A program made the translations under genes and the position numbers. Source: an uncultured virus (IMG/VR IMGVR_UViG_2630968567_000005) (taxonomy: Duplodnaviria > Heunggongvirae > Uroviricota > Caudoviricetes). From it: 64,000 nt of DNA. The stretch is from IMG/VR virus record IMGVR_UViG_2630968567_000005; one strand, written 5' to 3'. The first letter of the stretch is position 1. Every line of letters begins with the position of its first letter. Under the pieces are notes generated by a model. That model had not been told where the DNA came from and ran no database searches. It saw nothing but the letters and a program-made list of their open reading frames with translations. This document shows positions 1 through 64,000 of this stretch, one piece after another.

Positions 1-441
1 CTATTCCGGCGCTGTCGGCCACCCAATATCCGGCGCAAGAGAAACATCAGCGTTTTTCACTGCAATACGGTATTGCTTCCACGCTTTCAAATCAGATCGC
101 AGTTTATCTGGCACATCTTTTTCGCTATCCTCTAACCCTTCTATCTCATCTGTAATAGCACCTATCATGTCCGATGCGTGAGACATAAGGGAGGCTTTCT
201 CAAGATTAGAGGGAGCTAAAAGCGACCCTTTTAAAATATCGATATCTTCGGGTGACAGTCCACCCGTTTCTACCCATGTTCCACCAGTCCACTCGCCAGT
301 TTCGCTATTCTTTATCGCCCCTTGATATTGGGCTTTGTAATAACCGTTACCCACTAAGTCGGCTGTCCAGTTATCGGGTGTCGCACCTTCAACATGATCT
401 TCCAAATAGAAGCCATGAATATCTAATATATTAATCTTCAT
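1..441 (-). CDS. Tail fibre assembly protein (Tfa-like)
   Basis: C-terminal 'LKAWKQYRIAV...APDIGWPTAPE' motif; follows the tail fibre gene. Confidence 0.85.
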   Translation of the reverse strand: MKINILDIHGFYLEDHVEGATPDNWTADLVGNGYYKAQYQGAIKNSETGEWTGGTWVETGGLSPEDIDILKGSLLAPSNLEKASLMSHASDMIGAITDEIEGLEDSEKDVPDKLRSDLKAWKQYRIAVKNADVSLAPDIGWPTAPE

Positions 442-449
442 AATCCCCC

Positions 450-2261
450 TTATTGTAGAGAAAAGTTGAACAACATAGATATTGTCGCGCCAGATATAAA
501 ACCGGCAGTTTTTATAGTGCCATCAGGATTTACTGTAACCCTTGGGGATATAGCATTTGCACCCGCAGCACCCGCTACCACACAAACCACAGCAAAACTT
601 GGTCGGTAACCAAGCGGTAATGTAGTAATAACAGATCCGTCTATATACGCCCCATTCTGTAAGGTAGCCTCGATATATACATGCCCCAGAACTTTACGGT
701 ACACCCCTCTTGTCGTCGGGTATACAGTCCAACCACTCAGTAGGGTAAGATTAGTCCAAGGGGTATTAGCTACCTTGCTTGCCGTAAATGCATCAGACTC
801 AACAGTAGTCATACGAGAACTTAATAGTGCAATTTCAGTTGCCAGCTCCAGCGCATTTATCTGGCCTTCATTGAATGCCGTACCAGCAAGTAGAATGACA
901 TAGCAACCCGTTGCGTTGAGCATCCGAGTTTCTGCCGCAACACGAGGTGTTCCATTTGTTCCATCGTCTTTTAAAACTAAGTTTTCGGTGACTGCGGAGG
1001 TATTAGCGATAGTGTTCACCCCAACAGTACCACCGGTACCAACATACGCGAAAACACCACTATTACGTGTGCCGGATAGTCCAATTGCATGCCCTTGAAA
1101 AGCATCCATCTGAATAGTGCCGGTAACCCCATTTGATTTAGCGCCATCGCCACGCCGGACAGGCGCACCCACACTACCGGGGGATTTGCCGTTCTCATCG
1201 GGCAGCCTAAATGTTGTAGTGCCGTTGCCGCTTGACCACTTCATTCTTTTGAGGGGATCGGCTTGCCATTCAGCCTCTGTAATTACAAGGCCTTTAGCTT
1301 GAGCCGCCGCCCATGCATCTGGGAATAAAGCCCTGCTAAGTTCTTGTCCATCGCGCGGGGCCGTTCCCTCTGGGATGTGTGTGCGGTTATCTTCCCACCA
1401 ACTGAACAGTAGCGGTAAACCGCCAGCTGGCTTTGCGTCTAACTGTTGCTTAGTGACTGCACCTTTCGGATCTGTGGCGTCACCGGCTAATATTACCGGC
1501 CCTGTAAATGTGCCGCCTGTAGTATGCATAAGTAAATCGGGGTTAACGCTTTCAGCAAATTGTTCCGCTTCATCTCTGGCAGTAACTGCCCCATCTTTGC
1601 TTTGTGTAGCTATTGTTGCAGCCTCAGATGCAATCGATGCCGAATCTGTCGCCGCAGCAGCAGCATCGCTGGCTGTCGTAGCGGAACCAGAAGCCGATGT
1701 TGCAGAACCTTCCGCTGCCGCTTCTGCTGACTGGGCCGCTGTCTTTGCCGCGACCGCTTCATCTCGTGCCGTTTCCGCCCCAGCCACCGCCTCTCCGGCG
1801 TTCTCTATCAGCTCCCTGTTATCATCAAACCACGTTTTCGAGTCATTAACCCATGCAGTCAGATCGCTCAAAGATGGAATAACCACAGTGGAACCATCTG
1901 GCGCAATAATACTCACATTGCCGGTTCCAGTGGTTATATCTTGCCAGTCTTCTAATAACTTCTGATATAAAGTCAATTGCACGGCTGTTCTACGCGCCAA
2001 GTCAGACATTGAATTTGATACAGTCGTGACAATTGCATATTCAGAATTGGTAATTGCTATAGCAATATTTCGGGTTATTCGGATTTTAGTATCGCTATCG
2101 ACAGCAAGTATTTCATATATTACAACCTGCCCAGAGCCAGGAATAAATATCATCTGCCCAGGGGCGATTCCAAATATTGGGTTATTCCATAGCGTACCAA
2201 CGCCAGTAATCACATTTGTCCCAGCTACGGACGTGACTGTTCCTGCCTCATACCAAGACAT
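450..2261 (-). CDS. Side tail fibre protein
   Basis: N-terminal 'WYEAGTV..G...GVGTLW' attachment motif, Ala/Ser-rich spacer, collar-like 'GNGTTTFRLPD' and 'AETRMLN' motifs. Confidence 0.85.
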   Translation of the reverse strand: MSWYEAGTVTSVAGTNVITGVGTLWNNPIFGIAPGQMIFIPGSGQVVIYEILAVDSDTKIRITRNIAIAITNSEYAIVTTVSNSMSDLARRTAVQLTLYQKLLEDWQDITTGTGNVSIIAPDGSTVVIPSLSDLTAWVNDSKTWFDDNRELIENAGEAVAGAETARDEAVAAKTAAQSAEAAAEGSATSASGSATTASDAAAAATDSASIASEAATIATQSKDGAVTARDEAEQFAESVNPDLLMHTTGGTFTGPVILAGDATDPKGAVTKQQLDAKPAGGLPLLFSWWEDNRTHIPEGTAPRDGQELSRALFPDAWAAAQAKGLVITEAEWQADPLKRMKWSSGNGTTTFRLPDENGKSPGSVGAPVRRGDGAKSNGVTGTIQMDAFQGHAIGLSGTRNSGVFAYVGTGGTVGVNTIANTSAVTENLVLKDDGTNGTPRVAAETRMLNATGCYVILLAGTAFNEGQINALELATEIALLSSRMTTVESDAFTASKVANTPWTNLTLLSGWTVYPTTRGVYRKVLGHVYIEATLQNGAYIDGSVITTLPLGYRPSFAVVCVVAGAAGANAISPRVTVNPDGTIKTAGFISGATISMLFNFSLQ

Positions 2262-2286
2262 AATTGTATTCCTATTAAGTTATTTG

Positions 2287-3003
2287 TTAGGCATAGCCGA
2301 GTGAGGCTTTGTAGTACTGGTCATACAGTGATGTTTCTATATAAGCGCAACCTTTAGAAAATCCATCTGCGGAGCCGCCACCCGCGCTCTGGGAAATTTG
2401 CCTGAACACTGGGGTAATAATGCCGGACGAAAAACCTGTGAAGCAAAACAGAAAAATAAGTGCGGTCGGTGGGTTTGTCCCAGGAATACCTTGAGTTAGC
2501 TGCCTTGCTACTGAACAAATTGTGGCACATGGCATTGTGGGTGCAGGCGTCGTTAACTGTGGGCGCTCCCAAAACTTGATATCTAGCGGTAGGCAATTAC
2601 CCGTATAAACGAGCTGCCCGTCCTTGTAGAAGTAAATCCCCCACTCTGGGATGTTGGCTACAAATTCTGAGAACACATAAAATCGGATGGTGTGAGCTAA
2701 TCCCGCTGTACCCGCTGTCGTGTGTACCCGCCAAAAGCCATTCGGGCCTTGTTCGGCGTAGTGAAGAACGCCACCGCTAGCGCCTTGCTGGCTCCCAGTT
2801 GATAGTATCTTATGGAAAATGAAACACTTTTTGGCGTTTGGGACGATAGTTTCGTAATAATGCTGGGCTGATACATCGCCGGTGTAGTCTGCCGTCCTGT
2901 CCATCACCTGCACTAATACTGTGGGCGTAAACTCAGGGGAGGCAAATATCACCCCATCATCACGCGTTATTTGCATGCCAAAGCCGTCCATTACACTACC
3001 CAC
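2287..3003 (-). CDS. Hypothetical tail-tip-associated protein
   Basis: 238-aa ORF between J and the tail fibre. Confidence 0.55.
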   Translation of the reverse strand: MGSVMDGFGMQITRDDGVIFASPEFTPTVLVQVMDRTADYTGDVSAQHYYETIVPNAKKCFIFHKILSTGSQQGASGGVLHYAEQGPNGFWRVHTTAGTAGLAHTIRFYVFSEFVANIPEWGIYFYKDGQLVYTGNCLPLDIKFWERPQLTTPAPTMPCATICSVARQLTQGIPGTNPPTALIFLFCFTGFSSGIITPVFRQISQSAGGGSADGFSKGCAYIETSLYDQYYKASLGYA

Positions 3004-3257
3004 ACGATTATTGAGTTACCCGCGGCGTTTGACCACGAGACAGTTCCACCAGAGACAGACACGACTGCTTCTGTTGCAAATGACCCCGCTGTCGTGAAAT
3101 AAGCTTTAGCCCGAAGGCTTTTTCCAGCAGGCACGGTATACGATCGTGAGCCGCTATTGTTCCCAATAAAATAATCCATCATATAAGCAGGGAGAAACGC
3201 ATTAATCACATCAAATGTACCGCCAGGCATAAATAGTTGAGCACCCCATTTAGACAT
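2991..3257 (-). CDS. Hypothetical tail-tip-associated protein
   Basis: 88-aa ORF immediately after J. Confidence 0.55.
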   Translation of the reverse strand: MSKWGAQLFMPGGTFDVINAFLPAYMMDYFIGNNSGSRSYTVPAGKSLRAKAYFTTAGSFATEAVVSVSGGTVSWSNAAGNSIIVWVV

Positions 3258-3259
3258 AT

Positions 3260-6200
3260 TTACACCTCCAGTTTTTTCCCAATAACGACGACGATTTGAT
3301 CACTTTCATTAAATACTGTGATTCGGTTATTAACTAACCTCAGTTTCCCTTCGCCAGCAACAGCGCCATTCATTTCAAATGAACCATCCGCAGCCATTCT
3401 CGTTCCCGTTTTGCCCGAAACAAAATTAGCTGATTTCCATTCACCAATTTTTGCCAGAGTAATTGAGGCGTAATTAATGAATGCCTCATTAATAAACGTC
3501 TGCCCATTCTCTATTGCGAATGCAAGTTTATAACTGTTATCGCTTGGGTTATAAACACCGAAAGTATTTGCGGAAAATAGAACCTGACTTGTCCAGTTGG
3601 CACCATCAAATTCGACCCCTATCGCCATTCCTGCTGATTTATATACCCCATTAAATTCAGCTCCAACTTTAAGCGTAGTAATGGCGCTGCCCGTACCATC
3701 AACTTTAACAACCGTTTCTGCTCGTCGTTCAATAGCGGCTGAGTTTTCACCGACCTGTGATTGAACACCTTCAATTATTGTTGCTGTTGCTGCAAGTTCA
3801 GTAATAACTGTTTGACGTATATCGAATATTTCAGCCCTGAAATCACCGTTTTGTTTCTTCCAACGATGAACATCAGCATCATTAGCTAGAGCATTTTCAA
3901 TAATTGCTTCAGCATTCATATCCAGATCGGATGACAATTGCCCGAAGGTTTCTGATCCCTTTATAGCCTGGTCAATGTAATCAATCATGCCGGGAATATC
4001 TGACGATGCTACACCGGAGGCTTCAACAAACTCAGAAACACCAAACGCATTACGAGTCCTGACGTAAACATAATAAGTCGTGTCAGCCTTGAGCCCGTTC
4101 AGCGCCCATTGAGTTGAACGTCCTAAAAACTGAGCCTCACTTTCAATATTTGTCGCACTAGATGCTGGTATTTCTCCTGTCCACCAAAACTCAAAGGTAG
4201 TATCTGTTGTGGCTGTAATATTCATTACCGGCACAACATCAGCAGAAAATACCCCAGGAGTCCATCTAACAGAAGATGGCATAGGGGGCACACCAATGAG
4301 CAAGCTGACCTGTGTTTCTGCGCCCTTCATACCATTATCATTGCGTCCACGAACACCAAGAGAATATGTTCCGGCTGGGATGCCAAAGAAGTTATAGCGG
4401 AATTGAACTGTTTCGTATTGAGCGAATACTGCTCCATCCAAGGTATAGACCAACAGCTCAAACACCAGTTTTCTGGTTGTAGTGGCGGTTTCCCACGAAG
4501 CGCTTACTTGAACAGTTTCACTGTTCGTATTGATGACCCGAAGATTCTCAATATTTGGGACACGATAGCCATTTAGTGTATCTGAAGGGACATCAAATAC
4601 GGCTCCTTCGTCAACGATGGCTTGCTTATTGGGGTTATGCAACGTTGCAGATATGCTGTAGATAGAGTTATTTTCATCTTCAGAAATCCCCATTATGCGA
4701 AACAACCGCGTAGCTACTTCACTGGTTGAAATTGCAAACGTAGTACCATCTCTAACCCAGGCTGGAGCCACTTTCAGCGTGATAGTAGAACCATTAACTG
4801 AGGCAATTTCATATTTAGTGAACTTCGCGTTAGCGCCCATGATAGACATGGTGTCGCCATTCCCAGCCAATGTGGACACATCGGCATCAACATTGATCAC
4901 TACGCCACTGTGACTAACTATACGTCCACCGAGCCTGGTTGCTGCTCGGTTGTTATCCATTAACTCAATGATGTCGCCTGGGATAAACCCAATAGCATCC
5001 CGCGCCATACGAAACGTTACTTTGTCCTTTTCAAGTTTGGCGCTTTCAACCAACCATTTTGCTGTCCTACGGGCCTGACCGCGTGACGTACAACCAAAGG
5101 CTTCAATGGTGGTCTCGTTGTATGCACCACTGCTGCTGATCATCTCATCATCAGAGTAGTATTCTTTCACTTGTTCCCAACCGTTATTGGGATCAGTCCA
5201 AGATACAACCACCGCGTTGTATCGCTCTGAGCGCTTCATTGCGCTATAAGTGAATAGCCCATCAACGACGCTGGCATTCGTTACAACAGCTACCGGGTCT
5301 TGTGGTCGGTCGATCATGATGGAAAAGCGCATGCCATCCCACAAAGCAATGCCGCGAAACATGCCCGCAATATCATCCAGCAGTTCGCGCGCGCTCTTCT
5401 GCTCGGTGATGTAGGCATTTAAGGTAAAGCGCGGTTCTTCTCCGCCGAAACCATCTTCTACTTTTTGATCACAGAACTGTGATAGTACGTACAGGCTGCC
5501 GTCATCAACATCAACGTATCCAGCGCGACGAGCCAACCCATAGCGCGTATTTTTAACCAACATGCGGAATATCCACGCCGGATTATTAGTCCATGCAGAT
5601 TTGAAGCCACCTAACCAAAGCCCGGTATATGTGCGGGTTATTGGGTCATAATTATCGGGAACATCAACAATTATCCCTCTCAGATGGGAGGTTCGATTCG
5701 GTGTGTCGGTGTACTGGTCTCGGTCAATAACGGCACCACAAACAGCGGTGTATGGGTAAGAAAGGTTATCGTCAATGATTTCAGTGTAGCTATTCCACGC
5801 AGTGCCATTATTTAGAAGGTCACTCGTGCTATCTGGAGTTACGCGGCGCACACGGATATCAAATGGCTTGGTCTCTGGGGCATCAATAACATGGGCCTCC
5901 AGATATTCACCTGAAATCTTGCCTGTGATCGTTACCGTTTTTATCGGCGTAAATGCACCATTTCCCACCCTTGTCTCAATAACCATCGTTACCGAGGTAT
6001 TTCTTTGGTTACCCTGTGTATCCTGCTCAACCAAGGCATTAACGCCCACATTAAGCCGAACGCGCGTTACGTTATTATCAGTAACCGTGCGCACCAGAGG
6101 AGTGGCCTGCGTAACGTCTGTATTAACAATAGTGGTGGACTCTATAGCAGAGAAACCATTGATTGGGAGCTGCGTTGCTGATCCTGGGCGCCAAGCGACA

Positions 6201-6400
6201 CTCACACCAGGGACACTGACGACACCGGTATTATTGGTAATTGGCGTTTTATTCAATCTGAATGAGGAGAGGTGTTCCTGATCTACTGGGCCGTAAATTG
6301 GCCCCTCAGAAATAATGTCCAGAACGCGATAGAACTGCTTTGACGTGAGGTTGTCATTAATAAGTGTTGGCGTACTTCCGCCACCGCCGCCTGAACTCAT
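3260..6400 (-). CDS. J: Tail tip / host specificity protein J
   Basis: 1046 aa, 'ISEGPIYG', 'AWTNNPAW', 'FGCTSRGQARR' lambda-J motifs. Confidence 0.95.
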   Translation of the reverse strand: MSSGGGGGSTPTLINDNLTSKQFYRVLDIISEGPIYGPVDQEHLSSFRLNKTPITNNTGVVSVPGVSVAWRPGSATQLPINGFSAIESTTIVNTDVTQATPLVRTVTDNNVTRVRLNVGVNALVEQDTQGNQRNTSVTMVIETRVGNGAFTPIKTVTITGKISGEYLEAHVIDAPETKPFDIRVRRVTPDSTSDLLNNGTAWNSYTEIIDDNLSYPYTAVCGAVIDRDQYTDTPNRTSHLRGIIVDVPDNYDPITRTYTGLWLGGFKSAWTNNPAWIFRMLVKNTRYGLARRAGYVDVDDGSLYVLSQFCDQKVEDGFGGEEPRFTLNAYITEQKSARELLDDIAGMFRGIALWDGMRFSIMIDRPQDPVAVVTNASVVDGLFTYSAMKRSERYNAVVVSWTDPNNGWEQVKEYYSDDEMISSSGAYNETTIEAFGCTSRGQARRTAKWLVESAKLEKDKVTFRMARDAIGFIPGDIIELMDNNRAATRLGGRIVSHSGVVINVDADVSTLAGNGDTMSIMGANAKFTKYEIASVNGSTITLKVAPAWVRDGTTFAISTSEVATRLFRIMGISEDENNSIYSISATLHNPNKQAIVDEGAVFDVPSDTLNGYRVPNIENLRVINTNSETVQVSASWETATTTRKLVFELLVYTLDGAVFAQYETVQFRYNFFGIPAGTYSLGVRGRNDNGMKGAETQVSLLIGVPPMPSSVRWTPGVFSADVVPVMNITATTDTTFEFWWTGEIPASSATNIESEAQFLGRSTQWALNGLKADTTYYVYVRTRNAFGVSEFVEASGVASSDIPGMIDYIDQAIKGSETFGQLSSDLDMNAEAIIENALANDADVHRWKKQNGDFRAEIFDIRQTVITELAATATIIEGVQSQVGENSAAIERRAETVVKVDGTGSAITTLKVGAEFNGVYKSAGMAIGVEFDGANWTSQVLFSANTFGVYNPSDNSYKLAFAIENGQTFINEAFINYASITLAKIGEWKSANFVSGKTGTRMAADGSFEMNGAVAGEGKLRLVNNRITVFNESDQIVVVIGKKLEV

Positions 6401-6409
6401 ATTTTCACC

Positions 6410-6937
6410 TTAGCTAATAGAGATGTTCCAGTCTTTGTTATTGCTGGTATCAATACCAAGTGACCCCACGTTTGACCCAACAACCATTTCACCCAACAGC
6501 AATGGAACAGGACGCCCCTGTCCGACTTTGTTTTCAGCGCTAGTGTATGAGTTGTTCGTTATCGAACCGCTTTGTGCTGATTCAGCCGAGGTCTTGGTTT
6601 TCATGTTCGAGGTCATATAGAGCGAATAAGCTACAGAGGCCACGGTAACGGCGACCATGATCCACGCTGCGGCCACAGCAGTTATTGCCCCCTCAACAAC
6701 CGGAACAAACAAGACCGTCGCGCCATCCCTTAAGTGCCGATCCATATGGAAATTAAGCGTGTCACTGGAAACGTCATTACCATCAATCCGTATTCGAATT
6801 TTTGATTTATAGAAGTCACGTTTGAATTCAGGACATTGAGCGAGAAGAAGACGCAATCCCTGCGAGGTGGTATCAACTGTTAAAGTGACCTGGCGGAAAT
6901 GTCGTCGAAGATTCCCCGCAAATCTAAATATGAGCAT
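6410..6937 (-). CDS. I: Tail assembly protein I
   Basis: Ubiquitin-like N-terminus ending 'FVPVVEGA' and 'GQGRPVPLLLGEMVVGS'. Confidence 0.9.
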   Translation of the reverse strand: MLIFRFAGNLRRHFRQVTLTVDTTSQGLRLLLAQCPEFKRDFYKSKIRIRIDGNDVSSDTLNFHMDRHLRDGATVLFVPVVEGAITAVAAAWIMVAVTVASVAYSLYMTSNMKTKTSAESAQSGSITNNSYTSAENKVGQGRPVPLLLGEMVVGSNVGSLGIDTSNNKDWNISIS

Positions 6938-7608
6938 TGTTCATGCCTCCAGACAGAATGGGTAAGGCGTAGGTAAGCTGGCCGTAGTTGTTCTCGACGG
7001 CTTAGACGTCCGATGTTTTCATGATGAAGAATGGTGTTATCACCGAGATAAATCATGGCGTGGCAAGGGTCGGTTTCAGGGAATGCACGCCGGATAAGCA
7101 CATCACCTGGCTGAATATCTTGCATCTCAATCGGATGAAATCTATTGGCTGGCATGTTCTTCAAGTAAAGGTTTTCGCCTCGAAGCCACCAACCGTTAGT
7201 GCGTTCAAAATCAGGTAAGTCGATGCCGCATAAGTGGTAGGCGTCACGAAATAGCGTGTAGCAGTCCATCACACCATGCTTGAAAGTCCGACCTAGCAGG
7301 TACTCTACAGGTCTAAATTTCCGAAGCTTTCCACCGCTAGCCAGCCACCAATCGATACCGGTTGCCAGTTGGGCTGTCCGATCTGCGCCAGATAGCACTA
7401 ACTTTTGCCCTGGGTGAGAATGAAAAACGGCGGTGATTTCTCCCGCCGCTTCAGCATGCAACCAGTCATCGTCACTTATCCTGAAATGTCGCTCAGGTGT
7501 CGGATGCGCATTCCTGCACTTAATCAGACTCCTCCCATCAACTATCAGGCCGCAAACCTCATCACCAGACGAGGCCGCGAACTCAAGGCATTCATTTTCA
7601 AGCATCAT
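6880..7608 (-). CDS. K: Tail assembly protein K (JAB + NlpC/P60)
   Basis: 'EVCG', 'HSHP', 'GVMDCYTL' and 'HAMIYLG' motifs. Confidence 0.92.
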   Translation of the reverse strand: MMLENECLEFAASSGDEVCGLIVDGRSLIKCRNAHPTPERHFRISDDDWLHAEAAGEITAVFHSHPGQKLVLSGADRTAQLATGIDWWLASGGKLRKFRPVEYLLGRTFKHGVMDCYTLFRDAYHLCGIDLPDFERTNGWWLRGENLYLKNMPANRFHPIEMQDIQPGDVLIRRAFPETDPCHAMIYLGDNTILHHENIGRLSRREQLRPAYLRLTHSVWRHEQCSYLDLRGIFDDISARSL

Positions 7609-8309
7609 GACACCTTAGCTGAACCGGGGAAGCCGCCGAACGGCAGCGAGGAAGGTTTCGGATAGCGTTTACGGCACCCTGACGGATGCTTAGAACACTT
7701 ATCTTTTGATGGGTCGGATGTCGGGATATCTTTATCATCAGCAACTGGCGGCCCAGAGTAACCACAGCCATCACCGCGATATATCCACTGGCAAACATCA
7801 GCCAGGATAGTACGCGCGGGAATAATGGCATTATCACAGTCAACAGGAGTGGCAAGGTTGTAAGTCACTGTCTCGAAAGTTTCCTCAACCATTTCTTCAA
7901 TCACGTAGCGGGAAACAACTTCCATCGTGGTATCCGAATCTGGATTGCCACCAGGAAAATTAACTGCATCAAGATTTTGAACCAGAACCTGCCGCCGCGT
8001 TACGATCGCGCCCAATGCATCATCAAAATCGCTGTTAATACCGGTGATTAGGCCGGTGATATTCGCAACCTTCATGGTCGGGCGAGAATATGTACCTTCT
8101 GATTTAACCTCAAAGCCTTCAACAGCTATCGGATAAGCTGAGTATTGCCGCCCTTTCCAGATAACATCACCGTAATAACCGTTAGTTCCAGAGTGAAAGC
8201 GGATAACATCACCGCCGAATGACTGCAAATCAACCTCGAATAGGTCAATCATTGCGCCAACGCCAGAGTCCACACTCTCAATTATTAAATTGGCTGGTAT
8301 ATCGCGCAC
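7605..8309 (-). CDS. L: Minor tail protein L
   Basis: 'CQWIYRGDGCGY...DKCSK...C...FGGFPG' Cys motif. Confidence 0.93.
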   Translation of the reverse strand: MRDIPANLIIESVDSGVGAMIDLFEVDLQSFGGDVIRFHSGTNGYYGDVIWKGRQYSAYPIAVEGFEVKSEGTYSRPTMKVANITGLITGINSDFDDALGAIVTRRQVLVQNLDAVNFPGGNPDSDTTMEVVSRYVIEEMVEETFETVTYNLATPVDCDNAIIPARTILADVCQWIYRGDGCGYSGPPVADDKDIPTSDPSKDKCSKHPSGCRKRYPKPSSLPFGGFPGSAKVS

Positions 8310-8436
8310 GACTAACTCCCATTTAAAAAGCCACCCAAAGGTGGCTACTGTCTGAATATCAGAGGTTATCTGAGTTGCATATGATAATGTTGGCCCCAGA
8401 GAACTTAGACATTTGCTGTCCGAGAGAGGAACCTAG

Positions 8437-8991
8437 ATGTTTGGCTGGCGTAAAAACAAGTACGATAATAACTATATCAAGTCATTGCTTAATATTCCGA
8501 CTCATCCTCCTGAATGGCATCCCAATGTAGAGATTGCTGTCGGAGGGTTAACAGAGGTGGGTTTCTCTCATCTACAAAATCACCTGTTGCTGGTCGTATC
8601 ATCCTCGGGGCGGGGAGTATTCAACTGTATTACTGGCGAAAAGGTTGCCAGAGATTTTGAAGAATACGGGGACTGGTACGATCCAATAAATTTAACCTGC
8701 AAAGGCATAGGGACATTAGCAGGTGAGGATATTTCCATTGCTGGCCTATGTGGCGGCGGATTGCCAATGTGTAATCATTACGGTGAAACATTGATACGGG
8801 CGGCACCAGAATGGCCTATTGAGGTCTTAATCTGGTGTCCACCAAGTAAAGATGCATTATGCATAGGCCATCAGGAGGGATGTTTCAAACTGGTTTCCGA
8901 CCATTTCCGTTGCACGGGATTTTCGTGGGATGGTGATTTCATCATTTCCGCGACCAGTAGTGATATTACTATTTGGCATAGAAAACGATAG
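8437..8991 (+). CDS. Moron, hypothetical protein, antisense to the tail operon
   Basis: 184-aa ORF with GAGGA RBS, inserted between M and L. Confidence 0.7.
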   Translation: MFGWRKNKYDNNYIKSLLNIPTHPPEWHPNVEIAVGGLTEVGFSHLQNHLLLVVSSSGRGVFNCITGEKVARDFEEYGDWYDPINLTCKGIGTLAGEDISIAGLCGGGLPMCNHYGETLIRAAPEWPIEVLIWCPPSKDALCIGHQEGCFKLVSDHFRCTGFSWDGDFIISATSSDITIWHRKR

Positions 8992-9004
8992 TTTCGCCAG
9001 AGCA

Positions 9005-9358
9005 CTACCGCGGAACTTGTTCAAATGTGGCGGCAAGTTCAAACAATATACCGGTCTTTGTCAAACTCCAGGAGCGACAGACAAACATCTTCTGCCCCCC
9101 CGTATCAGGTGGTGTCCAGTAGAATGCCTCCACAGACATTCGATTTTTGATAAATGCCTCAGCAGCTTTCGCAGCGTTTGGACGGTTACATTTACTGTCA
9201 TCAATCCCTTTAAATGTCAGCGAGTAGCTATCCATCAGCGGATTAATGCCTTTAACTTGCCGCTGTTCGTAACCATCGCCAAGTTTAACGACGGCAACAT
9301 TTGGCGCGCGGGAAGCCGTGAAGCCTTTTTGTGGGCTCCATGTGAATGTTTCTGGCAT
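9005..9358 (-). CDS. M: Minor tail protein M
   Basis: 'LGDGYEQR..GIN', 'FYWTPP', 'ATFEQV'. Confidence 0.92.
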   Translation of the reverse strand: MPETFTWSPQKGFTASRAPNVAVVKLGDGYEQRQVKGINPLMDSYSLTFKGIDDSKCNRPNAAKAAEAFIKNRMSVEAFYWTPPDTGGQKMFVCRSWSLTKTGILFELAATFEQVPR

Positions 9359-9370
9359 GGGGTTTTCCTG

Positions 9371-12300
9371 TTACTTGCGGAGTAAGCCGTTTGGCCGCTG
9401 CTGGTCTTTAATGGTGTTAAGGCTGACTGTCTTCATCATTGCAGCCATTTTCTGCATTGTGGCGTCATCGATGCCGTTAGTCGTCTCGATGTGGAAATGA
9501 ATTTCCTGCTGAACAACTGTGCCAGCACCACCACTCCCACCCTGCATATCCTTATTGCTGATGACCTTGCCATTATCGCCGGGGATCATGTATTGCTTGC
9601 CGGTTCCCGCCTGGTATATCTCAGGTGCACCGCCCTCACCGACTCGATACATTTCGCCTGCTGATACAGGGCCTCCGTTTTTACGCGCGCCAGCCATGGC
9701 CAGTCCCTTAGACGCTGCTAGCGCTGTGCCATAAGCAGTGGTACCGACCGTAGAAGCTCCGCCCATTGTCGCGATGGAGGCGCTCACTGCCGCTGGTGCC
9801 CATGCCGCCGCTGCTGCGGTTGCCTGTGCTGCTGTTGCAGCAAGAGCAGTAGTAGCCGCCGCCTGCCCCATAATCATATTTTTGACCTGCTGCATACCCA
9901 TTTGGACTAATGCATTAACACCCTCTTGGATTATTGTTGCAGCAAGATTCTTCATAGCCTCTTCTGCTGACTGAGTACCCGTCAGAAGCCCAGTCAGCAT
10001 ATTGGTTGTGCGCTGACCTAAAGCATTAATGGAGCTCGCTAAATATTGGTTGGATTGGCTTTGGTTCCTCCATATTTCCCACTGAGCAGCTAGTCGAGCT
10101 TGTTCATACTGGGTATTGGCGGCATTGCGAAGAGCTAGTGCCTGCTGCTCAGTTAGCGTTTTATCCTCTTCAAATTTTTGAATCAGTGCTAACTTTTGAG
10201 CGTTTTCATTAGCCAACGCCTGCACCGGGTCAACTAATGCGGCATTTTGCTGTTGTGGCATTACTGCGCTGGCGGCTGATGCCTCGGCAATAGCTCTGGA
10301 GTAGTCAGCGGATATTTGAGCACGACGTTGCTGTGACTGTTCGAAAGATATATCACCTGCCGCGAGCTGTCGGTCTAACTGTGATAAATCCAACTTACGT
10401 TGCTGCTCGGCCTTGGCGACACTATCAGCATCGATCGCAGCCTTTTTATCAGCTATGCGTTGTTGAATATCAAATATCTGACCGGCTTGTTGTGTGGCCT
10501 GCTGGATCTGCTGCTGAGACGCGCCTGAACCTAAGTCCTGAACAGCAGCAAGTTGCGCGGCTTCACGATTGAGTCCTTTTGTCTTTAATTCAGCAACGGC
10601 CATTTCATTGCTTAAATCCTGCAATGATTTAACCCGGCGTTTCTCTGCTGCTTCGGCGGCGGTTTCTTCCTTCGTGGCTGCGGCAGTTTCCTTTTTCAGC
10701 GCAGCCTGTGCAACTTGCTTATCATAAGCGGCACCAGCCTGTTCGCGGCCAATTCTGACAGTATTGTCATCAGCATTAATAGCTCGAAGTTCTTGCTCTG
10801 TTTTTAGTTGTGCGCGCTTACGTAAGTCTGTTTCAGCAAGCAATTCATTTTGTTGGTATAGGTCATCTAAAACCTTTTGTGCTTTTGGGTCTCGTTGAAT
10901 GGATAAGCTAGTTGAGTTAAACCGCTCTTTGGCCCCACTAGCGACGTTAATTGCTTGTCCTAACTTATTCATCATTCCAGCGACAACGCCCGCTTCCTGA
11001 CCATCTCTTCTGAGGAGATCTATTCCTTCAAGCAAAGTTCCATTTAATGCAGCTCTGCCGATATTTACAGCGTTTTGTGTCTTATCTACTCTATTTTGTG
11101 CAATTGAAAGTTCATTGGCTGCAATCGCAAGCCTGTCTTGAGCACCAGTTAACGCCTCTGCCGCTTGTCGTCCCGTTGTCGTATTTAACCCGTAATCTTT
11201 TATTACTTTAGTGTAATTACTGACGCTATAAGCAGCGTTGTCATAGGCTTCTTGGGCCACTGCCAATGATTTATTTAATATTGGCATTGATGAATTGAGT
11301 TTTGCTATTTCAGCACCAAGCTGAACGTTACTCATCTCTTTCATTTTTCCGACTAAAGCAGATACTCCGTCAGCAAGTTCATTAGCCTCTTTCTTGGCTT
11401 CCTGTGCTTTTTGGTAGAAATAGAATATTGCCCCGGCCGCTAATGTAGCTGCTCCAACAGGACCACCGACTAACGACAAAGCACCACGCAACAAGCCACC
11501 AGATATAGATGCCGCAGAGGCCGCCGCAGACGCTTGCTTTTGAGCCAAGACGTTAGCAACAAGCGCCCGATTATAATTACCAGTAGCAGTTGCTGCCTCA
11601 AGGCGAGCAGCCGATAATCTCACTTCGGCTGCTGTCGAGTTTGCAGCATTGAATGCACTCGCCTTTTGCATCTGCGCGAGTGTTATCTCCTCAATTGCTC
11701 TGACTTTCGCTGACTGAGCCGCAATAAGGTTAGCTACTGACTGATTAGCTGCGGCCTGTGCTGCAAGATTGTCAGCCAAAGCAGCTTGACGCGCTGATGA
11801 TGCTTTTTGCACCTGAGCCGCCGATGCTAATGTGAGTGCAGCAACGTAGCGAGAACCGATTATTCCTGCAACAACACCAATAACAGTAGCGATCGATTCA
11901 AGGTTTTCACTGAGTGAAATAACTGATGAATTAAATACATTCAATGTTGTATTGACTGAAGATGATTCACCAACAAATTTAGTAATGTTATTAGAAGCAA
12001 CGGTAAATGCCTGCCCCATAGTGAGAACGGTATTGCCGAACTCTTTGGCGATCGCATCGCTTTGCTTCAGCAGTCCATTAACAACAACGTCGGTTGTTAA
12101 CTTACCTTCAGCCGCCATAGCGCGTAGCTGACCAACGGTAACGCCGAGTGAATCAGCCAAACCAACGGCCAACCGGCTGCCGTTCTCTGAAATAGAGTTA
12201 AACTCTTCCCCGCGCAGCACACCAGAAGCTAATGCTTGTGAAAGCTGGATCATGGTCGAACTGGCTTCTTCGGCCGTTGCGCCGGAAACTACCAACCCCT

Positions 12301-12739
12301 TGTTAATCGTGGTTGTTAATTTGGCTAGGTCTGCCGTACTGGTTCCCGCACTTCTCGTGGCCCTTTCTAATCGCCCGTATAACGTGGCGGTTGCCTCAAG
12401 ACCAGCGCGTGTATCCTGAGAAATATCAAATACACGATTAGTTACGGTGAATAAATCTTCATTAGCCCTTACTGCGTTAACCAACTTATTATTTACTGTT
12501 ACCCATGCATTTCCGTATTCGGCAACCTGCTGGACTGACAACGCGGTTGCTAATGAGGTTGCCACACGACTTAACGAAAACATGGACTTTTCAGCGCGTT
12601 CAACTGACTTTGCAGTTGAATCAAATTTCCCTTCCATCTGATCAAGACGACTATTTACCTGTTGCTGTGACGTGATCAGCTTGCCTAATTCCATGTCTAC
12701 CTGATAGACAATCCCGCCCACATCTTTTCCATCAGACAT
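9371..12739 (-). CDS. Tail tape measure protein
   Basis: 1122 aa, Ala-rich helical, 'QLSQALASGVLRGEEFNSI' motif. Confidence 0.95.
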   Translation of the reverse strand: MSDGKDVGGIVYQVDMELGKLITSQQQVNSRLDQMEGKFDSTAKSVERAEKSMFSLSRVATSLATALSVQQVAEYGNAWVTVNNKLVNAVRANEDLFTVTNRVFDISQDTRAGLEATATLYGRLERATRSAGTSTADLAKLTTTINKGLVVSGATAEEASSTMIQLSQALASGVLRGEEFNSISENGSRLAVGLADSLGVTVGQLRAMAAEGKLTTDVVVNGLLKQSDAIAKEFGNTVLTMGQAFTVASNNITKFVGESSSVNTTLNVFNSSVISLSENLESIATVIGVVAGIIGSRYVAALTLASAAQVQKASSARQAALADNLAAQAAANQSVANLIAAQSAKVRAIEEITLAQMQKASAFNAANSTAAEVRLSAARLEAATATGNYNRALVANVLAQKQASAAASAASISGGLLRGALSLVGGPVGAATLAAGAIFYFYQKAQEAKKEANELADGVSALVGKMKEMSNVQLGAEIAKLNSSMPILNKSLAVAQEAYDNAAYSVSNYTKVIKDYGLNTTTGRQAAEALTGAQDRLAIAANELSIAQNRVDKTQNAVNIGRAALNGTLLEGIDLLRRDGQEAGVVAGMMNKLGQAINVASGAKERFNSTSLSIQRDPKAQKVLDDLYQQNELLAETDLRKRAQLKTEQELRAINADDNTVRIGREQAGAAYDKQVAQAALKKETAAATKEETAAEAAEKRRVKSLQDLSNEMAVAELKTKGLNREAAQLAAVQDLGSGASQQQIQQATQQAGQIFDIQQRIADKKAAIDADSVAKAEQQRKLDLSQLDRQLAAGDISFEQSQQRRAQISADYSRAIAEASAASAVMPQQQNAALVDPVQALANENAQKLALIQKFEEDKTLTEQQALALRNAANTQYEQARLAAQWEIWRNQSQSNQYLASSINALGQRTTNMLTGLLTGTQSAEEAMKNLAATIIQEGVNALVQMGMQQVKNMIMGQAAATTALAATAAQATAAAAAWAPAAVSASIATMGGASTVGTTAYGTALAASKGLAMAGARKNGGPVSAGEMYRVGEGGAPEIYQAGTGKQYMIPGDNGKVISNKDMQGGSGGAGTVVQQEIHFHIETTNGIDDATMQKMAAMMKTVSLNTIKDQQRPNGLLRK

Positions 12740-13421
12740 TCTTCGCTAGCCTCGCCTTTTCTTGAGCAATTAAACGTTCCTGGAGGCGATCATCAGCATC
12801 CATGATTTCATCGTATTCTTCGCGGGTGAATCCTTTATCTTCTGGGTACTTAGCTTTGAGCAGCAACTGAAACTCGGTCATCGTTAACTGCTCGGCTTCA
12901 GCGCGGGACATGTTGAAATGAATTCTGGCTGAGTTGATATAATCCATTGCATTAAATTCGTTGCTGTAATCGTTGTTACCTTCATTCTTTTGTAGCTTTC
13001 TTATTTTGGCTTTGCCGATCACACCATGTTCAATTAATTCTCTCGCAATGGTAATCACTGTTTCTTTTGAAACTTTGCCAGGCCGGTAAACAATACAATT
13101 TCGCCACCCTTTAAACTCGCCTATAAGCGCCGATGCCGACTTATCACAACAAGCCTCGATAACTCTTATGGCCGCAGCCAACATATGCTCTGAGCATTTT
13201 TTGATTGCATTATTGGGCATTAATGATGCTGGCAGATTAGCGTTTATTGCAGGTGTTAATACCTGACTTAATTCAGAGCCACCCAGCAGCGCGTATATTT
13301 CGACTATCTCGGCCGCCGCCCCTATTTTTGTCATATTCCTTAGTGATGGACGAAAGAAATAATCTTGCTGTTGCTCCGTGTCAGACAGGAGCATTTCGCC
13401 AATATCAAGCATCGGTGTCAT
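12732..13421 (-). CDS. Putative tail assembly chaperone
   Basis: Directly upstream of the tape measure gene; 'SARIHFNMSRAEAEQLTMTEF' motif. Confidence 0.7.
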   Translation of the reverse strand: MTPMLDIGEMLLSDTEQQQDYFFRPSLRNMTKIGAAAEIVEIYALLGGSELSQVLTPAINANLPASLMPNNAIKKCSEHMLAAAIRVIEACCDKSASALIGEFKGWRNCIVYRPGKVSKETVITIARELIEHGVIGKAKIRKLQKNEGNNDYSNEFNAMDYINSARIHFNMSRAEAEQLTMTEFQLLLKAKYPEDKGFTREEYDEIMDADDRLQERLIAQEKARLAKNV

Positions 13422-13496
13422 GGGGTGTCCTGAAATTTAGGTAATAAAGAAACCCACAGTTAAGTGGGTTGGGTTTTGGTCGTAGGACTTAACTAA

Positions 13497-13574
13497 TTAA
13501 GCAACTTCAGCGCCGTGGATCAGGTGGCGCAGAGCTTCTACCACGTTAGCGTTGTAGCGGAACGCCTCAACTTG
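13497..13574 (-). pseudogene. C-terminal remnant of an antirepressor-like (Bro/Rha-type) gene
   Basis: Minus strand reads QVEAFRYNANVVEALRHLIHGAEVA* with no start codon. Confidence 0.5.
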
Positions 13575-13836
13575 CCCTGTCAGCTGGATCCAAGAGGCGA
13601 CAATAACTATCCAATTCACCGGTGTAATACCGACGCCGAAGGAGGTATTTCGTAATTCGTCAGGTGATTTTTATCGCTGCTCTTGTGAATTGATCGATGA
13701 TAATGGGAAAAGTTATACAACAAGTAATTATGGTTTTTGTAAGTTGCACTCACCACATAAAGAATTTAAGCGATTCACTGGTTAGGTAGAAAGAAAAATC
13801 CAATACGGATTCAACACAATAATAAGGGAAAAGAAT

Positions 13837-14022
13837 ATGGGCGAGTAGAACAAATCACTGTTTATAGTCATATGGATAATTACGTTCTTCCCATGCTACA
13901 GGATGGCAAGAAAAACTGGGTTTGGGTGGCCTATGGCTATCTTGTTGTCCATTCCCGTTATCCACTACATAACACTATACTTCTTCGCTTTCAGAAAGTG
14001 GCCGACTTTGCCTAACGCATAA
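13837..14022 (+). pseudogene. Small membrane-protein moron with an internal TAG at codon 4
   Basis: AAGGGA RBS, ATG GGC GAG TAG, then open hydrophobic frame NKSLFIVIWIITFFPCYRMARKTGFGWPMAILLSIPVIHYITLYFFAFRKWPTLPNA*. Confidence 0.6.
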
Positions 14023-14043
14023 CAGAAAGCCAGCCTGAGTGGG

Positions 14044-14277
14044 CTAATCAGTCTTTGTAGTTCTTTTCTTATAGACGCTTCTTATTATTCCTAACGCTGT
14101 AAATACAACCCCAAGAAAGATTAAGAGAGCACCATAACGAATGTGATTTTCCCTTGCGGCTATCAGAAAAATGTTATCTACGCACTGCTGATCAATCAGT
14201 ACGCAAGTGGACATGTTATACGCTATTATTGACCATACAACCCCTGCAATCAATGCACCCAAACCCCAAGTCGTCAT
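14044..14277 (-). CDS. Small two-TM membrane protein (moron)
   Basis: Hydrophobic segments; start moved to MTTWGL after a GGGA RBS. Confidence 0.6.
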   Translation of the reverse strand: MTTWGLGALIAGVVWSIIAYNMSTCVLIDQQCVDNIFLIAARENHIRYGALLIFLGVVFTALGIIRSVYKKRTTKTD

Positions 14278-14342
14278 ATCCCATCCTTTTATGGTCTTTC
14301 GACATTTTAAATAAGCAAAAACCCGCCGGAGCGGGCTTGAAG

Positions 14343-14693
14343 TCAACTACCGTTGCGTTTTTTCGCAATATATTCCCCAATATTATTGGTTAGACTTTCA
14401 CGAACTTTGACAATGGCTTGATCTCTTATGGTCGTTATAGCTTGCTTTTGATTATCGTCTAATTCTTCCCACTGAGATGCATCAGGGCCAATAGAATCAT
14501 GATATTTATTCAATTCATCATCACAATGCCGAAACGCCTTTGAGGAAATATCTGCGGTAGGGGCTGATGTGCCGGCTTGCGTATCTGCATAACTGAAAAT
14601 GCATTTGCTCAAGCTTTCAGCTGTTTTTTCTAAATCACTCGCATTCGCCCCAAAACAAACTAAAAACACTAAACTAATTATTCTTAAGTTCAT
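14343..14693 (-). CDS. Exported hypothetical protein (moron)
   Basis: Signal-peptide-like MNLRIISLVFLVCFGANA. Confidence 0.6.
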   Translation of the reverse strand: MNLRIISLVFLVCFGANASDLEKTAESLSKCIFSYADTQAGTSAPTADISSKAFRHCDDELNKYHDSIGPDASQWEELDDNQKQAITTIRDQAIVKVRESLTNNIGEYIAKKRNGS

Positions 14694-14756
14694 ATGCGCA
14701 TCCAATCGACAAAACCGCCAAAATCCTACCACGACATTTTCTATAGCTACAATTGC

Positions 14757-15058
14757 TATATAACAGAGAAAGGAATCGATTTCCTTCTAGATGATGGCGG
14801 GCTGAGTGCGATATTGAACGTTCAAACAGACTTACTCAAGACAGACACGACTTCGCAAAAGCGCTAAATCAAAAACCTATATTCGAAAAGCTCAAGCAAG
14901 AACTCACTGACGCCCCATTTGATTTAGTTAAAGACATTAGTAAAACGTGGCTAACCAAGCAAATAAAAGACAGGCTTGGCTTGATAGATTCAGATATAGC
15001 TGAAGCTAGAACACAAAGACTCGCACTCGACGGGTTGTTTAGCGCACGGACGCGTTAG
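14757..15058 (+). pseudogene. Mosaic of truncated moron gene fragments
   Basis: Startless frames ITEKGIDFLLDDGGLSAILNVQT and RLTQDRHDFAKALNQKPIFEKLKQEL... joined out of frame. Confidence 0.4.
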
Positions 15059-15102
15059 AAAGCAAAGCCCATTTCGGGTTTTGCTTGTGTAGGTACTATT
15101 AT

Positions 15103-15420
15103 TTACTCTTCAAGATACCTACCACTTATCTCATCCAATGCACAGGAAAGCATCTTAACTGCCCTGCATTGCCTGTCTTTCCCGGCACTTCTGTTGAATG
15201 GCGACTTACAAAACTGACTCATTTTCCCAGCCCAGTAAGCTTTAACTATTGAGGAGTCCACCAGCTTTATACATGCAGTATGTTCTTTCACGGAATAACT
15301 ACGAATACATGCTGCTTCTGATACCAGAGCTATCGCAGGTACTGGCATATTTTCATTTATCGGAGAGGAAACAGAAAACGCCGGACTTGATATAAGTAAG
15401 ATGCTTAGAAGTAATTTCAT
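15103..15420 (-). CDS. Exported Cys-containing hypothetical protein (moron)
   Basis: Signal peptide MKLLLSILLISSPAFS; AAGGA RBS. Confidence 0.65.
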   Translation of the reverse strand: MKLLLSILLISSPAFSVSSPINENMPVPAIALVSEAACIRSYSVKEHTACIKLVDSSIVKAYWAGKMSQFCKSPFNRSAGKDRQCRAVKMLSCALDEISGRYLEE

Positions 15421-15631
15421 GTTAATTCCTTGTGTAAAACATGTGAAATATAAAACTACCTCCTAATTAACTAAACTTCATATTAAGAATATTCCGTGCA
15501 AATATTACGATGTAAAAAAAAGTGTACGGTGAAGGAAACAAAAACCAACTGAGCGGTTGGTTTTTCAGTGTACGGACGCGCCAGAAAGCAAAAGACCCGC
15601 ATTCAACGGGTCTAATTTTGCATCTGCTGCC

Positions 15632-15979
15632 TTACTTCGGCTTCTTGTAGTTTATGGTGACTTCCATTCCACTGGTTGGCTTATTGGGTTCATACTTCCA
15701 TTTGTAGATAGAATCTAAGGCTGATTTCTCAAAGAGATTTCTCGGCTCAGCTTCAACCACCTTTGCATTCTCAACTTTTCCGGCAGCGTTAATATCATAA
15801 GCAATCTTCACATACCCTTCTTTATCGTGCACCCAGGCGCGGGAAGGATATATTTCAATATTTCGCTCAATTAACTGCGGGGCATTGTTATTTGAAACTA
15901 AATCATTCGCATTTGCTGTAATTTGAAAAAGAGACGAAAAGCACAATGCCAGAAGCCCAATCTTCATTTTATTTTTCAT
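15632..15979 (-). CDS. Secreted stand-alone TonB C-terminal domain protein (moron)
   Basis: 'YPSRAW...EGYVKIAYDINAAGKVENAKVVEAEPRNLFEKSALDSIYKWKYEP' matches the TonB_C pattern; N-terminal signal peptide. Confidence 0.85.
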   Translation of the reverse strand: MKNKMKIGLLALCFSSLFQITANANDLVSNNNAPQLIERNIEIYPSRAWVHDKEGYVKIAYDINAAGKVENAKVVEAEPRNLFEKSALDSIYKWKYEPNKPTSGMEVTINYKKPK

Positions 15980-16138
15980 GAATTTATCGCCTTTCTTATT
16001 TGTATAATTAACGATAGCAGTAATAAAGATAAGGGTATAATTGGTAATGCAGATCAATATCGCAATATTGATCGTTTAAAACGATCAACTTTTAAATAAT
16101 CATCATCAAGAGCACCAATAGGATGCTCTTTGTGAGAA

Positions 16139-16888
16139 TTATGCGGTGATAGTAATATTACTCGTTCCGGTTTTAGCGCCATCATTCGTTGTGAATGTGA
16201 TAGTCGCTGTACCGACTGCAACGCGGGTGACTAAACCCGTTGAGCTAACCGTTGCTTTGGTTGCGTCAGAGGTTGTCCATACACCAGTTTTATCAGTAGC
16301 GTCCGCAGGTAGAACGGTCGCGGTAAGCTGAACTGTTGCAGCGACCGCGCCAATACTGGTTGCCGGAGCCACAGTTACGCCGGCAACTGGAATCGCCGAG
16401 CCATCAACGAAAGTGACAGAATCTGCATCAGCAACTTTCCACTCACCGGAGTAAGTAGCGAAGTCAGAAGAACCGAAATCTGAACTCCATGAAGTGGTAT
16501 TGAAGTAACCCTGAATATAGGTGCCATCATCCACGCCGAGGAAATCAAAGCGAACCCATAGACCCGGCTGGCGGCCTGCCTGAACTTCATCGAAAATGTA
16601 TTTCGACATTTTTACCGGGCCGACTTCCGTAGACTTGGCTCGCTTCCGCCACTCGCCCTCACCTGAAATGGTCAAGTCCATGTTAGTGACCAGGTTCTCT
16701 ACCAGCCCTTTTGCGTCATCCGCATCGGAAGAAATGGTATTCATCGAGTAGTCGAGACCCTTGGTAGTCAGCGCACCCATGCGCTGCCAATCTGCCACTT
16801 CTGGTACTGTTTCAGGACAGCCAAACGCCATCCGTAAAACGGCGACGCGACCAACCAGCTTGCCGTAATCATTTTGGCAACCTTGCAT
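16139..16888 (-). CDS. Major tail tube protein with C-terminal Ig-like domain
   Basis: C-terminal 'VQLTATVLPADATDKTGVWTTSD..KATVSSTGLVT' Big_2 pattern. Confidence 0.88.
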   Translation of the reverse strand: MQGCQNDYGKLVGRVAVLRMAFGCPETVPEVADWQRMGALTTKGLDYSMNTISSDADDAKGLVENLVTNMDLTISGEGEWRKRAKSTEVGPVKMSKYIFDEVQAGRQPGLWVRFDFLGVDDGTYIQGYFNTTSWSSDFGSSDFATYSGEWKVADADSVTFVDGSAIPVAGVTVAPATSIGAVAATVQLTATVLPADATDKTGVWTTSDATKATVSSTGLVTRVAVGTATITFTTNDGAKTGTSNITITA

Positions 16889-16912
16889 ATTTTTTACCTC
16901 TGTTAGTTCGGC

Positions 16913-17296
16913 TTAGTCGCCGTATTTAATTGCGAATTGAAGTCTGTAGACCAAGCGGCCTTCAGTGGTTGTTACGGGGGATGGGATACTGCCGAGGTTT
17001 TCAATATAGCCAATGCAGTCATTCGGATTTGGATTGGCCTGAACGTGCGCGATTATTGCCTGTGCTGCATTATCCGCCGCTTCATCCTCGTTAACCGCGC
17101 CAATCACATCAACCAGGACGTAATACTCACTGCCAAGGTCGTTGCGAATTGAACTGCCGCCGTTGGGCCGAAAAACAATAAACTGCTCTGTCAGCTTGCC
17201 GGTATCACGCCATTTGAGCATTTGAGTAGCGAAAGCAGTAGTTAACCCAGACTCGACAAAGTAATCGCGAACACGCCGGTGCATTGATGGAGTCAT
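16913..17296 (-). CDS. Putative tail terminator protein
   Basis: Position between neck genes and tail tube; 'TTEGRLVYRL'. Confidence 0.7.
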   Translation of the reverse strand: MTPSMHRRVRDYFVESGLTTAFATQMLKWRDTGKLTEQFIVFRPNGGSSIRNDLGSEYYVLVDVIGAVNEDEAADNAAQAIIAHVQANPNPNDCIGYIENLGSIPSPVTTTEGRLVYRLQFAIKYGD

Positions 17297-17661
17297 AGCT
17301 TCATTTCCTCCATAATTGCCTTTTCAATGGCTTGTTTACTATCCGCGAAACCTTTCGTAAGAAACTCTTTCTCAGCCATTGGCCTACGGAATACCTGCTT
17401 AACATTCGGATCGTGGACATATATCGCGTAATTAGCCGAATAGCCCACGCGCCCAGTCAGCCTGGTGCCATTCGCGCTGATATCACGAAACTGAGAATTG
17501 ATAAGGGTTGATGTATCGATGGGGGTATAGAGTGCAGCCTGTGACGCTCCGATAATTAACGCCTTAGTCATCGCCCTGACAGCTTTCCGGCCTTGAATAT
17601 CATTAATCAGCCTATTCAGATTAGCTTTAGCCTCTCTGATGCCTTTAACCTTCGCGCCCAT
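17293..17661 (-). CDS. HK97 gp10-like neck protein
   Basis: 'TPIDTSTLINS', 'VGYSANYAIYVH'. Confidence 0.75.
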   Translation of the reverse strand: MGAKVKGIREAKANLNRLINDIQGRKAVRAMTKALIIGASQAALYTPIDTSTLINSQFRDISANGTRLTGRVGYSANYAIYVHDPNVKQVFRRPMAEKEFLTKGFADSKQAIEKAIMEEMKL

Positions 17662-17662
17662 G

Positions 17663-18013
17663 TCAGACTCCCGTGATAATTGCGAAGTCGTCCGCAATGC
17701 GCTCGAATGTGTCAGCGTAACGAATGATATGCCTTACTTCGTCCGCGCCATCCACCTTGGTCGGGTCAGTCGCTACCGAATCGCCAATCAGGATATAGTC
17801 GCCCCGCTCAGCTTCGGCATACTCAGTCCAGTGCGTGTTTTTGATAACGAACTCTAAACCGAGTCCACCCAACTTCGCCGTAGCATCACCGCCGTAATCA
17901 CACATGAGCTGAATAGGAGGTAGCCAAGCCTGCTTACCATAATCATCTGGCTTCCCGTTCTTCTTCCATAAAGTAGCGGTTGCCGTATAACTCCAGCTTG
18001 CGGCGCTGCTCAT
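17663..18013 (-). CDS. Putative head-closure / head-tail joining protein
   Basis: Position and size (116 aa). Confidence 0.6.
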   Translation of the reverse strand: MSSAASWSYTATATLWKKNGKPDDYGKQAWLPPIQLMCDYGGDATAKLGGLGLEFVIKNTHWTEYAEAERGDYILIGDSVATDPTKVDGADEVRHIIRYADTFERIADDFAIITGV

Positions 18014-18323
18014 AAGTGGTACCGCTCATACTGGTATGGTTCGCATTCTTTACAGCCAACGACTGTGAATCCTGACAGCTGTTTGTCATCACCATAAATT
18101 GCAGCAAGATATCCAGTGCCAGGCGCTGCCAATCCATTAAGTATCCCGACTGTGCCCACTGTTAAAACTCCTTGAGAGCCCCGACCTAACATAATCGGAC
18201 AGTCTGATGATGCCATGACTTCATTAACAATGACTCGGCTGGAAATAATGGACTCAACAGCTACTGGGTCAGACTTGAACATCATATTCATCAAGTCAGC
18301 GAGTTTTTTGCTTCAATCATCAT
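18010..18323 (-). pseudogene. Hypothetical gene with a -1 frameshift near its 5' end (A6 run); homologous to the P2 ORF at 56274-56663
   Basis: ATG at 18323 is coupled to the upstream TGA; ATG ATG ATT GAA GCA AAA AAC TCG CTG ACT TGA, while the -1 frame continues into the 94-aa ORF. Confidence 0.6.
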
Positions 18324-18694
18324 CAGCCTCCCACCACATCAAAAAAACCAACCGATACGCCCACATCAATCGGTAGCGAACCTGTGCAACCAGCCGTATC
18401 TAGCGCCACCAAGCTATTTCGCATTGTCTTGATATCACCACCATAATCGAATGACCGCCCCGCCCCTGAAGGCGCTGACTGAGACTTAATGCGCTGATTG
18501 AAAGCAGTAACCGCCATGAGGGTGACGGCATACATCTGAATCAGCATCAAATCACATTCGTCGTAGCCAGCCGCCTCCAGGCACTGACTTATGCTTTCCA
18601 GTTTGCAAAGGTAGGCATCAATCATGAAATCAGGAATGGTGTAACCAAGCGCAGACAACTGCTGTTTAACCTGCGCGGCTGTTATCTGCGCCAT
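18323..18694 (-). CDS. Putative head-tail adaptor
   Basis: 'IKSQSAPSGAGRSFDY...LDTAGC' motif; position. Confidence 0.7.
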   Translation of the reverse strand: MAQITAAQVKQQLSALGYTIPDFMIDAYLCKLESISQCLEAAGYDECDLMLIQMYAVTLMAVTAFNQRIKSQSAPSGAGRSFDYGGDIKTMRNSLVALDTAGCTGSLPIDVGVSVGFFDVVGG

Positions 18695-18696
18695 AC

Positions 18697-19062
18697 TTAC
18701 TTATCCTTTTTCGTTGCCGCAGCTAAAGCTGCTTCTGCGTCTTCTGCTCGCTTGGTTACCTGAGCGATAGCCTCAGCGTGTGCTGCTTCTGCGTCTTCGG
18801 ATGCCGTGGTGAGTTCATCGATTCGGCCCAATGCCTCATCAAGCTGGACTTGCAGCACGCTTCCATTGCTAACTGACACGGACGGCGTAGCCACTTCAAA
18901 TACCAGCTTCTCGCCTTTCTTCTCTGTAGACTTCTCAGCCTTGCCACTTTCAATCCACTTCCCGGCAATCGCATCATCAACTTCGTAAGACTGGCCAACC
19001 TCCAATTTCTGGAAGCTGGCACCGGCGAAAAGGTTTGCTACTAAAACTTTTACAAGTGCCAT
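18697..19062 (-). CDS. Hypothetical head-associated protein
   Basis: Follows the major capsid gene; coiled-coil C-terminus. Confidence 0.55.
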   Translation of the reverse strand: MALVKVLVANLFAGASFQKLEVGQSYEVDDAIAGKWIESGKAEKSTEKKGEKLVFEVATPSVSVSNGSVLQVQLDEALGRIDELTTASEDAEAAHAEAIAQVTKRAEDAEAALAAATKKDK

Positions 19063-19071
19063 GATTTTTCC

Positions 19072-20148
19072 TTAGCTGGATGCGTGGATGACAGAGAAGT
19101 GACCGTTAATGTCCTGCTTAACCATCAGGCCAGCAGCACCCCATGAGCGCCACACGTAATCAGAGTTGTAGAACTGGCGAGGATCGGCAACTGTACCGAA
19201 TGCCTGCCCAACGATGGGAGCGATGACACCGGCTTGCAGAGGAACAATCACGATTTCGTTGCCAGTCAGTTCAACATCTTCTTTGATGGCTGAGATACCA
19301 GATAACTTCATGATTTCTTCCAGCACTGTACGGGTCGAATTCACATCAAAATACTGTTCCCAGTTAGAGATGATTTCGCTCGATACATACCAGGTCTGTT
19401 GTCCGTACTGGAAGTTTTGCAGCTTCAGTACATCACGCAAGGCAATTGCACCGGCCCGCATGGCTTTAACATCCGTGCTGGTCGCAAAGTTAATGGTCAG
19501 CGTAACTTGGGCGACACGTTCATCGTGACGTAAGCCTTTCCAAGTCTTACCATCGAAGTTGATGTAGTTGCCTGCCGCGTCGCGGAAGCCCTCCCAGATG
19601 TAATCCACATACTGGCGACGAACGTCTTTGATAGAGCCAGCCTGAGCATCAGACAAAGAAGCCAGGGCCGAGCCTTTGTTGAATACCGGATCACGCCAGT
19701 TGAACTTAAAACCGCTGTCATGGATAGGAACCATCGTGCCATCGAAGGTGTAGGACTTCGCATCTAGCGCCGCACCAATCTGTCCAGACATCGACGTGTG
19801 TGCCCAACCGCGACCGCCAGTGCGAGCATACTCATACACTGACTCTTCCAGACGAACTGATCGCGATAACGGCATCAGGTCATTCAACAAAGTGAATTCA
19901 GTGTTTGGCTCAAACTCAGACAAAACAGTCTGATCGTATGCTTTGTAAAGTCGGCGAATATCATCAACGGCATTCACTGCTGTCAGCTCAGGAGCATCTT
20001 CGGCATCGCCACGCCATTTTGTGCGGGCAATAAAGTCAGCTGCGGCCTGGGCACTGGCATTACGTGCTGAAGTCAACTTCCTGAACTGAGACGAGTTAAC
20101 TTCAAGATTGCCAGTCTCAGTGGCTTTCTTCGTGGAAAATACAAACAT
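19072..20148 (-). CDS. Major capsid protein
   Basis: ~358 aa after the protease and decoration genes; AAGGAG RBS before MFVFSTKK. Confidence 0.8.
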   Translation of the reverse strand: MFVFSTKKATETGNLEVNSSQFRKLTSARNASAQAAADFIARTKWRGDAEDAPELTAVNAVDDIRRLYKAYDQTVLSEFEPNTEFTLLNDLMPLSRSVRLEESVYEYARTGGRGWAHTSMSGQIGAALDAKSYTFDGTMVPIHDSGFKFNWRDPVFNKGSALASLSDAQAGSIKDVRRQYVDYIWEGFRDAAGNYINFDGKTWKGLRHDERVAQVTLTINFATSTDVKAMRAGAIALRDVLKLQNFQYGQQTWYVSSEIISNWEQYFDVNSTRTVLEEIMKLSGISAIKEDVELTGNEIVIVPLQAGVIAPIVGQAFGTVADPRQFYNSDYVWRSWGAAGLMVKQDINGHFSVIHASS

Positions 20149-20158
20149 TCGCGGCTCC

Positions 20159-20599
20159 TTACTTAATGACAACGCGCAGGAGCTGGCCTGCTGTCGCAAT
20201 GGTGTATGAACGGTCTTCTTCTACATAAGCACGAGTAGATTCGCCGGTTGCTTTCGCCTTAACTCGTCCATTAACGATAGAGAGAGGCTGGCCTTTGGTG
20301 TATGTGCCGGTTGCCGCAGGAACGTTGAAGAAAACGCCTGGTGTTGGGTGCATCGCGACAACCCAATCACCAGCAGCAATGGTTTCGTCCACTGTTTTGC
20401 AACGCAGGTAGTCGTAATTCGCGACATACAGAATTGCATCTTCATTGCCATCAACGGAGGCCGTGAATTTTTTCGTGGCGTTATCGAAGAAACCAACTGT
20501 TCCCGGTTGGGTTGCCGCTGCTGCCGCACCTTCACGATGCAACTGCGGATTTGCGAAGATGCCACCCGCGTGGATTACGTGCTTTCCATCTTTAGCCAT
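20159..20599 (-). CDS. Putative capsid decoration/cement protein
   Basis: Between protease/scaffold and capsid genes. Confidence 0.6.
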   Translation of the reverse strand: MAKDGKHVIHAGGIFANPQLHREGAAAAATQPGTVGFFDNATKKFTASVDGNEDAILYVANYDYLRCKTVDETIAAGDWVVAMHPTPGVFFNVPAATGTYTKGQPLSIVNGRVKAKATGESTRAYVEEDRSYTIATAGQLLRVVIK

Positions 20600-20602
20600 T
20601 GT

Positions 20603-21790
20603 TTACTCCGGCATTTCGCTAACTGATTGAGATGAGTTGGCTTGACGGAATGAACCGTTCAGGCCGGTGGAGGTAGAGCATTGAGCGAACAGCTCATTCA
20701 GTGGTTCGCCGTCCAGAGCATTGACCGCAACATCAGTCATGCCGAACTTGGCTTTGACTGCTGCACGTTTCTCGCCTTTCTCTTTGTCAGAGTTGGCAGT
20801 CAGGCCGGTTTCAATGCTGTTCAGCTTTTCAGCGAATGGCTTGAACCAAGCCGGTGCTTCTTCGTTGTTGGTGGTGGTCTCTTTGGCCTTTTTGTCAGCA
20901 CCTTCTTTGTCTTTCTTGGCTTTTTCTTCTGCATCAGCTTTCGCCTTAGCATCGTCGACTACCATCTGGTTATACGCATCCATCAGCTCAGCCTCGGTCT
21001 TGCCTTCGACCTCTTTGCCTTTCGCTTTCAGCGCGTTGGTGATGAGTTCTTTCATCGGTTTTGCTTCCTCTTTGACGGGCTTGTTATTGGCGCTGAAGAA
21101 CGCCATGAATTGGTTAAAGAACTGCTTGATAGCTGGGTCTTGCGGGTCGGGAATTGCTGAGTCAGCGATGTTTGCTGTTTCGATTTCTTGCTCATCACCT
21201 TCTGCGTTTACGAAGATGCCAACTCCCTCTTCTGGAGTGCCAGCGCCGGGCTGGTCAAGCAATACTGCGACGTGATCGAAGTCCATGTTGGTGACGATTT
21301 TCTCGTAACGTTTACCCTTGGATTCGCCATTCGCGGTGATTTCTTTGTGAAGCAGGCCGGTTGAGATATGGACTGGGGCAACGTTCTTGCCTGCTGCCAT
21401 ATCATCCAAACGTTGAATTAGTCGCTTTCCGTTGTCGCTACCCTCTGCGTAACGCCGGTCAACGTACATATCGCCTGAAACCTTGCCACCATCACGGTTT
21501 ACGTTCTGCAGCCAAGCACCTACGTGGTAATCATTAACCGCTTGAACATCCCGCGCCGAAATATGCTTACCGTTTACCTTCGGATGCCCAAAAGGCATTG
21601 GGTTGCGCTCAAGCGACTTGTAGCTTTTTTCAATTTCAGCTGCCGGGTATAACTTCCGATTCATAACGATGTCGTCAACGATAGGCGTGACGCCACGAAC
21701 CACGATGTGTGGTTTACCGTTGATTGTTTCGGTGGTGATGTTTGAAGCGGAGTTGATGACCGACAGCACGTTTACGCAGATGCGTGACAT
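20603..21790 (-). CDS. Prohead protease/scaffold (DUF2213-like)
   Basis: 'MPFGHP', 'ISTG', 'FDHVAVLLDQPGAGTP' and a charged scaffold-like C-terminus. Confidence 0.8.
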   Translation of the reverse strand: MSRICVNVLSVINSASNITTETINGKPHIVVRGVTPIVDDIVMNRKLYPAAEIEKSYKSLERNPMPFGHPKVNGKHISARDVQAVNDYHVGAWLQNVNRDGGKVSGDMYVDRRYAEGSDNGKRLIQRLDDMAAGKNVAPVHISTGLLHKEITANGESKGKRYEKIVTNMDFDHVAVLLDQPGAGTPEEGVGIFVNAEGDEQEIETANIADSAIPDPQDPAIKQFFNQFMAFFSANNKPVKEEAKPMKELITNALKAKGKEVEGKTEAELMDAYNQMVVDDAKAKADAEEKAKKDKEGADKKAKETTTNNEEAPAWFKPFAEKLNSIETGLTANSDKEKGEKRAAVKAKFGMTDVAVNALDGEPLNELFAQCSTSTGLNGSFRQANSSQSVSEMPE

Positions 21791-21863
21791 GCTGTGTCCT
21801 CTTTGGTGGATTTCAGGCAATAAAAAAGGCCGCCTTAGCGCCCCTCTTTTTTTTTGAATTTTT

Positions 21864-22085
21864 TTAAATCTTGTTAAACGATATCAGGATTATCTTTTCG
21901 CTTGAGACATTATAATTAGATGCAATCTTGGCAATATATTTATCGTGCACCTCTTCACCATTTAATGAAGCATCTTCTTCAAAGGTGTTATAACCCTCAA
22001 CTTTGGCATTATTATTACGGTAGAAGAACCACGAGGCAAACCATTGTTGTTTCATTACTTTATCCTTTAGCCTGAATAGGTTCAA
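21864..22085 (-). CDS. Small AT-rich moron, hypothetical
   Basis: Short ORF followed by a hairpin/T-run; start may be internal (MKQQW). Confidence 0.45.
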   Translation of the reverse strand: MNLFRLKDKVMKQQWFASWFFYRNNNAKVEGYNTFEEDASLNGEEVHDKYIAKIASNYNVSSEKIILISFNKI

Positions 22086-22112
22086 AAGGTATCGGCAAAT
22101 GCTTCTCTTTCT

Positions 22113-23084
22113 TTACTTATAATTATTCCAATTCTTACGCTCTTCGCCCAACCTGCTGACCAAACCCTCATTCACAACCTCGCCTTTATCATTCAGGATG
22201 GCCGGTATCTGTGAGCAGTAGCAGCGGTATTTGTTGCCGTTCTCAGCATAGAAGGCTTCGACTTCCTCGACCGTGTAAATTCGACCGTGGCGAACTGCAT
22301 GCCATGCTCTGGTAGTCGGCTTGAGCGCTGACAGCCAGAGCAATCCAGTATTCAGGCCAAGGCGTTCTTTTGCCCATGTCGTTTCTGCCCACTGAGCTTT
22401 GCGAAGTGCGCCTACCTGTTCGGTCTGTGCAATGTTTTTCGCACCGCTCATGCTGATATCAAGGCGCTTGCTAATTAATCTGGCTGTTTCCCTCGGGTTA
22501 ATTCCTCGCCCGATCGCATCTGAAATGACATTAGTCAGGTCTGCACAACCCTTATCGCTGATCCCTTTCCAATCGCTATATGTTGATACATAGGCCATTG
22601 ATATCTGATTTTGGTATGCAGGTGACGACAGTAATGCACTGAGTGTAGTTTGTGAGGCGTATACCGGAGATTGCACTGATAGGTTAGTGAAGGCGCTCAG
22701 CGTGCCGCGCTGGTACTCATCAGAAACGTATGAGAACGCCCAAATGTCCTGACCTATGCCTTCGAGCAGATAGTCGTCCAGAATCGTCTGCACACGCTCT
22801 AGCAGGTCGGCGAGTTGCTGCGCTGTCATGTCATAGATGTACGCTGACGCATTTACCTGATAGATGGTGTCGCCATGCACTGCGAATGACTGTTCAGTGT
22901 TACCCTCTCGCACCCTGCCAGTCAGCCGCTCATCAAATAGCCGCTTCAAGACGGTTTTAATGCCTAAGTAACGCTCCTCGATATCACGATACATCTTGTT
23001 GACGGTGCGGTAAGACTGAGTAGGGTCGGCTTTATTGCACGGTACTATCGGTGTCCCGATTCTGGTCGCTGTCGTCGTCTCCAT
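22113..23084 (-). CDS. Minor head morphogenesis protein (SPP1 gp7 / Mu F-like)
   Basis: 'IAQTE', 'TTRAWHAVRHG', 'RCYCS' motifs. Confidence 0.85.
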   Translation of the reverse strand: METTTATRIGTPIVPCNKADPTQSYRTVNKMYRDIEERYLGIKTVLKRLFDERLTGRVREGNTEQSFAVHGDTIYQVNASAYIYDMTAQQLADLLERVQTILDDYLLEGIGQDIWAFSYVSDEYQRGTLSAFTNLSVQSPVYASQTTLSALLSSPAYQNQISMAYVSTYSDWKGISDKGCADLTNVISDAIGRGINPRETARLISKRLDISMSGAKNIAQTEQVGALRKAQWAETTWAKERLGLNTGLLWLSALKPTTRAWHAVRHGRIYTVEEVEAFYAENGNKYRCYCSQIPAILNDKGEVVNEGLVSRLGEERKNWNNYK

Positions 23085-24489
23085 TCAGCGGATCCTTACC
23101 GGTTGGCGGTGCGTTAGGGTCTAGTTCGGTTGGCTCTTTGATTGGCTCAAGCTCACCGGCAGCGCGGATTTCGTTAATCTCTACCGCTGGCGTTCCGTAT
23201 GCCTGCTGAGTTTTCTGCGCGATATCTGCAAGCTTGCCCATGTTGTCGAGCTTCTCACTGTCGCCCGGGGCGAGTAAATCCGACCAATCGACGGTAATTT
23301 CTCCCGCCTTAGGCTGAGGAATTACACCAAGATCACTCCACCTCTGAACGACGGTAGTGATGATGTAAGACAGCCAACTGCTTCTTCGGGAATTGCATCG
23401 AGCCGCCCACGCCTTCTTGTCCTCCGTTGAAGCAAGGTTCCCCGTTTGCTTGCCGAAAAGAATGTTGAATGGGCAACGGATAGTTGCAGCGTAGCTGTTG
23501 GCAGATACAGTCCATGATGGCGTTGGGTCAGCAGCGGCCACCGATAGAACTGAAGCCTGACCGGCCTGCATAACCAGAGCGGAATCAGTCCCCCTATTCA
23601 TCCTCACAATCTTATCGTTCAGTGCATCGCCGAGGTCTTTGAAACCGGCATCGGTGGCTGCCTTCTTCAGTGTCGCCATGTCAGTTTCTTTATCGAACTC
23701 AATTCCAAGCTGACGACTGGCGTTTTTCAGGAACCCCTCTGCGCTGCCGCCTTTGGTTTTCTCAATATCCAGCAGATCATTATATCCGGCCTCATTGAGA
23801 GGTTCACCGGAAAGCATGTTGTCGTCTTCAGAGCCCTCGGCGAGAATTATCACCCGGTCTGGGTGCACTGTGATACTTCTAACATTGCCGTATGTTCCGT
23901 CATCACCGATGGGCTGCTCATTGAACGTGTAGTTAACTGGCTGACTGTAAGTATCTGACCGCGTGTCGATGTCATAACTGCCAGGCTTAATCTGTGATTC
24001 CCATGCGGGGATCAGCTTAACTAAAGCGGCCTCGCCTAGCTTTGCAACCAGCGCCTTATCTACAGGCTCTGACCAGTCACGATTGTCTTTTATTTGCAGA
24101 ATGATCGCCGAGTAATGCCCGACCATGTTACGGCGGTCTGCATCCTTGATTTTTTCCCAATACTTTTTAAGAAGCTTGGTTACCGTCTTTTCCCAAGGCG
24201 TTTCTTTTTTCTTCTTATCAGCGAGAGGGCCATCAATGATGATTGGCTTATCAACCCAGCAGGAATCCAGCGTTACGTGTACACCGGCATATGCAGCTGA
24301 GTTTCTGCGGTAAGTCCTATAGAAAGTTGCGAAACTTACAGTGTCCGGGTATCCAAATTCATCCCATAATGTTGTGCGCTTGGTGTTCCCGTTAAACTGA
24401 CCGGCGTATAAAGCACGCTGGCGACCCACCGCGACTTGGTCAGCGAGGGCATTCACGAGGAACTGAACCTCGTTATTGGTATCACTCAC
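23032..24489 (-). CDS. Portal protein (DUF1073-like)
   Basis: 485 aa directly after TerL; 'VHPDRV', 'LFGKQTG..ASTED'. Confidence 0.85.
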   Translation of the reverse strand: MSDTNNEVQFLVNALADQVAVGRQRALYAGQFNGNTKRTTLWDEFGYPDTVSFATFYRTYRRNSAAYAGVHVTLDSCWVDKPIIIDGPLADKKKKETPWEKTVTKLLKKYWEKIKDADRRNMVGHYSAIILQIKDNRDWSEPVDKALVAKLGEAALVKLIPAWESQIKPGSYDIDTRSDTYSQPVNYTFNEQPIGDDGTYGNVRSITVHPDRVIILAEGSEDDNMLSGEPLNEAGYNDLLDIEKTKGGSAEGFLKNASRQLGIEFDKETDMATLKKAATDAGFKDLGDALNDKIVRMNRGTDSALVMQAGQASVLSVAAADPTPSWTVSANSYAATIRCPFNILFGKQTGNLASTEDKKAWAARCNSRRSSWLSYIITTVVQRWSDLGVIPQPKAGEITVDWSDLLAPGDSEKLDNMGKLADIAQKTQQAYGTPAVEINEIRAAGELEPIKEPTELDPNAPPTGKDPLNGDDDSDQNRDTDSTVQ

Positions 24490-24499
24490 TGATTGCTCC

Positions 24500-25972
24500 T
24501 TAGAAGAATACAGCGCCGACTTGCTTGTGGTTGTTCTTGGCTACGGCAAAGTAGCGGAACGCATCAGAGCCGTGAGATGTGTGGTCATGTAATGGCTTGT
24601 CTTTCCAGCAGCCGCACTTGTCATCCCATTCCTTCCTGTAACCTTCCAAATGAGTGATGCCTTCTGCGCACTTCTCATCGTCAAAGACACATTTAGGGAG
24701 GATTTCACGCACTGACTCAATGCCGGTATCAACGCCGGTTTTCGGAACCACTTTGAATGTCATGGAGTAAACCTGACCGTCGATTTCGTAGCCTTCGCGA
24801 GCCAGCTCTTTACGGGATTTGGCATCAGAGCCGAATTCACGGTTCTCAATGTCGTGTGGCCCCCAGTGGTCACCATACTCATATCCTCGGTCTTTCAGCA
24901 CTTTCATGTAGTGCCGCAGACCTTCACCGGAGTTTTCGTAGTAGTCGATGACGTGGAACTCTTCACCAACCTCTCGCACGAACCAGATAGCAGTAGAGTC
25001 ACCCACGCCGATATCCCAGAACGTGTGAACGGGAAGGTGTGCGTTATCAGGAATTGAGTCGATACGTTTGTTGGTGTAGAGCCAGCGGAACTGTTTGGCG
25101 TAATACGCGCCTTCCACTGATTGCTGGAATGCCTCAGACGGGATAGTTGGGTATTCCCGCTTCATGTCATCGCCGAGAGTCTTCTCTTTGGCGTAATACC
25201 AGGCTTTCTGGCGCTCGTTTAGATGAACGCCGTGCTTGGCTTCCATCTCTGCAAAGTAATCAACCAGGCGCTGAGGTAAAGCCTCAACCGGGTCAATTGC
25301 GTACTGCGGGTTTCGCCACCAGGTGAAGAAGAAGAACTTCCAATCGAGGTTAGAAAGTTTCTTTCCCTGAAGCTGTGCTTTTTCTGCTGTTTGGCAATAG
25401 TCGAAGAAGTAACCAGCGCGACCTTCCGCTGTACTTTCGATAGTGGTAAAGCAGTCAGTTGATACCGCTTCCAATGCGCCAGTGACAATCTCACGCGCTT
25501 TGTCAGGATACTTGGCGCATATCTTACCGAACTCTGAAACATGCAGGTAACGCAGCGTGCCGCCACGAAATGAGGTGCTGACGTAGAGTGAGCCGCCTTT
25601 GTTAAATACCAACTCGCCAGCGGAATCATTACTTGCCGGATTGGCTGCTTTGATTTCATCGGGCAACTTGTCGTAGGCGTATTTCACCTTTTCGCGAAAC
25701 AGACGCCTGGCGTCATTCAGTGTGTGGGCAATCAGGGCACATTTGGCCGATTCGAACAGCGCGGCATCTAACTGAATAATGCAAACCTCAGTCGTGAAGC
25801 CAAGCTGACGAGCTTTAAGAATGATATTACGAGTATGGATACCTTCGAAGTATTCGCGCTGCTCAGGCGTCATCCTGAAGCGTATCGGCTTACCTTCTTT
25901 GTCGGTGATCCAGTAAAGATTATTCAGCCGCCAGTCTTTATCTGCCAGCAGCTTGAGGTGCTCAGGTCTCAT
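24500..25972 (-). CDS. terL: Terminase large subunit
   Basis: 'ILKARQLGFTT' Walker A, 'LHVSE', 'WDIGVGDST', 'HGSDAFRY'. Confidence 0.95.
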   Translation of the reverse strand: MRPEHLKLLADKDWRLNNLYWITDKEGKPIRFRMTPEQREYFEGIHTRNIILKARQLGFTTEVCIIQLDAALFESAKCALIAHTLNDARRLFREKVKYAYDKLPDEIKAANPASNDSAGELVFNKGGSLYVSTSFRGGTLRYLHVSEFGKICAKYPDKAREIVTGALEAVSTDCFTTIESTAEGRAGYFFDYCQTAEKAQLQGKKLSNLDWKFFFFTWWRNPQYAIDPVEALPQRLVDYFAEMEAKHGVHLNERQKAWYYAKEKTLGDDMKREYPTIPSEAFQQSVEGAYYAKQFRWLYTNKRIDSIPDNAHLPVHTFWDIGVGDSTAIWFVREVGEEFHVIDYYENSGEGLRHYMKVLKDRGYEYGDHWGPHDIENREFGSDAKSRKELAREGYEIDGQVYSMTFKVVPKTGVDTGIESVREILPKCVFDDEKCAEGITHLEGYRKEWDDKCGCWKDKPLHDHTSHGSDAFRYFAVAKNNHKQVGAVFF

Positions 25973-26574
25973 TATGCCCCCTGAGACAATGAATCCATCA
26001 GGTCAGAAAGTTTCTTAACAGAGTTGTCGCCTTCCGGCCCGTCGATGTCGTATGCCTGACGCTCAAGTCCGATGAGGTTCTTCAATGCATCGCTAAGCGC
26101 CTTAACCGACTTAACCCGATCCGGCATGCTGATGACCTTATGATAAATCTCATTCAGGCGATCCTGTCCCTTATCGTCTGGGTTGAACATTAACTCACCG
26201 AGCTTTTCCAGAGTAGCGACATCAGCACACTCAGCTCCAAGCTCATCAAATAGAGCGTTGGTGATTGCCCTAGCACGACGAATATCGCCACGATGCTCCA
26301 TGCGAACGTTGGCAATGACTTCTGCGTTAGCCTCAATCAGTATCCGCTCGTTGGTAGCCGTTTCAGTGGATACCTTGCTGGATACCTCGCGTTTGGATAC
26401 CAGCGCATCTGCCTTGGCTTTTATCTTCGCCTTGAGGTCACGCTCCCAGCCGTCACGCTTTGCTCGCTTGTTAATAGCGCCGTGAGTGATGCCGTGTTGT
26501 GATGCTATTTCTCGGATAGACATCAAGCCAGCTCGGTACGCCGATTCGATGGCCTCCCAATCTGGTTTGGTCAT
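25972..26574 (-). CDS. terS: Terminase small subunit
   Basis: N-terminal HTH 'PDWEAIESAYRAG..SIREIA...INKRAKRDGW'; directly upstream of TerL. Confidence 0.85.
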   Translation of the reverse strand: MTKPDWEAIESAYRAGLMSIREIASQHGITHGAINKRAKRDGWERDLKAKIKAKADALVSKREVSSKVSTETATNERILIEANAEVIANVRMEHRGDIRRARAITNALFDELGAECADVATLEKLGELMFNPDDKGQDRLNEIYHKVISMPDRVKSVKALSDALKNLIGLERQAYDIDGPEGDNSVKKLSDLMDSLSQGA

Positions 26575-26686
26575 TCGCTATTCCTTTTGTCGTTATAAAT
26601 CTTTGTGAAGCGCCATTATGGTGAAGCTTGGCAGAGTTTTATAAATAGCATCCAATAAAAAACCGCTCGGAGGCGGCTTGTGATGA

Positions 26687-27007
26687 TTACCTGACGCAGT
26701 ATCTAATGCTGTACAACACACTTGGTCCGAAGCTCACTATCAGTGATGCGAGGATCCCGCAGATACTGGAAATGCGAATACCGGGAGCCGTTAAATAGTC
26801 AAACAAAGGAGTCCCGAAAATAGCGGCGTACTGTAGAGCGGTGAAAGCAAGAATAAGTACCAAAAAAAGCAGCGCACTTTTCAGCGTGAAGAATATCCAT
26901 TCTCTTATCCCGAGTCCGATATACCCATTGCGTCTAAACGCCCCTTTGTAGTCCCTTATGAACTTTGCCATGCCTTGCAACCTTGAGCTTAAATCGTTCC
27001 TTATCAT
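26687..27007 (-). CDS. Membrane protein moron between lysis and packaging genes
   Basis: Two hydrophobic segments; followed by a terminator hairpin. Confidence 0.55.
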   Translation of the reverse strand: MIRNDLSSRLQGMAKFIRDYKGAFRRNGYIGLGIREWIFFTLKSALLFLVLILAFTALQYAAIFGTPLFDYLTAPGIRISSICGILASLIVSFGPSVLYSIRYCVR

Positions 27008-27072
27008 TGCATAGATTGTCTGTTATTGGGTATCTACTGAGAGCCGTTGTGGCAGTGCTTCCCAATTTGCAA

Positions 27073-27333
27073 TCATGTTTTCCTCCCAACGTTCTGGCGC
27101 CAGTCAATAACCTCATCAAGCCGACCTTTGCAGATTCGTAGTTCCCGCTTTAGTTCCATCGCGTACAACCCGCCATCTCCCCATGTAGTACCGGTAAATT
27201 CTGGAACCTCACAAGGGGTAAGCGCTGACTCTGCGGGTAATAATAGGGCTGGTTCGGTAATGGGTGGTTTAACGGGATTATTCACGCATGACGTTAATGA
27301 CATCACCAGGCATAGGCTTGATAGCACAATCAT
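27073..27333 (-). CDS. Outer-membrane spanin (Rz1-like lipoprotein)
   Basis: Lipobox 'LTSC', Pro-rich mature part, overlaps the i-spanin end. Confidence 0.8.
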   Translation of the reverse strand: MIVLSSLCLVMSLTSCVNNPVKPPITEPALLLPAESALTPCEVPEFTGTTWGDGGLYAMELKRELRICKGRLDEVIDWRQNVGRKT

Positions 27334-27610
27334 CACTCGCCGCTGCTGCTTTAAACCGTGCAACCTGTAATTCACTTTCATTGCGTAGTTTCCTTTCGTT
27401 CTCAAGCTGACGGGTTGTGGCTGCTCGGTTGGCGGCTTCATTCACCTGGTATGCATCGATGATGTTGCCCAGTGCTGTGTTTGTGGCTTGCTCATCACTC
27501 AGCGCTTTTTCCGCTTTTTGGATATCATTTGAGAGGCGATAACTGTTAAAGAACAGAGCCGACGCAATAACCACCAACACAGCAATGACTAATCCAATGG
27601 CCTTATTCAT
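27278..27610 (-). CDS. Inner-membrane spanin (Rz-like)
   Basis: N-terminal TM plus coiled coil, after the endolysin. Confidence 0.8.
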   Translation of the reverse strand: MNKAIGLVIAVLVVIASALFFNSYRLSNDIQKAEKALSDEQATNTALGNIIDAYQVNEAANRAATTRQLENERKLRNESELQVARFKAAAASDDCAIKPMPGDVINVMRE

Positions 27611-28136
27611 CCAGCCCCCAGCACGTCAGTTCGCTTTCTTGCGCACGGCGTTCTATCTGCCCGTAACAGTTGTTGGAGCGAATGCGGCAATCTTTCCCGC
27701 CGTCCCTGATCCAGCGCTTGATCTCAGCACATGCGCCTTTACGGTCGCCAGCGTTGAGTTTGTAATAAAACGTAGATGGTAGGCATTTGGCAGGGCCAAT
27801 GTTGTAAGGACAGAATGAAGCTATACCGGCTTTCTGTGGTTCTGTCAGTGGAACGTGAACATTCCGTTCAACCCAGGCTATGGCAGCGGCTGATTCTTTC
27901 TGGTTTAACTTGTCGCATTGAGCGGCGGTAAGTCTCATCCCCATCAGCACTGGTTTGCCGTCGATATAAGTAATACCACGGCAAATAGTCGGCTTTCCTT
28001 GCCCATCCCGATAAGCTGAAAGGCGATTCCCCTCTCTCTCATCAAGGTAGTGATCAAGAATTATCGATGCCGGTGCGCCAGCTAGCACAACACCCAGAAC
28101 GGTAGCGCTGAGCTTGCTCTTTGTTGATATCGACAT
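27603..28136 (-). CDS. SAR-type endolysin (lysozyme)
   Basis: Weakly hydrophobic N-terminus, 'EG..LSAYRDGQGKPTICRG' E-D-T triad. Confidence 0.92.
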   Translation of the reverse strand: MSISTKSKLSATVLGVVLAGAPASIILDHYLDEREGNRLSAYRDGQGKPTICRGITYIDGKPVLMGMRLTAAQCDKLNQKESAAAIAWVERNVHVPLTEPQKAGIASFCPYNIGPAKCLPSTFYYKLNAGDRKGACAEIKRWIRDGGKDCRIRSNNCYGQIERRAQESELTCWGLDE

Positions 28137-28402
28137 TAACGATCCTCCGACATCAATATGTGCATCTCTTCATCTGTCAGGTTTTTGTTTTTCCGATTAA
28201 GGTACTCTCTGAGGAGTTTTTGCCGCTGGCACTTAAACCACACGCCAGAAGCGCACCCGATTATCGTGGTGATGATGCCAACGATAATGCCTAAAATCAT
28301 CCATTCGCTCGGGGCAAGGTAGTTAATCAAACTAAATAAAACTGAGCCGATACCGCCGCCATAAGTGGCATTGTCTGCAATCCTCTCCTGCATGTTTTTC
28401 AT
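28136..28402 (-). CDS. Holin with possible dual start (MKNM)
   Basis: Two TM segments, basic C-terminus, upstream of the endolysin. Confidence 0.75.
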   Translation of the reverse strand: MKNMQERIADNATYGGGIGSVLFSLINYLAPSEWMILGIIVGIITTIIGCASGVWFKCQRQKLLREYLNRKNKNLTDEEMHILMSEDR

Positions 28403-28466
28403 CCTCACCCCCCGGTACCGGTTGGCATAAAAAAGGCCACGCAAAAGCGCAGCCTGAAAAAGTATC

Positions 28467-28680
28467 GCCACTTCTCGCAGTGGCCACGCTCATGCCCTTG
28501 AGTCTCTGCCGCCTTAAGCCGCTAATAACCGGTGTTAGTGTGGCTTGCTAACTGCTTTACCGGTGCGATTTCTCCCATTAACCCTCACCAGTTCGCCCCC
28601 AGCTTTTTACCTGAGACTGGCTACCCGCAACTTTGGGTATTCGGGGTCGCATCATGACTGCGACATATACGTGCGGCCTA
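28467..28680 (-). ncRNA. Candidate structured ncRNA in the late leader
   Basis: At least five stems visible by eye; no convincing ORF. Confidence 0.4.
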
Positions 28681-28751
28681 ACCGTTTTGCTACAGCATTT
28701 TCCTATCCTCCAGAAATGACAAAGCCCCACCGATTGGTGAGGCCAAAAATA

Positions 28752-28853
28752 GAAAAACCCGCACAGATGGCGGGTTTCTTTTAATTTCGTCGCTTGCGTG
28801 TATAGCTCCGCGAGCTTATGTCTAAATCATATATTTTTTGTTCAAATAGTCAA
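28752..28853 (-). promoter_or_regulatory. Putative late promoter pR' and terminator tR'
   Basis: TTGACT-16-TATGAT overlapping the end of Q, then AAACCCGC-CATCTGT-GCGGGTTTTT. Confidence 0.55.
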
Positions 28854-29414
28854 AGTTTTTTTCTCGAATCTTTTTATGTCTTTATCAAAAGCGTCGCTCA
28901 TGGGGCGATAAAGCATGTATTCGGCGGTATTAATCCATACATCAATACGGCGGCGGCACGTTGAAATTGATAGGTCTGGGTGCGCTTCCTGCATTTCTTC
29001 TGCCATCGTGTAGCGTTTCTTTTTAAAAATATAATGCTGTTGCAGTATACCAATTAACCCAGGGGTTGATTGTAGAACCAAGCCAACAACCGAATCCATT
29101 AGTAACCCCTCATCATCAGTGCAATAGATTAGATTACTGTGGGCCTTGGGGTTGTTAAGGTCTCCAAATATCTCGAACAGCTCCTCTCTGGATAAGCCTG
29201 ATTTTCTCAGTTGGCTAATAGCTGCTTTTAATGCGGCTTTAGTTATTTGTTGTTTAGCCAATAATCGGGAGAATACCCCCTGAGCACCACCCGTTTTTGC
29301 TATGCGAGACCAGCGCCCCCACATCTTCAGTTTACCCTTGAGCCAAATAAGCTCTAACGTATTTAAGTGTAACTCGTTGCCATCAGCCTTACCGCACGTC
29401 GTTGGATAAATCAT
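28842..29414 (-). CDS. Late antiterminator Q-like (DUF1133-type)
   Basis: 'GKLKMWGRWS', 'TCRRRIDVW'; position before the lysis cassette. Confidence 0.75.
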   Translation of the reverse strand: MIYPTTCGKADGNELHLNTLELIWLKGKLKMWGRWSRIAKTGGAQGVFSRLLAKQQITKAALKAAISQLRKSGLSREELFEIFGDLNNPKAHSNLIYCTDDEGLLMDSVVGLVLQSTPGLIGILQQHYIFKKKRYTMAEEMQEAHPDLSISTCRRRIDVWINTAEYMLYRPMSDAFDKDIKRFEKKTLTI

Positions 29415-29695
29415 AATTTTCCTTCCTTTCTCAATATATTCTGTGTGCGCATAACGCCCTCGGCGTGATATAGGCGTGCCGTGTCGCCATCAATTAAACG
29501 AGTGCGCCGGTCACATTCGTCATGGCATGCACTACATCCCCACGCGGCCTGTTCATCAGAGGGTTTAATTCCGGTACCGCAGGTTCCTGCCAGCCGATAA
29601 TGAGTCAGCACCACTGTTTCAGGGTTACCATTGCACACACCAGGAATACGGACCTGGCATTCACGGCCCTTTGCCTCTTTGCGTAAATTAGCCAT
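29411..29695 (-). CDS. YbcO/DUF1364-like putative nuclease
   Basis: 'LRKEAKGRECQVRIPGVCNGNPETVVL.H...GCSACHD'. Confidence 0.85.
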   Translation of the reverse strand: MANLRKEAKGRECQVRIPGVCNGNPETVVLTHYRLAGTCGTGIKPSDEQAAWGCSACHDECDRRTRLIDGDTARLYHAEGVMRTQNILRKEGKL

Positions 29696-29703
29696 GATTG
29701 CTC

Positions 29704-30297
29704 CTAAGCTGCGTAGCTCATTAATTGACTGGCGGCGTTCTCCGCCTCGGATGGATGACTGAATGATTTACTGAGAATGAAAGTCCACAGAACATTCAGC
29801 ACTGATTTGTATAAATCGTTGAATTCCAGCTCGTCCATTTTTGCGAATGAAATAGAACGGGGCTCACGCAGCGTTGAGCCGTCCGGTAATTCGAACAGAT
29901 CATAATGTCCTGACTCGACAGTCACCCAACGGCGGAAAGCATGGAATGATTTTGCTGTAGATAAGTTCGCCGCTCGTTTACCGGCCACCAGCGCCAGATA
30001 ATCGTCAGCTATTTCATGAAGTACGCCCTCATTCCCCACATAGGAAATAAGTTGGCTTACATAGCCGCGCAGGAATTTTACTTCGAATGGTGATATCGCC
30101 CCACCCTTTGGCTCCCAATATTCAAAGCCAAGGTTGAGTAACGAGAAGAATTTACGGTGAAACGGCGCATTACGCACACGTTTAAATTCGCCAGTGACAA
30201 TAGTCCCCAGCTTGGTATTTTTGACAAAATCCTCAGCATCCGGCGTGGCCGGTACCAAGATCCCACCTGTTGATTTGGTAAAACTATACTGTGCCAT
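29704..30297 (-). CDS. DUF1367-like nin-region protein
   Basis: 'RNAPFHRKFFSLLNLGFEYWEP', 'PRSISFAKMD'. Confidence 0.8.
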   Translation of the reverse strand: MAQYSFTKSTGGILVPATPDAEDFVKNTKLGTIVTGEFKRVRNAPFHRKFFSLLNLGFEYWEPKGGAISPFEVKFLRGYVSQLISYVGNEGVLHEIADDYLALVAGKRAANLSTAKSFHAFRRWVTVESGHYDLFELPDGSTLREPRSISFAKMDELEFNDLYKSVLNVLWTFILSKSFSHPSEAENAASQLMSYAA

Positions 30298-30400
30298 TTC
30301 CGCCCCCGGATGTATGGCACAGCAGCACGATATTTAGGTTGCCAGTTGTTCAGGCTGGCGATAATGATTATATCAGCTAATTAGACTCATCAAACATTAA

Positions 30401-30664
30401 TCATAAATTAATCTTGATGTTATTTGCACCTGCGGCGATTTTTATAAAATAATTTATCAATTTTAAGTCCATCCAGTTCTTTTCGGATAATTGAATAACA
30501 TGGCTTAAAATTGCCTCATGTGTCGAACATGAAGACAAAGGTATCTGATATGGATAGTCAACATTCAATGTAATGTAATCTCCATCCACATATATCTGTT
30601 TTTGAAGACGCTGAAAATCTTCAATAATCTTTTTTTTCATATTCTCATTATCCGCAAACTTCAT
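30401..30664 (-). CDS. AT-rich hypothetical protein (moron)
   Basis: 87-aa ORF with GGAG RBS. Confidence 0.55.
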   Translation of the reverse strand: MKFADNENMKKKIIEDFQRLQKQIYVDGDYITLNVDYPYQIPLSSCSTHEAILSHVIQLSEKNWMDLKLINYFIKIAAGANNIKINL

Positions 30665-30706
30665 TCTTTATCTCCATTTATTATAGTTATGTGACATGTC
30701 GCATCA

Positions 30707-31060
30707 CTATATAGTTAATTTAGTCTCATGCCAGCCAAGAGTTTGCCAGCATTCACTTTCACCTATAAATGCACAGCCCTGACTATCACCAGGTAGGGCA
30801 TCGCCACATTTACCGCACTTGCGCCCAGCTTGCTCTTTGAGCTGCGCCTGTAGCTCTGCGTTATCTTTGCGTATCAACATAGTTATGTACTCGTCCATGT
30901 CATACGGCTCGCGCTGCGGCCGACGCAAGGCGCAGTTCTGCTGTAACATTTCCTTTTCTTGCTGGTCTATCGTCGCTATTAATTTATAACTGCCGTTCTC
31001 ACGTTCTTTTTGCCGTTGTAGGCGTTTACGGGCCGTAGCCCGTTCCTTGGTGTCAGTCAT
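30707..31060 (-). CDS. Putative RHH-like DNA-binding protein with C-terminal Cys cluster
   Basis: Basic helix, RHH-like pattern, CxxC...C...C; homologous to 55176-55535. Confidence 0.65.
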   Translation of the reverse strand: MTDTKERATARKRLQRQKERENGSYKLIATIDQQEKEMLQQNCALRRPQREPYDMDEYITMLIRKDNAELQAQLKEQAGRKCGKCGDALPGDSQGCAFIGESECWQTLGWHETKLTI

Positions 31061-33222
31061 GCCGCCATCCTCCAAATACACAACTCTGGCATATTCGCCC
31101 TTACCAATGCCTCGGCAAAAGGTGGCGGTACCGCATTACCACACCTTGCCACCTGCTCAGATTTAGGCCAGATTGTGCCGTCAATATCTCGGTCAATAAT
31201 GTAGTCTGGCGGGAACCCACTAGCGTTGTACAGTTCACGCGCAATCAGCATGCGCATACAAATATCAACGATGATGTATTCGCCTACCGATAGAAATTGT
31301 GGCCGTGGTGCAGGGAATAAATGCCAGTCGTCCGGCAAATCGCTGAAATGATCCACCAGCCGCGCGCAGTTCCATGCGTTGTAGCGTTGCTCGTCGGTCA
31401 GTGGTTCGGCATCAAGATTGCTTTCCACCAAGCCAAAACGTTCTTTGGTTGTCACAGCATGTATCGGCTCTGATAAATCCACCTCGCCGCCAGTGCCGTA
31501 ATACTTGGTCAGAAATGCGTTTACCAGTCCGACATGATTACCGCCCGCGGTTAAAGTCGGTACCGGTTCGGTGATGGGTTTACCATCGCGACATGTACCA
31601 CGCAGTTGTACCAGGTGAGATGTACAAAGCGCATGGTGATCGACCGTAGTGATAGTATGCAATGGCTCGTTAATATCGATGCCTGCACCGGTGTAATTTC
31701 CACCGTAATGCTTAACAAGGTTAGCAGTGGCGATTGCTGTATGTGACTGAGTAGCAATGGTGTTGATTGGTGAATTGATATCTCGTGGTTTTCCTGAGTA
31801 TGTTGGGCCACCGGCCCCCACCAATACCGCACTGGCTAACTGGCTTTTACCGCCCCCACCCGCTGTAACGGTACCCAGCGGCGTATTGATATCATTTGCC
31901 GTACTGTTACCGAACTGACGTACAACTACCGGCGCAGCAATAGCAAAACCATGCGTTCTGGTTATGGTCTGTAACGGATCGCGCAATGACTGCCCACGGA
32001 AACAATCATATTTGGTTTTGGTGCTGGTGTGATTGCACTTCACCGCATACGGCTCCAGCAACAAATGCTCGGCCTTACTGGTAATTGTGGTTAGTGGCTG
32101 GTCTATTGGGTATTGCAGACGGTCACCACCAAAACCAGTTTGTCCCAGTCGCACAATAAACGGATCGGGGTTATCAATAACAAACCGCTGTAATCCTTTG
32201 ACGATGCGCCGCAAGGTGTTATCAGCCAAATCCTTTTTGCGACCGAAAATAGAACGTGTTGGCTGGCTCCAGTCGATACACTCCGCCGCCGTTCGCCAAG
32301 GTTGCAGCATGCCAGAAAGCACATCAGTAGAGTTGGGTGCGCCGTGGCTTGGCTCCGGCCAGACAACTGGCTCACCGTCACAACGCCCAACCACAAACAA
32401 CCGTTTTCTAATAGTGGGTGTGCCGTAATCACAGGCTTTCAGTTCCCGGTGATCAACGTTATAACCCAGCCCTGAAACCAACCTTGCTGCTTCAGGGCCA
32501 TTGATATCTATCTTCAAGAATTCACACACTTCGACCAGTGCGGGGTGATTAGCATCAATCCCAGTACCTAGCATGCCAATAAACGCTTTGAACGTTTCGC
32601 CTTTACGGGCTGGATCAGGTCGGTGATTGCCTTCACTATCCGTCAAAAGTGGCCCCCAGCCGCGAAATTCTTCGACGTTCTCCAGCATCAGAAAACGTGG
32701 GCGTACTGCCAGCGCCCAGCGCAATACGACCCATGCCAGACCACGAATCTCTTTCTTGACTGGCGTTCCGCCCTTGGCCTTAGAGAAATGGCGGCAATCA
32801 GGACTAAACCAACCCAGTAATACCGGTAAACCGCCCGTTGAGATGAGCGGATCAACACTGAAAATATCCTCAGGGTAATGCAGCGTGCGCGGGTGATTAA
32901 TGGCATGCATCGCCATGGCTACCGGATTATGGTTCATCGCGATGTGTGGTTCATAGCCTAATGCTTGCTTGATTCCCTCGCAGCTCCCACCGCCACCAGC
33001 GAACCCAACGACAACCAGACCATCCTGCAAATCAGGTCGTGCAACTGTGATTTCTTTGCGCCGCGCCCATGCATGAGCCGCCTTTTGAATGTTGCGCGGG
33101 TCTTCTCGCGTCAAAAACATTTGGTTCATATTGGCCAGTAGCTGCTGTTGCTCTGGCTCACTCATTGGGTGAACAGGAATGACTGATGAGGCACATTGCT
33201 GAACTTCAGTAGGCCAGATCAT
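31057..33222 (-). CDS. DNA cytosine-5 methyltransferase
   Basis: FAGGGG (motif I), SPDC (IV), ENV (VI), R.R (VIII), GNAV (X). Confidence 0.92.
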   Translation of the reverse strand: MIWPTEVQQCASSVIPVHPMSEPEQQQLLANMNQMFLTREDPRNIQKAAHAWARRKEITVARPDLQDGLVVVGFAGGGGSCEGIKQALGYEPHIAMNHNPVAMAMHAINHPRTLHYPEDIFSVDPLISTGGLPVLLGWFSPDCRHFSKAKGGTPVKKEIRGLAWVVLRWALAVRPRFLMLENVEEFRGWGPLLTDSEGNHRPDPARKGETFKAFIGMLGTGIDANHPALVEVCEFLKIDINGPEAARLVSGLGYNVDHRELKACDYGTPTIRKRLFVVGRCDGEPVVWPEPSHGAPNSTDVLSGMLQPWRTAAECIDWSQPTRSIFGRKKDLADNTLRRIVKGLQRFVIDNPDPFIVRLGQTGFGGDRLQYPIDQPLTTITSKAEHLLLEPYAVKCNHTSTKTKYDCFRGQSLRDPLQTITRTHGFAIAAPVVVRQFGNSTANDINTPLGTVTAGGGGKSQLASAVLVGAGGPTYSGKPRDINSPINTIATQSHTAIATANLVKHYGGNYTGAGIDINEPLHTITTVDHHALCTSHLVQLRGTCRDGKPITEPVPTLTAGGNHVGLVNAFLTKYYGTGGEVDLSEPIHAVTTKERFGLVESNLDAEPLTDEQRYNAWNCARLVDHFSDLPDDWHLFPAPRPQFLSVGEYIIVDICMRMLIARELYNASGFPPDYIIDRDIDGTIWPKSEQVARCGNAVPPPFAEALVRANMPELCIWRMAA

Positions 33223-33725
33223 TGCGCCCCCTCACGTAGTCTTGCTGCGAAATCAAGAATATTGGAAATCTCGCCTGTATCTGCCATTACACCAACGTCA
33301 AAGGCTTGTACGTGACGGTGCTGCGCAAATTTTTCAACACCACTCGCCTCTACATCATTAAGAGCCAGAATGGTTGCAGGGACACTAATTACTTCGTATA
33401 GCGCCTCAAATGCATCTTCTTCATAGTCGCCACATGAAGAGATGCCATCTACCGTATTCAGATGCCCCCTGTTGTAACCAGCGTTATATACATGGACGCA
33501 GGATTGTTGAAGTGCTGCGTTCTCGGCAACAATCACATTATATTTCCCCTGCCACTCCAAACACTCCCGCTCATAATGCTTCGCTGTGCGCCGGTTCTTA
33601 TTAGCTGAGGTCACCAGCTCCGCTATGCGATCAGCGATGCCGTTTAGCACCTCACTTTCACGTGGTTCCACTCTTTCCGCTGCTGAACGAATTGCAGCAA
33701 TCATGCCATCGGTTGAAATATTCAT
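33219..33725 (-). CDS. Hypothetical protein (Ead-like)
   Basis: 'VAENAALQ' coiled coil, 'VEASGVEKFA', 'FAARLREGA'. Confidence 0.55.
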   Translation of the reverse strand: MNISTDGMIAAIRSAAERVEPRESEVLNGIADRIAELVTSANKNRRTAKHYERECLEWQGKYNVIVAENAALQQSCVHVYNAGYNRGHLNTVDGISSCGDYEEDAFEALYEVISVPATILALNDVEASGVEKFAQHRHVQAFDVGVMADTGEISNILDFAARLREGAQ

Positions 33726-33973
33726 TTGGTCTCGCCTCTGTGGTCTCTACGGTCACGCCAGTAATTTAAGCGCTCTTTAAAAAACTCTCGGTAATGCACC
33801 GGTACCCGTTCAATCGCTTCAAGTACATGAGCGCGGTTGGTCCTGCGCTCGTACAGGTTTTTGATTAAGCCGCTGGCTCTCAAATCAAGATTTAGCTTTT
33901 CTTGGTATTCCTGAGGCCAGAGGCAAATGTTGTACGGGAGTCCGGGCGGGAGATAATCAGATTGCCCGGACAT
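33722..33973 (-). CDS. DNA polymerase III theta-like protein (HolE/Hot-like)
   Basis: 'YNI...QEYQEKLNLDLRASG...PVHYREFFKERLNYWR' resembles theta. Confidence 0.65.
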   Translation of the reverse strand: MSGQSDYLPPGLPYNICLWPQEYQEKLNLDLRASGLIKNLYERRTNRAHVLEAIERVPVHYREFFKERLNYWRDRRDHRGETK

Positions 33974-33977
33974 GGTA

Positions 33978-34358
33978 TTAACTCCCCATGCCTACAGTGC
34001 TCATCAGTTGATTTATTCGGGATGCTCGCAAGCAGTACGCCAACTCCTTATCATCAAATGGCATTCTGGCGGGTTTAGTTCGGGGTTCGCTTTTATTGCG
34101 TTTGACTTGTGTGTCAGAGAATCGGAAAAAATCCTCTGAGATACTGTTGAGGGTGTATTGAGTCTTTCGACCATTGCGGCGGGTAATGTCTGCATGAGGT
34201 GAGAGCACCATGCTTCTCACACGGATACGCAGTACGTTAATAGGCATTTCAGCATTAGGGAATTTTAAAGCTATAGCCTCGATAATCTGGCTGTAGCTCA
34301 TGCTTTGGCCCAGCATAACCTCAGCCAATTCACGGGTAGTTAGTTCACGTTTTTTCAT
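33978..34358 (-). CDS. Hypothetical protein, possible winged helix
   Basis: 126-aa ORF after dnaB. Confidence 0.55.
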   Translation of the reverse strand: MKKRELTTRELAEVMLGQSMSYSQIIEAIALKFPNAEMPINVLRIRVRSMVLSPHADITRRNGRKTQYTLNSISEDFFRFSDTQVKRNKSEPRTKPARMPFDDKELAYCLRASRINQLMSTVGMGS

Positions 34359-34402
34359 GGTCTTGCCTCTTTTGGGGTTACTTAAACGCTGGTCAGGCGC
34401 GG

Positions 34403-35764
34403 TTAAAATTTTTTTGTTGAGTAACTTTTATTGTTTGATTTTGCTTCCTGCTGCATACGGCATACTTGCTCTGCACTAGTTTGGTTAGTTGGCATGTAAT
34501 GCCCATTTTTAAATTGCTGGTACACGACACCCGGAATGCCAAATCTATCTTTAGCTAAAATCAATTCGGCGTAGTCCTTGGCTGGACTGAGTGGGTTATA
34601 AATAACATCGCGGTAGGTGAAAATTATTCGGTCAGCGTCTTGTTCAACAGAACCAGAGTCACGCAGATCGGCGGGAACGGGACGACGCATACCCGCGGGC
34701 CTTTCGTCCACCTTTCTAGATAGTTGGCTTAAGGCGATAACAGGCGTATGGATGCGTTTTGCAAGGGCTTTGAGGCCACCGGATATTTTGCCAACGGCCA
34801 GATCATGCCGCTCAGCTTTTGGTGTGGTAATTAGCCCCATGTAATCAACAAATACGCCACTCAAGTGCGGGTAACGGCGTTTATGCGTTTCAGAAATGGC
34901 GCGTATCTGATCAATGGTGAGTTCGCTGGCATCAACAATCCAAATATCCTGATTAACCAACTCGCCAAGGCTGTTAGATATGCGCGCCCAATCCTCCTCA
35001 TAAAGTACGCCAGAACGCAATTTGGATACGGGTAGTTGGGCAGATCCGGCAATGGTACGTTCGGTAATCTGCTGTGCTGCCATCTCCATAGAGAACAACA
35101 AAGCGCCACCACCATTACGGGTCATGCCGTTAATCATGCTTAACGCCAACTCTGTTTTACCCATGCCGGGGCGTCCGGCCAGTATAATTAAATCGGTGGG
35201 GTTAAAGCCTCCGGTCAACTGATCCAGCGGTTCAATGCCGGTCATGATCATGCGGGTTTCTTCTGCGCCTAAGTTCCGTTTTTCCAGCGTGTCGACATAG
35301 GTATCCATCAATTCCTTGATGTGTACCGGCATTAAGCCGCCACTTTCGCTTGTTAATTCGGTCATGGTGACCATGAATTCAGCTACAGCAAACTTGGCCT
35401 GTTCATGACTGTGAGAGGCGGCCAATTGCTGCTGCCCTTTTTGGATTGCTGCCGTCAACGCACGTACATGCCAATATTCGCGAACCAGGTCTGCATAGCC
35501 CTTGAGATTTGCAGCGCTCCAACAGCTTTTTGCTGTGCTTAAGACGTTGGCAAAATCATCACCCCCCATCGACTCGCCGACTAAGATCGGATCAATGACT
35601 GACGTCCCCAGCGCCTGACGCTTAATCTCGATATACACGCGGCGGAAGAATGCCGTATTAAAGGCGTCCTCAGGCAAAGTGGCAATAACGTCATAGGCAT
35701 CTGGTGTAGCGCCACCGAGCAGCAGGCCACCCACTACCGCTGACTCTAAATCGTATGCATTCAT
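34403..35764 (-). CDS. dnaB: Phage DnaB-like replicative helicase
   Basis: 'AGRPGMGKT', 'FSMEM', 'VDYM', 'LSQLSR', 'DLRDSGSVEQDAD'. Confidence 0.95.
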   Translation of the reverse strand: MNAYDLESAVVGGLLLGGATPDAYDVIATLPEDAFNTAFFRRVYIEIKRQALGTSVIDPILVGESMGGDDFANVLSTAKSCWSAANLKGYADLVREYWHVRALTAAIQKGQQQLAASHSHEQAKFAVAEFMVTMTELTSESGGLMPVHIKELMDTYVDTLEKRNLGAEETRMIMTGIEPLDQLTGGFNPTDLIILAGRPGMGKTELALSMINGMTRNGGGALLFSMEMAAQQITERTIAGSAQLPVSKLRSGVLYEEDWARISNSLGELVNQDIWIVDASELTIDQIRAISETHKRRYPHLSGVFVDYMGLITTPKAERHDLAVGKISGGLKALAKRIHTPVIALSQLSRKVDERPAGMRRPVPADLRDSGSVEQDADRIIFTYRDVIYNPLSPAKDYAELILAKDRFGIPGVVYQQFKNGHYMPTNQTSAEQVCRMQQEAKSNNKSYSTKKF

Positions 35765-36735
35765 AGCGCACCATCACGGGTTTTTCTTAAAACTTCCGGT
35801 TTCATCAGATAATCAAAGTTTGCCCGCCAGCCTGCCCCATCATCACCACCGAAATAAAACACGGTTGCCTGTCCGCGAAAGGCTTCGAAGTAGCTCTGGA
35901 ACGCTTCAAGGTCTTTGGTTTTGAGGTATTGGAGTAATTCGCGGATGGCGTGTTTACGGTCCTGATCGATTTCAGCCGGTGGCAAAACATCGCTGAATAC
36001 ACGGTTATACGCAGCAATGACCTCATCGCAATCAATCCGCCCGGCAGACTCAGACCATGCGCGGGCATCAGCCAGATAACCATCGAACCGGTTTACACGG
36101 CAGATATTCGCAGGTTTGGCATACTTGCCGTTGCGGGGTTTCCATGTGCTGACTACCCATAGGGCCACCAGTTGCAAATCAGCCAGCGCGTAGGCTTTGC
36201 GTGATTTCGTTGCCGTCAGCAAGGTTTCGAATGGGCTAGAATCTTCACACCGAGTGTGAGTGAGTTCGTTGTAATACGCCAAAGCCTTTTCAGCGTCAGC
36301 GAGAATATTTTCGGTTTCCCCTTGAGGGGTAAGGGGTGTATTTGGATCTATGACTGGTTCAAAAGAGTGACTGGTTCTGGGTGCAGCATTTGCACCACTA
36401 ACCGGTGCACCATTTACACCAGAGGGTGCAGGAGATTCACCATAGGGTGCAGCATTTGCACCAGCGGAATTTAAGCGCAGGTGATAAACATTTGAACGAT
36501 TCAGGCCATTATCAGATTTACGTTCTTCAATCCTAACCAGCCCACTTTTGACCAGTTCTTGAATATGATTCTGTACCGAGCGTTCGGATATTTCACACTG
36601 ATCGGCAATGTAGGGAACCGATGGCCAGCACTCGCCCTGATCGTTCGCATTATCAGCTAATTTTATCAGCACTAACTTTCGTAACGGGTTGCCGACTTTG
36701 ATATTCATGGCCCGAGCCATTAGATTCATGCTCAT
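35761..36735 (-). CDS. Replication initiator (HTH) containing the origin
   Basis: 'KLVLIKLADNANDQGECWPS' HTH; internal iterons. Confidence 0.88.
   Translation of the reverse strand: MSMNLMARAMNIKVGNPLRKLVLIKLADNANDQGECWPSVPYIADQCEISERSVQNHIQELVKSGLVRIEERKSDNGLNRSNVYHLRLNSAGANAAPYGESPAPSGVNGAPVSGANAAPRTSHSFEPVIDPNTPLTPQGETENILADAEKALAYYNELTHTRCEDSSPFETLLTATKSRKAYALADLQLVALWVVSTWKPRNGKYAKPANICRVNRFDGYLADARAWSESAGRIDCDEVIAAYNRVFSDVLPPAEIDQDRKHAIRELLQYLKTKDLEAFQSYFEAFRGQATVFYFGGDDGAGWRANFDYLMKPEVLRKTRDGAL
36380..36462. repeat. Four 17-bp iterons (phage replication origin)
   Basis: GGTGCAGCATTTGCACC x2 plus GGTGCACCATTTACACC and GGTGCAGGAGATTCACC at 36380, 36404, 36425, 36446. Confidence 0.8.
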
Positions 36736-36737
36736 AG

Positions 36738-36962
36738 TCAGATCCCTAGCGCTTCGGCTATTTGCCGACAGGCAGACTGATAATCGTCAGGCGATAGGTT
36801 CATCCCGCGCAGGTCGGCTTTCTTTTGTTCATACTGCTCCCACACGCTATAGGCGGCTACCTGACGCCCGGCAAAAATAGGGGCGATGTCAACCATGCTT
36901 GCCGGTTGGCCGTTAAGCCGGAATCCGTTGCGCCAGGTGATTTTGTCGATAGATGTAAGCAT
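36738..36962 (-). CDS. Hypothetical protein
   Basis: 74-aa ORF with AGAGG RBS. Confidence 0.65.
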   Translation of the reverse strand: MLTSIDKITWRNGFRLNGQPASMVDIAPIFAGRQVAAYSVWEQYEQKKADLRGMNLSPDDYQSACRQIAEALGI

Positions 36963-36978
36963 TGGTCTTGCCTCTGTT

Positions 36979-37443
36979 TTATACGGTGGTCAGCCGGTGG
37001 TGTTGTGGTCTGATTGCGTGAAGTGCCGCAACAGCGCCCGATATCCTTTGTGACATGTCACAGCCATCTAATAGAACCGCGCTAATTGCTGCGGCAAACT
37101 CTCGACTGGCAATCGAAACCAAATAATTCACGGTCTCGCCATTCACCCTGGCCCGCCGTTCTGCCGGGAGTGCCGCTTTAAGTACCGGTGATAATTCCAA
37201 GACCTTGCGCATTGATGCTTTTGAATCCCCGCGCAGCCAGCGAAATAACTGCTGCCGGTTGTTGTTAATAGACTTCCAATCAGCGCCGCCCTGCCCGTTT
37301 TCAATGGGAGTGAGACGAACTGAACCGGTGTTGATATTGAGCAAGAAAAACATTCTGCTGATCTCGATAGCTACATGCTCCTGCCCCCGCTCTGCCGCCC
37401 ACGCCTGAACTTCGGCTTTAAGGGCTTTAATTTCTTGTTCCAC
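36979..37443 (-). CDS. YdaT/CII-like regulator
   Basis: Follows cro; 'VQAWAAERGQEHVA', 'NNRQQLFRWL'. Confidence 0.8.
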   Translation of the reverse strand: MEQEIKALKAEVQAWAAERGQEHVAIEISRMFFLLNINTGSVRLTPIENGQGGADWKSINNNRQQLFRWLRGDSKASMRKVLELSPVLKAALPAERRARVNGETVNYLVSIASREFAAAISAVLLDGCDMSQRISGAVAALHAIRPQHHRLTTV

Positions 37444-37466
37444 GTTGCGTCTCCTGTCGCAGGAAA

Positions 37467-37510
37467 TTGATTATTGATAATCAGATTTGTGAGTGGGATT
37501 GGGTTAGGCT
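37467..37510 (+). promoter_or_regulatory. YdaT/CII-type site and pRE-like promoter
   Basis: TTGATT-N6-AATCAG followed after 20 nt by TAGGCT. Confidence 0.6.
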
Positions 37511-37689
37511 GCACTTCGATACATAGCGGGGTCATATTTCAGTTCGCCATGAGTCATGCGTTCAATCTTCATTGCCTGTTTCTCAGGGATAATTGCCCCC
37601 CAACGGCAAACTGCTGGGTGCTTTATGCCTAAGGCCGTGGCGGTATTCACTACCCCACCAAAAAACTTGACGACATCTTTCTTGTTCAT
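37504..37689 (-). CDS. cro: Cro-like repressor
   Basis: 'VVKFFGGVVNTATALGIKHPAVCRWGAIIPEKQA'. Confidence 0.9.
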   Translation of the reverse strand: MNKKDVVKFFGGVVNTATALGIKHPAVCRWGAIIPEKQAMKIERMTHGELKYDPAMYRSAA

Positions 37690-37719
37690 AGGAACTCCTT
37701 GTTTAACTCAGGATGAAAG

Positions 37720-37781
37720 GTAACAAAAGGTACATAACAATGCAAACACTTTTCACATCGCTATGGCGTAACATTGGTTAC
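37720..37781. promoter_or_regulatory. OR operators
   Basis: GTAACAAAAGGTAC (37720) and GTAACATTGGTTAC (37768); the second abuts the cI ATG. Confidence 0.65.
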
Positions 37782-38444
37782 ATGAAAAATGAAATGAATG
37801 ACCGCATCCGTCTTCGCAGACTGCAGCTAGATCTCACGCAAGTCCAATTAGCCAAAGCTATTGGGGTGAGCCGTGTATCAGTGACAAAATGGGAGTCAGG
37901 AATCACTAAACCAGATGGGGAAAATCTTCACCGGCTGGCGCAAATACTTTCATGCACGCCAGAGTGGTTACTCTATGGTACCGGAGATTTACGTCAGGTT
38001 GACGATACGAAGATTAAGCCCCTCGTCGCTGTGCCTAATGCCATACCTGTCATCTCATCCGTTCAAGCCGGTGCCTGGACAGAAACCTACTCCGCCGCCC
38101 GTATCTCTGATGTTCTTAGATGGTGCAACACCACAGTGAAGGTTTCTGAAAACGCATTTGGTTTGGATGTTCGGGGTGAGTCAATGACCAACCCCAATGG
38201 TTCCCCTTCTATCCCCGAGGGGTCTACCGTTATCGTAGAACCTAATTATGGTTCTATTGATGATTTGTACGGTAAAATAGTGGTCGCCATCATTGATGGC
38301 AGCTCCGAGGCCACCATTAAAAAGTTAGTTGTTGATGGCCCCAATAAATACCTAATGCCTTTAAATCCCAATTTCAAACCCATCGAAATAAACGGCAATT
38401 GCCGTATTCTCGGTCGCGTTGTTCAGGTTACCCAAGACCTGTAA
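37782..38444 (+). CDS. cI: CI repressor (HTH + S24 peptidase)
   Basis: HTH, 'VQAG' cleavage site, 'GESM', 'ATIKKL'; start moved to MKNEMN. Confidence 0.95.
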   Translation: MKNEMNDRIRLRRLQLDLTQVQLAKAIGVSRVSVTKWESGITKPDGENLHRLAQILSCTPEWLLYGTGDLRQVDDTKIKPLVAVPNAIPVISSVQAGAWTETYSAARISDVLRWCNTTVKVSENAFGLDVRGESMTNPNGSPSIPEGSTVIVEPNYGSIDDLYGKIVVAIIDGSSEATIKKLVVDGPNKYLMPLNPNFKPIEINGNCRILGRVVQVTQDL

Positions 38445-38449
38445 TCAAT

Positions 38450-38476
38450 AGCCCATCCCCCTGATGGGCTTTTTTA
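38450..38476 (+). terminator. Rho-independent terminator after cI
   Basis: AGCCCATC-CCCCT-GATGGGCT followed by a T-run. Confidence 0.75.
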
Positions 38477-38487
38477 TGCCCCTAAAT

Positions 38488-38539
38488 GTAACTATTGGAA
38501 CACCCCCTTATTGACACGAAAGGTAACTATAGGTACATT
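38488..38539 (+). promoter_or_regulatory. pL promoter with OL operators
   Basis: TTGACA(38511)-17-TACATT; GTAACTATTGGAAC and GTAACTATAGGTAC. Confidence 0.75.
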
Positions 38540-38684
38540 TCTCTCATCAACACGGCACAGTAGCCGATGCGAACAGGCAGGACGCCCACGAAGTAGCTGC
38601 CGGTGGCATACGAAACACCGGATGATTCGCAAGTTTAGGTTTAGTACGTTCTGGCAGCCGGGAAGACGGCAAAAGAGGGAAGTT

Positions 38685-38840
38685 ATGAAAGCAACTAAAA
38701 AGCAAGCGAGTAAATTCCAGATCCAATATCGCTACTGTGGAATGTGGGCTAACGGAAATACTTACCCAACTCGCAAAGAAGCTGATGATTACGCACGCAA
38801 TACTGGCCGTGATTATCAAGTAGTCAAAGTACGGCAATAA
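38685..38840 (+). CDS. Small hypothetical early protein (51 aa)
   Basis: GAGGGA RBS, MKATKKQASK... Confidence 0.55.
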   Translation: MKATKKQASKFQIQYRYCGMWANGNTYPTRKEADDYARNTGRDYQVVKVRQ

Positions 38841-39150
38841 CAGAATTTGGGTTGTTGCATTGGAGGAGAACCCCGCGCCAAGGCTCGGCATGATTACCAC
38901 AGTGCAGCAGCCCAAACCAATAACGTAGCCACGACGGGAAAGTGTGGTGAGGCAAGACCGAAGATCTGACCCGCTGGCCCGGCGTAATGGGCACCAAATT
39001 ACAGACGTAAAAAAACCCACCGAAGTGGGCTTCTTTACCCCGGGTCACCGACCAAAGTTAACCGGGAAGCTAACGGGGACCAACCCGTTAACAGAGGCAA
39101 GACCAACGGCTTACGCCATCAATCTTAAAATAAGTATATCAGGAGTTGCT

Positions 39151-39486
39151 ATGACAGCACTACAGATAACCACCAAGCTCTACATCCATACCAATCCATA
39201 TTCAACATCAAAAGATGATCGCTTTACCGTGTACACCTGTGACATGTCACAGGTTGAGCCAGCGCATGTTTTACTCGAAACCCGAGAAATTACGATTCCT
39301 TTTGACGAACCCGACCCTTTTGAAATCATCAGCAAGCATGTCGATTCACTCCATAGCAAAAAGGAACAGATTGCGGCTGAGTCATATCGTAAGCAGTCAC
39401 TAATTGATGATCAGATTCAGGCGTTGCTATGCATCGAGCACAGCACTCCATCGAACGTATCTGATGATACCGAAATTCCTTTTTAA
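39151..39486 (+). CDS. Hypothetical early protein
   Basis: AGGAG RBS, MTALQITT...; ends with an SSB-like acidic tail DDTEIPF. Confidence 0.7.
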   Translation: MTALQITTKLYIHTNPYSTSKDDRFTVYTCDMSQVEPAHVLLETREITIPFDEPDPFEIISKHVDSLHSKKEQIAAESYRKQSLIDDQIQALLCIEHSTPSNVSDDTEIPF

Positions 39487-39541
39487 TTAGTCATACATCA
39501 AAGACCAAGATCCGTTTAAAAACCAAAGAGGCAAGACCAAC

Positions 39542-41740
39542 ATGACTGTATTTATTTGTTTATTCGAGCCGAAAAAAGCGGCTCTCAAAAATGGGGCTAT
39601 ACCGCTTGTTATAGCTCTGGAAGCCATAAATAAGAAAATGGCATCCGCACTGGCCATCGGGAAATTATGGGAAGCCTACCCCGCTGCCGGTGATAACTTT
39701 GCTGATCCGAAAATCTGTGAGGATACTGTCGGGCAACCGCGCCCGGTTGTTGGTGAGTTCGATGAGCAGTTCGCACAGGATAATACCTTTGATGGCAAAG
39801 TATGGACGCCTAATGCTGTACCGTTGCCTGAGGATGGTAATGAAGACAACGGCGAGGTAAGTGAGGACATTACTACTACTACTCCGGTTGATTTCAACAA
39901 ACTGGGTATTGGAGCTAAAGTTGGTAGCGTAATGTTGTACGGTGCGCGTGACATTGATTCACATGAGCTATCACTTGTGTATGACTTAATTAATGATGAC
40001 GACGCTGAGCCGGAAATAAGTTCGATATACATGGCGCTCACATGTATTCCTGCAATTGGCGCGATGTATCCGCAGTCAATTAAAAATCTTATTGATGCGA
40101 TAAATAAGAAATTCCCCAAAATACCTGGATTCAGGGAAGTACGTAGCTTTGCTGAAAAATGGGTTAATGAACCCAGCAATCGTGACGAGTTAACCGGTAC
40201 TAAAAAAGTTGCCCGTATTGACACGCCGGCTCCTGATGCGCCAATCAAACGCAGCTTTGAGCACACATATAAAACGCTCGATCTCGAAGTCGCTCTCGCC
40301 TTATTGCCTGCTGATTTTAACTGCTGGGATGTCATGTCGGCAGAGATGAAGCAAGCAAAAGAGCTGATGGATAACAATGATGATGCCTGGCGTAAATGGT
40401 CAACCGATTTTCGCGTTCGCAACAATGTGTTATCTATTCCATGTGAAAGCATCTTTGAAGTGATCCGCGCGGGTAAAAAGCAACCTATCTTCCTGACCGA
40501 TGCCTCAGCACGAAAGGAATTTATCACTCAGTGTTTAGCCGTTAAAAACCCACAACCCGCAGTAACCAATCTGGGTGATGGCAAGTTCTCTATTGATGGT
40601 CTAGCCGGTGGTGAACCGCAACCAGCGGCAAACAATGAAACAAAACTGGCGCTGGTTGCCAATTCTGAGCCAGAAACTGAAACAAAACCGCCAATTGTTG
40701 AAACAGAACAGGAAAACCCTGAACTGGAACCTATCACTGATAACGCAGCTCAACAGGCTAAAGAGACGTTGGATCAGTTGGGTTACAGCGTTTATGCCTC
40801 AGTTGAGGAGAAGCCGACAGAGGTTATTGAAGAGGCGCAGCAAAGCGCTATTCCTACTGTAGATGTTACTGCTGATGAATTTCAGCAGCGAGCCGTCATC
40901 ATTGAAGAGGATATATCTTCACAGCCACAAGATGTGCAGGACAACATGAATCTGTGGCGCTCGGTGCAAAGAACCGATGAACGCTTTACTAAAGCATTCT
41001 CAAATAACGGTGGTGGCACGTCGATTAACGGCACCTATATGGTTATGCAAGCAACAAAATTGCTTGGGCCACAAGGTATCAACTGGCGGGTGGAGATTTT
41101 AGAAGAACGCTTTGATAACGGTGCACCGATCATGCGGTCAGTCAAAGGTGCTGATGGAAATTATATAAAAGAAGTCATACCCAACGGATCTGGCGGCTAT
41201 CTAACTGAGATCAATCATGTCATTAAAATACGCTTAATCTACACCCTGCGTGGTGAGCGTGGCGAAATCCCTGCATATGGTTGCACCCCATATATCTACA
41301 ACACCAAAAACGGTCTCACCTGTGATAGTGAAGTCACCAAAAAATCACTAACGGATGCGACTAAAAAGGCACTGTCACAACTTGGTTTCTCTGCTGATGT
41401 ATTCCTCGGTCTTTTTGATGATCTCGGATACCGCACTGATAACGCCGCTGAGTTTGCTATCAAGAACGCAAGTGAGAAAGCCGGTGACTCAGTTCGTCTG
41501 CGCAAAGAGCTGGATGAGAAGTTAACCAAAGTAGGCAATACCATTACGAGCGCCGTCACCACCAACGAAGTGAACAAGGTTTACAGCACCATTGCGCGTG
41601 AAGTTGATGTACACCGCAAAGATGCAGAAGCCAAAGCCGATCACGAACACGCCAATTACCTCAAAACCCGCCTGCTGGCGTTACACCGCTTAACTGAAAA
41701 ACGGGTTGCTGAACTTACCGCACAGGAGCCGACATTATGA
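39542..41740 (+). CDS. RecE-N-terminal-like region fused to a Rad52/Sak-like annealing domain
   Basis: 'TYKTLDLEVALAL' RecE-like segment; C-terminal 'TKLLGPQGINW...KKSLTDATKKALSQLGFSADVFLG'. Confidence 0.7.
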   Translation: MTVFICLFEPKKAALKNGAIPLVIALEAINKKMASALAIGKLWEAYPAAGDNFADPKICEDTVGQPRPVVGEFDEQFAQDNTFDGKVWTPNAVPLPEDGNEDNGEVSEDITTTTPVDFNKLGIGAKVGSVMLYGARDIDSHELSLVYDLINDDDAEPEISSIYMALTCIPAIGAMYPQSIKNLIDAINKKFPKIPGFREVRSFAEKWVNEPSNRDELTGTKKVARIDTPAPDAPIKRSFEHTYKTLDLEVALALLPADFNCWDVMSAEMKQAKELMDNNDDAWRKWSTDFRVRNNVLSIPCESIFEVIRAGKKQPIFLTDASARKEFITQCLAVKNPQPAVTNLGDGKFSIDGLAGGEPQPAANNETKLALVANSEPETETKPPIVETEQENPELEPITDNAAQQAKETLDQLGYSVYASVEEKPTEVIEEAQQSAIPTVDVTADEFQQRAVIIEEDISSQPQDVQDNMNLWRSVQRTDERFTKAFSNNGGGTSINGTYMVMQATKLLGPQGINWRVEILEERFDNGAPIMRSVKGADGNYIKEVIPNGSGGYLTEINHVIKIRLIYTLRGERGEIPAYGCTPYIYNTKNGLTCDSEVTKKSLTDATKKALSQLGFSADVFLGLFDDLGYRTDNAAEFAIKNASEKAGDSVRLRKELDEKLTKVGNTITSAVTTNEVNKVYSTIAREVDVHRKDAEAKADHEHANYLKTRLLALHRLTEKRVAELTAQEPTL

Positions 41741-42237
41741 GCAATACAGCAATCGCATTAGCCGCAGACCTTTTCAAACTGCAACAGTTGGTTGAGTCCT
41801 CAGAGGAACTCACGCCAGAAATGATCGCCGATACGCTTGAGGGGTTAGAGGGTGCCCTGGGGGATAAGCTGGATGCAACCTACGTCTTTGTTCGCAATCT
41901 TGAGGGGCAAGCAAAGACCTGTGATGAGGAAGCTAAACGTCTGGCTGAGCGGAAAAGGTCATTCGAGAATCGGGCCAAATCGATCAAACAGTACGTCCTT
42001 AACTGCTTATTGGCCGCAGATATGAACACACTTAAAACGCCGTATAACACATTCACCGCACGCAAAGGTGTGGCCAGTGTGGTGATCGACAATGAAGACT
42101 TATTGTCCAGTGAATTGGTGACAGTGCAAACCACCGTAGCGCCCGATAAAAAAGCCATTAAGGAAGCCATAGAGAATGGTGTTGATGTTAAAGGTGCGCA
42201 TATCGAGATCGGTAGCCGTAGCCTGCAGGTTCGCTAA
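41737..42237 (+). CDS. Siphovirus Gp157-like protein
   Basis: 'DTLEGLEG..DK', 'EAKRLAERK', 'PDKKAIKEAIENG..V.GA'. Confidence 0.85.
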   Translation: MSNTAIALAADLFKLQQLVESSEELTPEMIADTLEGLEGALGDKLDATYVFVRNLEGQAKTCDEEAKRLAERKRSFENRAKSIKQYVLNCLLAADMNTLKTPYNTFTARKGVASVVIDNEDLLSSELVTVQTTVAPDKKAIKEAIENGVDVKGAHIEIGSRSLQVR

Positions 42238-42282
42238 TTTCATCCCGCCCCAAACCAACGGGGCATTACTGAGGCAACACCC

Positions 42283-42465
42283 ATGCTAAAGCGTACTCAC
42301 AAACGCGGTGAAAAGTCCTATATCACACTCCCCGATGGACGAACAGGCACCATCCACACTGATCGCCGTTGTGATGTTCACTACGATTTTCCGGTAGATG
42401 TTCGAATTAGCAGCACCCCACCGCAGAAAGCACCCGAAAAATTGATTTTGCATAATCAGAAATAA
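42283..42465 (+). CDS. Small protein with a CsrA-like sequence pattern
   Basis: ML..T.K.GE...I...G...I......P.DV.I; GAGG RBS. Confidence 0.55.
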   Translation: MLKRTHKRGEKSYITLPDGRTGTIHTDRRCDVHYDFPVDVRISSTPPQKAPEKLILHNQK

Positions 42466-42485
42466 TCAACCTGCCCCGCTAGCAT
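42442..42485 (+). promoter_or_regulatory. YdaT/CII-type site and pI-like promoter
   Basis: TTGATT-N6-AATCAG followed after 20 nt by TAGCAT; same geometry as 37467. Confidence 0.6.
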
Positions 42486-42514
42486 GGTGGAAATCCAACA
42501 CCAGGGAAACCACC

Positions 42515-42721
42515 ATGCAGCCATGGCAACCGGGCAAACGCCTATTAACCGACTTAGATATTAAGATCGGCAAATTATCAGCCAGTGTACGGAAACAACA
42601 ACTCACCGACCACGATATACAGCGGGCCTGTTCTGCGACCGACAGAGCAATAACCCAAATGATACAGGGGCAAGACCATGAAAAACGACCACGACATAAT
42701 CACCAAAGAGGAGATGATTGA
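42515..42721 (+). CDS. Hypothetical protein
   Basis: 68-aa ORF with AGGGA RBS. Confidence 0.5.
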   Translation: MQPWQPGKRLLTDLDIKIGKLSASVRKQQLTDHDIQRACSATDRAITQMIQGQDHEKRPRHNHQRGDD

Positions 42722-42914
42722 GTTGACCGGTCATCACTACAAAACCAAACAATGTGACTCTTTACGCCGCTCGGGGATCTTTTTTATCCGACGCCCAGAC
42801 GGACACCCGAAAACCACTTGGGGCCATTTTTTGAATCCAATCAGTTTACGCGGTAAGCCGCTAGAGCCAGAAAAAGAAGAACCCAATTTCGAGGCCATGA
42901 ACAGTGGCCGGTAA
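42678..42914 (+). CDS. Excisionase-like protein (DUF4224-type)
   Basis: 'ELTGH...KQC..L...GI.F..R.DGHP', 'EPNFEAM'; overlaps int. Confidence 0.8.
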   Translation: MKNDHDIITKEEMIELTGHHYKTKQCDSLRRSGIFFIRRPDGHPKTTWGHFLNPISLRGKPLEPEKEEPNFEAMNSGR

Positions 42915-43920
42915 ACGCAAGAACGCCGCAGACACGGCATTACCACCTCGGGTGTATCGTGGAAAATCGAAATATGAATTCCACCCCGCCCGCGGTGGCT
43001 CAATATCGCTATGCCCATTGGATGCACCTATTTCTCAAGTATGGTCATGCTACGAAAAAATAAATAATGAGCCATTAGAAAAAGCCAACTTGAATAAACT
43101 CATTGAACAGTTTTTCCGCTCTGTTGATTTTAATGAGTTAGCTGTTGAGACGCAGAAAGACTACCGCAAATATTCACTTAGAGTATTACCAGTTTTCGGG
43201 AAAATGGAACCAGACAACATAAAACCTGAACATATCAGGAAATATATGGATAGACGCGGGGTTGCCAGTAGAACACAGGCAAACCGTGAGAAAACTTTCC
43301 TATCGCGGGTTTATCGTTGGGGTTATGAGAGGGGAATGGTAAAAGGCAACCCATGCAAGGGTGTTAAGCAATTTAAAGAGGTTAGCAGGGAACGATACAT
43401 TACTGACGCTGAATATAGCGCTCTCTACAACGTAGCTCCGCCGATTGTAAAAGCGGCAATGGAACTCGCCTATCTTTGTTGCGCTCGGCAAGCAGACATC
43501 CTCGCCTTAAAAAAGTCACAGCTAATAGATGCCGGGGTATTTATACAGCAAGGGAAAACAGGAAAGAAACAGATCAAGGCATGGACGGAAAGATTACAGC
43601 AGGCCATCAAAATTGCAGATGGAATAGAAATCGCTCCAGGTGTGAGCAGTATTTATGTACTACATCAGCGGTCTGGGCATGGCTACACAAGAGATGGTTT
43701 CAATAGTCGGTGGCGCAACGCAAAATTATTGGCCGCAAAAACATTTTCCGAATTGGACTTTGATTTCACGTTTCATGATTTAAAAGCCAAGGGAATATCA
43801 GACTTAGAGGGAACCCTCGCAGAGAAGCAAGCCATTTCAGGGCACAAGAATACAGCCCAAACAGCAAGATATGATAGGAAAACAGAAATTGTGCCAGTGG
43901 TAGGCGGTCAGAAAAAGTGA
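42904..43920 (+). CDS. int: Tyrosine integrase
   Basis: 'CARQADI', 'FHDLKAK', 'SGHK...TARY'. Confidence 0.93.
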   Translation: MAGKRKNAADTALPPRVYRGKSKYEFHPARGGSISLCPLDAPISQVWSCYEKINNEPLEKANLNKLIEQFFRSVDFNELAVETQKDYRKYSLRVLPVFGKMEPDNIKPEHIRKYMDRRGVASRTQANREKTFLSRVYRWGYERGMVKGNPCKGVKQFKEVSRERYITDAEYSALYNVAPPIVKAAMELAYLCCARQADILALKKSQLIDAGVFIQQGKTGKKQIKAWTERLQQAIKIADGIEIAPGVSSIYVLHQRSGHGYTRDGFNSRWRNAKLLAAKTFSELDFDFTFHDLKAKGISDLEGTLAEKQAISGHKNTAQTARYDRKTEIVPVVGGQKK

Positions 43921-43944
43921 ATTTTTATTCAGATAACCGAAATC

Positions 43945-43978
43945 ATGTTAGGAAATGATGTTAGGAACATCTTAGGAA
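43945..43978 (+). repeat. Three direct repeats, probable arm-type integrase sites
   Basis: ATGTTAGGAA, ATGTTAGGAA, ATCTTAGGAA between int and att. Confidence 0.6.
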
Positions 43979-44060
43979 TGAGATTTCAGGCACAAAAAAA
44001 CCGCCTCTCGGCGGTTAACGACATACTCATACTACTTTGTTTTACTTAGATTTGTTTCCA

Positions 44061-44114
44061 TGGTGCCCGGGGCGGGACTTGAACCCGCACAGCCATAAGC
44101 CGAGGGATTTTAAA
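44061..44114 (-). tRNA. 3' half of tRNA-Leu(TAA) (leuZ-like), att duplication, not a complete gene
   Basis: Minus strand TTTAAAATCCCTCGGCTTATGGCTGTGCGGGTTCAAGTCCCGCCCCGGGCACCA: anticodon loop, long variable arm, T-arm, CCA; 5' half absent. Confidence 0.9.
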
Positions 44115-44303
44115 AACTCTTAGGACAATCTGCAAATCAATCACTTACGTAAAATCAGTGAGTTACCAAACACGATGGCGGGTTAATTTGGGGTACTGTG
44201 GGGGTGGTAGTCACAATAATCCAAGCTATATTTGGTACTCAAAAAAAATCAGTTGTACTCATTTATTACTTAGCCTCACTATCTTACTATTCAAGATGTA
44301 ATG

Positions 44304-44340
44304 AGATCTGACACTTGGCTCGATGCCAGAGGCGGACATT
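44304..44340 (-). repeat. Left cargo-boundary arm
   Basis: Reverse complement AATGTCCGCCTCTGGCATCGAGCCAAG-TGTCAGATCT. Confidence 0.55.
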
Positions 44341-44445
44341 ACAAACATCACAGTGTATTGATTATTGTGGCACCGGTTAGTCATGCACTTTCGGAAAGTG
44401 AATACGCCCCAAAAATAGCGAAAAAACATGCTAGAGTGAAAAATC

Positions 44446-45084
44446 TCAAGCTAAATAAGGTCTATCTTTGCTTGTATCCAATAAATCAAAGAAAAAGACA
44501 TCTTCGATCCTGTTGTTAACACCTATTTTAATGTTTGTAGAGTTATTGAAAAAAAAGTCTAAATGATATCGGGGATGTAAACGGCCATTAGCGTTGTCTT
44601 CATCATCATCAAATCTAAAGTAGCCATGATCAATGAGTAAAAGCGATGATATTGCATCACAGTAATTAATAGCCCGCTGCATATCCCTGTCAAAGTTATC
44701 ACAAAGATCGACAGAAATAGCCTCATGAGAAAAATAACCATTTTCGCAAGTGGTAATAACATTTCTGCATCTAGATATGAACTCTGAATTGACAGGCATT
44801 GCATAAGCATCATAGTTAAAACTTATATTCTCTTCATATTCAATAACTTGAAAAGGTAAGTTCATAGTGAAGAAACCATCTGGTTTTCTAACAATAATTC
44901 TTTTATTGGTCCCTGTATTTATCAATAAATCAAAGTCTTTTGTTTCTTTGTTCCAAGACTGATGACAGGAGTTAATTATCTCAGCCGTTACAAGCAAGTT
45001 TTCTAAATTTGAGAAAACATCTCTTACTGGCTTGAATCTTTCAAAATACTCAAAAGGTATATCTCTAAAAAAATACTGACTCAT
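44446..45084 (-). CDS. DUF2290-like protein, partner of the helicase
   Basis: C-terminal 'GYFRFDDD...HPRYHLD' motif; 4-nt overlap with the helicase. Confidence 0.6.
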   Translation of the reverse strand: MSQYFFRDIPFEYFERFKPVRDVFSNLENLLVTAEIINSCHQSWNKETKDFDLLINTGTNKRIIVRKPDGFFTMNLPFQVIEYEENISFNYDAYAMPVNSEFISRCRNVITTCENGYFSHEAISVDLCDNFDRDMQRAINYCDAISSLLLIDHGYFRFDDDEDNANGRLHPRYHLDFFFNNSTNIKIGVNNRIEDVFFFDLLDTSKDRPYLA

Positions 45085-47063
45085 AATTTCACATTCCTGT
45101 GATATTCAACCTCAATGAGTTGAGCAACATAATCCCCATCAATTTCATCATCTTCAGAAATCATTCTTTTTACTCTGTCTGTTATTTTTGCAATCAAACG
45201 CGGAGTAGCGTTTTTATCAGCACAAAAGTTTTTTACCATAAGTGAAATTGAAATAGGTTCATCTAAGACAATAAAGTCTTTTTGATTAATTATTTCCTGC
45301 TCCGACGGAAGTCGGACATTCATGTAATTATTTACATTCAGAAAATCTAAACCTTGCTGAATATTTACCATTGCGGGATTTTCTTTATCATTACTCAATA
45401 CTAAGTGACTCTCTAAAAACGAACGAGCCATCATCGTATAGAGAGCATTTCGGAATGTGGATTTTTTTACTAACTTCATAGCAAAACAAATTACAAATGG
45501 AAATTCTAAGCCTTTGGCATTATTAATGTTTGAGATAAATAGCTTACCATCTTGTTTGGACTTTGTTTCGTGAGAAATATTTGAGTCCCAACCTAACTCT
45601 TGTTTTACTTTTAATTTAAGTGATTGAATAACATCATAAATATACCCTGCGGTATCAAGGAAAATCACAGCTATATCACCCTGATCCAGAGTTGGATGTC
45701 TACGCCTAATATCCTTTATGATATCAATAATTTTTGCAGGCCCATTATCCTGCTGGTCGAGTAAATGAAGAGCCGTACTTTTATAATCCTTAGGTATATC
45801 TTCAAATCTTCGTAATGGATCTCTTGATAATTCCACACGATTATCTATTTGTTTGTATTTGTAGCCGCAGGAGTCCCACTCCGCTTTCTTTAGCCATCGT
45901 AAAACGGGTTCTTCATATAAACCCATACCTAGAGCATGTGAAAACATTAAATTCTTTGGGTCGGTTCTGTAACATTTTTTTAAAACTATATCTGCTCTAT
46001 TTACATTATCACTAATCGGCATGAAAATATTCTGAAATACATCTCCAGCAACATAAATCTTTTTAGATGTAACCATTTCGCATAGGTCAATAAAACTCTG
46101 CGGAAAATCTTGGCTTTCATCAATGAACAAATAATCAAGCGCTTTTTTTTCAGAGCGACCACTATTATTGATGTCAATTATTGCTTTCTTACAGAGAGCA
46201 TCAAAGTCTCCGTTTCCGAAACCACCAAAAGGAATTTCATAAAAGTGACAAATGTATCTATACATACCTGAGAATGGATCGCGGCTTAAGCCCCATGAGT
46301 TAAAGCAAAAAAGTTTCGATCCCCATTCAATTTGTTTTTCAACTCTCATGAAATCAAAGAATTCTGGTATTCTGCTCCGCATTGTAGAAGCAAGAATTTT
46401 ATTATGGCAAGTGAAAGCTATCTTCAAATCTGGATTTTTAGAATAAACCTCTTTGAGTTTATGTAATAATAATTCTGTTTTACCAGAACCAGCTAAACCC
46501 TGAATGACACTTTTTTTACCTAAGTTACTCTGAAAAACAAAGCTGGTTTGATCTGTATCGAAAAGGATTATCTTTGATTTAACCGTATCTAGCAGATTAT
46601 TTGCTTCTAGATTTATTCTTGAAGTATCATTGATGCTTCCAACAATTAGAGAGATGATTAAATCAATGACTCTACTTTCTTTTATTTCGACAGTGAGACT
46701 ATTAAAATCGAGGTTGTCATATGGCAGCACCTCAAAAAGACTATGCCAAGATTTCTTTCTACCTATTTTTTCTCTATATTTAAACTTTTCAGCCAGAAAA
46801 GACACGTCCTCCAGAAAGTCCTCCTGATATTCTTCAAACAGTTCTGAATCGTCCCCCACATTAATGAAAAATGGCTTAACACCTGATGAAAAAACAGCAA
46901 TAGCTTGATCGTAATCGTATTTTACGTCTTCGTTCGACAAAGGTCTGCAAAGAATGTAAGTTTGTTTTTTATTTTGATTTGCATACTCGTTTATTAATTC
47001 ATCTATCCCAACGCTTTGAGCTAAAGTAAGTGCATCTTGTGAGTAAAAACAATAAGTTGACAT
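45081..47063 (-). CDS. Superfamily 1 helicase, putative anti-phage
   Basis: 'GLAGSGKT', 'IDESQD', 'CYRT', 'AKGLEF', 'LYTMMARS'; AT-rich. Confidence 0.85.
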   Translation of the reverse strand: MSTYCFYSQDALTLAQSVGIDELINEYANQNKKQTYILCRPLSNEDVKYDYDQAIAVFSSGVKPFFINVGDDSELFEEYQEDFLEDVSFLAEKFKYREKIGRKKSWHSLFEVLPYDNLDFNSLTVEIKESRVIDLIISLIVGSINDTSRINLEANNLLDTVKSKIILFDTDQTSFVFQSNLGKKSVIQGLAGSGKTELLLHKLKEVYSKNPDLKIAFTCHNKILASTMRSRIPEFFDFMRVEKQIEWGSKLFCFNSWGLSRDPFSGMYRYICHFYEIPFGGFGNGDFDALCKKAIIDINNSGRSEKKALDYLFIDESQDFPQSFIDLCEMVTSKKIYVAGDVFQNIFMPISDNVNRADIVLKKCYRTDPKNLMFSHALGMGLYEEPVLRWLKKAEWDSCGYKYKQIDNRVELSRDPLRRFEDIPKDYKSTALHLLDQQDNGPAKIIDIIKDIRRRHPTLDQGDIAVIFLDTAGYIYDVIQSLKLKVKQELGWDSNISHETKSKQDGKLFISNINNAKGLEFPFVICFAMKLVKKSTFRNALYTMMARSFLESHLVLSNDKENPAMVNIQQGLDFLNVNNYMNVRLPSEQEIINQKDFIVLDEPISISLMVKNFCADKNATPRLIAKITDRVKRMISEDDEIDGDYVAQLIEVEYHRNVKL

Positions 47064-47319
47064 TTAATTCCTTATGATTTTTAAAAACCTAGAGATCGAT
47101 AAGTACATTCTAATCTTTGATTGAATAGGTAATCAATTCCTTTCCTCTAGATAGGTTGGCCTATTTAAACTCAAATATATTGTCTTTCAGTCAACGAACG
47201 CTGTCTAGCAGCTATAATCAGACGTTGTGCAAGTTTTACAGATATCTTGGCACAATGACTTACTATCCGTTGATTCAGGCATCTGCCCGTTAGTATTAAG
47301 ATGAACCGATGCTAGAACC

Positions 47320-47389
47320 AACGTCCATTCCTCACTCATAACTGCCTAAGGTTCTTCCTGCAGACGGCTTCGAGTCAGAAGCGGACGTT
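47320..47389. repeat. Internal double-arm inverted repeat between cargo genes
   Basis: AACGTCCATTCCTCACTCATAACTGCC-N16-GACGGCTTCGAGTCAGAAGCGGACGTT. Confidence 0.6.
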
Positions 47390-47535
47390 ACACAAATCGC
47401 ACTCACCGTGGTCAGTTTTAGTTAATCACTACAATTCGCTGACATTTTAAACAAAGCGACGTTGCCCAGTAAAAGCTAGAGGTGTATGTTAACTAGGCTA
47501 TTCAACTAAACAGCATGGACCAATAAGGATATGAG

Positions 47536-48528
47536 ATGGCTGATAATTCAGAGTCTTTTGCAAGCGTCGATCAGATTACATCTCGCCCAAACTATTTAGC
47601 AAGATTAGAGATTACCGTAGATAGCTTTAGCTCGCTTATAGGTCGTTATCACCTCAGTGAAAGCGTTAAATGTCAAGTTAAAACTGAATACGGCATCTGT
47701 GGACAAAAGCATCAACGCGGATATGTTGGTGTTACAAAAGAAGGTAAGGAAGGTCTAATTGGAGGAATTTGTGGTGATAAATATTTTAAAGAACACACAC
47801 TATTTGTTCAGGAAAAAAATCGTATAGATGCTGAGATTGATAGAAGAGAAAATATTGAGAAATTGATTGTCTATAAAGAAAGTTTTCTTTCTTTATCCGG
47901 TGTTTATGGTGCGCTATCCCAAAATATTCAAACAATGAAAAAGAAAACCAACCACCTTTACAATGGTTTTCCAGACATTGTTTTGACATATTTATATCAA
48001 GCCCAAAAAACAAAAAATTGGGATTTGAATGTTGATGTCTTACGCCATACACGAGGTGAAAAAGGGATGACAAGCAACTGGTATATTGAAAAGCTTTGTA
48101 CATTCCCGCCTTTACCATCTGCACAAGAAATTCAAAGTTTGTTAGGTAGGGTAGAAAATCTAAAAACTATTTTTAGCGAAGCTTGTTCTTCCAATATAGA
48201 AGAGCTATCAACACCAAAGTTAAAAGGTTATGTAAGAAGTCTTTCTGATTTTTATGAGTTAGAAAATATTTATACAAAATTTGATAAAGATGTAGAAGAA
48301 TTTACTCAAGATCATACCTTGTACAATTTGTATTATGCTTGTGCTAACAATAAAGACAAATTAGCTACTATTAAAACAATTTTAACTGCCAACAACTCCA
48401 ATCTCTCAGAACAATTGGTAAAATATAAATGTGACGAAATTGAGAGAATAACTAAAGAAAAATTCGATAACTGTCAAGTTAGATATAATAAGACAGTGAT
48501 GAAATTTAAGAAAAACAGTATTGGTTAA
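47536..48528 (+). CDS. AT-rich hypothetical protein with an N-terminal Cys/His cluster and helical C-terminus
   Basis: 'C.......C...H..GY.......IG..C' motif; AAGGA RBS; followed by a terminator. Confidence 0.75.
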   Translation: MADNSESFASVDQITSRPNYLARLEITVDSFSSLIGRYHLSESVKCQVKTEYGICGQKHQRGYVGVTKEGKEGLIGGICGDKYFKEHTLFVQEKNRIDAEIDRRENIEKLIVYKESFLSLSGVYGALSQNIQTMKKKTNHLYNGFPDIVLTYLYQAQKTKNWDLNVDVLRHTRGEKGMTSNWYIEKLCTFPPLPSAQEIQSLLGRVENLKTIFSEACSSNIEELSTPKLKGYVRSLSDFYELENIYTKFDKDVEEFTQDHTLYNLYYACANNKDKLATIKTILTANNSNLSEQLVKYKCDEIERITKEKFDNCQVRYNKTVMKFKKNSIG

Positions 48529-48529
48529 G

Positions 48530-48552
48530 AAAAGCCCCGTTTAGGGCTTTTT
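48530..48552 (+). terminator. Rho-independent terminator
   Basis: AAAAGCCC-CGTTTA-GGGCTTTTT. Confidence 0.7.
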
Positions 48553-48583
48553 AGCTACCACCAACCAAAACTGGAATTGTAGG

Positions 48584-48620
48584 CACTCCCGTTTTTCGCT
48601 CTTAGCCGACTGTCAGATTT
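48584..48620 (+). repeat. Right cargo-boundary arm
   Basis: CACTCCCGTTTTTCGCTCTTAGCCGAC-TGTCAGATTT. Confidence 0.55.
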
Positions 48621-48645
48621 TATTGTGCCCAGTTACAGAACACAG

Positions 48646-49680
48646 TCAGCACTTCTTTGAAATGCGATCATATGGATTCAAACTCACCGCCGCTTCTAAA
48701 TGATCCGGTGCAAAGTGGCTGTAGCGCATGGTCATTTGGATAGTGGAGTGCCCGAGGATTTGTTGCAGTACTAATATGTTACCGCCGTTCATCATAAAAT
48801 GACTGGCGAAAGTATGGCGTAGAACGTGGGTTAACTGGCCGGTAGGTAATACCAGCTTGGCCCGGTCGATAGCTTGACCGAATGCGTCATAGGCATTGAC
48901 GAATAAGCGCCCTTTCATCTTTGGAATCAGTTTATGCAGTTCCGCAGAAATAGGGACTGTACGGTTCTTTTTACTCTTGGTGTTGATATAAGTAATTTTG
49001 TTTGGCATCACCTGAGCTTGTCTTAGTTGCTCCGCTTCACTCCAGCGCGCACCGGTGGCTAGACAGATACGAACAATGATACCGAGATCTTTATTGCTGG
49101 AGTTGTCACACTCATGCAGTAGACGCTTAATATCGTCCTCATAAAGAAAAGTTAATTCGTTTTCACTTTCACGAAATAACCTGACGCCATCCAGCGGATT
49201 TGCATGATTCCAATGCCCTAGCCTTTTCAACTCATTAAAGACAGCTCGCAGATAAGCATGTTCGCGGTTGACCGTTGCCTCTTTTGGCGGTTTAACGATT
49301 CCGTGTTTTGGCTTACGACTAAACTCACCGGCTAAACGCTGCTTGCGGTATTTGGCGAACACTTCCCGGTCAAAATCGGCAACAGCAGGATCGCCCAAGT
49401 TATCACACAGGATATTGAGTTTATCTAATCTTGCTTTGCCGTCACTCAAAGAGCGCCCGTGGAGTTCATACCACTGACCGACCAATGTTTTTAACCTCTG
49501 CGCGGCAGTCTCTGCCGGGGTGTAGTCAATATCCAGATCACCACGTTGCGCTAACTGCTCACGTTCAAAGCGCAACGCCTCGCCGCGAGTAACAAAGGTT
49601 TTCCTAACCCGCTTACTATCACGGCCATCTGAGTAAAAATCACAGACCCACTTCCCGTTGGGTAACTTCCGTACTGCCAT
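48646..49680 (-). CDS. int: 186/HP1-type tyrosine integrase
   Basis: 'TGARWSE', 'HVLRHTFASHFMMNGGNILVLQQILGH...TMRY'. Confidence 0.95.
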   Translation of the reverse strand: MAVRKLPNGKWVCDFYSDGRDSKRVRKTFVTRGEALRFEREQLAQRGDLDIDYTPAETAAQRLKTLVGQWYELHGRSLSDGKARLDKLNILCDNLGDPAVADFDREVFAKYRKQRLAGEFSRKPKHGIVKPPKEATVNREHAYLRAVFNELKRLGHWNHANPLDGVRLFRESENELTFLYEDDIKRLLHECDNSSNKDLGIIVRICLATGARWSEAEQLRQAQVMPNKITYINTKSKKNRTVPISAELHKLIPKMKGRLFVNAYDAFGQAIDRAKLVLPTGQLTHVLRHTFASHFMMNGGNILVLQQILGHSTIQMTMRYSHFAPDHLEAAVSLNPYDRISKKC

Positions 49681-49717
49681 AAATAAGTCCTCAAGAATAA
49701 TCCCTTGGGCCTATTTA

Positions 49718-49733
49718 CTGTATATAAAAACAG
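49718..49733. promoter_or_regulatory. LexA (SOS) box upstream of int
   Basis: CTGTATATAAAAACAG. Confidence 0.8.
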
Positions 49734-49777
49734 TAGTCAATGTTTGATATACAACCCGACAAACATCTGATTAAAAA

Positions 49778-49954
49778 CTAACGTGTACAGGTTTTCTTTG
49801 ATTTACTAATAGAGCCATCATTACAGACAAATTTCTCATTTTCACAATGGGATACCCCACCCTTTTTTCCGGAGCAGGGATAGTTTTTTGCCATAGTGAT
49901 CGTAGGTAAAGATAAAAGAAGAATACCAATTACTGCACTAGCTAATAATTTCAT
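49778..49954 (-). CDS. YdcA-like small secreted Cys-rich protein (58 aa, not in the ORF track)
   Basis: MKLLASAVIGILLLSLPTITMAKNYPCSGKKGGVSHCENEKFVCNDGSISKSKKTCTR. Confidence 0.8.
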   Translation of the reverse strand: MKLLASAVIGILLLSLPTITMAKNYPCSGKKGGVSHCENEKFVCNDGSISKSKKTCTR

Positions 49955-50001
49955 TAGATTATTATTCCATTAGTGCGCCGATTACTTTTTAGTACAGGCT
50001 A

Positions 50002-50571
50002 TTAATAGCCTGTAATTTCCCCAACAACTTTAGCCAAAATACTGACCTCACTAACCGGCCAATTTACATCATTGATACGCCATATATCACCCGGTAAACG
50101 GGTAAGCTCACTGATAGATACAACTCCCGCTTTTTCAATAAGCCACAGGCCATCAGTGATTTTCTTGAATTGATGTTCAACCAGAAATGAACTCTTGGCA
50201 TTAGGTGAAGAAATCAACTCAGGTTCATCTATCTGTACTGGAAGTAATTCAGGGTCAAGTAATACGGGGCTGGCATCGGTTAACAATCCATCAACCAACT
50301 TTCTATGCTGAATTAATTTAGCGTGTTCTTTTTCATTAGTAACTTTGTCGGCTTCCCACGGTTCACCCTCCCCAGTTGCTAACCATTGTAAAGATGCGCC
50401 CGTTTCAAGAGCGCACTGAACAATTTCTTTGCCGGGAAAATACCCACGTTTAATCCACGTGCTTACTGTTCCATGACCAACACCTATTTTTCCTACAAGC
50501 TCACGTTGCGTTGAAAAACCGTAGGCTTTCAATAACCTATCAACAACAGCTTGTCCGCCACTAAAAATCAT
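50002..50571 (-). CDS. cI: 186-type CI repressor
   Basis: 'RLLKAYGF..Q.EL...TVSTW..R.YFP...CALETGASLQWLATGEG'. Confidence 0.9.
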   Translation of the reverse strand: MIFSGGQAVVDRLLKAYGFSTQRELVGKIGVGHGTVSTWIKRGYFPGKEIVQCALETGASLQWLATGEGEPWEADKVTNEKEHAKLIQHRKLVDGLLTDASPVLLDPELLPVQIDEPELISSPNAKSSFLVEHQFKKITDGLWLIEKAGVVSISELTRLPGDIWRINDVNWPVSEVSILAKVVGEITGY

Positions 50572-50683
50572 TCAATATTCCCGCCGAAATAATATTGACT
50601 CGTACGCATTTGAGGATTAAATTCCTCATTATTGTACTCAGACACAAATTAACCCGCATTAACCACACATTACAGGATGCACC

Positions 50684-50881
50684 ATGATGCAAAACCTTGC
50701 AATCACAGTAACCTCGCCTTATTTATCCCTGCCCGAGTTCTCAAAATTGAGTGGAATCCCTTATGAAACCTGCCGTGGCATGGTGAAAGATGGTCGTCTA
50801 CCTATCCGCCAGAAAGTTCGCAAAATGGAAAAGGTTCTCGTAAATATGATCGCTCTCACTAAAGAAGCGGCAAACCAGTAA
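50684..50881 (+). CDS. Apl/Cox-like regulator and excisionase
   Basis: 'PYLSLPEFSKLSGIP...GRLPIR...VLVNMIAL'. Confidence 0.85.
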   Translation: MMQNLAITVTSPYLSLPEFSKLSGIPYETCRGMVKDGRLPIRQKVRKMEKVLVNMIALTKEAANQ

Positions 50882-50935
50882 TGTTCGACATTCAAATTTG
50901 CCAACTAATTGTCGGCATATGTGAGGAAGTAAGCC

Positions 50936-51445
50936 ATGTTTGATTTTTCAGTGTCCAAACATCCGCACTTTGACAACGCCTGCCGTCAGTTTGCTTTAAA
51001 GCACAATTTAGTCGAGTTGGCAGCAAACGCAGAGATCTCGGCGCAAGTGTTGCGTAACAAATTGAATCCTGACCAGCCACACCGCCTGACCGTTGACGAA
51101 CTACTGTGCATCACCGACCTGACCGAAGACCCGACGCTATTAGACGGCCTGCTGTCACAAATCAATTGCATGCCGTCAGTGCCAGTCAATGAAGCCTGCC
51201 CCGGTAATATTCCAACTTATGCGTTACATGCTACTGCCGCCGTAGGTTCTATTGCTGCCGCTGCGGTGCAAGGTAATCACAAAACAGCATTCAGCAAATC
51301 TGCACTGTTGGATAGCGTCAATACTGCGATTCGCCATCTGTCACTTATTGGCCTGACGGTGCAGGCGCGCATTCAATCAACCCCCGCGCTTGCTTCAACC
51401 GTTGATGTTATTAGCGGCTTGAGTGCTGTAGCTGGTTTGAGTTGA
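50936..51445 (+). CDS. cII: 186-type CII
   Basis: 'MFDFSVSKHPHFD.ACR.FA..HN', 'LRNKLNP.QPH.LT'. Confidence 0.9.
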   Translation: MFDFSVSKHPHFDNACRQFALKHNLVELAANAEISAQVLRNKLNPDQPHRLTVDELLCITDLTEDPTLLDGLLSQINCMPSVPVNEACPGNIPTYALHATAAVGSIAAAAVQGNHKTAFSKSALLDSVNTAIRHLSLIGLTVQARIQSTPALASTVDVISGLSAVAGLS

Positions 51446-51454
51446 GGTGTCTTT

Positions 51455-51640
51455 ATGATTATTTCTATTGCCCCATTGTTAAAACAGCAAAGCCCGGTAA
51501 ACCTGCGCCATTTCGGTAACGGTGTGCTGGAGTTGAAGAACGGCCAGCGCTGGAAGCCGGGAAGTAATCAAAAGGCGCTTTTACAAGAATTGTCCTCTGC
51601 AAAGAAGACGCCAATATTACGTCGTCTGTTCGGACGTTAA
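51455..51640 (+). CDS. Fil-like protein
   Basis: 'SIAPLLKQQSP...HFGNG.....GQRW.P'. Confidence 0.7.
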   Translation: MIISIAPLLKQQSPVNLRHFGNGVLELKNGQRWKPGSNQKALLQELSSAKKTPILRRLFGR

Positions 51641-51651
51641 TTGGGGGTTAT

Positions 51652-51963
51652 ATGCTGCAATTAACGGAAGCTGAAAAATTAAGAATGACGGGTATTGCTC
51701 GTATTGCTGAATTAAAAGAAACGCATTTCCGTAATAGAAAGAATGTTGCTCAGGAGGCTTTTGACAAATCACCGGCACATTTGCGTAAAACAATTTGTTT
51801 TCATGCAGGGTTAAAAAAACGCCATGTGAATATGCAGTTTTCAGAGTTAACTCCAGCAGAAAGAGAATCTGTTGTTGAAGCGTTAAATTACTTAATTGAG
51901 TTTACTCGTTCGCTGCCGTCGTTTGTCAGTAATGATGACTGCGCGCTGAATATTATTAATTAA
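51652..51963 (+). CDS. P2-like early hypothetical protein
   Basis: 'ICFHAGLKKRH...FSELT..ER'. Confidence 0.7.
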   Translation: MLQLTEAEKLRMTGIARIAELKETHFRNRKNVAQEAFDKSPAHLRKTICFHAGLKKRHVNMQFSELTPAERESVVEALNYLIEFTRSLPSFVSNDDCALNIIN

Positions 51964-52028
51964 TTATCATCGCAATATATGGCGTTCTACTCGCCGGGTT
52001 TCGTATTGCCTAAAAACAGGAGTTATCT

Positions 52029-52301
52029 ATGCAGAATACAGAACAGAATATATGGGTTTTCGTAGACCCCGCAAAGCCGGGTAGTGAGAGCACAATCACA
52101 ATGACGTCAGTTGAATCAATGGAGCTAATGCTCAATGAAGCGCGCATGGATGAAAGAAAGAATCAGGCCGCGCTAGTTTCATTTCGTCTAGATGAAATTG
52201 CTAATCAAATTCTAAACCGAGAGCTGAACGGCGTAGAAGCGGCGGAGCTGCTTAACCAAGTAGCAGAGGGAATACTCAACCAAGCGCAGGCGCAACACTG
52301 A
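52029..52301 (+). CDS. DUF2732-like protein
   Basis: 'LNEARMDERK..A...RL..IA...EAAELL'. Confidence 0.75.
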   Translation: MQNTEQNIWVFVDPAKPGSESTITMTSVESMELMLNEARMDERKNQAALVSFRLDEIANQILNRELNGVEAAELLNQVAEGILNQAQAQH

Positions 52302-52606
52302 TGACTGCCGAAATTATCATTGATGCTCGTTACGCAATTACTTTGCGTGAGCCAACCCGAACTCTAAATCGCATTCCAAACCTCGTTCTTCACGAGATTA
52401 AATTCACTAAAGAAAATGAAAGGGTGTTAGCCGTAATTGCTCATTATCCGACAAGGGTTAGTTTAGTAAGTGATCTAGTTCATCATCGTATTTATCGTTC
52501 AGGCATTAATTCTATTCCGGCACTGGTCGAGGAAACTAAACGCCTTGCTGAATTATGTGAGAAAGGATTTAAAGATTTTCACTCTCCTAACTTATTACCT
52601 AAATAA
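52301..52606 (+). CDS. Hypothetical early protein
   Basis: Translationally coupled 101-aa ORF. Confidence 0.6.
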   Translation: MTAEIIIDARYAITLREPTRTLNRIPNLVLHEIKFTKENERVLAVIAHYPTRVSLVSDLVHHRIYRSGINSIPALVEETKRLAELCEKGFKDFHSPNLLPK

Positions 52607-52616
52607 AGGATTTATT

Positions 52617-52880
52617 ATGCATATTAAAATCGGTGAAAAACACGTTGTTACTTCTGACAGTCTGCAATTTATTCTCAATGAAGTAAAAGTAAGCCAAAAA
52701 GGTAAAAGTGAGGGGCAGGAACGTTTAGAGCCAATTGCTTATTATCCAACTATTGCACAACTGGTTGAGGGATTAATAAAGCGCAATATAGGTGAAGCTC
52801 AGATTAATAGTTTTGCATCGCTTGGGAATGAAATTGGTCGCATAGGTAAACTGTGCCAAGAAGCCTTTTCAGCCAAATGA
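52617..52880 (+). CDS. DUF5405-like protein
   Basis: 'IKIGEK.VVTSD.LQFILNE.K...GK..GQE.L..IAYYP'. Confidence 0.7.
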   Translation: MHIKIGEKHVVTSDSLQFILNEVKVSQKGKSEGQERLEPIAYYPTIAQLVEGLIKRNIGEAQINSFASLGNEIGRIGKLCQEAFSAK

Positions 52881-55156
52881 CCGATTCAATCCGTGGCCGT
52901 ATTACCCCAACTCCGCCGTTGCCTTATCCGGGCAGCGGCGCTGCTGTTCCTGCCTATACCTACCCCGGCAGCAAACCACGCGAAACTTTGCCCGGTATTC
53001 AAAGACCGCTTACCCGTGAACAACTGATTCAGGGGCAAGCCGTTTTAGACAAAATCAATAACCTGCCTCACTTTCTGCGTAGCCAGTTTATTTCTCGCTA
53101 TCAATACCTGTTAGCCAATAAAGGGCTAAACGACGCTAACAAATGGCTGGTGTTTGTCTTTGACCAGCGTATCTGGCCGCGTATTCAGGTGGTCAATAGC
53201 AAAAATGTTATGCGCCTCAGTGCATCAATGAGTTTTTCCATTGATGCCCCAACCTATGCCAGCCTAGCGGGTATGCATGATAAAGAGCTGCGCCGCTTTG
53301 CCCGCAAAATCGGTGATGAGCTAATGGTGGCGTACAACCATCATTGTGATGAATGCATTAAGGCTAATCAGGGTGACAGGGCTGTTTTATTGCAGACCGA
53401 TATACAGGTTCGTATTTACGGCGATCTTGCCAGAATGGCGCGCGCTTTTAATATCACTCCGATGCACTGGCGCAAATATCTGAAAGGTCGTTTAGATATC
53501 ACCTCTGCTATCGCCAGCCTGTCACGTCTGGTTAATCCTGAATGGTGGGAGCGCAAACTCAAAGCACAGCGCACCCGCTGGCGGGAAGCGTTATTGATTG
53601 CTGTCGGTAATGTTAGCCGGGATATTTCAGCGTCTTCTTATGCCAGTAAGCAGGCTATCCGCGAAGTGTTCGCCCGTCGCCAGTCTAATTTGGAATATCT
53701 CAAAAGCTGCCAGTTAGAAAATATTGAAACCGGTGAGCGCATCGACCTGATTGATAAGGTGATGGCGAGTATTTCTAATCCAGAAATTCGCCGCATGGAG
53801 CTAATGAACACCATCGCTTTCACGGAAAAATATGCTGCCGGGCAAAAGCACGTCGGTATGTTCCTGACCATCACCACCCCGTCCAAATATCACCCGACTC
53901 GCGTTGTTGGGAAAGGCGACAACGAGAAAGTACAGCTTAATCATAAGTGGAATGATGAAGCCTATTCACCCAAAGACGGCCAGCGCTATCTCTGCAACAT
54001 TTGGAGCAAAATGCGCACCGCTTTTAAAGACAACGAATTAAGCGTCTACGGAATGCGCGTAGTTGAACCGCACCACGACGGTACACCGCACTGGCACATG
54101 ATGCTGTTTTGCCAACGCCGCCAGCGCCAGCAGGTAATCGATATCATGCGCCGCTATGCGTTGAAAGAAGATGGTGACGAGCGCGGAGCCGCTAAATATC
54201 GCTTTGAGTGCAAGCACATGAACAAAGGCGGGGCCGCTGGCTACATCGCTAAATACATTGCCAAGAATATCGACGGCTATGCGCTTGAGGGTGAACGTGA
54301 CCATGAAACCGGTGAGCTGCTGACTGACTCCGCTGCGGCGGTAACAGCGTGGGCGGCAACGTGGCGCATCCCTCAATTTCGCCCGATTGGTCTTCCTTCC
54401 ATGGGAGTCTATCGCGAGTGTCGCCGTATCCGCTCTATTAGTCTGGCCGAGACTTTCGACGAAACCGTGGAAGCTGTGCGCCATGCGGCTGATGAGGGTG
54501 ATTTTGCTGCCTACATCATGGCGCAAGGTGGCACCAATTGCGGCAATCAGACCGTCCGGTTAGCCAAGCGCGTCGCCGATGAACTCAACGCCTACGATGA
54601 AGAAGTACAGAAAGTCGTCGGTATCTACGCGCCGCATTTGGGCGCTGACCATATTCATGAAACCCGCACAACCCAATGGCGCATCGTTGCTGGTGCCGTT
54701 GACGTTGAGCTTTTGACTTTGAAAAGCGCCTCTGGCACGCCTCGGAGTCCTGTCAATAACTGTGGGTTAGGTGAAAACACCCAAGCGCCAAATGACCCCA
54801 ACGGGCAGGATAAAACGCCTGTGGCGGCGATGGAATACCCACCGGATACCGTTATTGACTGGTCGGACACTGCCGCCGTGAGGGCGATTGTGGCCCGCGT
54901 TAAAGAGAAACAGCCAACGATAAGCAAGATGCAACGCAGTTATGACCCCACCAAGGGCCGACTTATTGCGCCATCCGCCCGTTTAACCCGCGAAGAACGC
55001 CAGCGCATCCCCCAAATCCGCAACGATTTACTGTTGAAAGATATCAGCGCCCAACGTTGGGAGCTGGAATCGTTAGCCCGTGGGGCAAAAATGGCTGTTG
55101 GTGATGCAGTGATCCATTACCCGGCACTGTCCGACTGGCCGGAATTCGATGATTAA
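52877..55156 (+). CDS. Rolling-circle replication protein A
   Basis: 'TITTPSKYH', 'EPHHDGTPHWH' HUH motif, 'YIAKYIAKNIDG'. Confidence 0.95.
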   Translation: MTDSIRGRITPTPPLPYPGSGAAVPAYTYPGSKPRETLPGIQRPLTREQLIQGQAVLDKINNLPHFLRSQFISRYQYLLANKGLNDANKWLVFVFDQRIWPRIQVVNSKNVMRLSASMSFSIDAPTYASLAGMHDKELRRFARKIGDELMVAYNHHCDECIKANQGDRAVLLQTDIQVRIYGDLARMARAFNITPMHWRKYLKGRLDITSAIASLSRLVNPEWWERKLKAQRTRWREALLIAVGNVSRDISASSYASKQAIREVFARRQSNLEYLKSCQLENIETGERIDLIDKVMASISNPEIRRMELMNTIAFTEKYAAGQKHVGMFLTITTPSKYHPTRVVGKGDNEKVQLNHKWNDEAYSPKDGQRYLCNIWSKMRTAFKDNELSVYGMRVVEPHHDGTPHWHMMLFCQRRQRQQVIDIMRRYALKEDGDERGAAKYRFECKHMNKGGAAGYIAKYIAKNIDGYALEGERDHETGELLTDSAAAVTAWAATWRIPQFRPIGLPSMGVYRECRRIRSISLAETFDETVEAVRHAADEGDFAAYIMAQGGTNCGNQTVRLAKRVADELNAYDEEVQKVVGIYAPHLGADHIHETRTTQWRIVAGAVDVELLTLKSASGTPRSPVNNCGLGENTQAPNDPNGQDKTPVAAMEYPPDTVIDWSDTAAVRAIVARVKEKQPTISKMQRSYDPTKGRLIAPSARLTREERQRIPQIRNDLLLKDISAQRWELESLARGAKMAVGDAVIHYPALSDWPEFDD

Positions 55157-55175
55157 TCTACCTAAGAGGAAAACC

Positions 55176-55535
55176 ATGACTAAAACCGCCGCCACAACCC
55201 GCAAACAGGCACAGCGCCAGCGTGATAAATCTGCCGGTATCAATGAAATTCGCGCTCGGCTTGAACCAGAAGAATACGCCATGCTAATCGAGGGCATGAC
55301 CGCCCGGCGTCTGTTCCGGCCAGCTTACGATTTACCGGAATATATCGCGCTGCTGATTCGACAAGATAACCAGCGACTAAAAGAGCAACAAGCCGAGCTG
55401 GGTAAACAACGCTGTGGCAAATGTGGCGATACCTTGCCGGGCGATCCAAATGGGTGTTGTTTACGGGGTGAAGCGGCGTGTTGGCAAACCAAAGGTATCA
55501 ACAGCTTATTAATTAGTGCAGTTAAACCATTGTGA
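55176..55535 (+). CDS. Putative RHH-like DNA-binding protein with Cys cluster, homologous to 30707-31060
   Basis: 'RKQAQRQR', 'EYIALLIRQDN', 'CGKCGDTLPGD...CWQT'. Confidence 0.7.
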   Translation: MTKTAATTRKQAQRQRDKSAGINEIRARLEPEEYAMLIEGMTARRLFRPAYDLPEYIALLIRQDNQRLKEQQAELGKQRCGKCGDTLPGDPNGCCLRGEAACWQTKGINSLLISAVKPL

Positions 55536-55638
55536 CGCGTCACGGCGGATTACTTTTACAACATATAGCGCGTCACAAGCATCTGATTTAACTAAACAGC
55601 CATATACAGTATTGACCTGAATATTGTTTTACTCGATA

Positions 55639-55654
55639 CTGTATATAAATACAG
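55639..55654. promoter_or_regulatory. LexA (SOS) box upstream of the tum-like gene
   Basis: CTGTATATAAATACAG. Confidence 0.85.
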
Positions 55655-55672
55655 TATAATAAGGAGCCTGCA

Positions 55673-55867
55673 TTGAAACCCGTTGATAAAATAGAATTAA
55701 CACTATCAAGAATTCAGTTTATTGCTGAAGTTTCGCAAGTTGCACAGTGTAGTAATAGCGAGTTTCTTGTCGCCATGTCGTTGATATCAGACCTGACCAG
55801 CCAGATAGTCACGAGCCAAAATTATGATGAGATTTTCTATAACGCCGACGGTAAAAAATCGCACTGA
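55673..55867 (+). CDS. Tum-like SOS antirepressor
   Basis: LexA box, AAGGAG RBS, TTG start; 'RIQFIAEV...AMSLISDL' resembles the 186 Tum N-terminus. Confidence 0.6.
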   Translation: MKPVDKIELTLSRIQFIAEVSQVAQCSNSEFLVAMSLISDLTSQIVTSQNYDEIFYNADGKKSH

Positions 55868-56043
55868 TAAATCCCCCATAAAATAATGCATGTGTGGCCT
55901 CCCATCGTGATTTGGGTCATGCATGCATATAGTGCATGATTCCGCATGTTGATCCCCTCCCCTATTTCCCCTGTTAGCGCCAGTTCCGGCGCGGATCTCA
56001 ATGGATCATGCAAGTGCATGAAAAGCGACCTGCAAAGCGCGCA

Positions 56044-56062
56044 GGCGTGGCGGGGATAGCAT
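56044..56062 (+). other. P2/186-type cos (19-nt cohesive end)
   Basis: GGCGTGGCGGGGATAGCAT between the tum-like gene and the portal. Confidence 0.8.
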
Positions 56063-56273
56063 TGCGCGCAAAGGGTTTTGATACCCTTATTTATCGATCT
56101 TGGGCGGGCCGTGGTGCTGCGTTCGGTTGGGTTGGGAATCAATGCGTGTTCATGGGGTGCGAGGGCGTGGCGGGCGTCTGGTGGCGTATGGCGCGAGGTG
56201 TTGGAATCGCTACTTTTCGGGCATGAAAAAGCCGCCCGGTTCGGCGGCTATGATATTAAAAAATATCAATTAA

Positions 56274-56663
56274 CTATTTGCAAACTTGAAACGCTGCCAG
56301 CTTTTTTTCATCTGTATACAGTGCAGCAACAAAGCCGTCTGTAACCAGTGAGTTGATAACGCCAAGCGCGCCAGTCATGTATTTGTCTTTAGACATACCA
56401 CACATCACCTCAGAGTCATGGGCTAACGTCGCGTTACACTTTATTCGATGCGATACCAGCGCAGTAATACAATCCGGGTCAAGTGACAACGCTTGATTAA
56501 GAATATCAACAGCCAGTTGCGCTGTGATTTTCTGGTTAGTTTGAGTTTCCATAATTATTGCTCGTTTCGTTTCGCATTTTTGCGGTGGCTGAGGCGGTGG
56601 CGCGGGCCTCTTCACAATATCGCCGGGGTTATATGGCGGTGGTGTTGGCGCTTTACGTCCCAT
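56274..56663 (-). CDS. Hypothetical protein downstream of the portal (start may be 56552)
   Basis: Homologous to the lambdoid ORF at 18010-18323. Confidence 0.6.
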   Translation of the reverse strand: MGRKAPTPPPYNPGDIVKRPAPPPQPPQKCETKRAIIMETQTNQKITAQLAVDILNQALSLDPDCITALVSHRIKCNATLAHDSEVMCGMSKDKYMTGALGVINSLVTDGFVAALYTDEKKLAAFQVCK

Positions 56664-56664
56664 A

Positions 56665-57702
56665 TCAATCCTCGCTTATCAGTTCATAAGGCTTGAACCG
56701 GATCACCTCTTGCCCTATCCAGTCATTCACCTCTTTCAATCGTTCTTGCAGCGGCGTTAACTCATTGCGGACAAAGACTTGTGATGCTTTCGCCACGTCA
56801 CCGAAACCGCCAGTATTGTTGGGAATAATCCCCATCATCTGCGGTGGCACCCGGTGCACACTGAGCAAGTCGTCGCGGGTGGCGTTCTTGATATTAAAAA
56901 AGTCATCTTTGGTGGCGACTTCGCTCAACGGTAAAATCTGGATGCCGTCTTTTTTACCGTTGGGCGCGTACATAAACAGGTTGCGAAAATTGCCTAACCC
57001 TTTGGTGTCGCGCATCGCTTTACGCATCGCCTCAATATCGCTGCTACTTTGCGCCGCATCGGTCATATACAGGATGTATCCCGCGTGAGCGCCATTCTGG
57101 TAATACTTGCGGCGGAACAGTGTGGCCGCTTCATTGAGCCAAGCCGAATTTAAGCCGCTGAGATATTCCGGCAGGCCATAAAGTTCCTGATTGATATCGG
57201 GTTCTATCAGGTGGAAAATGCTACCAGCTTCAAACAGGTGTTCATTTTTCCAGTTCTGCACAAACCAATAGCAATCTTTTTCCAGCCCCCGGCGGGTGTA
57301 CTTGGCCGGGCTGGGGTCGAGTCGCAGTGGCGCGCCAAGTTGATTGCGGCGAACCTCTAAAAACGCATTGCCAAACACCAGATAATCCAGTGCATAGCGG
57401 CTAAATGATTGCTGACTGAGCATCGAATGTGGAATAAAGGTACTCGCCAGAATATTGCGCTTCACATACAGCGGTGAGCTGTGATGCACCGCCGCCCGGA
57501 AGCTGCGCGCCAGTCCATCAAAGCTAATCGGCGGGTCATACCATTTACCGTTACCGGTGCATTCGATGTAATCCAGTATTTCCCGCTTGTCGAGAACGGC
57601 GGAGGGTTCGCCAAAGGTGAATGCCTCTACCGGCTGCTGTTGGCTGGCGGTGTGATTAGTCGCCGGGCGACTTAATGCCTTGCGGCCTTTGCGCTTACTC
57701 AT
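56665..57702 (-). CDS. Q: P2-type portal protein Q
   Basis: 'EAFTFGEP', 'HHSSPLYVKRNIL', 'YGLPEYL'. Confidence 0.95.
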   Translation of the reverse strand: MSKRKGRKALSRPATNHTASQQQPVEAFTFGEPSAVLDKREILDYIECTGNGKWYDPPISFDGLARSFRAAVHHSSPLYVKRNILASTFIPHSMLSQQSFSRYALDYLVFGNAFLEVRRNQLGAPLRLDPSPAKYTRRGLEKDCYWFVQNWKNEHLFEAGSIFHLIEPDINQELYGLPEYLSGLNSAWLNEAATLFRRKYYQNGAHAGYILYMTDAAQSSSDIEAMRKAMRDTKGLGNFRNLFMYAPNGKKDGIQILPLSEVATKDDFFNIKNATRDDLLSVHRVPPQMMGIIPNNTGGFGDVAKASQVFVRNELTPLQERLKEVNDWIGQEVIRFKPYELISED

Positions 57703-59471
57703 CCGTAAAACTCCAAGAAGTTAGGGCTGTGACCGCCATATGTCGCGGTAAGGGGTTCATTTAACAGGGCGTGCATAATCGCCCACGCCACATCGGCGTG
57801 GCTGGCTTCTTCACTGCGGCTGGCGACATAAGTGGAACTCTTACCGCTGGCGGTCATAGTCTTGCGAATGGCCATAAATGACTGGGTGATATCGGTGTGG
57901 CCGGTGTCATATTCCAGACGGCCGTTATTAATGGTGTGCTTGGCTTTCAGCACCATGGCGGTTTTGATTTCAGGGGTATATTTGATTTCCCTTGCGGCCG
58001 GGAAGAACTGGCGCACCAACTGGAAAACGCCTTGCCCGACGGTAGTCGCATCAATACCGATGTATTCCACGCAATATTTATGCGTCAACTCTTCGATATG
58101 CTTGGCCTGCGCCTCAAAATCCATCCCTTTCCACTGGTGGCGCTCCAATACGCGGAACTTGCCGCCCGGCACCATTGGCGGTGCGATCACCGCGCACCCG
58201 GCACTGTCGCCGCCGTTGGCCTCGGACGGGTCGTAACCAATCCACACCGGGCGATGCCCAAACGGCCGCAACGAATACGGGTTGTAGTCTTCCCACTCTT
58301 CCAGACTGTCCACCATACAAGCCTGCAACTCGGCGAACGGGAAGACGGATGCTTGATCGTCCACAAACTCGCACATCAACAGGTTTTGATATTCTGACGG
58401 GCCGTATTCCAGTGAGAGCTGGTTGAGGTCAAACAGGTTACAGCCGCCCGCCAGTGCATCTTCAACTGTGACTATCTGCCGCCACTGACCATCATCACAC
58501 AGCGCACCACGAGCCAAATGGCTGTGGCTGAGATCCAGTTGGATATGGTCGGATTTATTGCGGCGGCCTTTATTGAACAGCTCACCAGACCAAAACGGAT
58601 AGGCACTGTGCGCCAGACTCGACGGGGTGGAGAAATAGGTGGTACGCCATTTTTTGTGCAATGACATGCCGCTGGCGACTTTGCGCAGCTCCTGAAACTT
58701 GGGTATCCAGAAATATTCATCAAGATAGAGATTGCCGGTGTAGCTCTGCGCGGTGCGCACGTTAGTACCGAGAAAGAACAAACGCGCACCGTTCGGTAAC
58801 ACCATCGGGTCGCCTTTCAGGTCAACGTCAACCATGCGGGCAAAGTCGATAATGTAGCTTTTGAACACGTGCGCCTGTGCCTTACTGGCGGACAAAAATA
58901 TCTGGTTACGCCCGGTGGTGATGGCATCTAACAGCGCTTCGCGGGCAAAGAAGAAGGTAGCGCCAATCTGACGCGACTTCAGGATATTGCGGATACGGTG
59001 GGCTAGCCCGGCCTCAAACCAATTACGCTGATAATCAAAGATATTTTCGTGAAAAATGGATTCCAGTTTTTCAATCGCTGACTCGCTGAACAGGTTTTTA
59101 TCCGGGGTCTTGCGCTCCCCTTTATTGCGGTTCGCCACATTCGGATTTAAATCCGCTTCGCTGCCGGTCTGGCTGTAGCGGTTCACCCGCGCCAGTCGTT
59201 CAATCTGACGGCCTAACAGGTCAATCTCTTTAAAATCCCGCCCCTCTTTGGCGTCTTTCATGATGAGCTGAATCAACCGCGCTTCCATGCTGGTTTCTAC
59301 ACGAGAAATAGGCGCAATGGCGTCCCACCCGTCGCGCTTCTTCCAGCTCTGCACAGTCGGCGATTTCAGGCTTAGCGTGTCCGCAATCTGGCGCACAGAA
59401 AAGCCCTGCCAGTAAAGCAAAGCCGCCTGTCGCCGTGGGTCGCTGATGATGGTGCTCGGTGTCGTATTCAT
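57699..59471 (-). CDS. P: P2-type terminase ATPase subunit P
   Basis: 'LKSRQIGAT', 'YLDEYFW', 'HADVAWA'. Confidence 0.95.
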   Translation of the reverse strand: MNTTPSTIISDPRRQAALLYWQGFSVRQIADTLSLKSPTVQSWKKRDGWDAIAPISRVETSMEARLIQLIMKDAKEGRDFKEIDLLGRQIERLARVNRYSQTGSEADLNPNVANRNKGERKTPDKNLFSESAIEKLESIFHENIFDYQRNWFEAGLAHRIRNILKSRQIGATFFFAREALLDAITTGRNQIFLSASKAQAHVFKSYIIDFARMVDVDLKGDPMVLPNGARLFFLGTNVRTAQSYTGNLYLDEYFWIPKFQELRKVASGMSLHKKWRTTYFSTPSSLAHSAYPFWSGELFNKGRRNKSDHIQLDLSHSHLARGALCDDGQWRQIVTVEDALAGGCNLFDLNQLSLEYGPSEYQNLLMCEFVDDQASVFPFAELQACMVDSLEEWEDYNPYSLRPFGHRPVWIGYDPSEANGGDSAGCAVIAPPMVPGGKFRVLERHQWKGMDFEAQAKHIEELTHKYCVEYIGIDATTVGQGVFQLVRQFFPAAREIKYTPEIKTAMVLKAKHTINNGRLEYDTGHTDITQSFMAIRKTMTASGKSSTYVASRSEEASHADVAWAIMHALLNEPLTATYGGHSPNFLEFYG

Positions 59472-59516
59472 GCCATTAGGCTACGCGACCAACCCGACTC
59501 TCTGCGCGTCCTCGCT

Positions 59517-59538
59517 GTTGTGCCAGCCCCGTCACAAC
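59517..59538. promoter_or_regulatory. Ogr/B-family late activator site between divergent P and O
   Basis: GTTGT-N12-ACAAC (TGT-N12-ACA consensus). Confidence 0.65.
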
Positions 59539-59621
59539 TGGCTTTCGTTGTTGCCATCGCCATCCATCAGGAAACTAAGCCCCGAACCGAACAACCATAA
59601 TCACACTGAATGGAGCCGCTC

Positions 59622-60476
59622 ATGGCTAAGAAAGTTTCTAAGTATTTTCGTATCGGCGTTGAGGGGGATACCTGCGACGGGCGAGTGATTGACGCCGACG
59701 ATATCAACCAGATGGCCGAGTCATTTGACCCGCGCGTCTACGGTTGCCGCATCAATCTGGAGCATTTGAAAAGTTATTTCCCTGACAGCCCTTTCCGCCG
59801 TTATGGCGATGTATCAGCACTTAAAGCGGAAACCATTGAAGACGATTCCATCCTGAACGGTAAGCGTGCGTTGTTCGCCCAAATCAGCCCAACCGATGAT
59901 TTGGTGCAGATGAACAAAGCATCGCAGAAAATCTATACCTCCATGGAAATTCGCCCGAACTTTGCCAATACCGGCAAAGCCTATCTGGTCGGGCTGGCAG
60001 TGACCGATGACCCCGCCAGCCTTGGGACTGAAATGCTGGAATTCAGCGCCAAAGCCAAACACAACCCACTGGCCGCCCGTAAATCTCACCCGGATAATTT
60101 TTTCTCTGCGGCGGTTGAAGTGCAACTGGAATTTGAAGACGTGGCCGAGCCGGGTGTCACCTTACTCAGCATGGTGAAGTCAGTATTCAGTCGTAAACAG
60201 GCAACCGATGACGCCCGTTTTAATGATGTGCATGAGGCGGTGAATGCCGTGGCAGTGCATGTGCAGGAACAGGGGGAAACCATTGAAGCCCGCTTTGCCG
60301 CCATTGAGAAACAACTCACTGACAACGTGGTGGAGCTGAAACAGAGCATCGAAAAGGGAAAACAAGGGGTTACATCCCTAGAAACCAAGCTTTCTATCAC
60401 TGAAAACTTTAGCCAGACCAAGCGCCCGGAATCCACCGGCGGCAACAATCAAAACGATGTATTGACCGACTGCTAG
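59622..60476 (+). CDS. O: Capsid scaffolding protein O
   Basis: 'SKYFRIGVEGDTCDGR', 'GLAVTDDPASLGTE', ends LTDC. Confidence 0.95.
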   Translation: MAKKVSKYFRIGVEGDTCDGRVIDADDINQMAESFDPRVYGCRINLEHLKSYFPDSPFRRYGDVSALKAETIEDDSILNGKRALFAQISPTDDLVQMNKASQKIYTSMEIRPNFANTGKAYLVGLAVTDDPASLGTEMLEFSAKAKHNPLAARKSHPDNFFSAAVEVQLEFEDVAEPGVTLLSMVKSVFSRKQATDDARFNDVHEAVNAVAVHVQEQGETIEARFAAIEKQLTDNVVELKQSIEKGKQGVTSLETKLSITENFSQTKRPESTGGNNQNDVLTDC

Positions 60477-60552
60477 TTGGGGTCACTGGCCGCCGGCTGT
60501 GCGGCCCACTGGTTATTTCATTAACACCTTATTTAACTGAATCAGGATTATT

Positions 60553-61782
60553 ATGCGCCAAAAAACTCGCTTTAAATTTAATGCCTATCTGACTCGTCAA
60601 GCCGAGCTGAACGGAGTAGATACCGGCGACTTGAATAAAAAGTTCAGCGTCGAACCCTCCGTCACGCAAACCATCATGACCCGCGTTCAAGAGTCCTCAG
60701 AATTTCTGAGCCGCATCAATATTGTGCCAGTCGCCGAGTTAACGGCTGAAAAAATCGGCTTAGGGGTGAATGGTTCGGTTGCCAGCACCACCGATACTGA
60801 TGGCGGCGACGAACGCGAAACAGCCGAGTTTGCCTCACTGGACAGTGAGAAGTACTTCTGTGAACAGGTGAATTTCGATTTCCATATGCGCTATAACACC
60901 CTTGATCTGTGGGCGCGTTATCAGGACTTCCAGACCCGTTTACGTGATGCCATTATCCAACGTCAAGCACTTGACCGCATCATTATTGGTTTCAACGGCA
61001 CGCACCGCGCTAAAACCTCTAACCGCGCGCTAAATCCGCTGTTGCAGGATATCGCGCCGGGCTGGTTACAAAAATATCGCAACAACGCACCCAAGCGTGT
61101 TATGAGCAAAATTATCGGCGAAGATGGCGAGGTTGTGTCAGAAAAAATCCGCGTGGGTCATGGTGGTGATTACGTCAATTTGGACGCGCTGGTGATGGAT
61201 GCTCGTAGTTCCATGATTGCCGAATGGTATCAGGAAGACCCTGAACTGGTAGTCATTACGGGTCGTAATTTGATGCAGGATAAATACTTCCCGCTGGTCA
61301 ATAAAGAGCAGGACAACAGTGAAACCATCGCTGCGGATGTAATTATCAGCCAGAAACGCATCGGCAATTTACCAGCGGTCAGTGTGCCGTATTTCCCACC
61401 TAATGCGTTATTGATTACCCGTCTCGATAACCTGTCTATTTACTGGCTGGAAGATTCGCACCGCCGCCATATTGATGAGAACGCCAAGCGTGACCGTATC
61501 GAAAACTACGAATCCATTAAACAGGATTATGTGGTGGAAGATTACGCCTGTGGCTGTCTGGTGGAAAACATCGAAATCTTACCGGCGAAAAAAGATAGTA
61601 CCTCGGCACCTGCTGCGGCCGCATTGATGGTATCGGATGCCCCAAACTATGACGGCCTGGCTGCGGCGATCATGGCTGCGGTGAAAGTGGCGTCTAACCC
61701 GGAGGATGCCACAGCGGAAACCGCTACTGAAATTCCCCCGGAAACCACAGAAGAAGCACCGGCCGCCAAAGGGAGTAAATAA
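60553..61782 (+). CDS. N: Major capsid protein N with C-terminal extension
   Basis: 'KFSVEPSVTQT', 'IGFNG', 'PLLQD'. Confidence 0.95.
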   Translation: MRQKTRFKFNAYLTRQAELNGVDTGDLNKKFSVEPSVTQTIMTRVQESSEFLSRINIVPVAELTAEKIGLGVNGSVASTTDTDGGDERETAEFASLDSEKYFCEQVNFDFHMRYNTLDLWARYQDFQTRLRDAIIQRQALDRIIIGFNGTHRAKTSNRALNPLLQDIAPGWLQKYRNNAPKRVMSKIIGEDGEVVSEKIRVGHGGDYVNLDALVMDARSSMIAEWYQEDPELVVITGRNLMQDKYFPLVNKEQDNSETIAADVIISQKRIGNLPAVSVPYFPPNALLITRLDNLSIYWLEDSHRRHIDENAKRDRIENYESIKQDYVVEDYACGCLVENIEILPAKKDSTSAPAAAALMVSDAPNYDGLAAAIMAAVKVASNPEDATAETATEIPPETTEEAPAAKGSK

Positions 61783-61785
61783 GTT

Positions 61786-62445
61786 ATGACCAGTCCTGCG
61801 CGTCGCCACTTTATCCAACAGTCGGCTATTGCTGCCTCACAACTGCGGGATAACCCGCTGCGCCACGCCACCGGCTACGAGTTGATGTTGCTCAAGCTCA
61901 ATGAAGATAAGCGCAAGCTGAAACAAGTACGTTCAAACGAGCGCAAAGCCGAGCTGAAGCGGCAGTTATTGCCGGAGTACATGCCGTGGATCTCTGGCGT
62001 GTTGAGTGAGGGGAAAGGCGCGCAGGACGCCATTGTCATGACCATTATGATTTGGCGGCTGGATGCCGGGGATATTCCCGGCGCACTGGATATCGCCCGT
62101 TATGCCCTGCGTTATCAGTTAGTGCCAACTGACCGCTTTACCCGCTCTACCGCCTACCTGATTGCCGAGGAAGTCGCGGACGCTGCGGCGCGCGCCTATG
62201 CCACCGGTAAGCCGATTGATATTGAGCCTCTGCTGCAAACCATTGAGCTGATGGAAGATGAAGACATGCCCGACCAAGTGCGCGCCAAACTGCACAAAAT
62301 CACCGGCTATGTGCTGCGTGACAGTGGTCGGGGCGAGTTGGCCCTGTCCCATCTTCACCGTGCACTCCAACTGCATACCGGTTGTGGCGTCAAAAAAGAC
62401 ATTGAGCGACTGGCCGTGAAGTTAAAGAACGCCGCCAGCCGCTAA
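61786..62445 (+). CDS. M: Terminase endonuclease subunit M
   Basis: 'MTSPARRH', 'DMPDQVRAKLHK', 'GVKKDIERL'. Confidence 0.93.
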   Translation: MTSPARRHFIQQSAIAASQLRDNPLRHATGYELMLLKLNEDKRKLKQVRSNERKAELKRQLLPEYMPWISGVLSEGKGAQDAIVMTIMIWRLDAGDIPGALDIARYALRYQLVPTDRFTRSTAYLIAEEVADAAARAYATGKPIDIEPLLQTIELMEDEDMPDQVRAKLHKITGYVLRDSGRGELALSHLHRALQLHTGCGVKKDIERLAVKLKNAASR

Positions 62446-62544
62446 CCCGAACGCTCCCCGAGCCGGGCGGCACGATGGCCGCAACAGGGTTTACCTTGTT
62501 AACGCCGTCGTCCACCGCCCACCCATTCTGATATTGAGGTTGCC

Positions 62545-63018
62545 ATGACCACTGTTGTTATCCCCGCGCCACGGCCAGACAAAACGGCCGAACCGGTGAT
62601 TGAAAATACCTTTTTCTGGCCTGCGGTTGACCCGATAAAACTGCGCGAGCTGTTGCGTCTTGAAGGAACCGTCACCGCCGAGCGCCTGCGCTTCACCATC
62701 AAGAGCGCTATTGCTGAGGTCAACGCCGAGCTGTTCGAGTACCGCCGTGACCAGATGGCGGATGGTTTTAAAACACTGGCCGAGGTGCAGGCCGAGCAAC
62801 TGGACGGCGAAAGCATCCTGTTGGCCGAGTACCAAAGTGCGGTCTGTGCCATTACGGCCGCGCTGCTGGCCGAGCGTTATCGCGGCTATGACGCCAGCGC
62901 GCGCGGTGATAAACGCGCGGAGGCCATTGAAAGTACCGTTGATGAGTTGTGGCGTGATGCGCGGATTAGCATTCGCAATATTGCCGGTAAGCCTCACAAC
63001 ATTATTGGCCTTATCTGA
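62545..63018 (+). CDS. L: Head completion protein L
   Basis: 'NTFFWP', 'ERYRGYDA', 'WRDAR'. Confidence 0.9.
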   Translation: MTTVVIPAPRPDKTAEPVIENTFFWPAVDPIKLRELLRLEGTVTAERLRFTIKSAIAEVNAELFEYRRDQMADGFKTLAEVQAEQLDGESILLAEYQSAVCAITAALLAERYRGYDASARGDKRAEAIESTVDELWRDARISIRNIAGKPHNIIGLI

Positions 63019-63221
63019 TGCAGGTCAACGCGTTGCAAGGCGACACGCTCGACGCACTGTGCTGGCGGCATTATGGCCGCACACAGGATGTGCTGGAGCA
63101 AGTCTATGACGCGAATCCGGGGCTGTCGGAACTGGGGGCCATTCTGCCCCACGGTTATCCGGTGGCGTTGCCCGACATGGCCCCGGCGGCCCAACGTGAA
63201 ACCGTTCAATTATGGGATTGA
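63018..63221 (+). CDS. X: Tail protein X
   Basis: 'QGDTLDALCWRHYG...NPGL...VQLWD'. Confidence 0.93.
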   Translation: MQVNALQGDTLDALCWRHYGRTQDVLEQVYDANPGLSELGAILPHGYPVALPDMAPAAQRETVQLWD

Positions 63222-63223
63222 AA

Positions 63224-63433
63224 ATGGAGAAAATCAGCTCTGCGCTGGCCTATGTCTTGGCGCTGGTACTGGCGTTTATTGGCGCACTGAGTCCGCAAGA
63301 TATCGCGTTTTATGTCGCGGCGGTGGCCGCTGCTGCCACCTGTCTTATCAACTGGTACTACCGGCGCAAGAGCTATTTCTTGCTGAAAGAAGTGGTTATC
63401 AGGCGGGAGGTGTTCGATGAACTCAATCGTTAA
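63224..63433 (+). CDS. Holin (HP1/186-type)
   Basis: 'MEKISS..AY', TM segments, 'NWYYRRK'. Confidence 0.85.
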   Translation: MEKISSALAYVLALVLAFIGALSPQDIAFYVAAVAAAATCLINWYYRRKSYFLLKEVVIRREVFDELNR

Positions 63434-63923
63434 GCGCTGTCTGGTCGGGGTCATTCTGGCACTGGCCGCCACCTTGCCAAACTACCAAACCTTAAAAACA
63501 TCGGCCACCGGGCTAAAACTGATTGCCGATTATGAGGGCTGCCAGCTCAACGCCTACCAATGCAGCGCCAACGTCTGGACAAATGGCATCGGTCACACCG
63601 CCGGGGTGAAGCCGGGCAGTGTTATCAGTGAGCGACAGGTGGCGGTCAATCTGGTGGCTGACGTGCAGCGGGTTGAGCGGGCAATAGCGGTGTGTATGCC
63701 GCTTGTTATGCCGCAACCGGTGTATGACGCGGTAGTGTCGTTTGCCTTTAACGTCGGCACCGGTGCGGCCTGCCGCTCGACGCTGGCCTTTTTTGTCAAC
63801 AAGGGCGACTGGCGCAGCGCCTGCAATCAGTTGCCGCGCTGGGTCTATGTCAATGGCGTGAAAACCAAAGGGTTAGAGCGTCGCCGCACCACCGAGCAAA
63901 CACACTGCCTGAGCGGGGTCTGA
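63417..63923 (+). CDS. Endolysin (lysozyme)
   Basis: 'EGC.L.AYQCSA.VWT.GIGHT', 'SFAFNVG', 'GLERRR'. Confidence 0.93.
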   Translation: MNSIVKRCLVGVILALAATLPNYQTLKTSATGLKLIADYEGCQLNAYQCSANVWTNGIGHTAGVKPGSVISERQVAVNLVADVQRVERAIAVCMPLVMPQPVYDAVVSFAFNVGTGAACRSTLAFFVNKGDWRSACNQLPRWVYVNGVKTKGLERRRTTEQTHCLSGV

Positions 63924-63924
63924 T

Positions 63925-64000
63925 ATGCGCATAGTCATGATGGTGATAGTCGCGTTACTGGTTGCGCTGGGATGGTATGCCAACCGCCTGAGCCACGATA
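63925..64000 (+). CDS. LysB-like spanin, truncated by the window edge
   Basis: Hydrophobic N-terminus MRIVMMVIVALLVALGWYAN directly after the endolysin. Confidence 0.6.
   Translation, partial: MRIVMMVIVALLVALGWYANRLSHD

Follow-up and report, generated by a model that had tools for sequence, protein, structure and literature searches.

Why does the same short sequence stand directly before the start codons of several genes in both early operons of this temperate phage? The window (the whole 64-kb stretch of DNA analysed here) contained seven matches to AGRGGCRAGACC with at most one mismatch (33728-, 34359-, 36964-, 38948+, 39093+, 39527+ and 42666+; pattern scan), against 0.73 expected, and none of 100 shuffles reached seven. 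Under a stricter regular expression, six copies were found in the whole 77-kb contig, none outside 33.7-42.7 kb; the copy at 38948, with a T at its first position, fell outside this expression.

Start-adjacent copies and their genes

Five copies ended 0-3 nt 5' of an ATG, and two sat in the pL leader without an ORF behind them (38948, 39093). All occurred within the early region, each on the transcribed strand of the operon concerned (leftward for pR, rightward for pL), and the motif included a GAGG at proper spacing for a Shine-Dalgarno (SD) sequence. The motif, first reported in a sequence-only reading as preceding the ATG of five early genes in both operons and as always lying on the transcribed strand, is confirmed on both counts. 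The start-adjacent copies, including a sixth, degenerate one, are the following:

33726..33740, minus strand: copy with core GGCGAGACC before the 168-aa gene (phrog_492, ORF 33725-33219), inside the 3' end of the theta-like gene
34359..34370, minus strand: copy before the 126-aa gene (phrog_4183, ORF 34358-33978), with the theta-subunit homologue next
36963..36976, minus strand: copy before the 74-aa gene (phrog_2465, ORF 36962-36738), from the sequence and ORF list
39527..39541, plus strand: copy before the 732-aa exonuclease gene (phrog_2489, ORF 39542-41740), from the sequence and ORF list
42270..42282, plus strand: degenerate copy TGAGGCAACACCC (core GGCAACACC at 42273-42281) before the 60-aa gene (phrog_2482, ORF 42283)
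42665..42677, plus strand: copy CAGGGGCAAGACC before the excisionase gene (DUF4224, phrog_1266, ORF 42678-42914), from the sequence and ORF list

Several of these genes open compact runs. The 74-aa gene heads a closely spaced run with an O-like initiator and the DnaB helicase, the exonuclease stop overlaps the start of the Gam-like/Gp157 gene, and the excisionase gene overlaps the integrase start. As for the 60-aa gene (42283-42465), the first reading had proposed it as a possible regulator; this idea lost ground, since a full motif copy precedes its orthologues in relatives and in phage ZF40 (gp05), making it a member of a target family itself.

Upstream GACCA words and hairpins

Extra GACC(A) words upstream of the copies, also part of the initial description, are indeed present. 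In relatives, 73 non-redundant 58-nt upstream contexts held 37 GACCA words versus 6 GGTC, i.e. a strand-specific and about tenfold enrichment; control contexts (chance single-copy matches from unrelated genomes) displayed one GACCA in 50. In the window, three such words, or close variants, were read from the sequence as loops of putative mRNA hairpins:

34386..34400, minus strand: hairpin GCGC[CUGACCA]GCGU before the 126-aa gene, with a G-U pair on the sense RNA
36983..36998, minus strand: hairpin with loop CUGACCA, 5' of the 74-aa gene
about 42247-42265, plus strand: hairpin with loop AAACCAA, before the degenerate copy of the 60-aa gene

The hairpin of the 126-aa gene was kept with covarying stems in types I-III (the motif variants described below), and that of the 74-aa gene had orthologous counterparts with different stems in relatives. 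Hairpins with CYRACCA or GACCAA loops were recorded at targets in 119 of 418 unique contexts; they amounted to 40 distinct hairpins and 16 stem variants, with 14 G-U cells on the mRNA strand.

Matched motif variants in related phages

The early region resembled that of the cultured Pectobacterium phage ZF40, where the same system accompanied the same genes, plus two leader copies; all true copies fell within the 1.8-10.9 kb early region of its 48-kb genome. In IMG/VR relatives, the motif preceded at least 10 non-homologous early-gene families and was exact where the flanks had diverged. The scan of relatives proposed with the original observation covered 80 loci, fetched via homology to the neighbouring Gam-like/Gp157 gene and so not selected on the motif. 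Start-adjacent copies recurred there (309 sites), in three main variants, GGCAAGACC (type I), GGAAAGACC (type II) and GGCAAAACC (type III). A clear relationship was observed between these sites and the leader of the same phage. The 47 loci with leader core GGCAAGACC displayed 194, 0 and 4 start-adjacent sites of types I, II and III, respectively; the 23 loci with GGAAAGACC displayed 0, 91 and 0, and the four loci with GGCAAAACC displayed 0, 0 and 20. Altogether, 305 of the 309 sites matched the leader core of their own phage. Inspection by eye added a fourth type in one locus (L327), GGAGCATAA(A)CC, again with matching leader copies. Because the 80 loci share kinship, only the four lineage types count as independent. 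Just outside the 9-nt core, the flanks were free to vary.

The leader copies themselves are located as follows:

38948..38959, plus strand: leader copy 1, TGAGGCAAGACC, in the pL leader, 5' of a bidirectional terminator and outside the candidate small RNA (sRNA) gene presented below
39093..39104, plus strand: leader copy 2, whose opposite strand encodes the seed of the candidate sRNA

The position of leader copy 1 held a copy of matching type in relatives of all four types, and on the pL transcript this copy probably serves as a target or decoy. Leader copy 2 was the leader 11-mer most common at start codons in the leaders examined, with 2-8 sites (mostly 4-8), the mean for random segments being about 0.9; in L359 and L374, where the regular expression for hairpin 2 anchored upstream, the best word was leader copy 1. 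The sequence-only reading had counted both as further copies in the non-coding leader. Both are present, but copy 2 is better described as the template of the candidate sRNA seed.

These distributions bear on three explanations that involve neither an RNA nor an RNA-binding protein. The first, that no trans factor exists, considers the motif as a favoured ribosome-binding cassette that works in cis, made up of the SD and an unstructured, A/C-rich spacer. Recombination or gene conversion among the copies would keep it uniform within a phage and would have left the leader copies behind as by-products. Translation initiation generally profits from A/C-rich spacers, the GAGG is well spaced, and the free variation just outside the core agrees with such a cassette. 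Yet an element read by the host ribosome should not shift in concert between lineages, as nearly all sites did with their own leader; the gene after the leader has an ordinary AGGAG site, the ORF-less leader copies are kept in all four types, and frequent, complete conversion tracts of 9-17 nt would be needed at 6-8 dispersed sites. We regard this cassette as improbable.

The second is a DNA-level, asymmetric 'stoperator'-like site where a phage DNA-binding protein would block elongation through the early operons in the lysogen; stoperators are mentioned for Cluster A mycobacteriophages (PMC3203893). The asymmetry of the motif, its single orientation relative to transcription, its location in short intergenic spaces and its restriction to early operons would all suit such a role. 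However, its position is fixed at 0-3 nt from the start codon and includes the SD, it is unlike the pL/pR repressor operator words of the window, and the elements upstream of it form RNA hairpins whose stems covary and contain the G-U cells noted above. Motif type is also untied from repressor operator type: among the 47 type I loci, 11 had the operator of the window and 36 did not. We regard a stoperator-type site as highly improbable.

The third, offered as the alternative in the sequence-only reading, is a gene-boundary sequence promoting modular recombination between related phages. Early regions are mosaic (L300, for example, has the left arm of the window but not the right), and upstream flanks can be wholly different between relatives with the motif exact. 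Against this, the same genes bear the motif, in the same order, in all types, so that it marks orthologous gene positions rather than swap junctions, and an operon with identical direct repeats at all its boundaries would be prone to deletions. Nor would this idea account for the constant spacing to the ATG, the gene-less leader copies, the upstream hairpins or the complementary structured RNA. This alternative is disfavoured and appears the least probable of all those considered.

A candidate antisense sRNA opposite the pL leader

The strand opposite the pL leader presented the features of a small RNA gene:

39008..39126, minus strand: predicted antisense sRNA of about 119 nt, based on an isrB match, an alignment of 22 relatives, covariation and the minimum free energy (MFE) fold; both ends are predicted
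39133..39141, minus strand: extended -10 element TGATATACT, with a predicted start near 39126

From 5' to 3', the predicted RNA displayed a stem-loop, a single-stranded linker, SL1, SL2 and a Rho-independent terminator with U7, an order with which the MFE fold agreed. The 5' part of this RNA complements AGAGGCAAGACC(AA) exactly. In the linker, the anti-SD GCCUCU, a section of the anti-motif GGUCUUGCCUCU, is single-stranded, and part of the seed (UUGGUC) is predicted inside the 5' stem. The same UUGGUC recurs in a loop of SL1 and in the apical loop of SL2. As to the promoter, the -10 hexamer columns T, A,., A,., T were invariant in all 22 aligned non-redundant relatives, and the hexamer itself varied (TAAAAT, TATATT, TATAAT, TATACT). 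No good -35 box is present for the candidate sRNA, and its -10 site was not listed by a simple promoter scan, which needs two hexamers.

Conservation of structure was clearly oriented. Read on the antisense strand, 94.9% of cells in the 22 relatives were paired and 17 of 29 pairs were compensatory, a level matched by none of 500 shuffles; read on the sense strand, only 73.8% of cells were paired. The consensus energy was -38.8 kcal/mol for antisense versus -13.1 for sense, and the antisense MFE was the lower one in 22 of 22. The antisense reading further included 133 G-U cells versus one A-C, although this strand is G/U-rich and G-U pairs are favoured by composition alone. The leader stem-loops are selected on the antisense strand. 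Motif, placement, matched variants, antisense structure, -10 box and terminator have all been shown by computation. None of the listed RNA runs contains this phage, and three raw RNA runs yielded 0-4 reads, all on an unrelated conserved element.

Relationship with Salmonella IsrB

Part of the candidate matched Rfam family isrB (RF01386) at 39096-39010 on the minus strand, with 35.0 bits and an E-value of 0.00028 in a 1.2-kb search, a borderline result lying exactly at the gathering score of 35 bits. Scores among relatives were 35.0 bits in L303 and 32.4 bits, i.e. below threshold, in the type II locus L329; isrB was not matched in L319, L360 and L327 (E up to 0.1), nor at gathering score in ZF40. 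The Gifsy-2 element scored 99.3 bits. No other Rfam family reached its gathering score in the region.

Northern blot and primer extension revealed IsrB of the Salmonella Gifsy-1/Gifsy-2 prophages, which is described as running against the genes on either side (PMC2330248). The Gifsy-2 gene is antisense to the pL operon and sits just 5' of the exonuclease gene, and the candidate sRNA shares this genomic position and orientation; the two also have in common the terminator and SL2, including its conserved loop. In contrast, IsrB measures 88/94 nt and begins at SL1, without the 5' stem-loop and anti-motif seed of the candidate. For the latter, a greater length (about 119 nt) is predicted from the position of the conserved -10 box, some 45 nt 5' of SL1. 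Gifsy-2 also differs by having no GACCA-type ribosome-site motif matching its IsrB. The passages on IsrB in two reports give it no function (PMC2330248, PMC2515195), and its enrichment with Hfq is given there as only 2-fold, 2 versus 4 reads (PMC2515195).

Pairing with early ribosome sites

Complementarity between the predicted sRNA and its sites spanned 13-17 nt across targets. The copy at 36963..36976 is identical to the leader copy over 17 nt and could therefore form 17 bp with the sRNA; in GGCGAGACC, the A-to-G change relative to the leader copy would still allow pairing, as G-U. When the starts of 100 ORFs were ranked by net cofold gain with the candidate, the first four places were occupied by the 74-aa gene (-30.2 kcal/mol), the exonuclease (-18.4), the 168-aa gene (-17.6) and the excisionase (-16.2); the 126-aa gene ranked eighth (-12.1).

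The explanation that we favour, with a probability of about 0.58, is that translation is repressed by base pairing between the early ribosome sites and an antisense sRNA of about 119 nt (minus strand, 39126 to 39008). The motif would then be the shared address of a small post-transcriptional regulon. Transcribed opposite the pL leader from the extended -10 promoter and ending at a strong terminator, the sRNA would use its UUGGUC loops to pair with GACCA(A) words both in the motif and in the upstream hairpin loops. Pairing would cover the SD and spacer of the first gene in closely spaced or overlapping runs (74aa-O-DnaB, 126aa-theta, the 168-aa gene, exonuclease-Gam and Xis-Int), such that a single RNA may prevent initiation of translation for replication, recombination and excision genes all at once. 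The sRNA would presumably be made in the lysogen, where pL is off, and be overridden after induction by convergent pL transcription and the complementary leader RNA, on which leader copies 1 and 2 could act as decoys. Expression, in vivo pairing, direction of effect and timing of the candidate are what we infer from these features.

That a trans-acting factor, protein or sRNA, co-regulates translation of the early genes was the inference drawn in the sequence-only reading, and the matched variants (305/309) together with the candidate antisense RNA support it computationally. If the factor were a protein, it would read the GACCA hairpin loop and the single-stranded SD-GGCAAGACC on the sense RNAs in a CsrA-like two-site mode; the leader copies would be autoregulatory or decoy sites, and the antisense RNA an unrelated element acting only in cis. 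The layout of the targets (a word in a hairpin loop and a second one at the SD) is like two-site protein recognition, and elements in the sense leader follow the same order as in the targets. Matched variants are equally expected if protein specificity co-evolves with the sites, and when single changes were scored between each site and the leader of its phage, RNA pairing was given no advantage, 15 of them being wobble-compatible and 14 incompatible (205 unique sites). However, the analysis brought up no protein as a candidate. The type IV locus L327 retains the system but lacks the gene that follows the leader (phrog_2479, a family with no known function), and the small ORF 38685-38840 has no family and is replaced by a different gene in ZF40. 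Four specificities, one of them differing at several positions, would demand repeated re-tuning of a protein versus point changes in an RNA, and selection on the leader hairpins acts on the antisense strand rather than on the sense RNA that a protein would read. A protein reader thus seems unlikely, if somewhat less so than the cis-acting cassette.

Should the antisense sRNA operate as proposed, a wider role may tentatively be imagined, although we consider it rather doubtful. The pair formed by seed and ribosome sites might provide a second layer of immunity, based on RNA, whose specificities (at least four) would be interchangeable: the sRNA of a resident prophage would silence replication, recombination and excision genes of any phage with the same label, resident or incoming, and a lineage could break away by altering this label simultaneously at the sRNA and at all 6-8 sites. 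If true, the orphan Salmonella sRNA family IsrB would gain an ancestral function, and the unexplained start-associated sequences of phages a general reader.

Comparison with known systems

A lambda-type N/nut site, which calls for a hairpin acting on the sense leader RNA behind a boxA-type element and for sites in both early operons, was considered for the pL leader and set aside, SL1 and SL2 beside copy 2 being selected on the antisense and not the sense strand. A separate sense hairpin, with loop GAAAGA after CUGACA, occurred in the pL leaders of relatives only and not in pR operons; with this loop, it did not occur in the window. No arginine-rich N-like ORF was noted in an unsystematic look through the ORF families.

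In satellite P4, CI immunity is described as relying on a leader-derived small RNA (PMC4825925). Like the candidate sRNA, this early-leader RNA is reported to pair with short repeats in its own early transcripts, silencing replication genes in the lysogen. It differs, as outlined in that source, by acting through premature transcription termination and by being processed from the sense transcript, as opposed to ribosome-site targets and an antisense-encoded RNA here. By analogy, leader copy 1, just 5' of the terminator, could act in a P4-like manner.

The closest known systems are the start-associated sequences of mycobacteriophages and the c4 RNA of P1/P7. Start-Associated Sequences (SAS) and extended SAS (ESAS) were described in Cluster K mycobacteriophages (Pope et al. 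2011, PMC3203893). As presented there, SAS are, like the motif, 12-13-nt asymmetric repeats with an SD core a few bases before the ATG; both mark a subset of non-structural genes, in one orientation and in unrelated families, are absent from the host, and have an extra upstream element at about half of the sites. The SAS sections of that paper do not decide between a phage RNA and a phage protein as the binding factor, and name no reader (PMC3203893). The placement here, an asymmetric SD repeat before the starts of a non-structural subset in one orientation, is of the SAS type, but AGAGGCAAGACC does not conform to the SAS consensus 5'-GGGATAGGAGCCC (at most two deviations), and sequence and host phylum are other ones; the two are analogous in placement rather than homologous. 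Moreover, ESAS repeats are stated not to support RNA pairing (PMC3203893), in contrast to the true hairpins with covarying stems and a conserved loop encountered here. A further difference is the complementary structured RNA gene in the same genome, with matching lineage variants of motif and RNA.

The c4 antisense RNA of P1/P7 is described as a small phage RNA that blocks translation of a lytic-pathway gene at its ribosome-binding site (PMC12197685). Pairing around that site and specificity differences between related phages (heteroimmunity in the case of c4) are its likeness to the present system, where both were found by computation, as RBS complementarity of 13-17 nt with the cofold gains and as the matched variants. 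c4 and its target derive from one transcript, out of which c4 is processed; the candidate sRNA instead is encoded on the other strand and has a -10 box and a terminator to itself. Finally, c4 as described has one target mRNA (ant), whereas the candidate would address 5-8 dispersed ribosome sites in two divergent operons.

The early region and its repeated motif

The interval from 33 to 44 kb represents the early region of a temperate phage of lambdoid type, with the following genes:

37689-37504, minus strand: Cro-like gene
37713-38444, plus strand: S24 repressor gene
Leftward operon: CII/YdaT-like, 74-aa, O-like initiator, DnaB, 126-aa, theta-subunit homologue, 168-aa and further genes
Rightward pL operon: 111-aa, 732-aa exonuclease, Gam-like/Gp157, 60-aa, 68-aa, excisionase and integrase genes

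The ORF in the CII position (36979-37443, minus strand) coded for a YdaT-family protein (PF06254, 1.9e-26) and ORF 33722-33973 (minus strand) for a DNA polymerase III theta-subunit homologue (PF06440, 4.9e-10). Two theta homologues were found in the cultured relative, Pectobacterium phage ZF40.

The sequence-only reading had reported a short repeat, containing the Shine-Dalgarno (SD) sequence, directly before early-gene starts. Re-reading the sequence confirmed it, including the coordinates of the copies and the extra GACC(A) words upstream of them. With at most one mismatch, AGRGGCRAGACC had 7 matches in the window against 0.73 expected, a number reached by none of 100 shuffles (0/100), and a stricter regular expression run over the 77-kb contig found no copy beyond those of the early region. 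Every copy was carried by the transcribed strand. Five ended 0-3 nt 5' of an ATG (ORFs starting at 33725, 34358, 36962, 39542 and 42678), a degenerate sixth start-adjacent copy preceded ORF 42283, and two copies, at 38948 and 39093, were located inside the pL leader (leader copies 1 and 2).

The words upstream of the start-adjacent copies were themselves both enriched and strand-specific. Among 73 non-redundant family contexts, 37 GACCA words were counted and 6 GGTC words, and chance contexts from unrelated genomes yielded 1 GACCA in 50. Of 418 unique contexts, 119 placed the word in a small hairpin's loop, which read CYRACCA or GACCAA. They corresponded to 40 distinct upstream hairpins, whose 4-bp stems came in 16 versions, with 14 G-U cells when counted on the mRNA strand. 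Three such upstream mRNA hairpins occurred in the window:

about 34386-34400: upstream mRNA hairpin
about 36983-36998: upstream mRNA hairpin
about 42247-42265: upstream mRNA hairpin

Distribution among relatives

A pattern scan uncovered many IMG/VR prophage contigs with three to six motif copies in the same divergent layout. Among the matches listed for species genomes (80), nearly all were single chance matches; only one Rouxiella silvae contig displayed 4-5 copies, a Thiopseudomonas contig had two and a Yersinia similis contig one. The motif preceded 23 protein clusters in the IMG/VR relatives, ten of which had at least two members, and it was exact there next to diverged upstream flanks. 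Phage ZF40 shared the early gene order and carried CGAGGCAAGACC before gp13, gp16, gp18, gp07, gp05 and gp03 as well as twice in the leader, all inside 1.8-10.9 kb of its 48-kb genome. The strings 'ribosom', 'Shine' and 'motif' are all absent from the ZF40 genome paper (PMC3391216), and in a literature text search with the letters of the motif, the best 10 of 228 hits were all unrelated primer sequences.

Matched lineage variants

Eighty relative loci (designated L plus a number) were fetched via the neighbouring Gam-like/Gp157 gene, so that their selection was independent of the motif. Some of them were devoid of any GGCAAGACC and displayed GGAAAGACC or GGCAAAACC at the equivalent genes instead. 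Start-adjacent sites matched the leader of their own locus in 305 of 309 cases.

Leader cores and start-adjacent sites of each motif type
Leader core; loci; type I sites; type II sites; type III sites
GGCAAGACC; 47; 194; 0; 4
GGAAAGACC; 23; 0; 91; 0
GGCAAAACC; 4; 0; 0; 20

This co-occurrence was scored by regular expressions, which recognised the leader in 74 of the 80 loci and missed it in 6. Among the latter, L325 and L353 had an antisense-oriented terminator and matching start-adjacent sites (leader copy at 6727 in L353), and in L302 and L361 the DNA 5' of the match was too short to span the leader. In L313 the leader was missing and start-adjacent copies numbered just two. L327 had a fourth motif, GGAGCATAA(A)CC, which preceded three genes and occupied both leader positions; another gene was preceded by a variant of it, GAGGAATAACC. 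The non-redundant leaders were also scanned independently: for every locus, the 11-mer of the leader with the most recurrences at start codons proved to be its own motif copy. This was mostly the copy directly 3' of hairpin 1; in L359 and L374, where the hairpin-2 expression anchored upstream, it was leader copy 1. The word recurred at 2-8 sites, mostly 4-8, whereas random segments averaged about 0.9.

Since the 80 loci are related, they represent four lineage types rather than 80 independent trials. Parallel change at 6-8 dispersed sites and in the leader nevertheless favours a phage-encoded reader and speaks against an element directed at the host ribosome. Pairing with 16S rRNA beyond the SD was set aside for the same reason, namely that lineage-specific variants speak against a host-side reader. 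A translational regulon with a trans-acting factor, as proposed from the sequence alone, is supported by comparative evidence. A protein binding the sense RNA would predict the same matched variants. A strict tally of wobble substitutions yielded 15 compatible and 14 incompatible changes; a first tally, with two mismatches allowed, was dominated by chance sites and gave 54 'families'. The gene that follows the leader matched only unnamed viral clusters in an Atlas search.

Motif type and repressor specificity are uncoupled: the operator words of the window occurred in 11 of the 47 type I loci and were missing from 36. As a separate observation, L300 and the window had the left arm in common (the Gam-like gene being 100% identical) but differed in right-operon layout, and the operator words of the window were absent from L300. 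This is a mosaic exchange of the immunity region in which the type I motif was retained.

A candidate antisense RNA opposite the pL leader

The minus strand of the leader matched the small RNA family isrB (RF01386) at 39096-39010 with a borderline 35.0 bits, a value equal to the gathering score, and a type II relative gave 32.4 bits on the same strand. Alignment A1, composed of 22 non-redundant leaders in antisense orientation, provided the following promoter candidate:

39141 to 39133, minus strand: candidate -10 element, TGATATACT

Within its hexamer the T, A, A and T positions were invariant in A1, the whole varying between TAAAAT, TATATT, TATAAT and TATACT, often preceded by TGn. No clear -35 box was found at this putative promoter and a simple promoter scan does not report the site. 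The anti-motif GGTCTTnCCT, complementary to leader copy 2 and constituting the predicted seed, was located about 30 nt 3' of the hexamer. An RNA starting near 39126 and ending near 39008 would be about 119 nt long.

The conserved fold consisted of a 5' stem-loop, stem-loop SL1, the apical stem of stem-loop SL2 and a terminator, with 94.9% of 626 cells paired in A1 and compensatory changes in 17 of 29 pairs. None of 500 shuffles matched the observed values on four of five measures (0/500), one did so for pairs changed on both sides (1/500), and slid controls were only 30-56% paired. Read in antisense, the alignment contained 133 G-U cells versus 1 A-C and its consensus energy was -38.8 versus -13.1 kcal/mol in sense, where only 73.8% of cells paired; the antisense minimum free energy (MFE) was lower in 22 of 22 leaders, an asymmetry to which the G/U-rich antisense strand contributes and for which column-preserving shuffles control only partly. 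The terminator ended in seven U in antisense, and the tract was weaker and interrupted in the sense direction.

The MFE fold comprised, in order, a 12-bp 5' stem-loop, a single-stranded GCCUCU linker, SL1, the SL2 apex and the terminator. The anti-motif's UUGGUC lay within the 5' stem-loop, and this word was also presented by both SL1 and the SL2 apex; the linker was exactly complementary to AGAGGC, the SD portion of the motif. A GATC (Dam) site was nearly invariant at A1 columns 35-38, a few bases 3' of the predicted start, where it formed the base of the 5' stem; the window has GATT instead (39124-39121, minus strand). Methylation control of the candidate promoter is conceivable.

Among the sequencing runs listed for the phage, none was on record as RNA. 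Runs with the same species label (three raw RNA runs and one contig run) yielded 4, 0 and 1 reads, every one of them on the unrelated 38573-38630 element, which means that the phage was absent from those runs and that they have no bearing on expression. No match to the RNA region was found in complete E. coli genomes.

Predicted pairing with ribosome sites and proposed mechanism

The candidate RNA was complementary to the five start-adjacent sites listed below, and the genes concerned ranked 1, 2, 3, 4 and 8 of 100 ORF starts by net cofold energy (median -4.25 kcal/mol), a ranking largely due to the complementarity itself. Scoring of the RNAduplex type was dropped in favour of net cofold energies because the long interior loops it allows made target ranking too noisy.

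Complementarity and net cofold gain at the five sites
Gene; complementarity; gain (kcal/mol)
36962 (74-aa); 17 nt; -30.2
39542 (exonuclease); 15 nt; -18.4
33725 (168-aa); 17 nt, one G-U; -17.6
42678 (xis); 14 nt, one G-U; -16.2
34358 (126-aa); 13 nt; -12.1

The SL2 loop included UGGUCGG, the full complement of CYGACCA target loops (with a wobble if Y = U), and an additional loop-loop contact with the target hairpins may be possible.

Motif genes head close or overlapping runs, so that blocking few sites could silence most early functions. The 74-aa gene is followed by O (2-nt gap) and DnaB (4-nt overlap), the 126-aa gene by theta (4-nt gap), the exonuclease gene overlaps Gam and Xis overlaps Int. 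The 168-aa gene is the exception, with its own motif copy though its start overlaps the theta stop. An IsrB-like antisense RNA is, in our estimate, somewhat better than an even bet as the trans-acting factor (probability about 0.58), and would be the most likely one. It would repress these genes in the lysogen; after induction, convergent pL transcription and the complementary leader RNA would relieve the repression. Leader copy 1, outside the RNA gene, may act as a further target or decoy.

Other elements of the leader region

An element of 62-64 nt (38569-38632, plus strand) was found just 3' of pL. Intergenic sequences 85-95% identical to it occur in many temperate phages that are otherwise unrelated, among them ST64B, SfII, mEp460, YeP1-3 and Citrobacter phiNP, and a close relative's contig lacked exactly this element, with three other letters instead at the 38568/38632 joint. 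The four plus one RNA reads covering it came from another organism's runs, and no Rfam match was recorded for it. A role as leader RNA element, e.g. as an antitermination signal, is conceivable.

A sense-strand hairpin with an invariant GAAAGA loop and covarying 4-5-bp stems occurred in pL leaders of relatives, and only there (e.g. L360:7472, L333:7034, L319:6103, L327:6550 and ZF40 5976, minus strand). It adjoined leader copy 1 and always had CUGACA 5' of it. The window retained TCTGAC, with a different hairpin after leader copy 1, and in type II phages the loop and its closing pairs spelled the type II motif core. At L327:12163-12310 and L329:12408-12555, the prophage ends adjoined the host SraC/RyeA-SdsR/RyeB small RNA locus (140 and 100 bits), which suggests that it is their integration site.

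Significance and comparison with known systems

The genome that carries the motif described here also encodes a candidate reader, and four lineages supply natural 'compensatory' variants. Such seed and target variants make the hypothesis directly testable by the standard sRNA/target reporter assay. If true, replication, recombination and excision would be under one small RNA, atop the protein repressor, with switchable RNA specificities analogous to immunity groups. It would also assign a function to the IsrB family; the literature passages on IsrB name none.

Start-linked repeats without a known reader have been described in phages since 2011 (PMC3203893). The closest description in print is that of the Start-Associated Sequences and their extended form (SAS/ESAS) of Cluster K mycobacteriophages. 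These share placement and logic with the present motif but differ in sequence, and according to the authors RNA pairing is not supported by the ESAS upstream repeats (PMC3203893).

Salmonella IsrB-1 and IsrB-2 are RNAs of 88 and 94 nt, detected by northern blots and primer extension and drawn opposite both flanking genes (PMC2330248). The isrB match of Gifsy-2 (99.3 bits) was antisense to the pL operon, directly 5' of the exonuclease VIII gene; no matching motif or regulon was found in Gifsy-2. Unlike the candidate RNA, Salmonella IsrB starts at SL1 and is devoid of the seed. A 2025 review of phage small RNAs has no occurrence of IsrB, and its passages on the subject describe no phage RNA regulon with multiple ribosome sites (PMC12197685).

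In terms of mechanism, the closest systems are P1/P7 c4 RNA and P4 CI RNA. As outlined in the relevant passages, the former pairs with ribosome sites and has heteroimmune specificities (review PMC12197685), and the latter is leader-derived and pairs with repeated targets (PMC4825925). In contrast to both, the candidate RNA is antisense-encoded with its own predicted promoter, and its putative targets are many ribosome sites dispersed over two operons.

Follow-up and report, generated by a model that had tools for sequence, protein, structure and literature searches.

Within a 64,000-nucleotide stretch of DNA from an uncultured virus (hereafter, the window), the explanation that we favor, with a probability of roughly 55%, is that a phrog_2482 protein without R44 and helix H1 is a remote member of the CsrA superfamily that acts as an accessory post-transcriptional factor, and that the GACC motif repeated at early ribosome binding sites (RBSs) is read through base pairing by a predicted antisense RNA at 39126 to 39009. 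What is established in this account is that the gene exists and is conserved, that the motif is present, that Rfam isrB matches the antisense element, and that the motif copy within this element co-varies with the form of the motif at the RBSs.

The phrog_2482 gene and its locus

An earlier note on this DNA had described a 60-amino-acid (60-aa) ORF at 42271 to 42465. This ORF is present, with 60 codons at 42283 to 42465 on the plus strand and a product that begins MLKRTHKRGEKSY; the start given in the note takes in the RBS, as the ATG at 42283 is directly preceded by GAGGCAACACCC at 42271 to 42282. The ORF gives a full-length match to phrog_2482 (E = 7e-17), a family that has no function assigned in PHROGs, and a Pfam search with it returned zero families at E ≤ 1. 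In a comparison of 16 distinct relatives, codons 2 to 46 have a pN of 0 to 0.16 versus a pS of 0.18 to 0.81, which shows that the ORF is a real gene under purifying selection. The element that carries it is a ZF40-like lambdoid prophage, in which the leftward early operon runs in the order cI, a promoter-like site (38511 to 38539), a 111-aa gene, exonuclease, Gp157, the ORF, a 68-aa gene, xis, and int, so that the ORF lies between Gp157 and xis-int. Among the named relatives of the ORF, the closest come from Yersinia, and more distant ones are found in Providencia, Proteus, Pectobacterium, Brenneria, Xenorhabdus, Serratia, Dickeya, and Photorhabdus. The features of this part of the operon are as follows.

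42283-42465, plus strand: 60-aa phrog_2482 protein, likely a remote CsrA-superfamily member, with five predicted beta strands, no R44, and no helix H1
42515-42721, plus strand: 68-aa gene, phrog_27062, which accompanies the ORF in most loci
42442-42459, no strand: YdaT/CII-type inverted repeat, TTGATT-N6-AATCAG, within the 3' end of the ORF

The consensus of the YdaT repeat was taken from PMC9986795. The window contains two such repeats versus 0.37 expected (a count reached by 7 of 100 shuffles), the twin of the one in the ORF, with the same TTGATT-N6-AATCAG form, lying at 37467 to 37484 between cro and cII. The repeat in the ORF tail, seen in 10 of 17 loci, is the probable reason for the conserved LI..NQK ending of the product. 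A TAGCAT hexamer is located at 42480, ~30 nt after this repeat. The repeats at 37467 to 37484 and 42442 to 42459 are possible equivalents of pRE and pI, and if the one in the ORF tail drives a transcript through xis and int, a block of the xis RBS would favor integration.

Beyond int is a low-GC block with a 660-aa UvrD-like helicase and its 212-aa partner (44446 to 47063, minus strand), as well as a 330-aa unknown protein (47536 to 48528, plus strand). It is adjoined by a second integrase (48646 to 49680) and looks like the defense cargo of a neighboring element.

The repeated RBS motif and an IsrB-like antisense element

The motif AGAGGCAAGACCA occurs in six copies at ≤1 mismatch versus 0.10 expected, and 0 of 100 shuffles reached six. 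Each of them lies on the sense strand of one of the two early operons, and in five cases the copy directly adjoins an ATG. The five copies at RBSs, the degenerate copy that serves as the RBS of the ORF itself, and a hairpin upstream of it are as follows.

39527-39539, plus strand: motif at the exonuclease RBS (gene 39542-41740, phrog_2489)
42666-42678, plus strand: motif at the xis RBS (gene 42678-42914, DUF4224/phrog_1266)
36963-36975, minus strand: motif at the RBS of phrog_2465, the 74-aa gene that follows cII (36738-36962, minus strand)
34358-34370, minus strand: motif at the RBS of a 126-aa gene after dnaB
33727-33739, minus strand: motif at the RBS of a 168-aa gene before the DNA methyltransferase gene
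42271-42282, plus strand: RBS of the ORF, degenerate motif copy GAGGCAACACCC
42247-42264, plus strand: hairpin upstream of the ORF RBS, with loop AAACCAAC (a GACCAA hexaloop in relatives such as L475)

The RBS of the ORF deviates from the motif 13-mer at 3 positions and is thus a variant of it, as had been noted earlier. Among 30 related viral loci, the RBS of this gene is the perfect GAGGCAAGACCA in 17, the variant found in the window in 11, and another form in 2. A copy with 2 mismatches at 38948 to 38960, in the leftward leader, is followed by no start codon and is present in many relatives. Look-alikes of the 74-aa phrog_2465 gene are found in most motif-bearing prophages, including several without the phrog_2482 gene, and the 74-aa gene is a further candidate partner of the motif circuit. 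A motif scan across genome contigs gave mostly single chance matches and was set aside.

Upstream of the exonuclease gene, on the opposite strand, is a predicted RNA that contains the complement of the motif.

39009-39126, minus strand: predicted IsrB-like antisense small RNA (sRNA), ~118 nt, the 5' end placed by inference from the -10 box
39133-39138, minus strand: predicted -10 box of the sRNA, TG-n-TATACT

The element consists of a 5' hairpin, an anti-RBS seed (the complement of 39093 to 39105), two hairpins with UUGGUC loops, and an intrinsic terminator. Rfam isrB matches it at 39010 to 39096 on the minus strand with 35.0 bits, which is borderline, being equal to the gathering score of 35; five element-bearing relatives tested against the same model did not reach that score. 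Among viral loci that overlap and are not independent of one another, the element is present in 78 of 78 that have at least three motif copies, versus 0 of the 9 remaining loci. In genome regions, it is present in all five motif-bearing prophages that lack the phrog_2482 gene and in none of three motif-less ones. The motif copy within the element tracks five RBS variants (CAAGACC, AAAGACC, CAAAACC, AATAACC, and TATGACC).

Several features point to the antisense strand as the one transcribed. It folds better than the sense strand in 21 of 21 loci, an advantage that is partly due to its G/U-rich composition. A -10 box (at least 5 of 6 positions matching, 24 to 32 nt from the motif) is found on the antisense strand in 20 of the 21 loci versus 3 of 21 on the sense strand, and the 5' helix has many changes that are G-U or one-sided on the antisense strand. 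A CsrB-like sponge made from the sense strand was our first candidate for the element, and we lowered it because the -10 box, the terminator, and the wobble pairs favor the opposite strand; a weak match to Rfam rsmX (23.6 versus 56 bits) was rejected. As near-duplicates, L475 was omitted from the folding and -10 box counts, and both L475 and L476 were omitted from one further comparison. Also left out were L490 (951 bp), L479 (noise match), L471 (fragment), and L473 (overlaps L474), and L489 stops short of the position of the element.

The predicted duplexes between the sRNA and the five motif RBSs have energies of -25 to -36 kcal/mol, versus a median of -12.5 kcal/mol at 141 starts with a Shine-Dalgarno (SD) sequence. 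With the RBS of the ORF itself, the seed is predicted to form a duplex of -19.3 kcal/mol, compared with -29.3 kcal/mol for the perfect form in the relative L024. UUGG loops are suited to antisense recognition; a literature search on this subject found no paper.

The element resembles IsrB of the Salmonella Gifsy prophages (RF01386) in its position upstream of the exonuclease gene on the opposite strand, in having the same UUUGGUCG loop, and in its terminator. What sets it apart from IsrB is an additional UUGGUC hairpin, together with a complete complement of the motif that recurs at five RBSs. The 16-kb region of Gifsy-2 that we examined contains IsrB, and neither a repeated RBS motif nor a phrog_2482 gene was found there, which counts against the reading that we favor. 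C4 and IsrK of P1-, P4-, and Gifsy-1-type phages are structured phage RNAs that pair with repeated target boxes. The window element would likewise be a structured RNA of a phage, with predicted pairing to repeated boxes, but it belongs to a different sequence family, and its targets would be SD-to-start regions in both early operons. The related prophage L482, which has no GACC system, has Rfam matches to C4, IsrK, and sRNA-Xcc1; both it and L481, also without the GACC system, contain many copies of the repeat GCCACCAATACCGGC. Salmonella IsrB has been described as an RNA of 88 to 94 nt at the same position, opposite to the flanking genes, in PMC2330248. Our literature searches on IsrB targets and on multitarget phage antisense RNAs found no named target of IsrB; the motif RBSs give this Salmonella prophage sRNA a testable set of targets.

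In the mechanism that we favor, the sRNA would be made in the lysogen and would pair with the SD-to-start region of at least five early mRNAs, namely, those of exo, xis, and three rightward genes, along with that of the phrog_2482 ORF in most relatives. First contact would be made by the UUGGUC loops at upstream GACCA sites, and the effect of pairing in the lysogen would be to damp leaky lytic translation. The phrog_2482 protein might be produced once the leftward operon is induced; it may be a CsrA-type strand-swapped dimer that does not carry out canonical GGA recognition, and it might tune the RNA circuit as an accessory. If the sRNA reading is true, IsrB-like RNAs would silence prophages at a second level, that of translation, and motif variants could confer superinfection specificity.

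Which molecule reads the motif

In 401 Enterobacteriaceae genomes, 16 have a match to phrog_2482, and all of the 9 genomes with at least three exact motif copies are among them, one of the nine being the genome on which the search was centered. (An order-wide genome search gave 1 of 401 and was too diluted.) We discarded this 9-of-9 co-occurrence as support for a protein reader, because the search pattern missed motif variants and prophages without the gene carry one. The same exonuclease family is present in 20 of the 401 genomes. As a control, 10 regions with this exonuclease family and without the phrog_2482 gene were taken, of which 9 were analyzed: five have a motif variant, three have no motif, and one ends too early. 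The five motif-bearing prophages contain 5 to 8 copies of the variant GAGGTATGACC, mostly at start codons. With a broadened profile, no phrog_2482 homologue was detected in the 16 to 19 kb analyzed of each of these five, and at least four of them have a Gp157-xis gap that could not accommodate the gene. All five have the same motif variant and may represent one lineage. One of them, L487, has a 64-aa beta-rich ORF (7825 to 8016, minus strand) with the motif at its RBS and a loose G..P..V..RRE pattern; this ORF does not score with the family profile and was not seen in the other four prophages.

The earlier note had proposed that the ORF product reads the GACC motif. As an account of the main reader this is not supported, since a motif variant persists in the five prophages without a detectable homologue. 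It is also countered by the viral locus L058, which has five exact motif copies and a gene reduced to a 15-codon remnant, and by the presence of an IsrB-like element in every motif-bearing region examined. It is likely, then, that the predicted phage antisense RNA, rather than the ORF product, reads the motif. The gene is nested within the element system, because the element is present in 14 of 14 intact gene-positive genome loci; that none of the genome loci analyzed has an intact gene without the element would be expected from common ancestry as well as from a common circuit.

A part for the protein in reading the motif is nevertheless suggested by second GACC sites upstream of the RBS copies. 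These are found at 50 of 86 positions in 17 gene-positive loci versus 4 of 26 in five gene-less loci, against a background of 5%, and the excess where the gene is present favors a role for the protein. A dimeric protein reader predicts such paired sites, and the combination of a hairpin-loop site and an SD-adjacent site ~23 nt apart resembles CsrA targets. One possible explanation is that a CsrA-fold protein has exchanged GGA for GACCA recognition and binds the paired sites, working with the IsrB-like antisense RNA as a co-reader or against it as an antagonist that shields the sites after induction. The 9 motif-rich genomes described above, the motif at the gene's own RBS in 17 of 30 close relatives, and the invariance of R29 (alignment A3) also speak for it. 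However, gene-less loci keep the motif, and the sRNAs of gene-negative loci keep one UUGGUC loop. An identical motif accompanies proteins that are only ~35 to 45% alike, with unlike beta-1 strands and with R44 present or absent, so that beta-1 and residue 44 vary freely alongside one motif. Several gene-positive loci have few paired sites (0 of 3, 1 of 7, and 1 of 5). In L477 and L478 the RBS copy has become AACC while the upstream sites are still GACC, which matches the unchanged third loop of the sRNA and not the RBS copy. We therefore consider a switched protein specificity unlikely. If it were true, Enterobacterales prophages would have one RBS code, in several co-varying dialects, read by both RNA and protein, and this dual-read code would switch the early genes from silence to lytic translation.

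Relation of the phrog_2482 protein to CsrA

The defining features of the CsrA family, according to PMC7366521, are five strands, the helix H1, a dimer with intertwined subunits, and R44, which is essential. The phrog_2482 protein resembles CsrA/RsmA (PF02599) in its length and in the pattern and register of five strands, and residues M1 L2, G9 E10, I14, P37, and V40 of the ORF align position for position, without gaps, with E. coli CsrA, which bears out the CsrA-like residue pattern that had been noticed earlier. It differs in a shifted beta-2/3 turn (PDG at residues 17 to 19), in having no predicted helix H1, and, for the window copy, in the loss of R44. The R44-E45 positions of the ORF are occupied by Ser and Thr, in agreement with the earlier observation that the canonical Arg of "HREE" is not evident, and R44-E45 is retained without gaps in 9 of 17 phrog_2482 family members from genomes and phages.

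AlphaFold2 predicts five consecutive beta strands both for the ORF product (pLDDT 75) and for a relative that retains R44 (pLDDT 84). The predicted strands of the ORF product (residues 2 to 6, 11 to 15, 21 to 25, 30 to 34, and 41 to 43) are in the CsrA register. Helix H1 after beta-5 is absent from both models, which have a Pro-rich tail of lower confidence at this point. The monomer of a swapped dimer is a weak query for fold searches: with the monomer models, Foldseek gave nothing significant in the PDB; with the monomer model, Foldseek gave no named significant match among viral structures, and a VIA wide fold search gave no significant match, with a best Z of 4.0; CsrA was not among the matches listed in any of these searches.

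Direct sequence comparisons with canonical CsrA are not significant. The Pfam CsrA model matches 0 of 27 family members, hhalign of the family against canonical CsrA gives a probability of 0.1 to 0.2%, the family scores no better than shuffles against a profile built from 75 canonical CsrA sequences, and the score of the R44-containing subgroup against canonical CsrA was reached by 3 of 80 nulls. A PDB sequence search with the family profile gave only Bap Ig-like repeats and chance matches that share a common PDG hairpin, and these were rejected. In contrast to the direct comparisons, intermediates connect the two families. A close-relative profile run against 1.84 billion proteins gave 15 matches, including the bridge proteins P0058 (E = 2.7e-4) and P0059 (E = 4.7e-4); two unrelated repeat proteins score within the same E range. 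P0058 passes the Pfam CsrA cutoff (36 bits, cutoff 27), matches phrog_2482 with an E of 4.5e-7, and aligns to the family over its full length and without gaps, while P0059 falls below the Pfam cutoff (E = 8e-4). With a wider profile from which the bridges were excluded (composition correction off), P0058 scores 49 bits and P0059 scores 37 bits, and 10 shuffles of P0058 against the bridge-free profile all score ≤0. A search started from P0058 returned only P0058 itself, and the homology via intermediates rests on two single sequences, P0058 and P0059. In the ESM Atlas, CsrA clusters are the sole Pfam-labeled feature matches listed for two family members (0.84, the strength of a lead), and the Atlas model has a TM of 0.68 to a CsrA cluster, which is under the Atlas naming bar.

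Based on the residue register, the predicted strands, and the bridge proteins, we consider it highly probable that the resemblance to CsrA is one of remote, transitive homology. The description "diverged CsrA homologue" in the earlier note thus stands in a remote sense, via P0058, and is not supported by direct profile comparison with canonical CsrA. The ORF product is likely an offshoot of CsrA and not a filed member, because it lacks three features of the family. The unannotated phage family phrog_2482 thereby gains a likely origin in the CsrA superfamily.

The loss of R44 and H1 in the window lineage, with retention of the beta core and P37/V40, would also be expected of an RNA-blind CsrA mimic that exchanges strands with the host protein, or that has a different protein as its partner, dampens host Csr control in lytic growth, and is tied to the motif only as a target. 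CsrA heterodimers are described as plausible but not demonstrated in PMC7366521. However, R44-E45 is retained in roughly half of the members examined, a sign that the ancestor of the family contacted RNA, and a mimic of this kind is quite unlikely. It is very unlikely that the likeness arose by convergence and that this small, beta-rich protein of the phage has a fold other than that of CsrA: canonical CsrA gives no direct profile match, and the top ESM cluster carries an automatic AbrB/MazE-type name without Pfam support, but the bridge P0058 is a member of both families over its full length and without gaps, the CsrA register is exact at R44-E45 and G9/P37/V40, and the AbrB pattern has a central helix, which five helix-less strands do not fit.

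Phage-borne CsrA genes are already known, according to PMC7366521, and we found csrA genes in 88 phage records. The phage-borne CsrA/RsmA members include RsmM of Pseudomonas phages, and the csrA-like genes of F116 and phi297, like the window ORF, are in the repressor-side operon before the recombination genes. Literature searches on phage CsrA found no description of the phrog_2482 family or of the GACC motif; IsrB and phage CsrA are known, whereas our literature searches turned up neither a lineage that has lost R44 and H1 nor IsrB-like RNAs that match repeated RBS variants. Pectobacterium phage ZF40 shares the gene order of the window, and its gp05 protein is also a phrog_2482 member, encoded at the same place, with Gp157 on one side and the 68-aa gene, xis, and int on the other, but it retains R44-E45, unlike the window ORF. 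Such natural forms with and without R44 are material for studying the gain or loss of RNA specificity in the CsrA fold.
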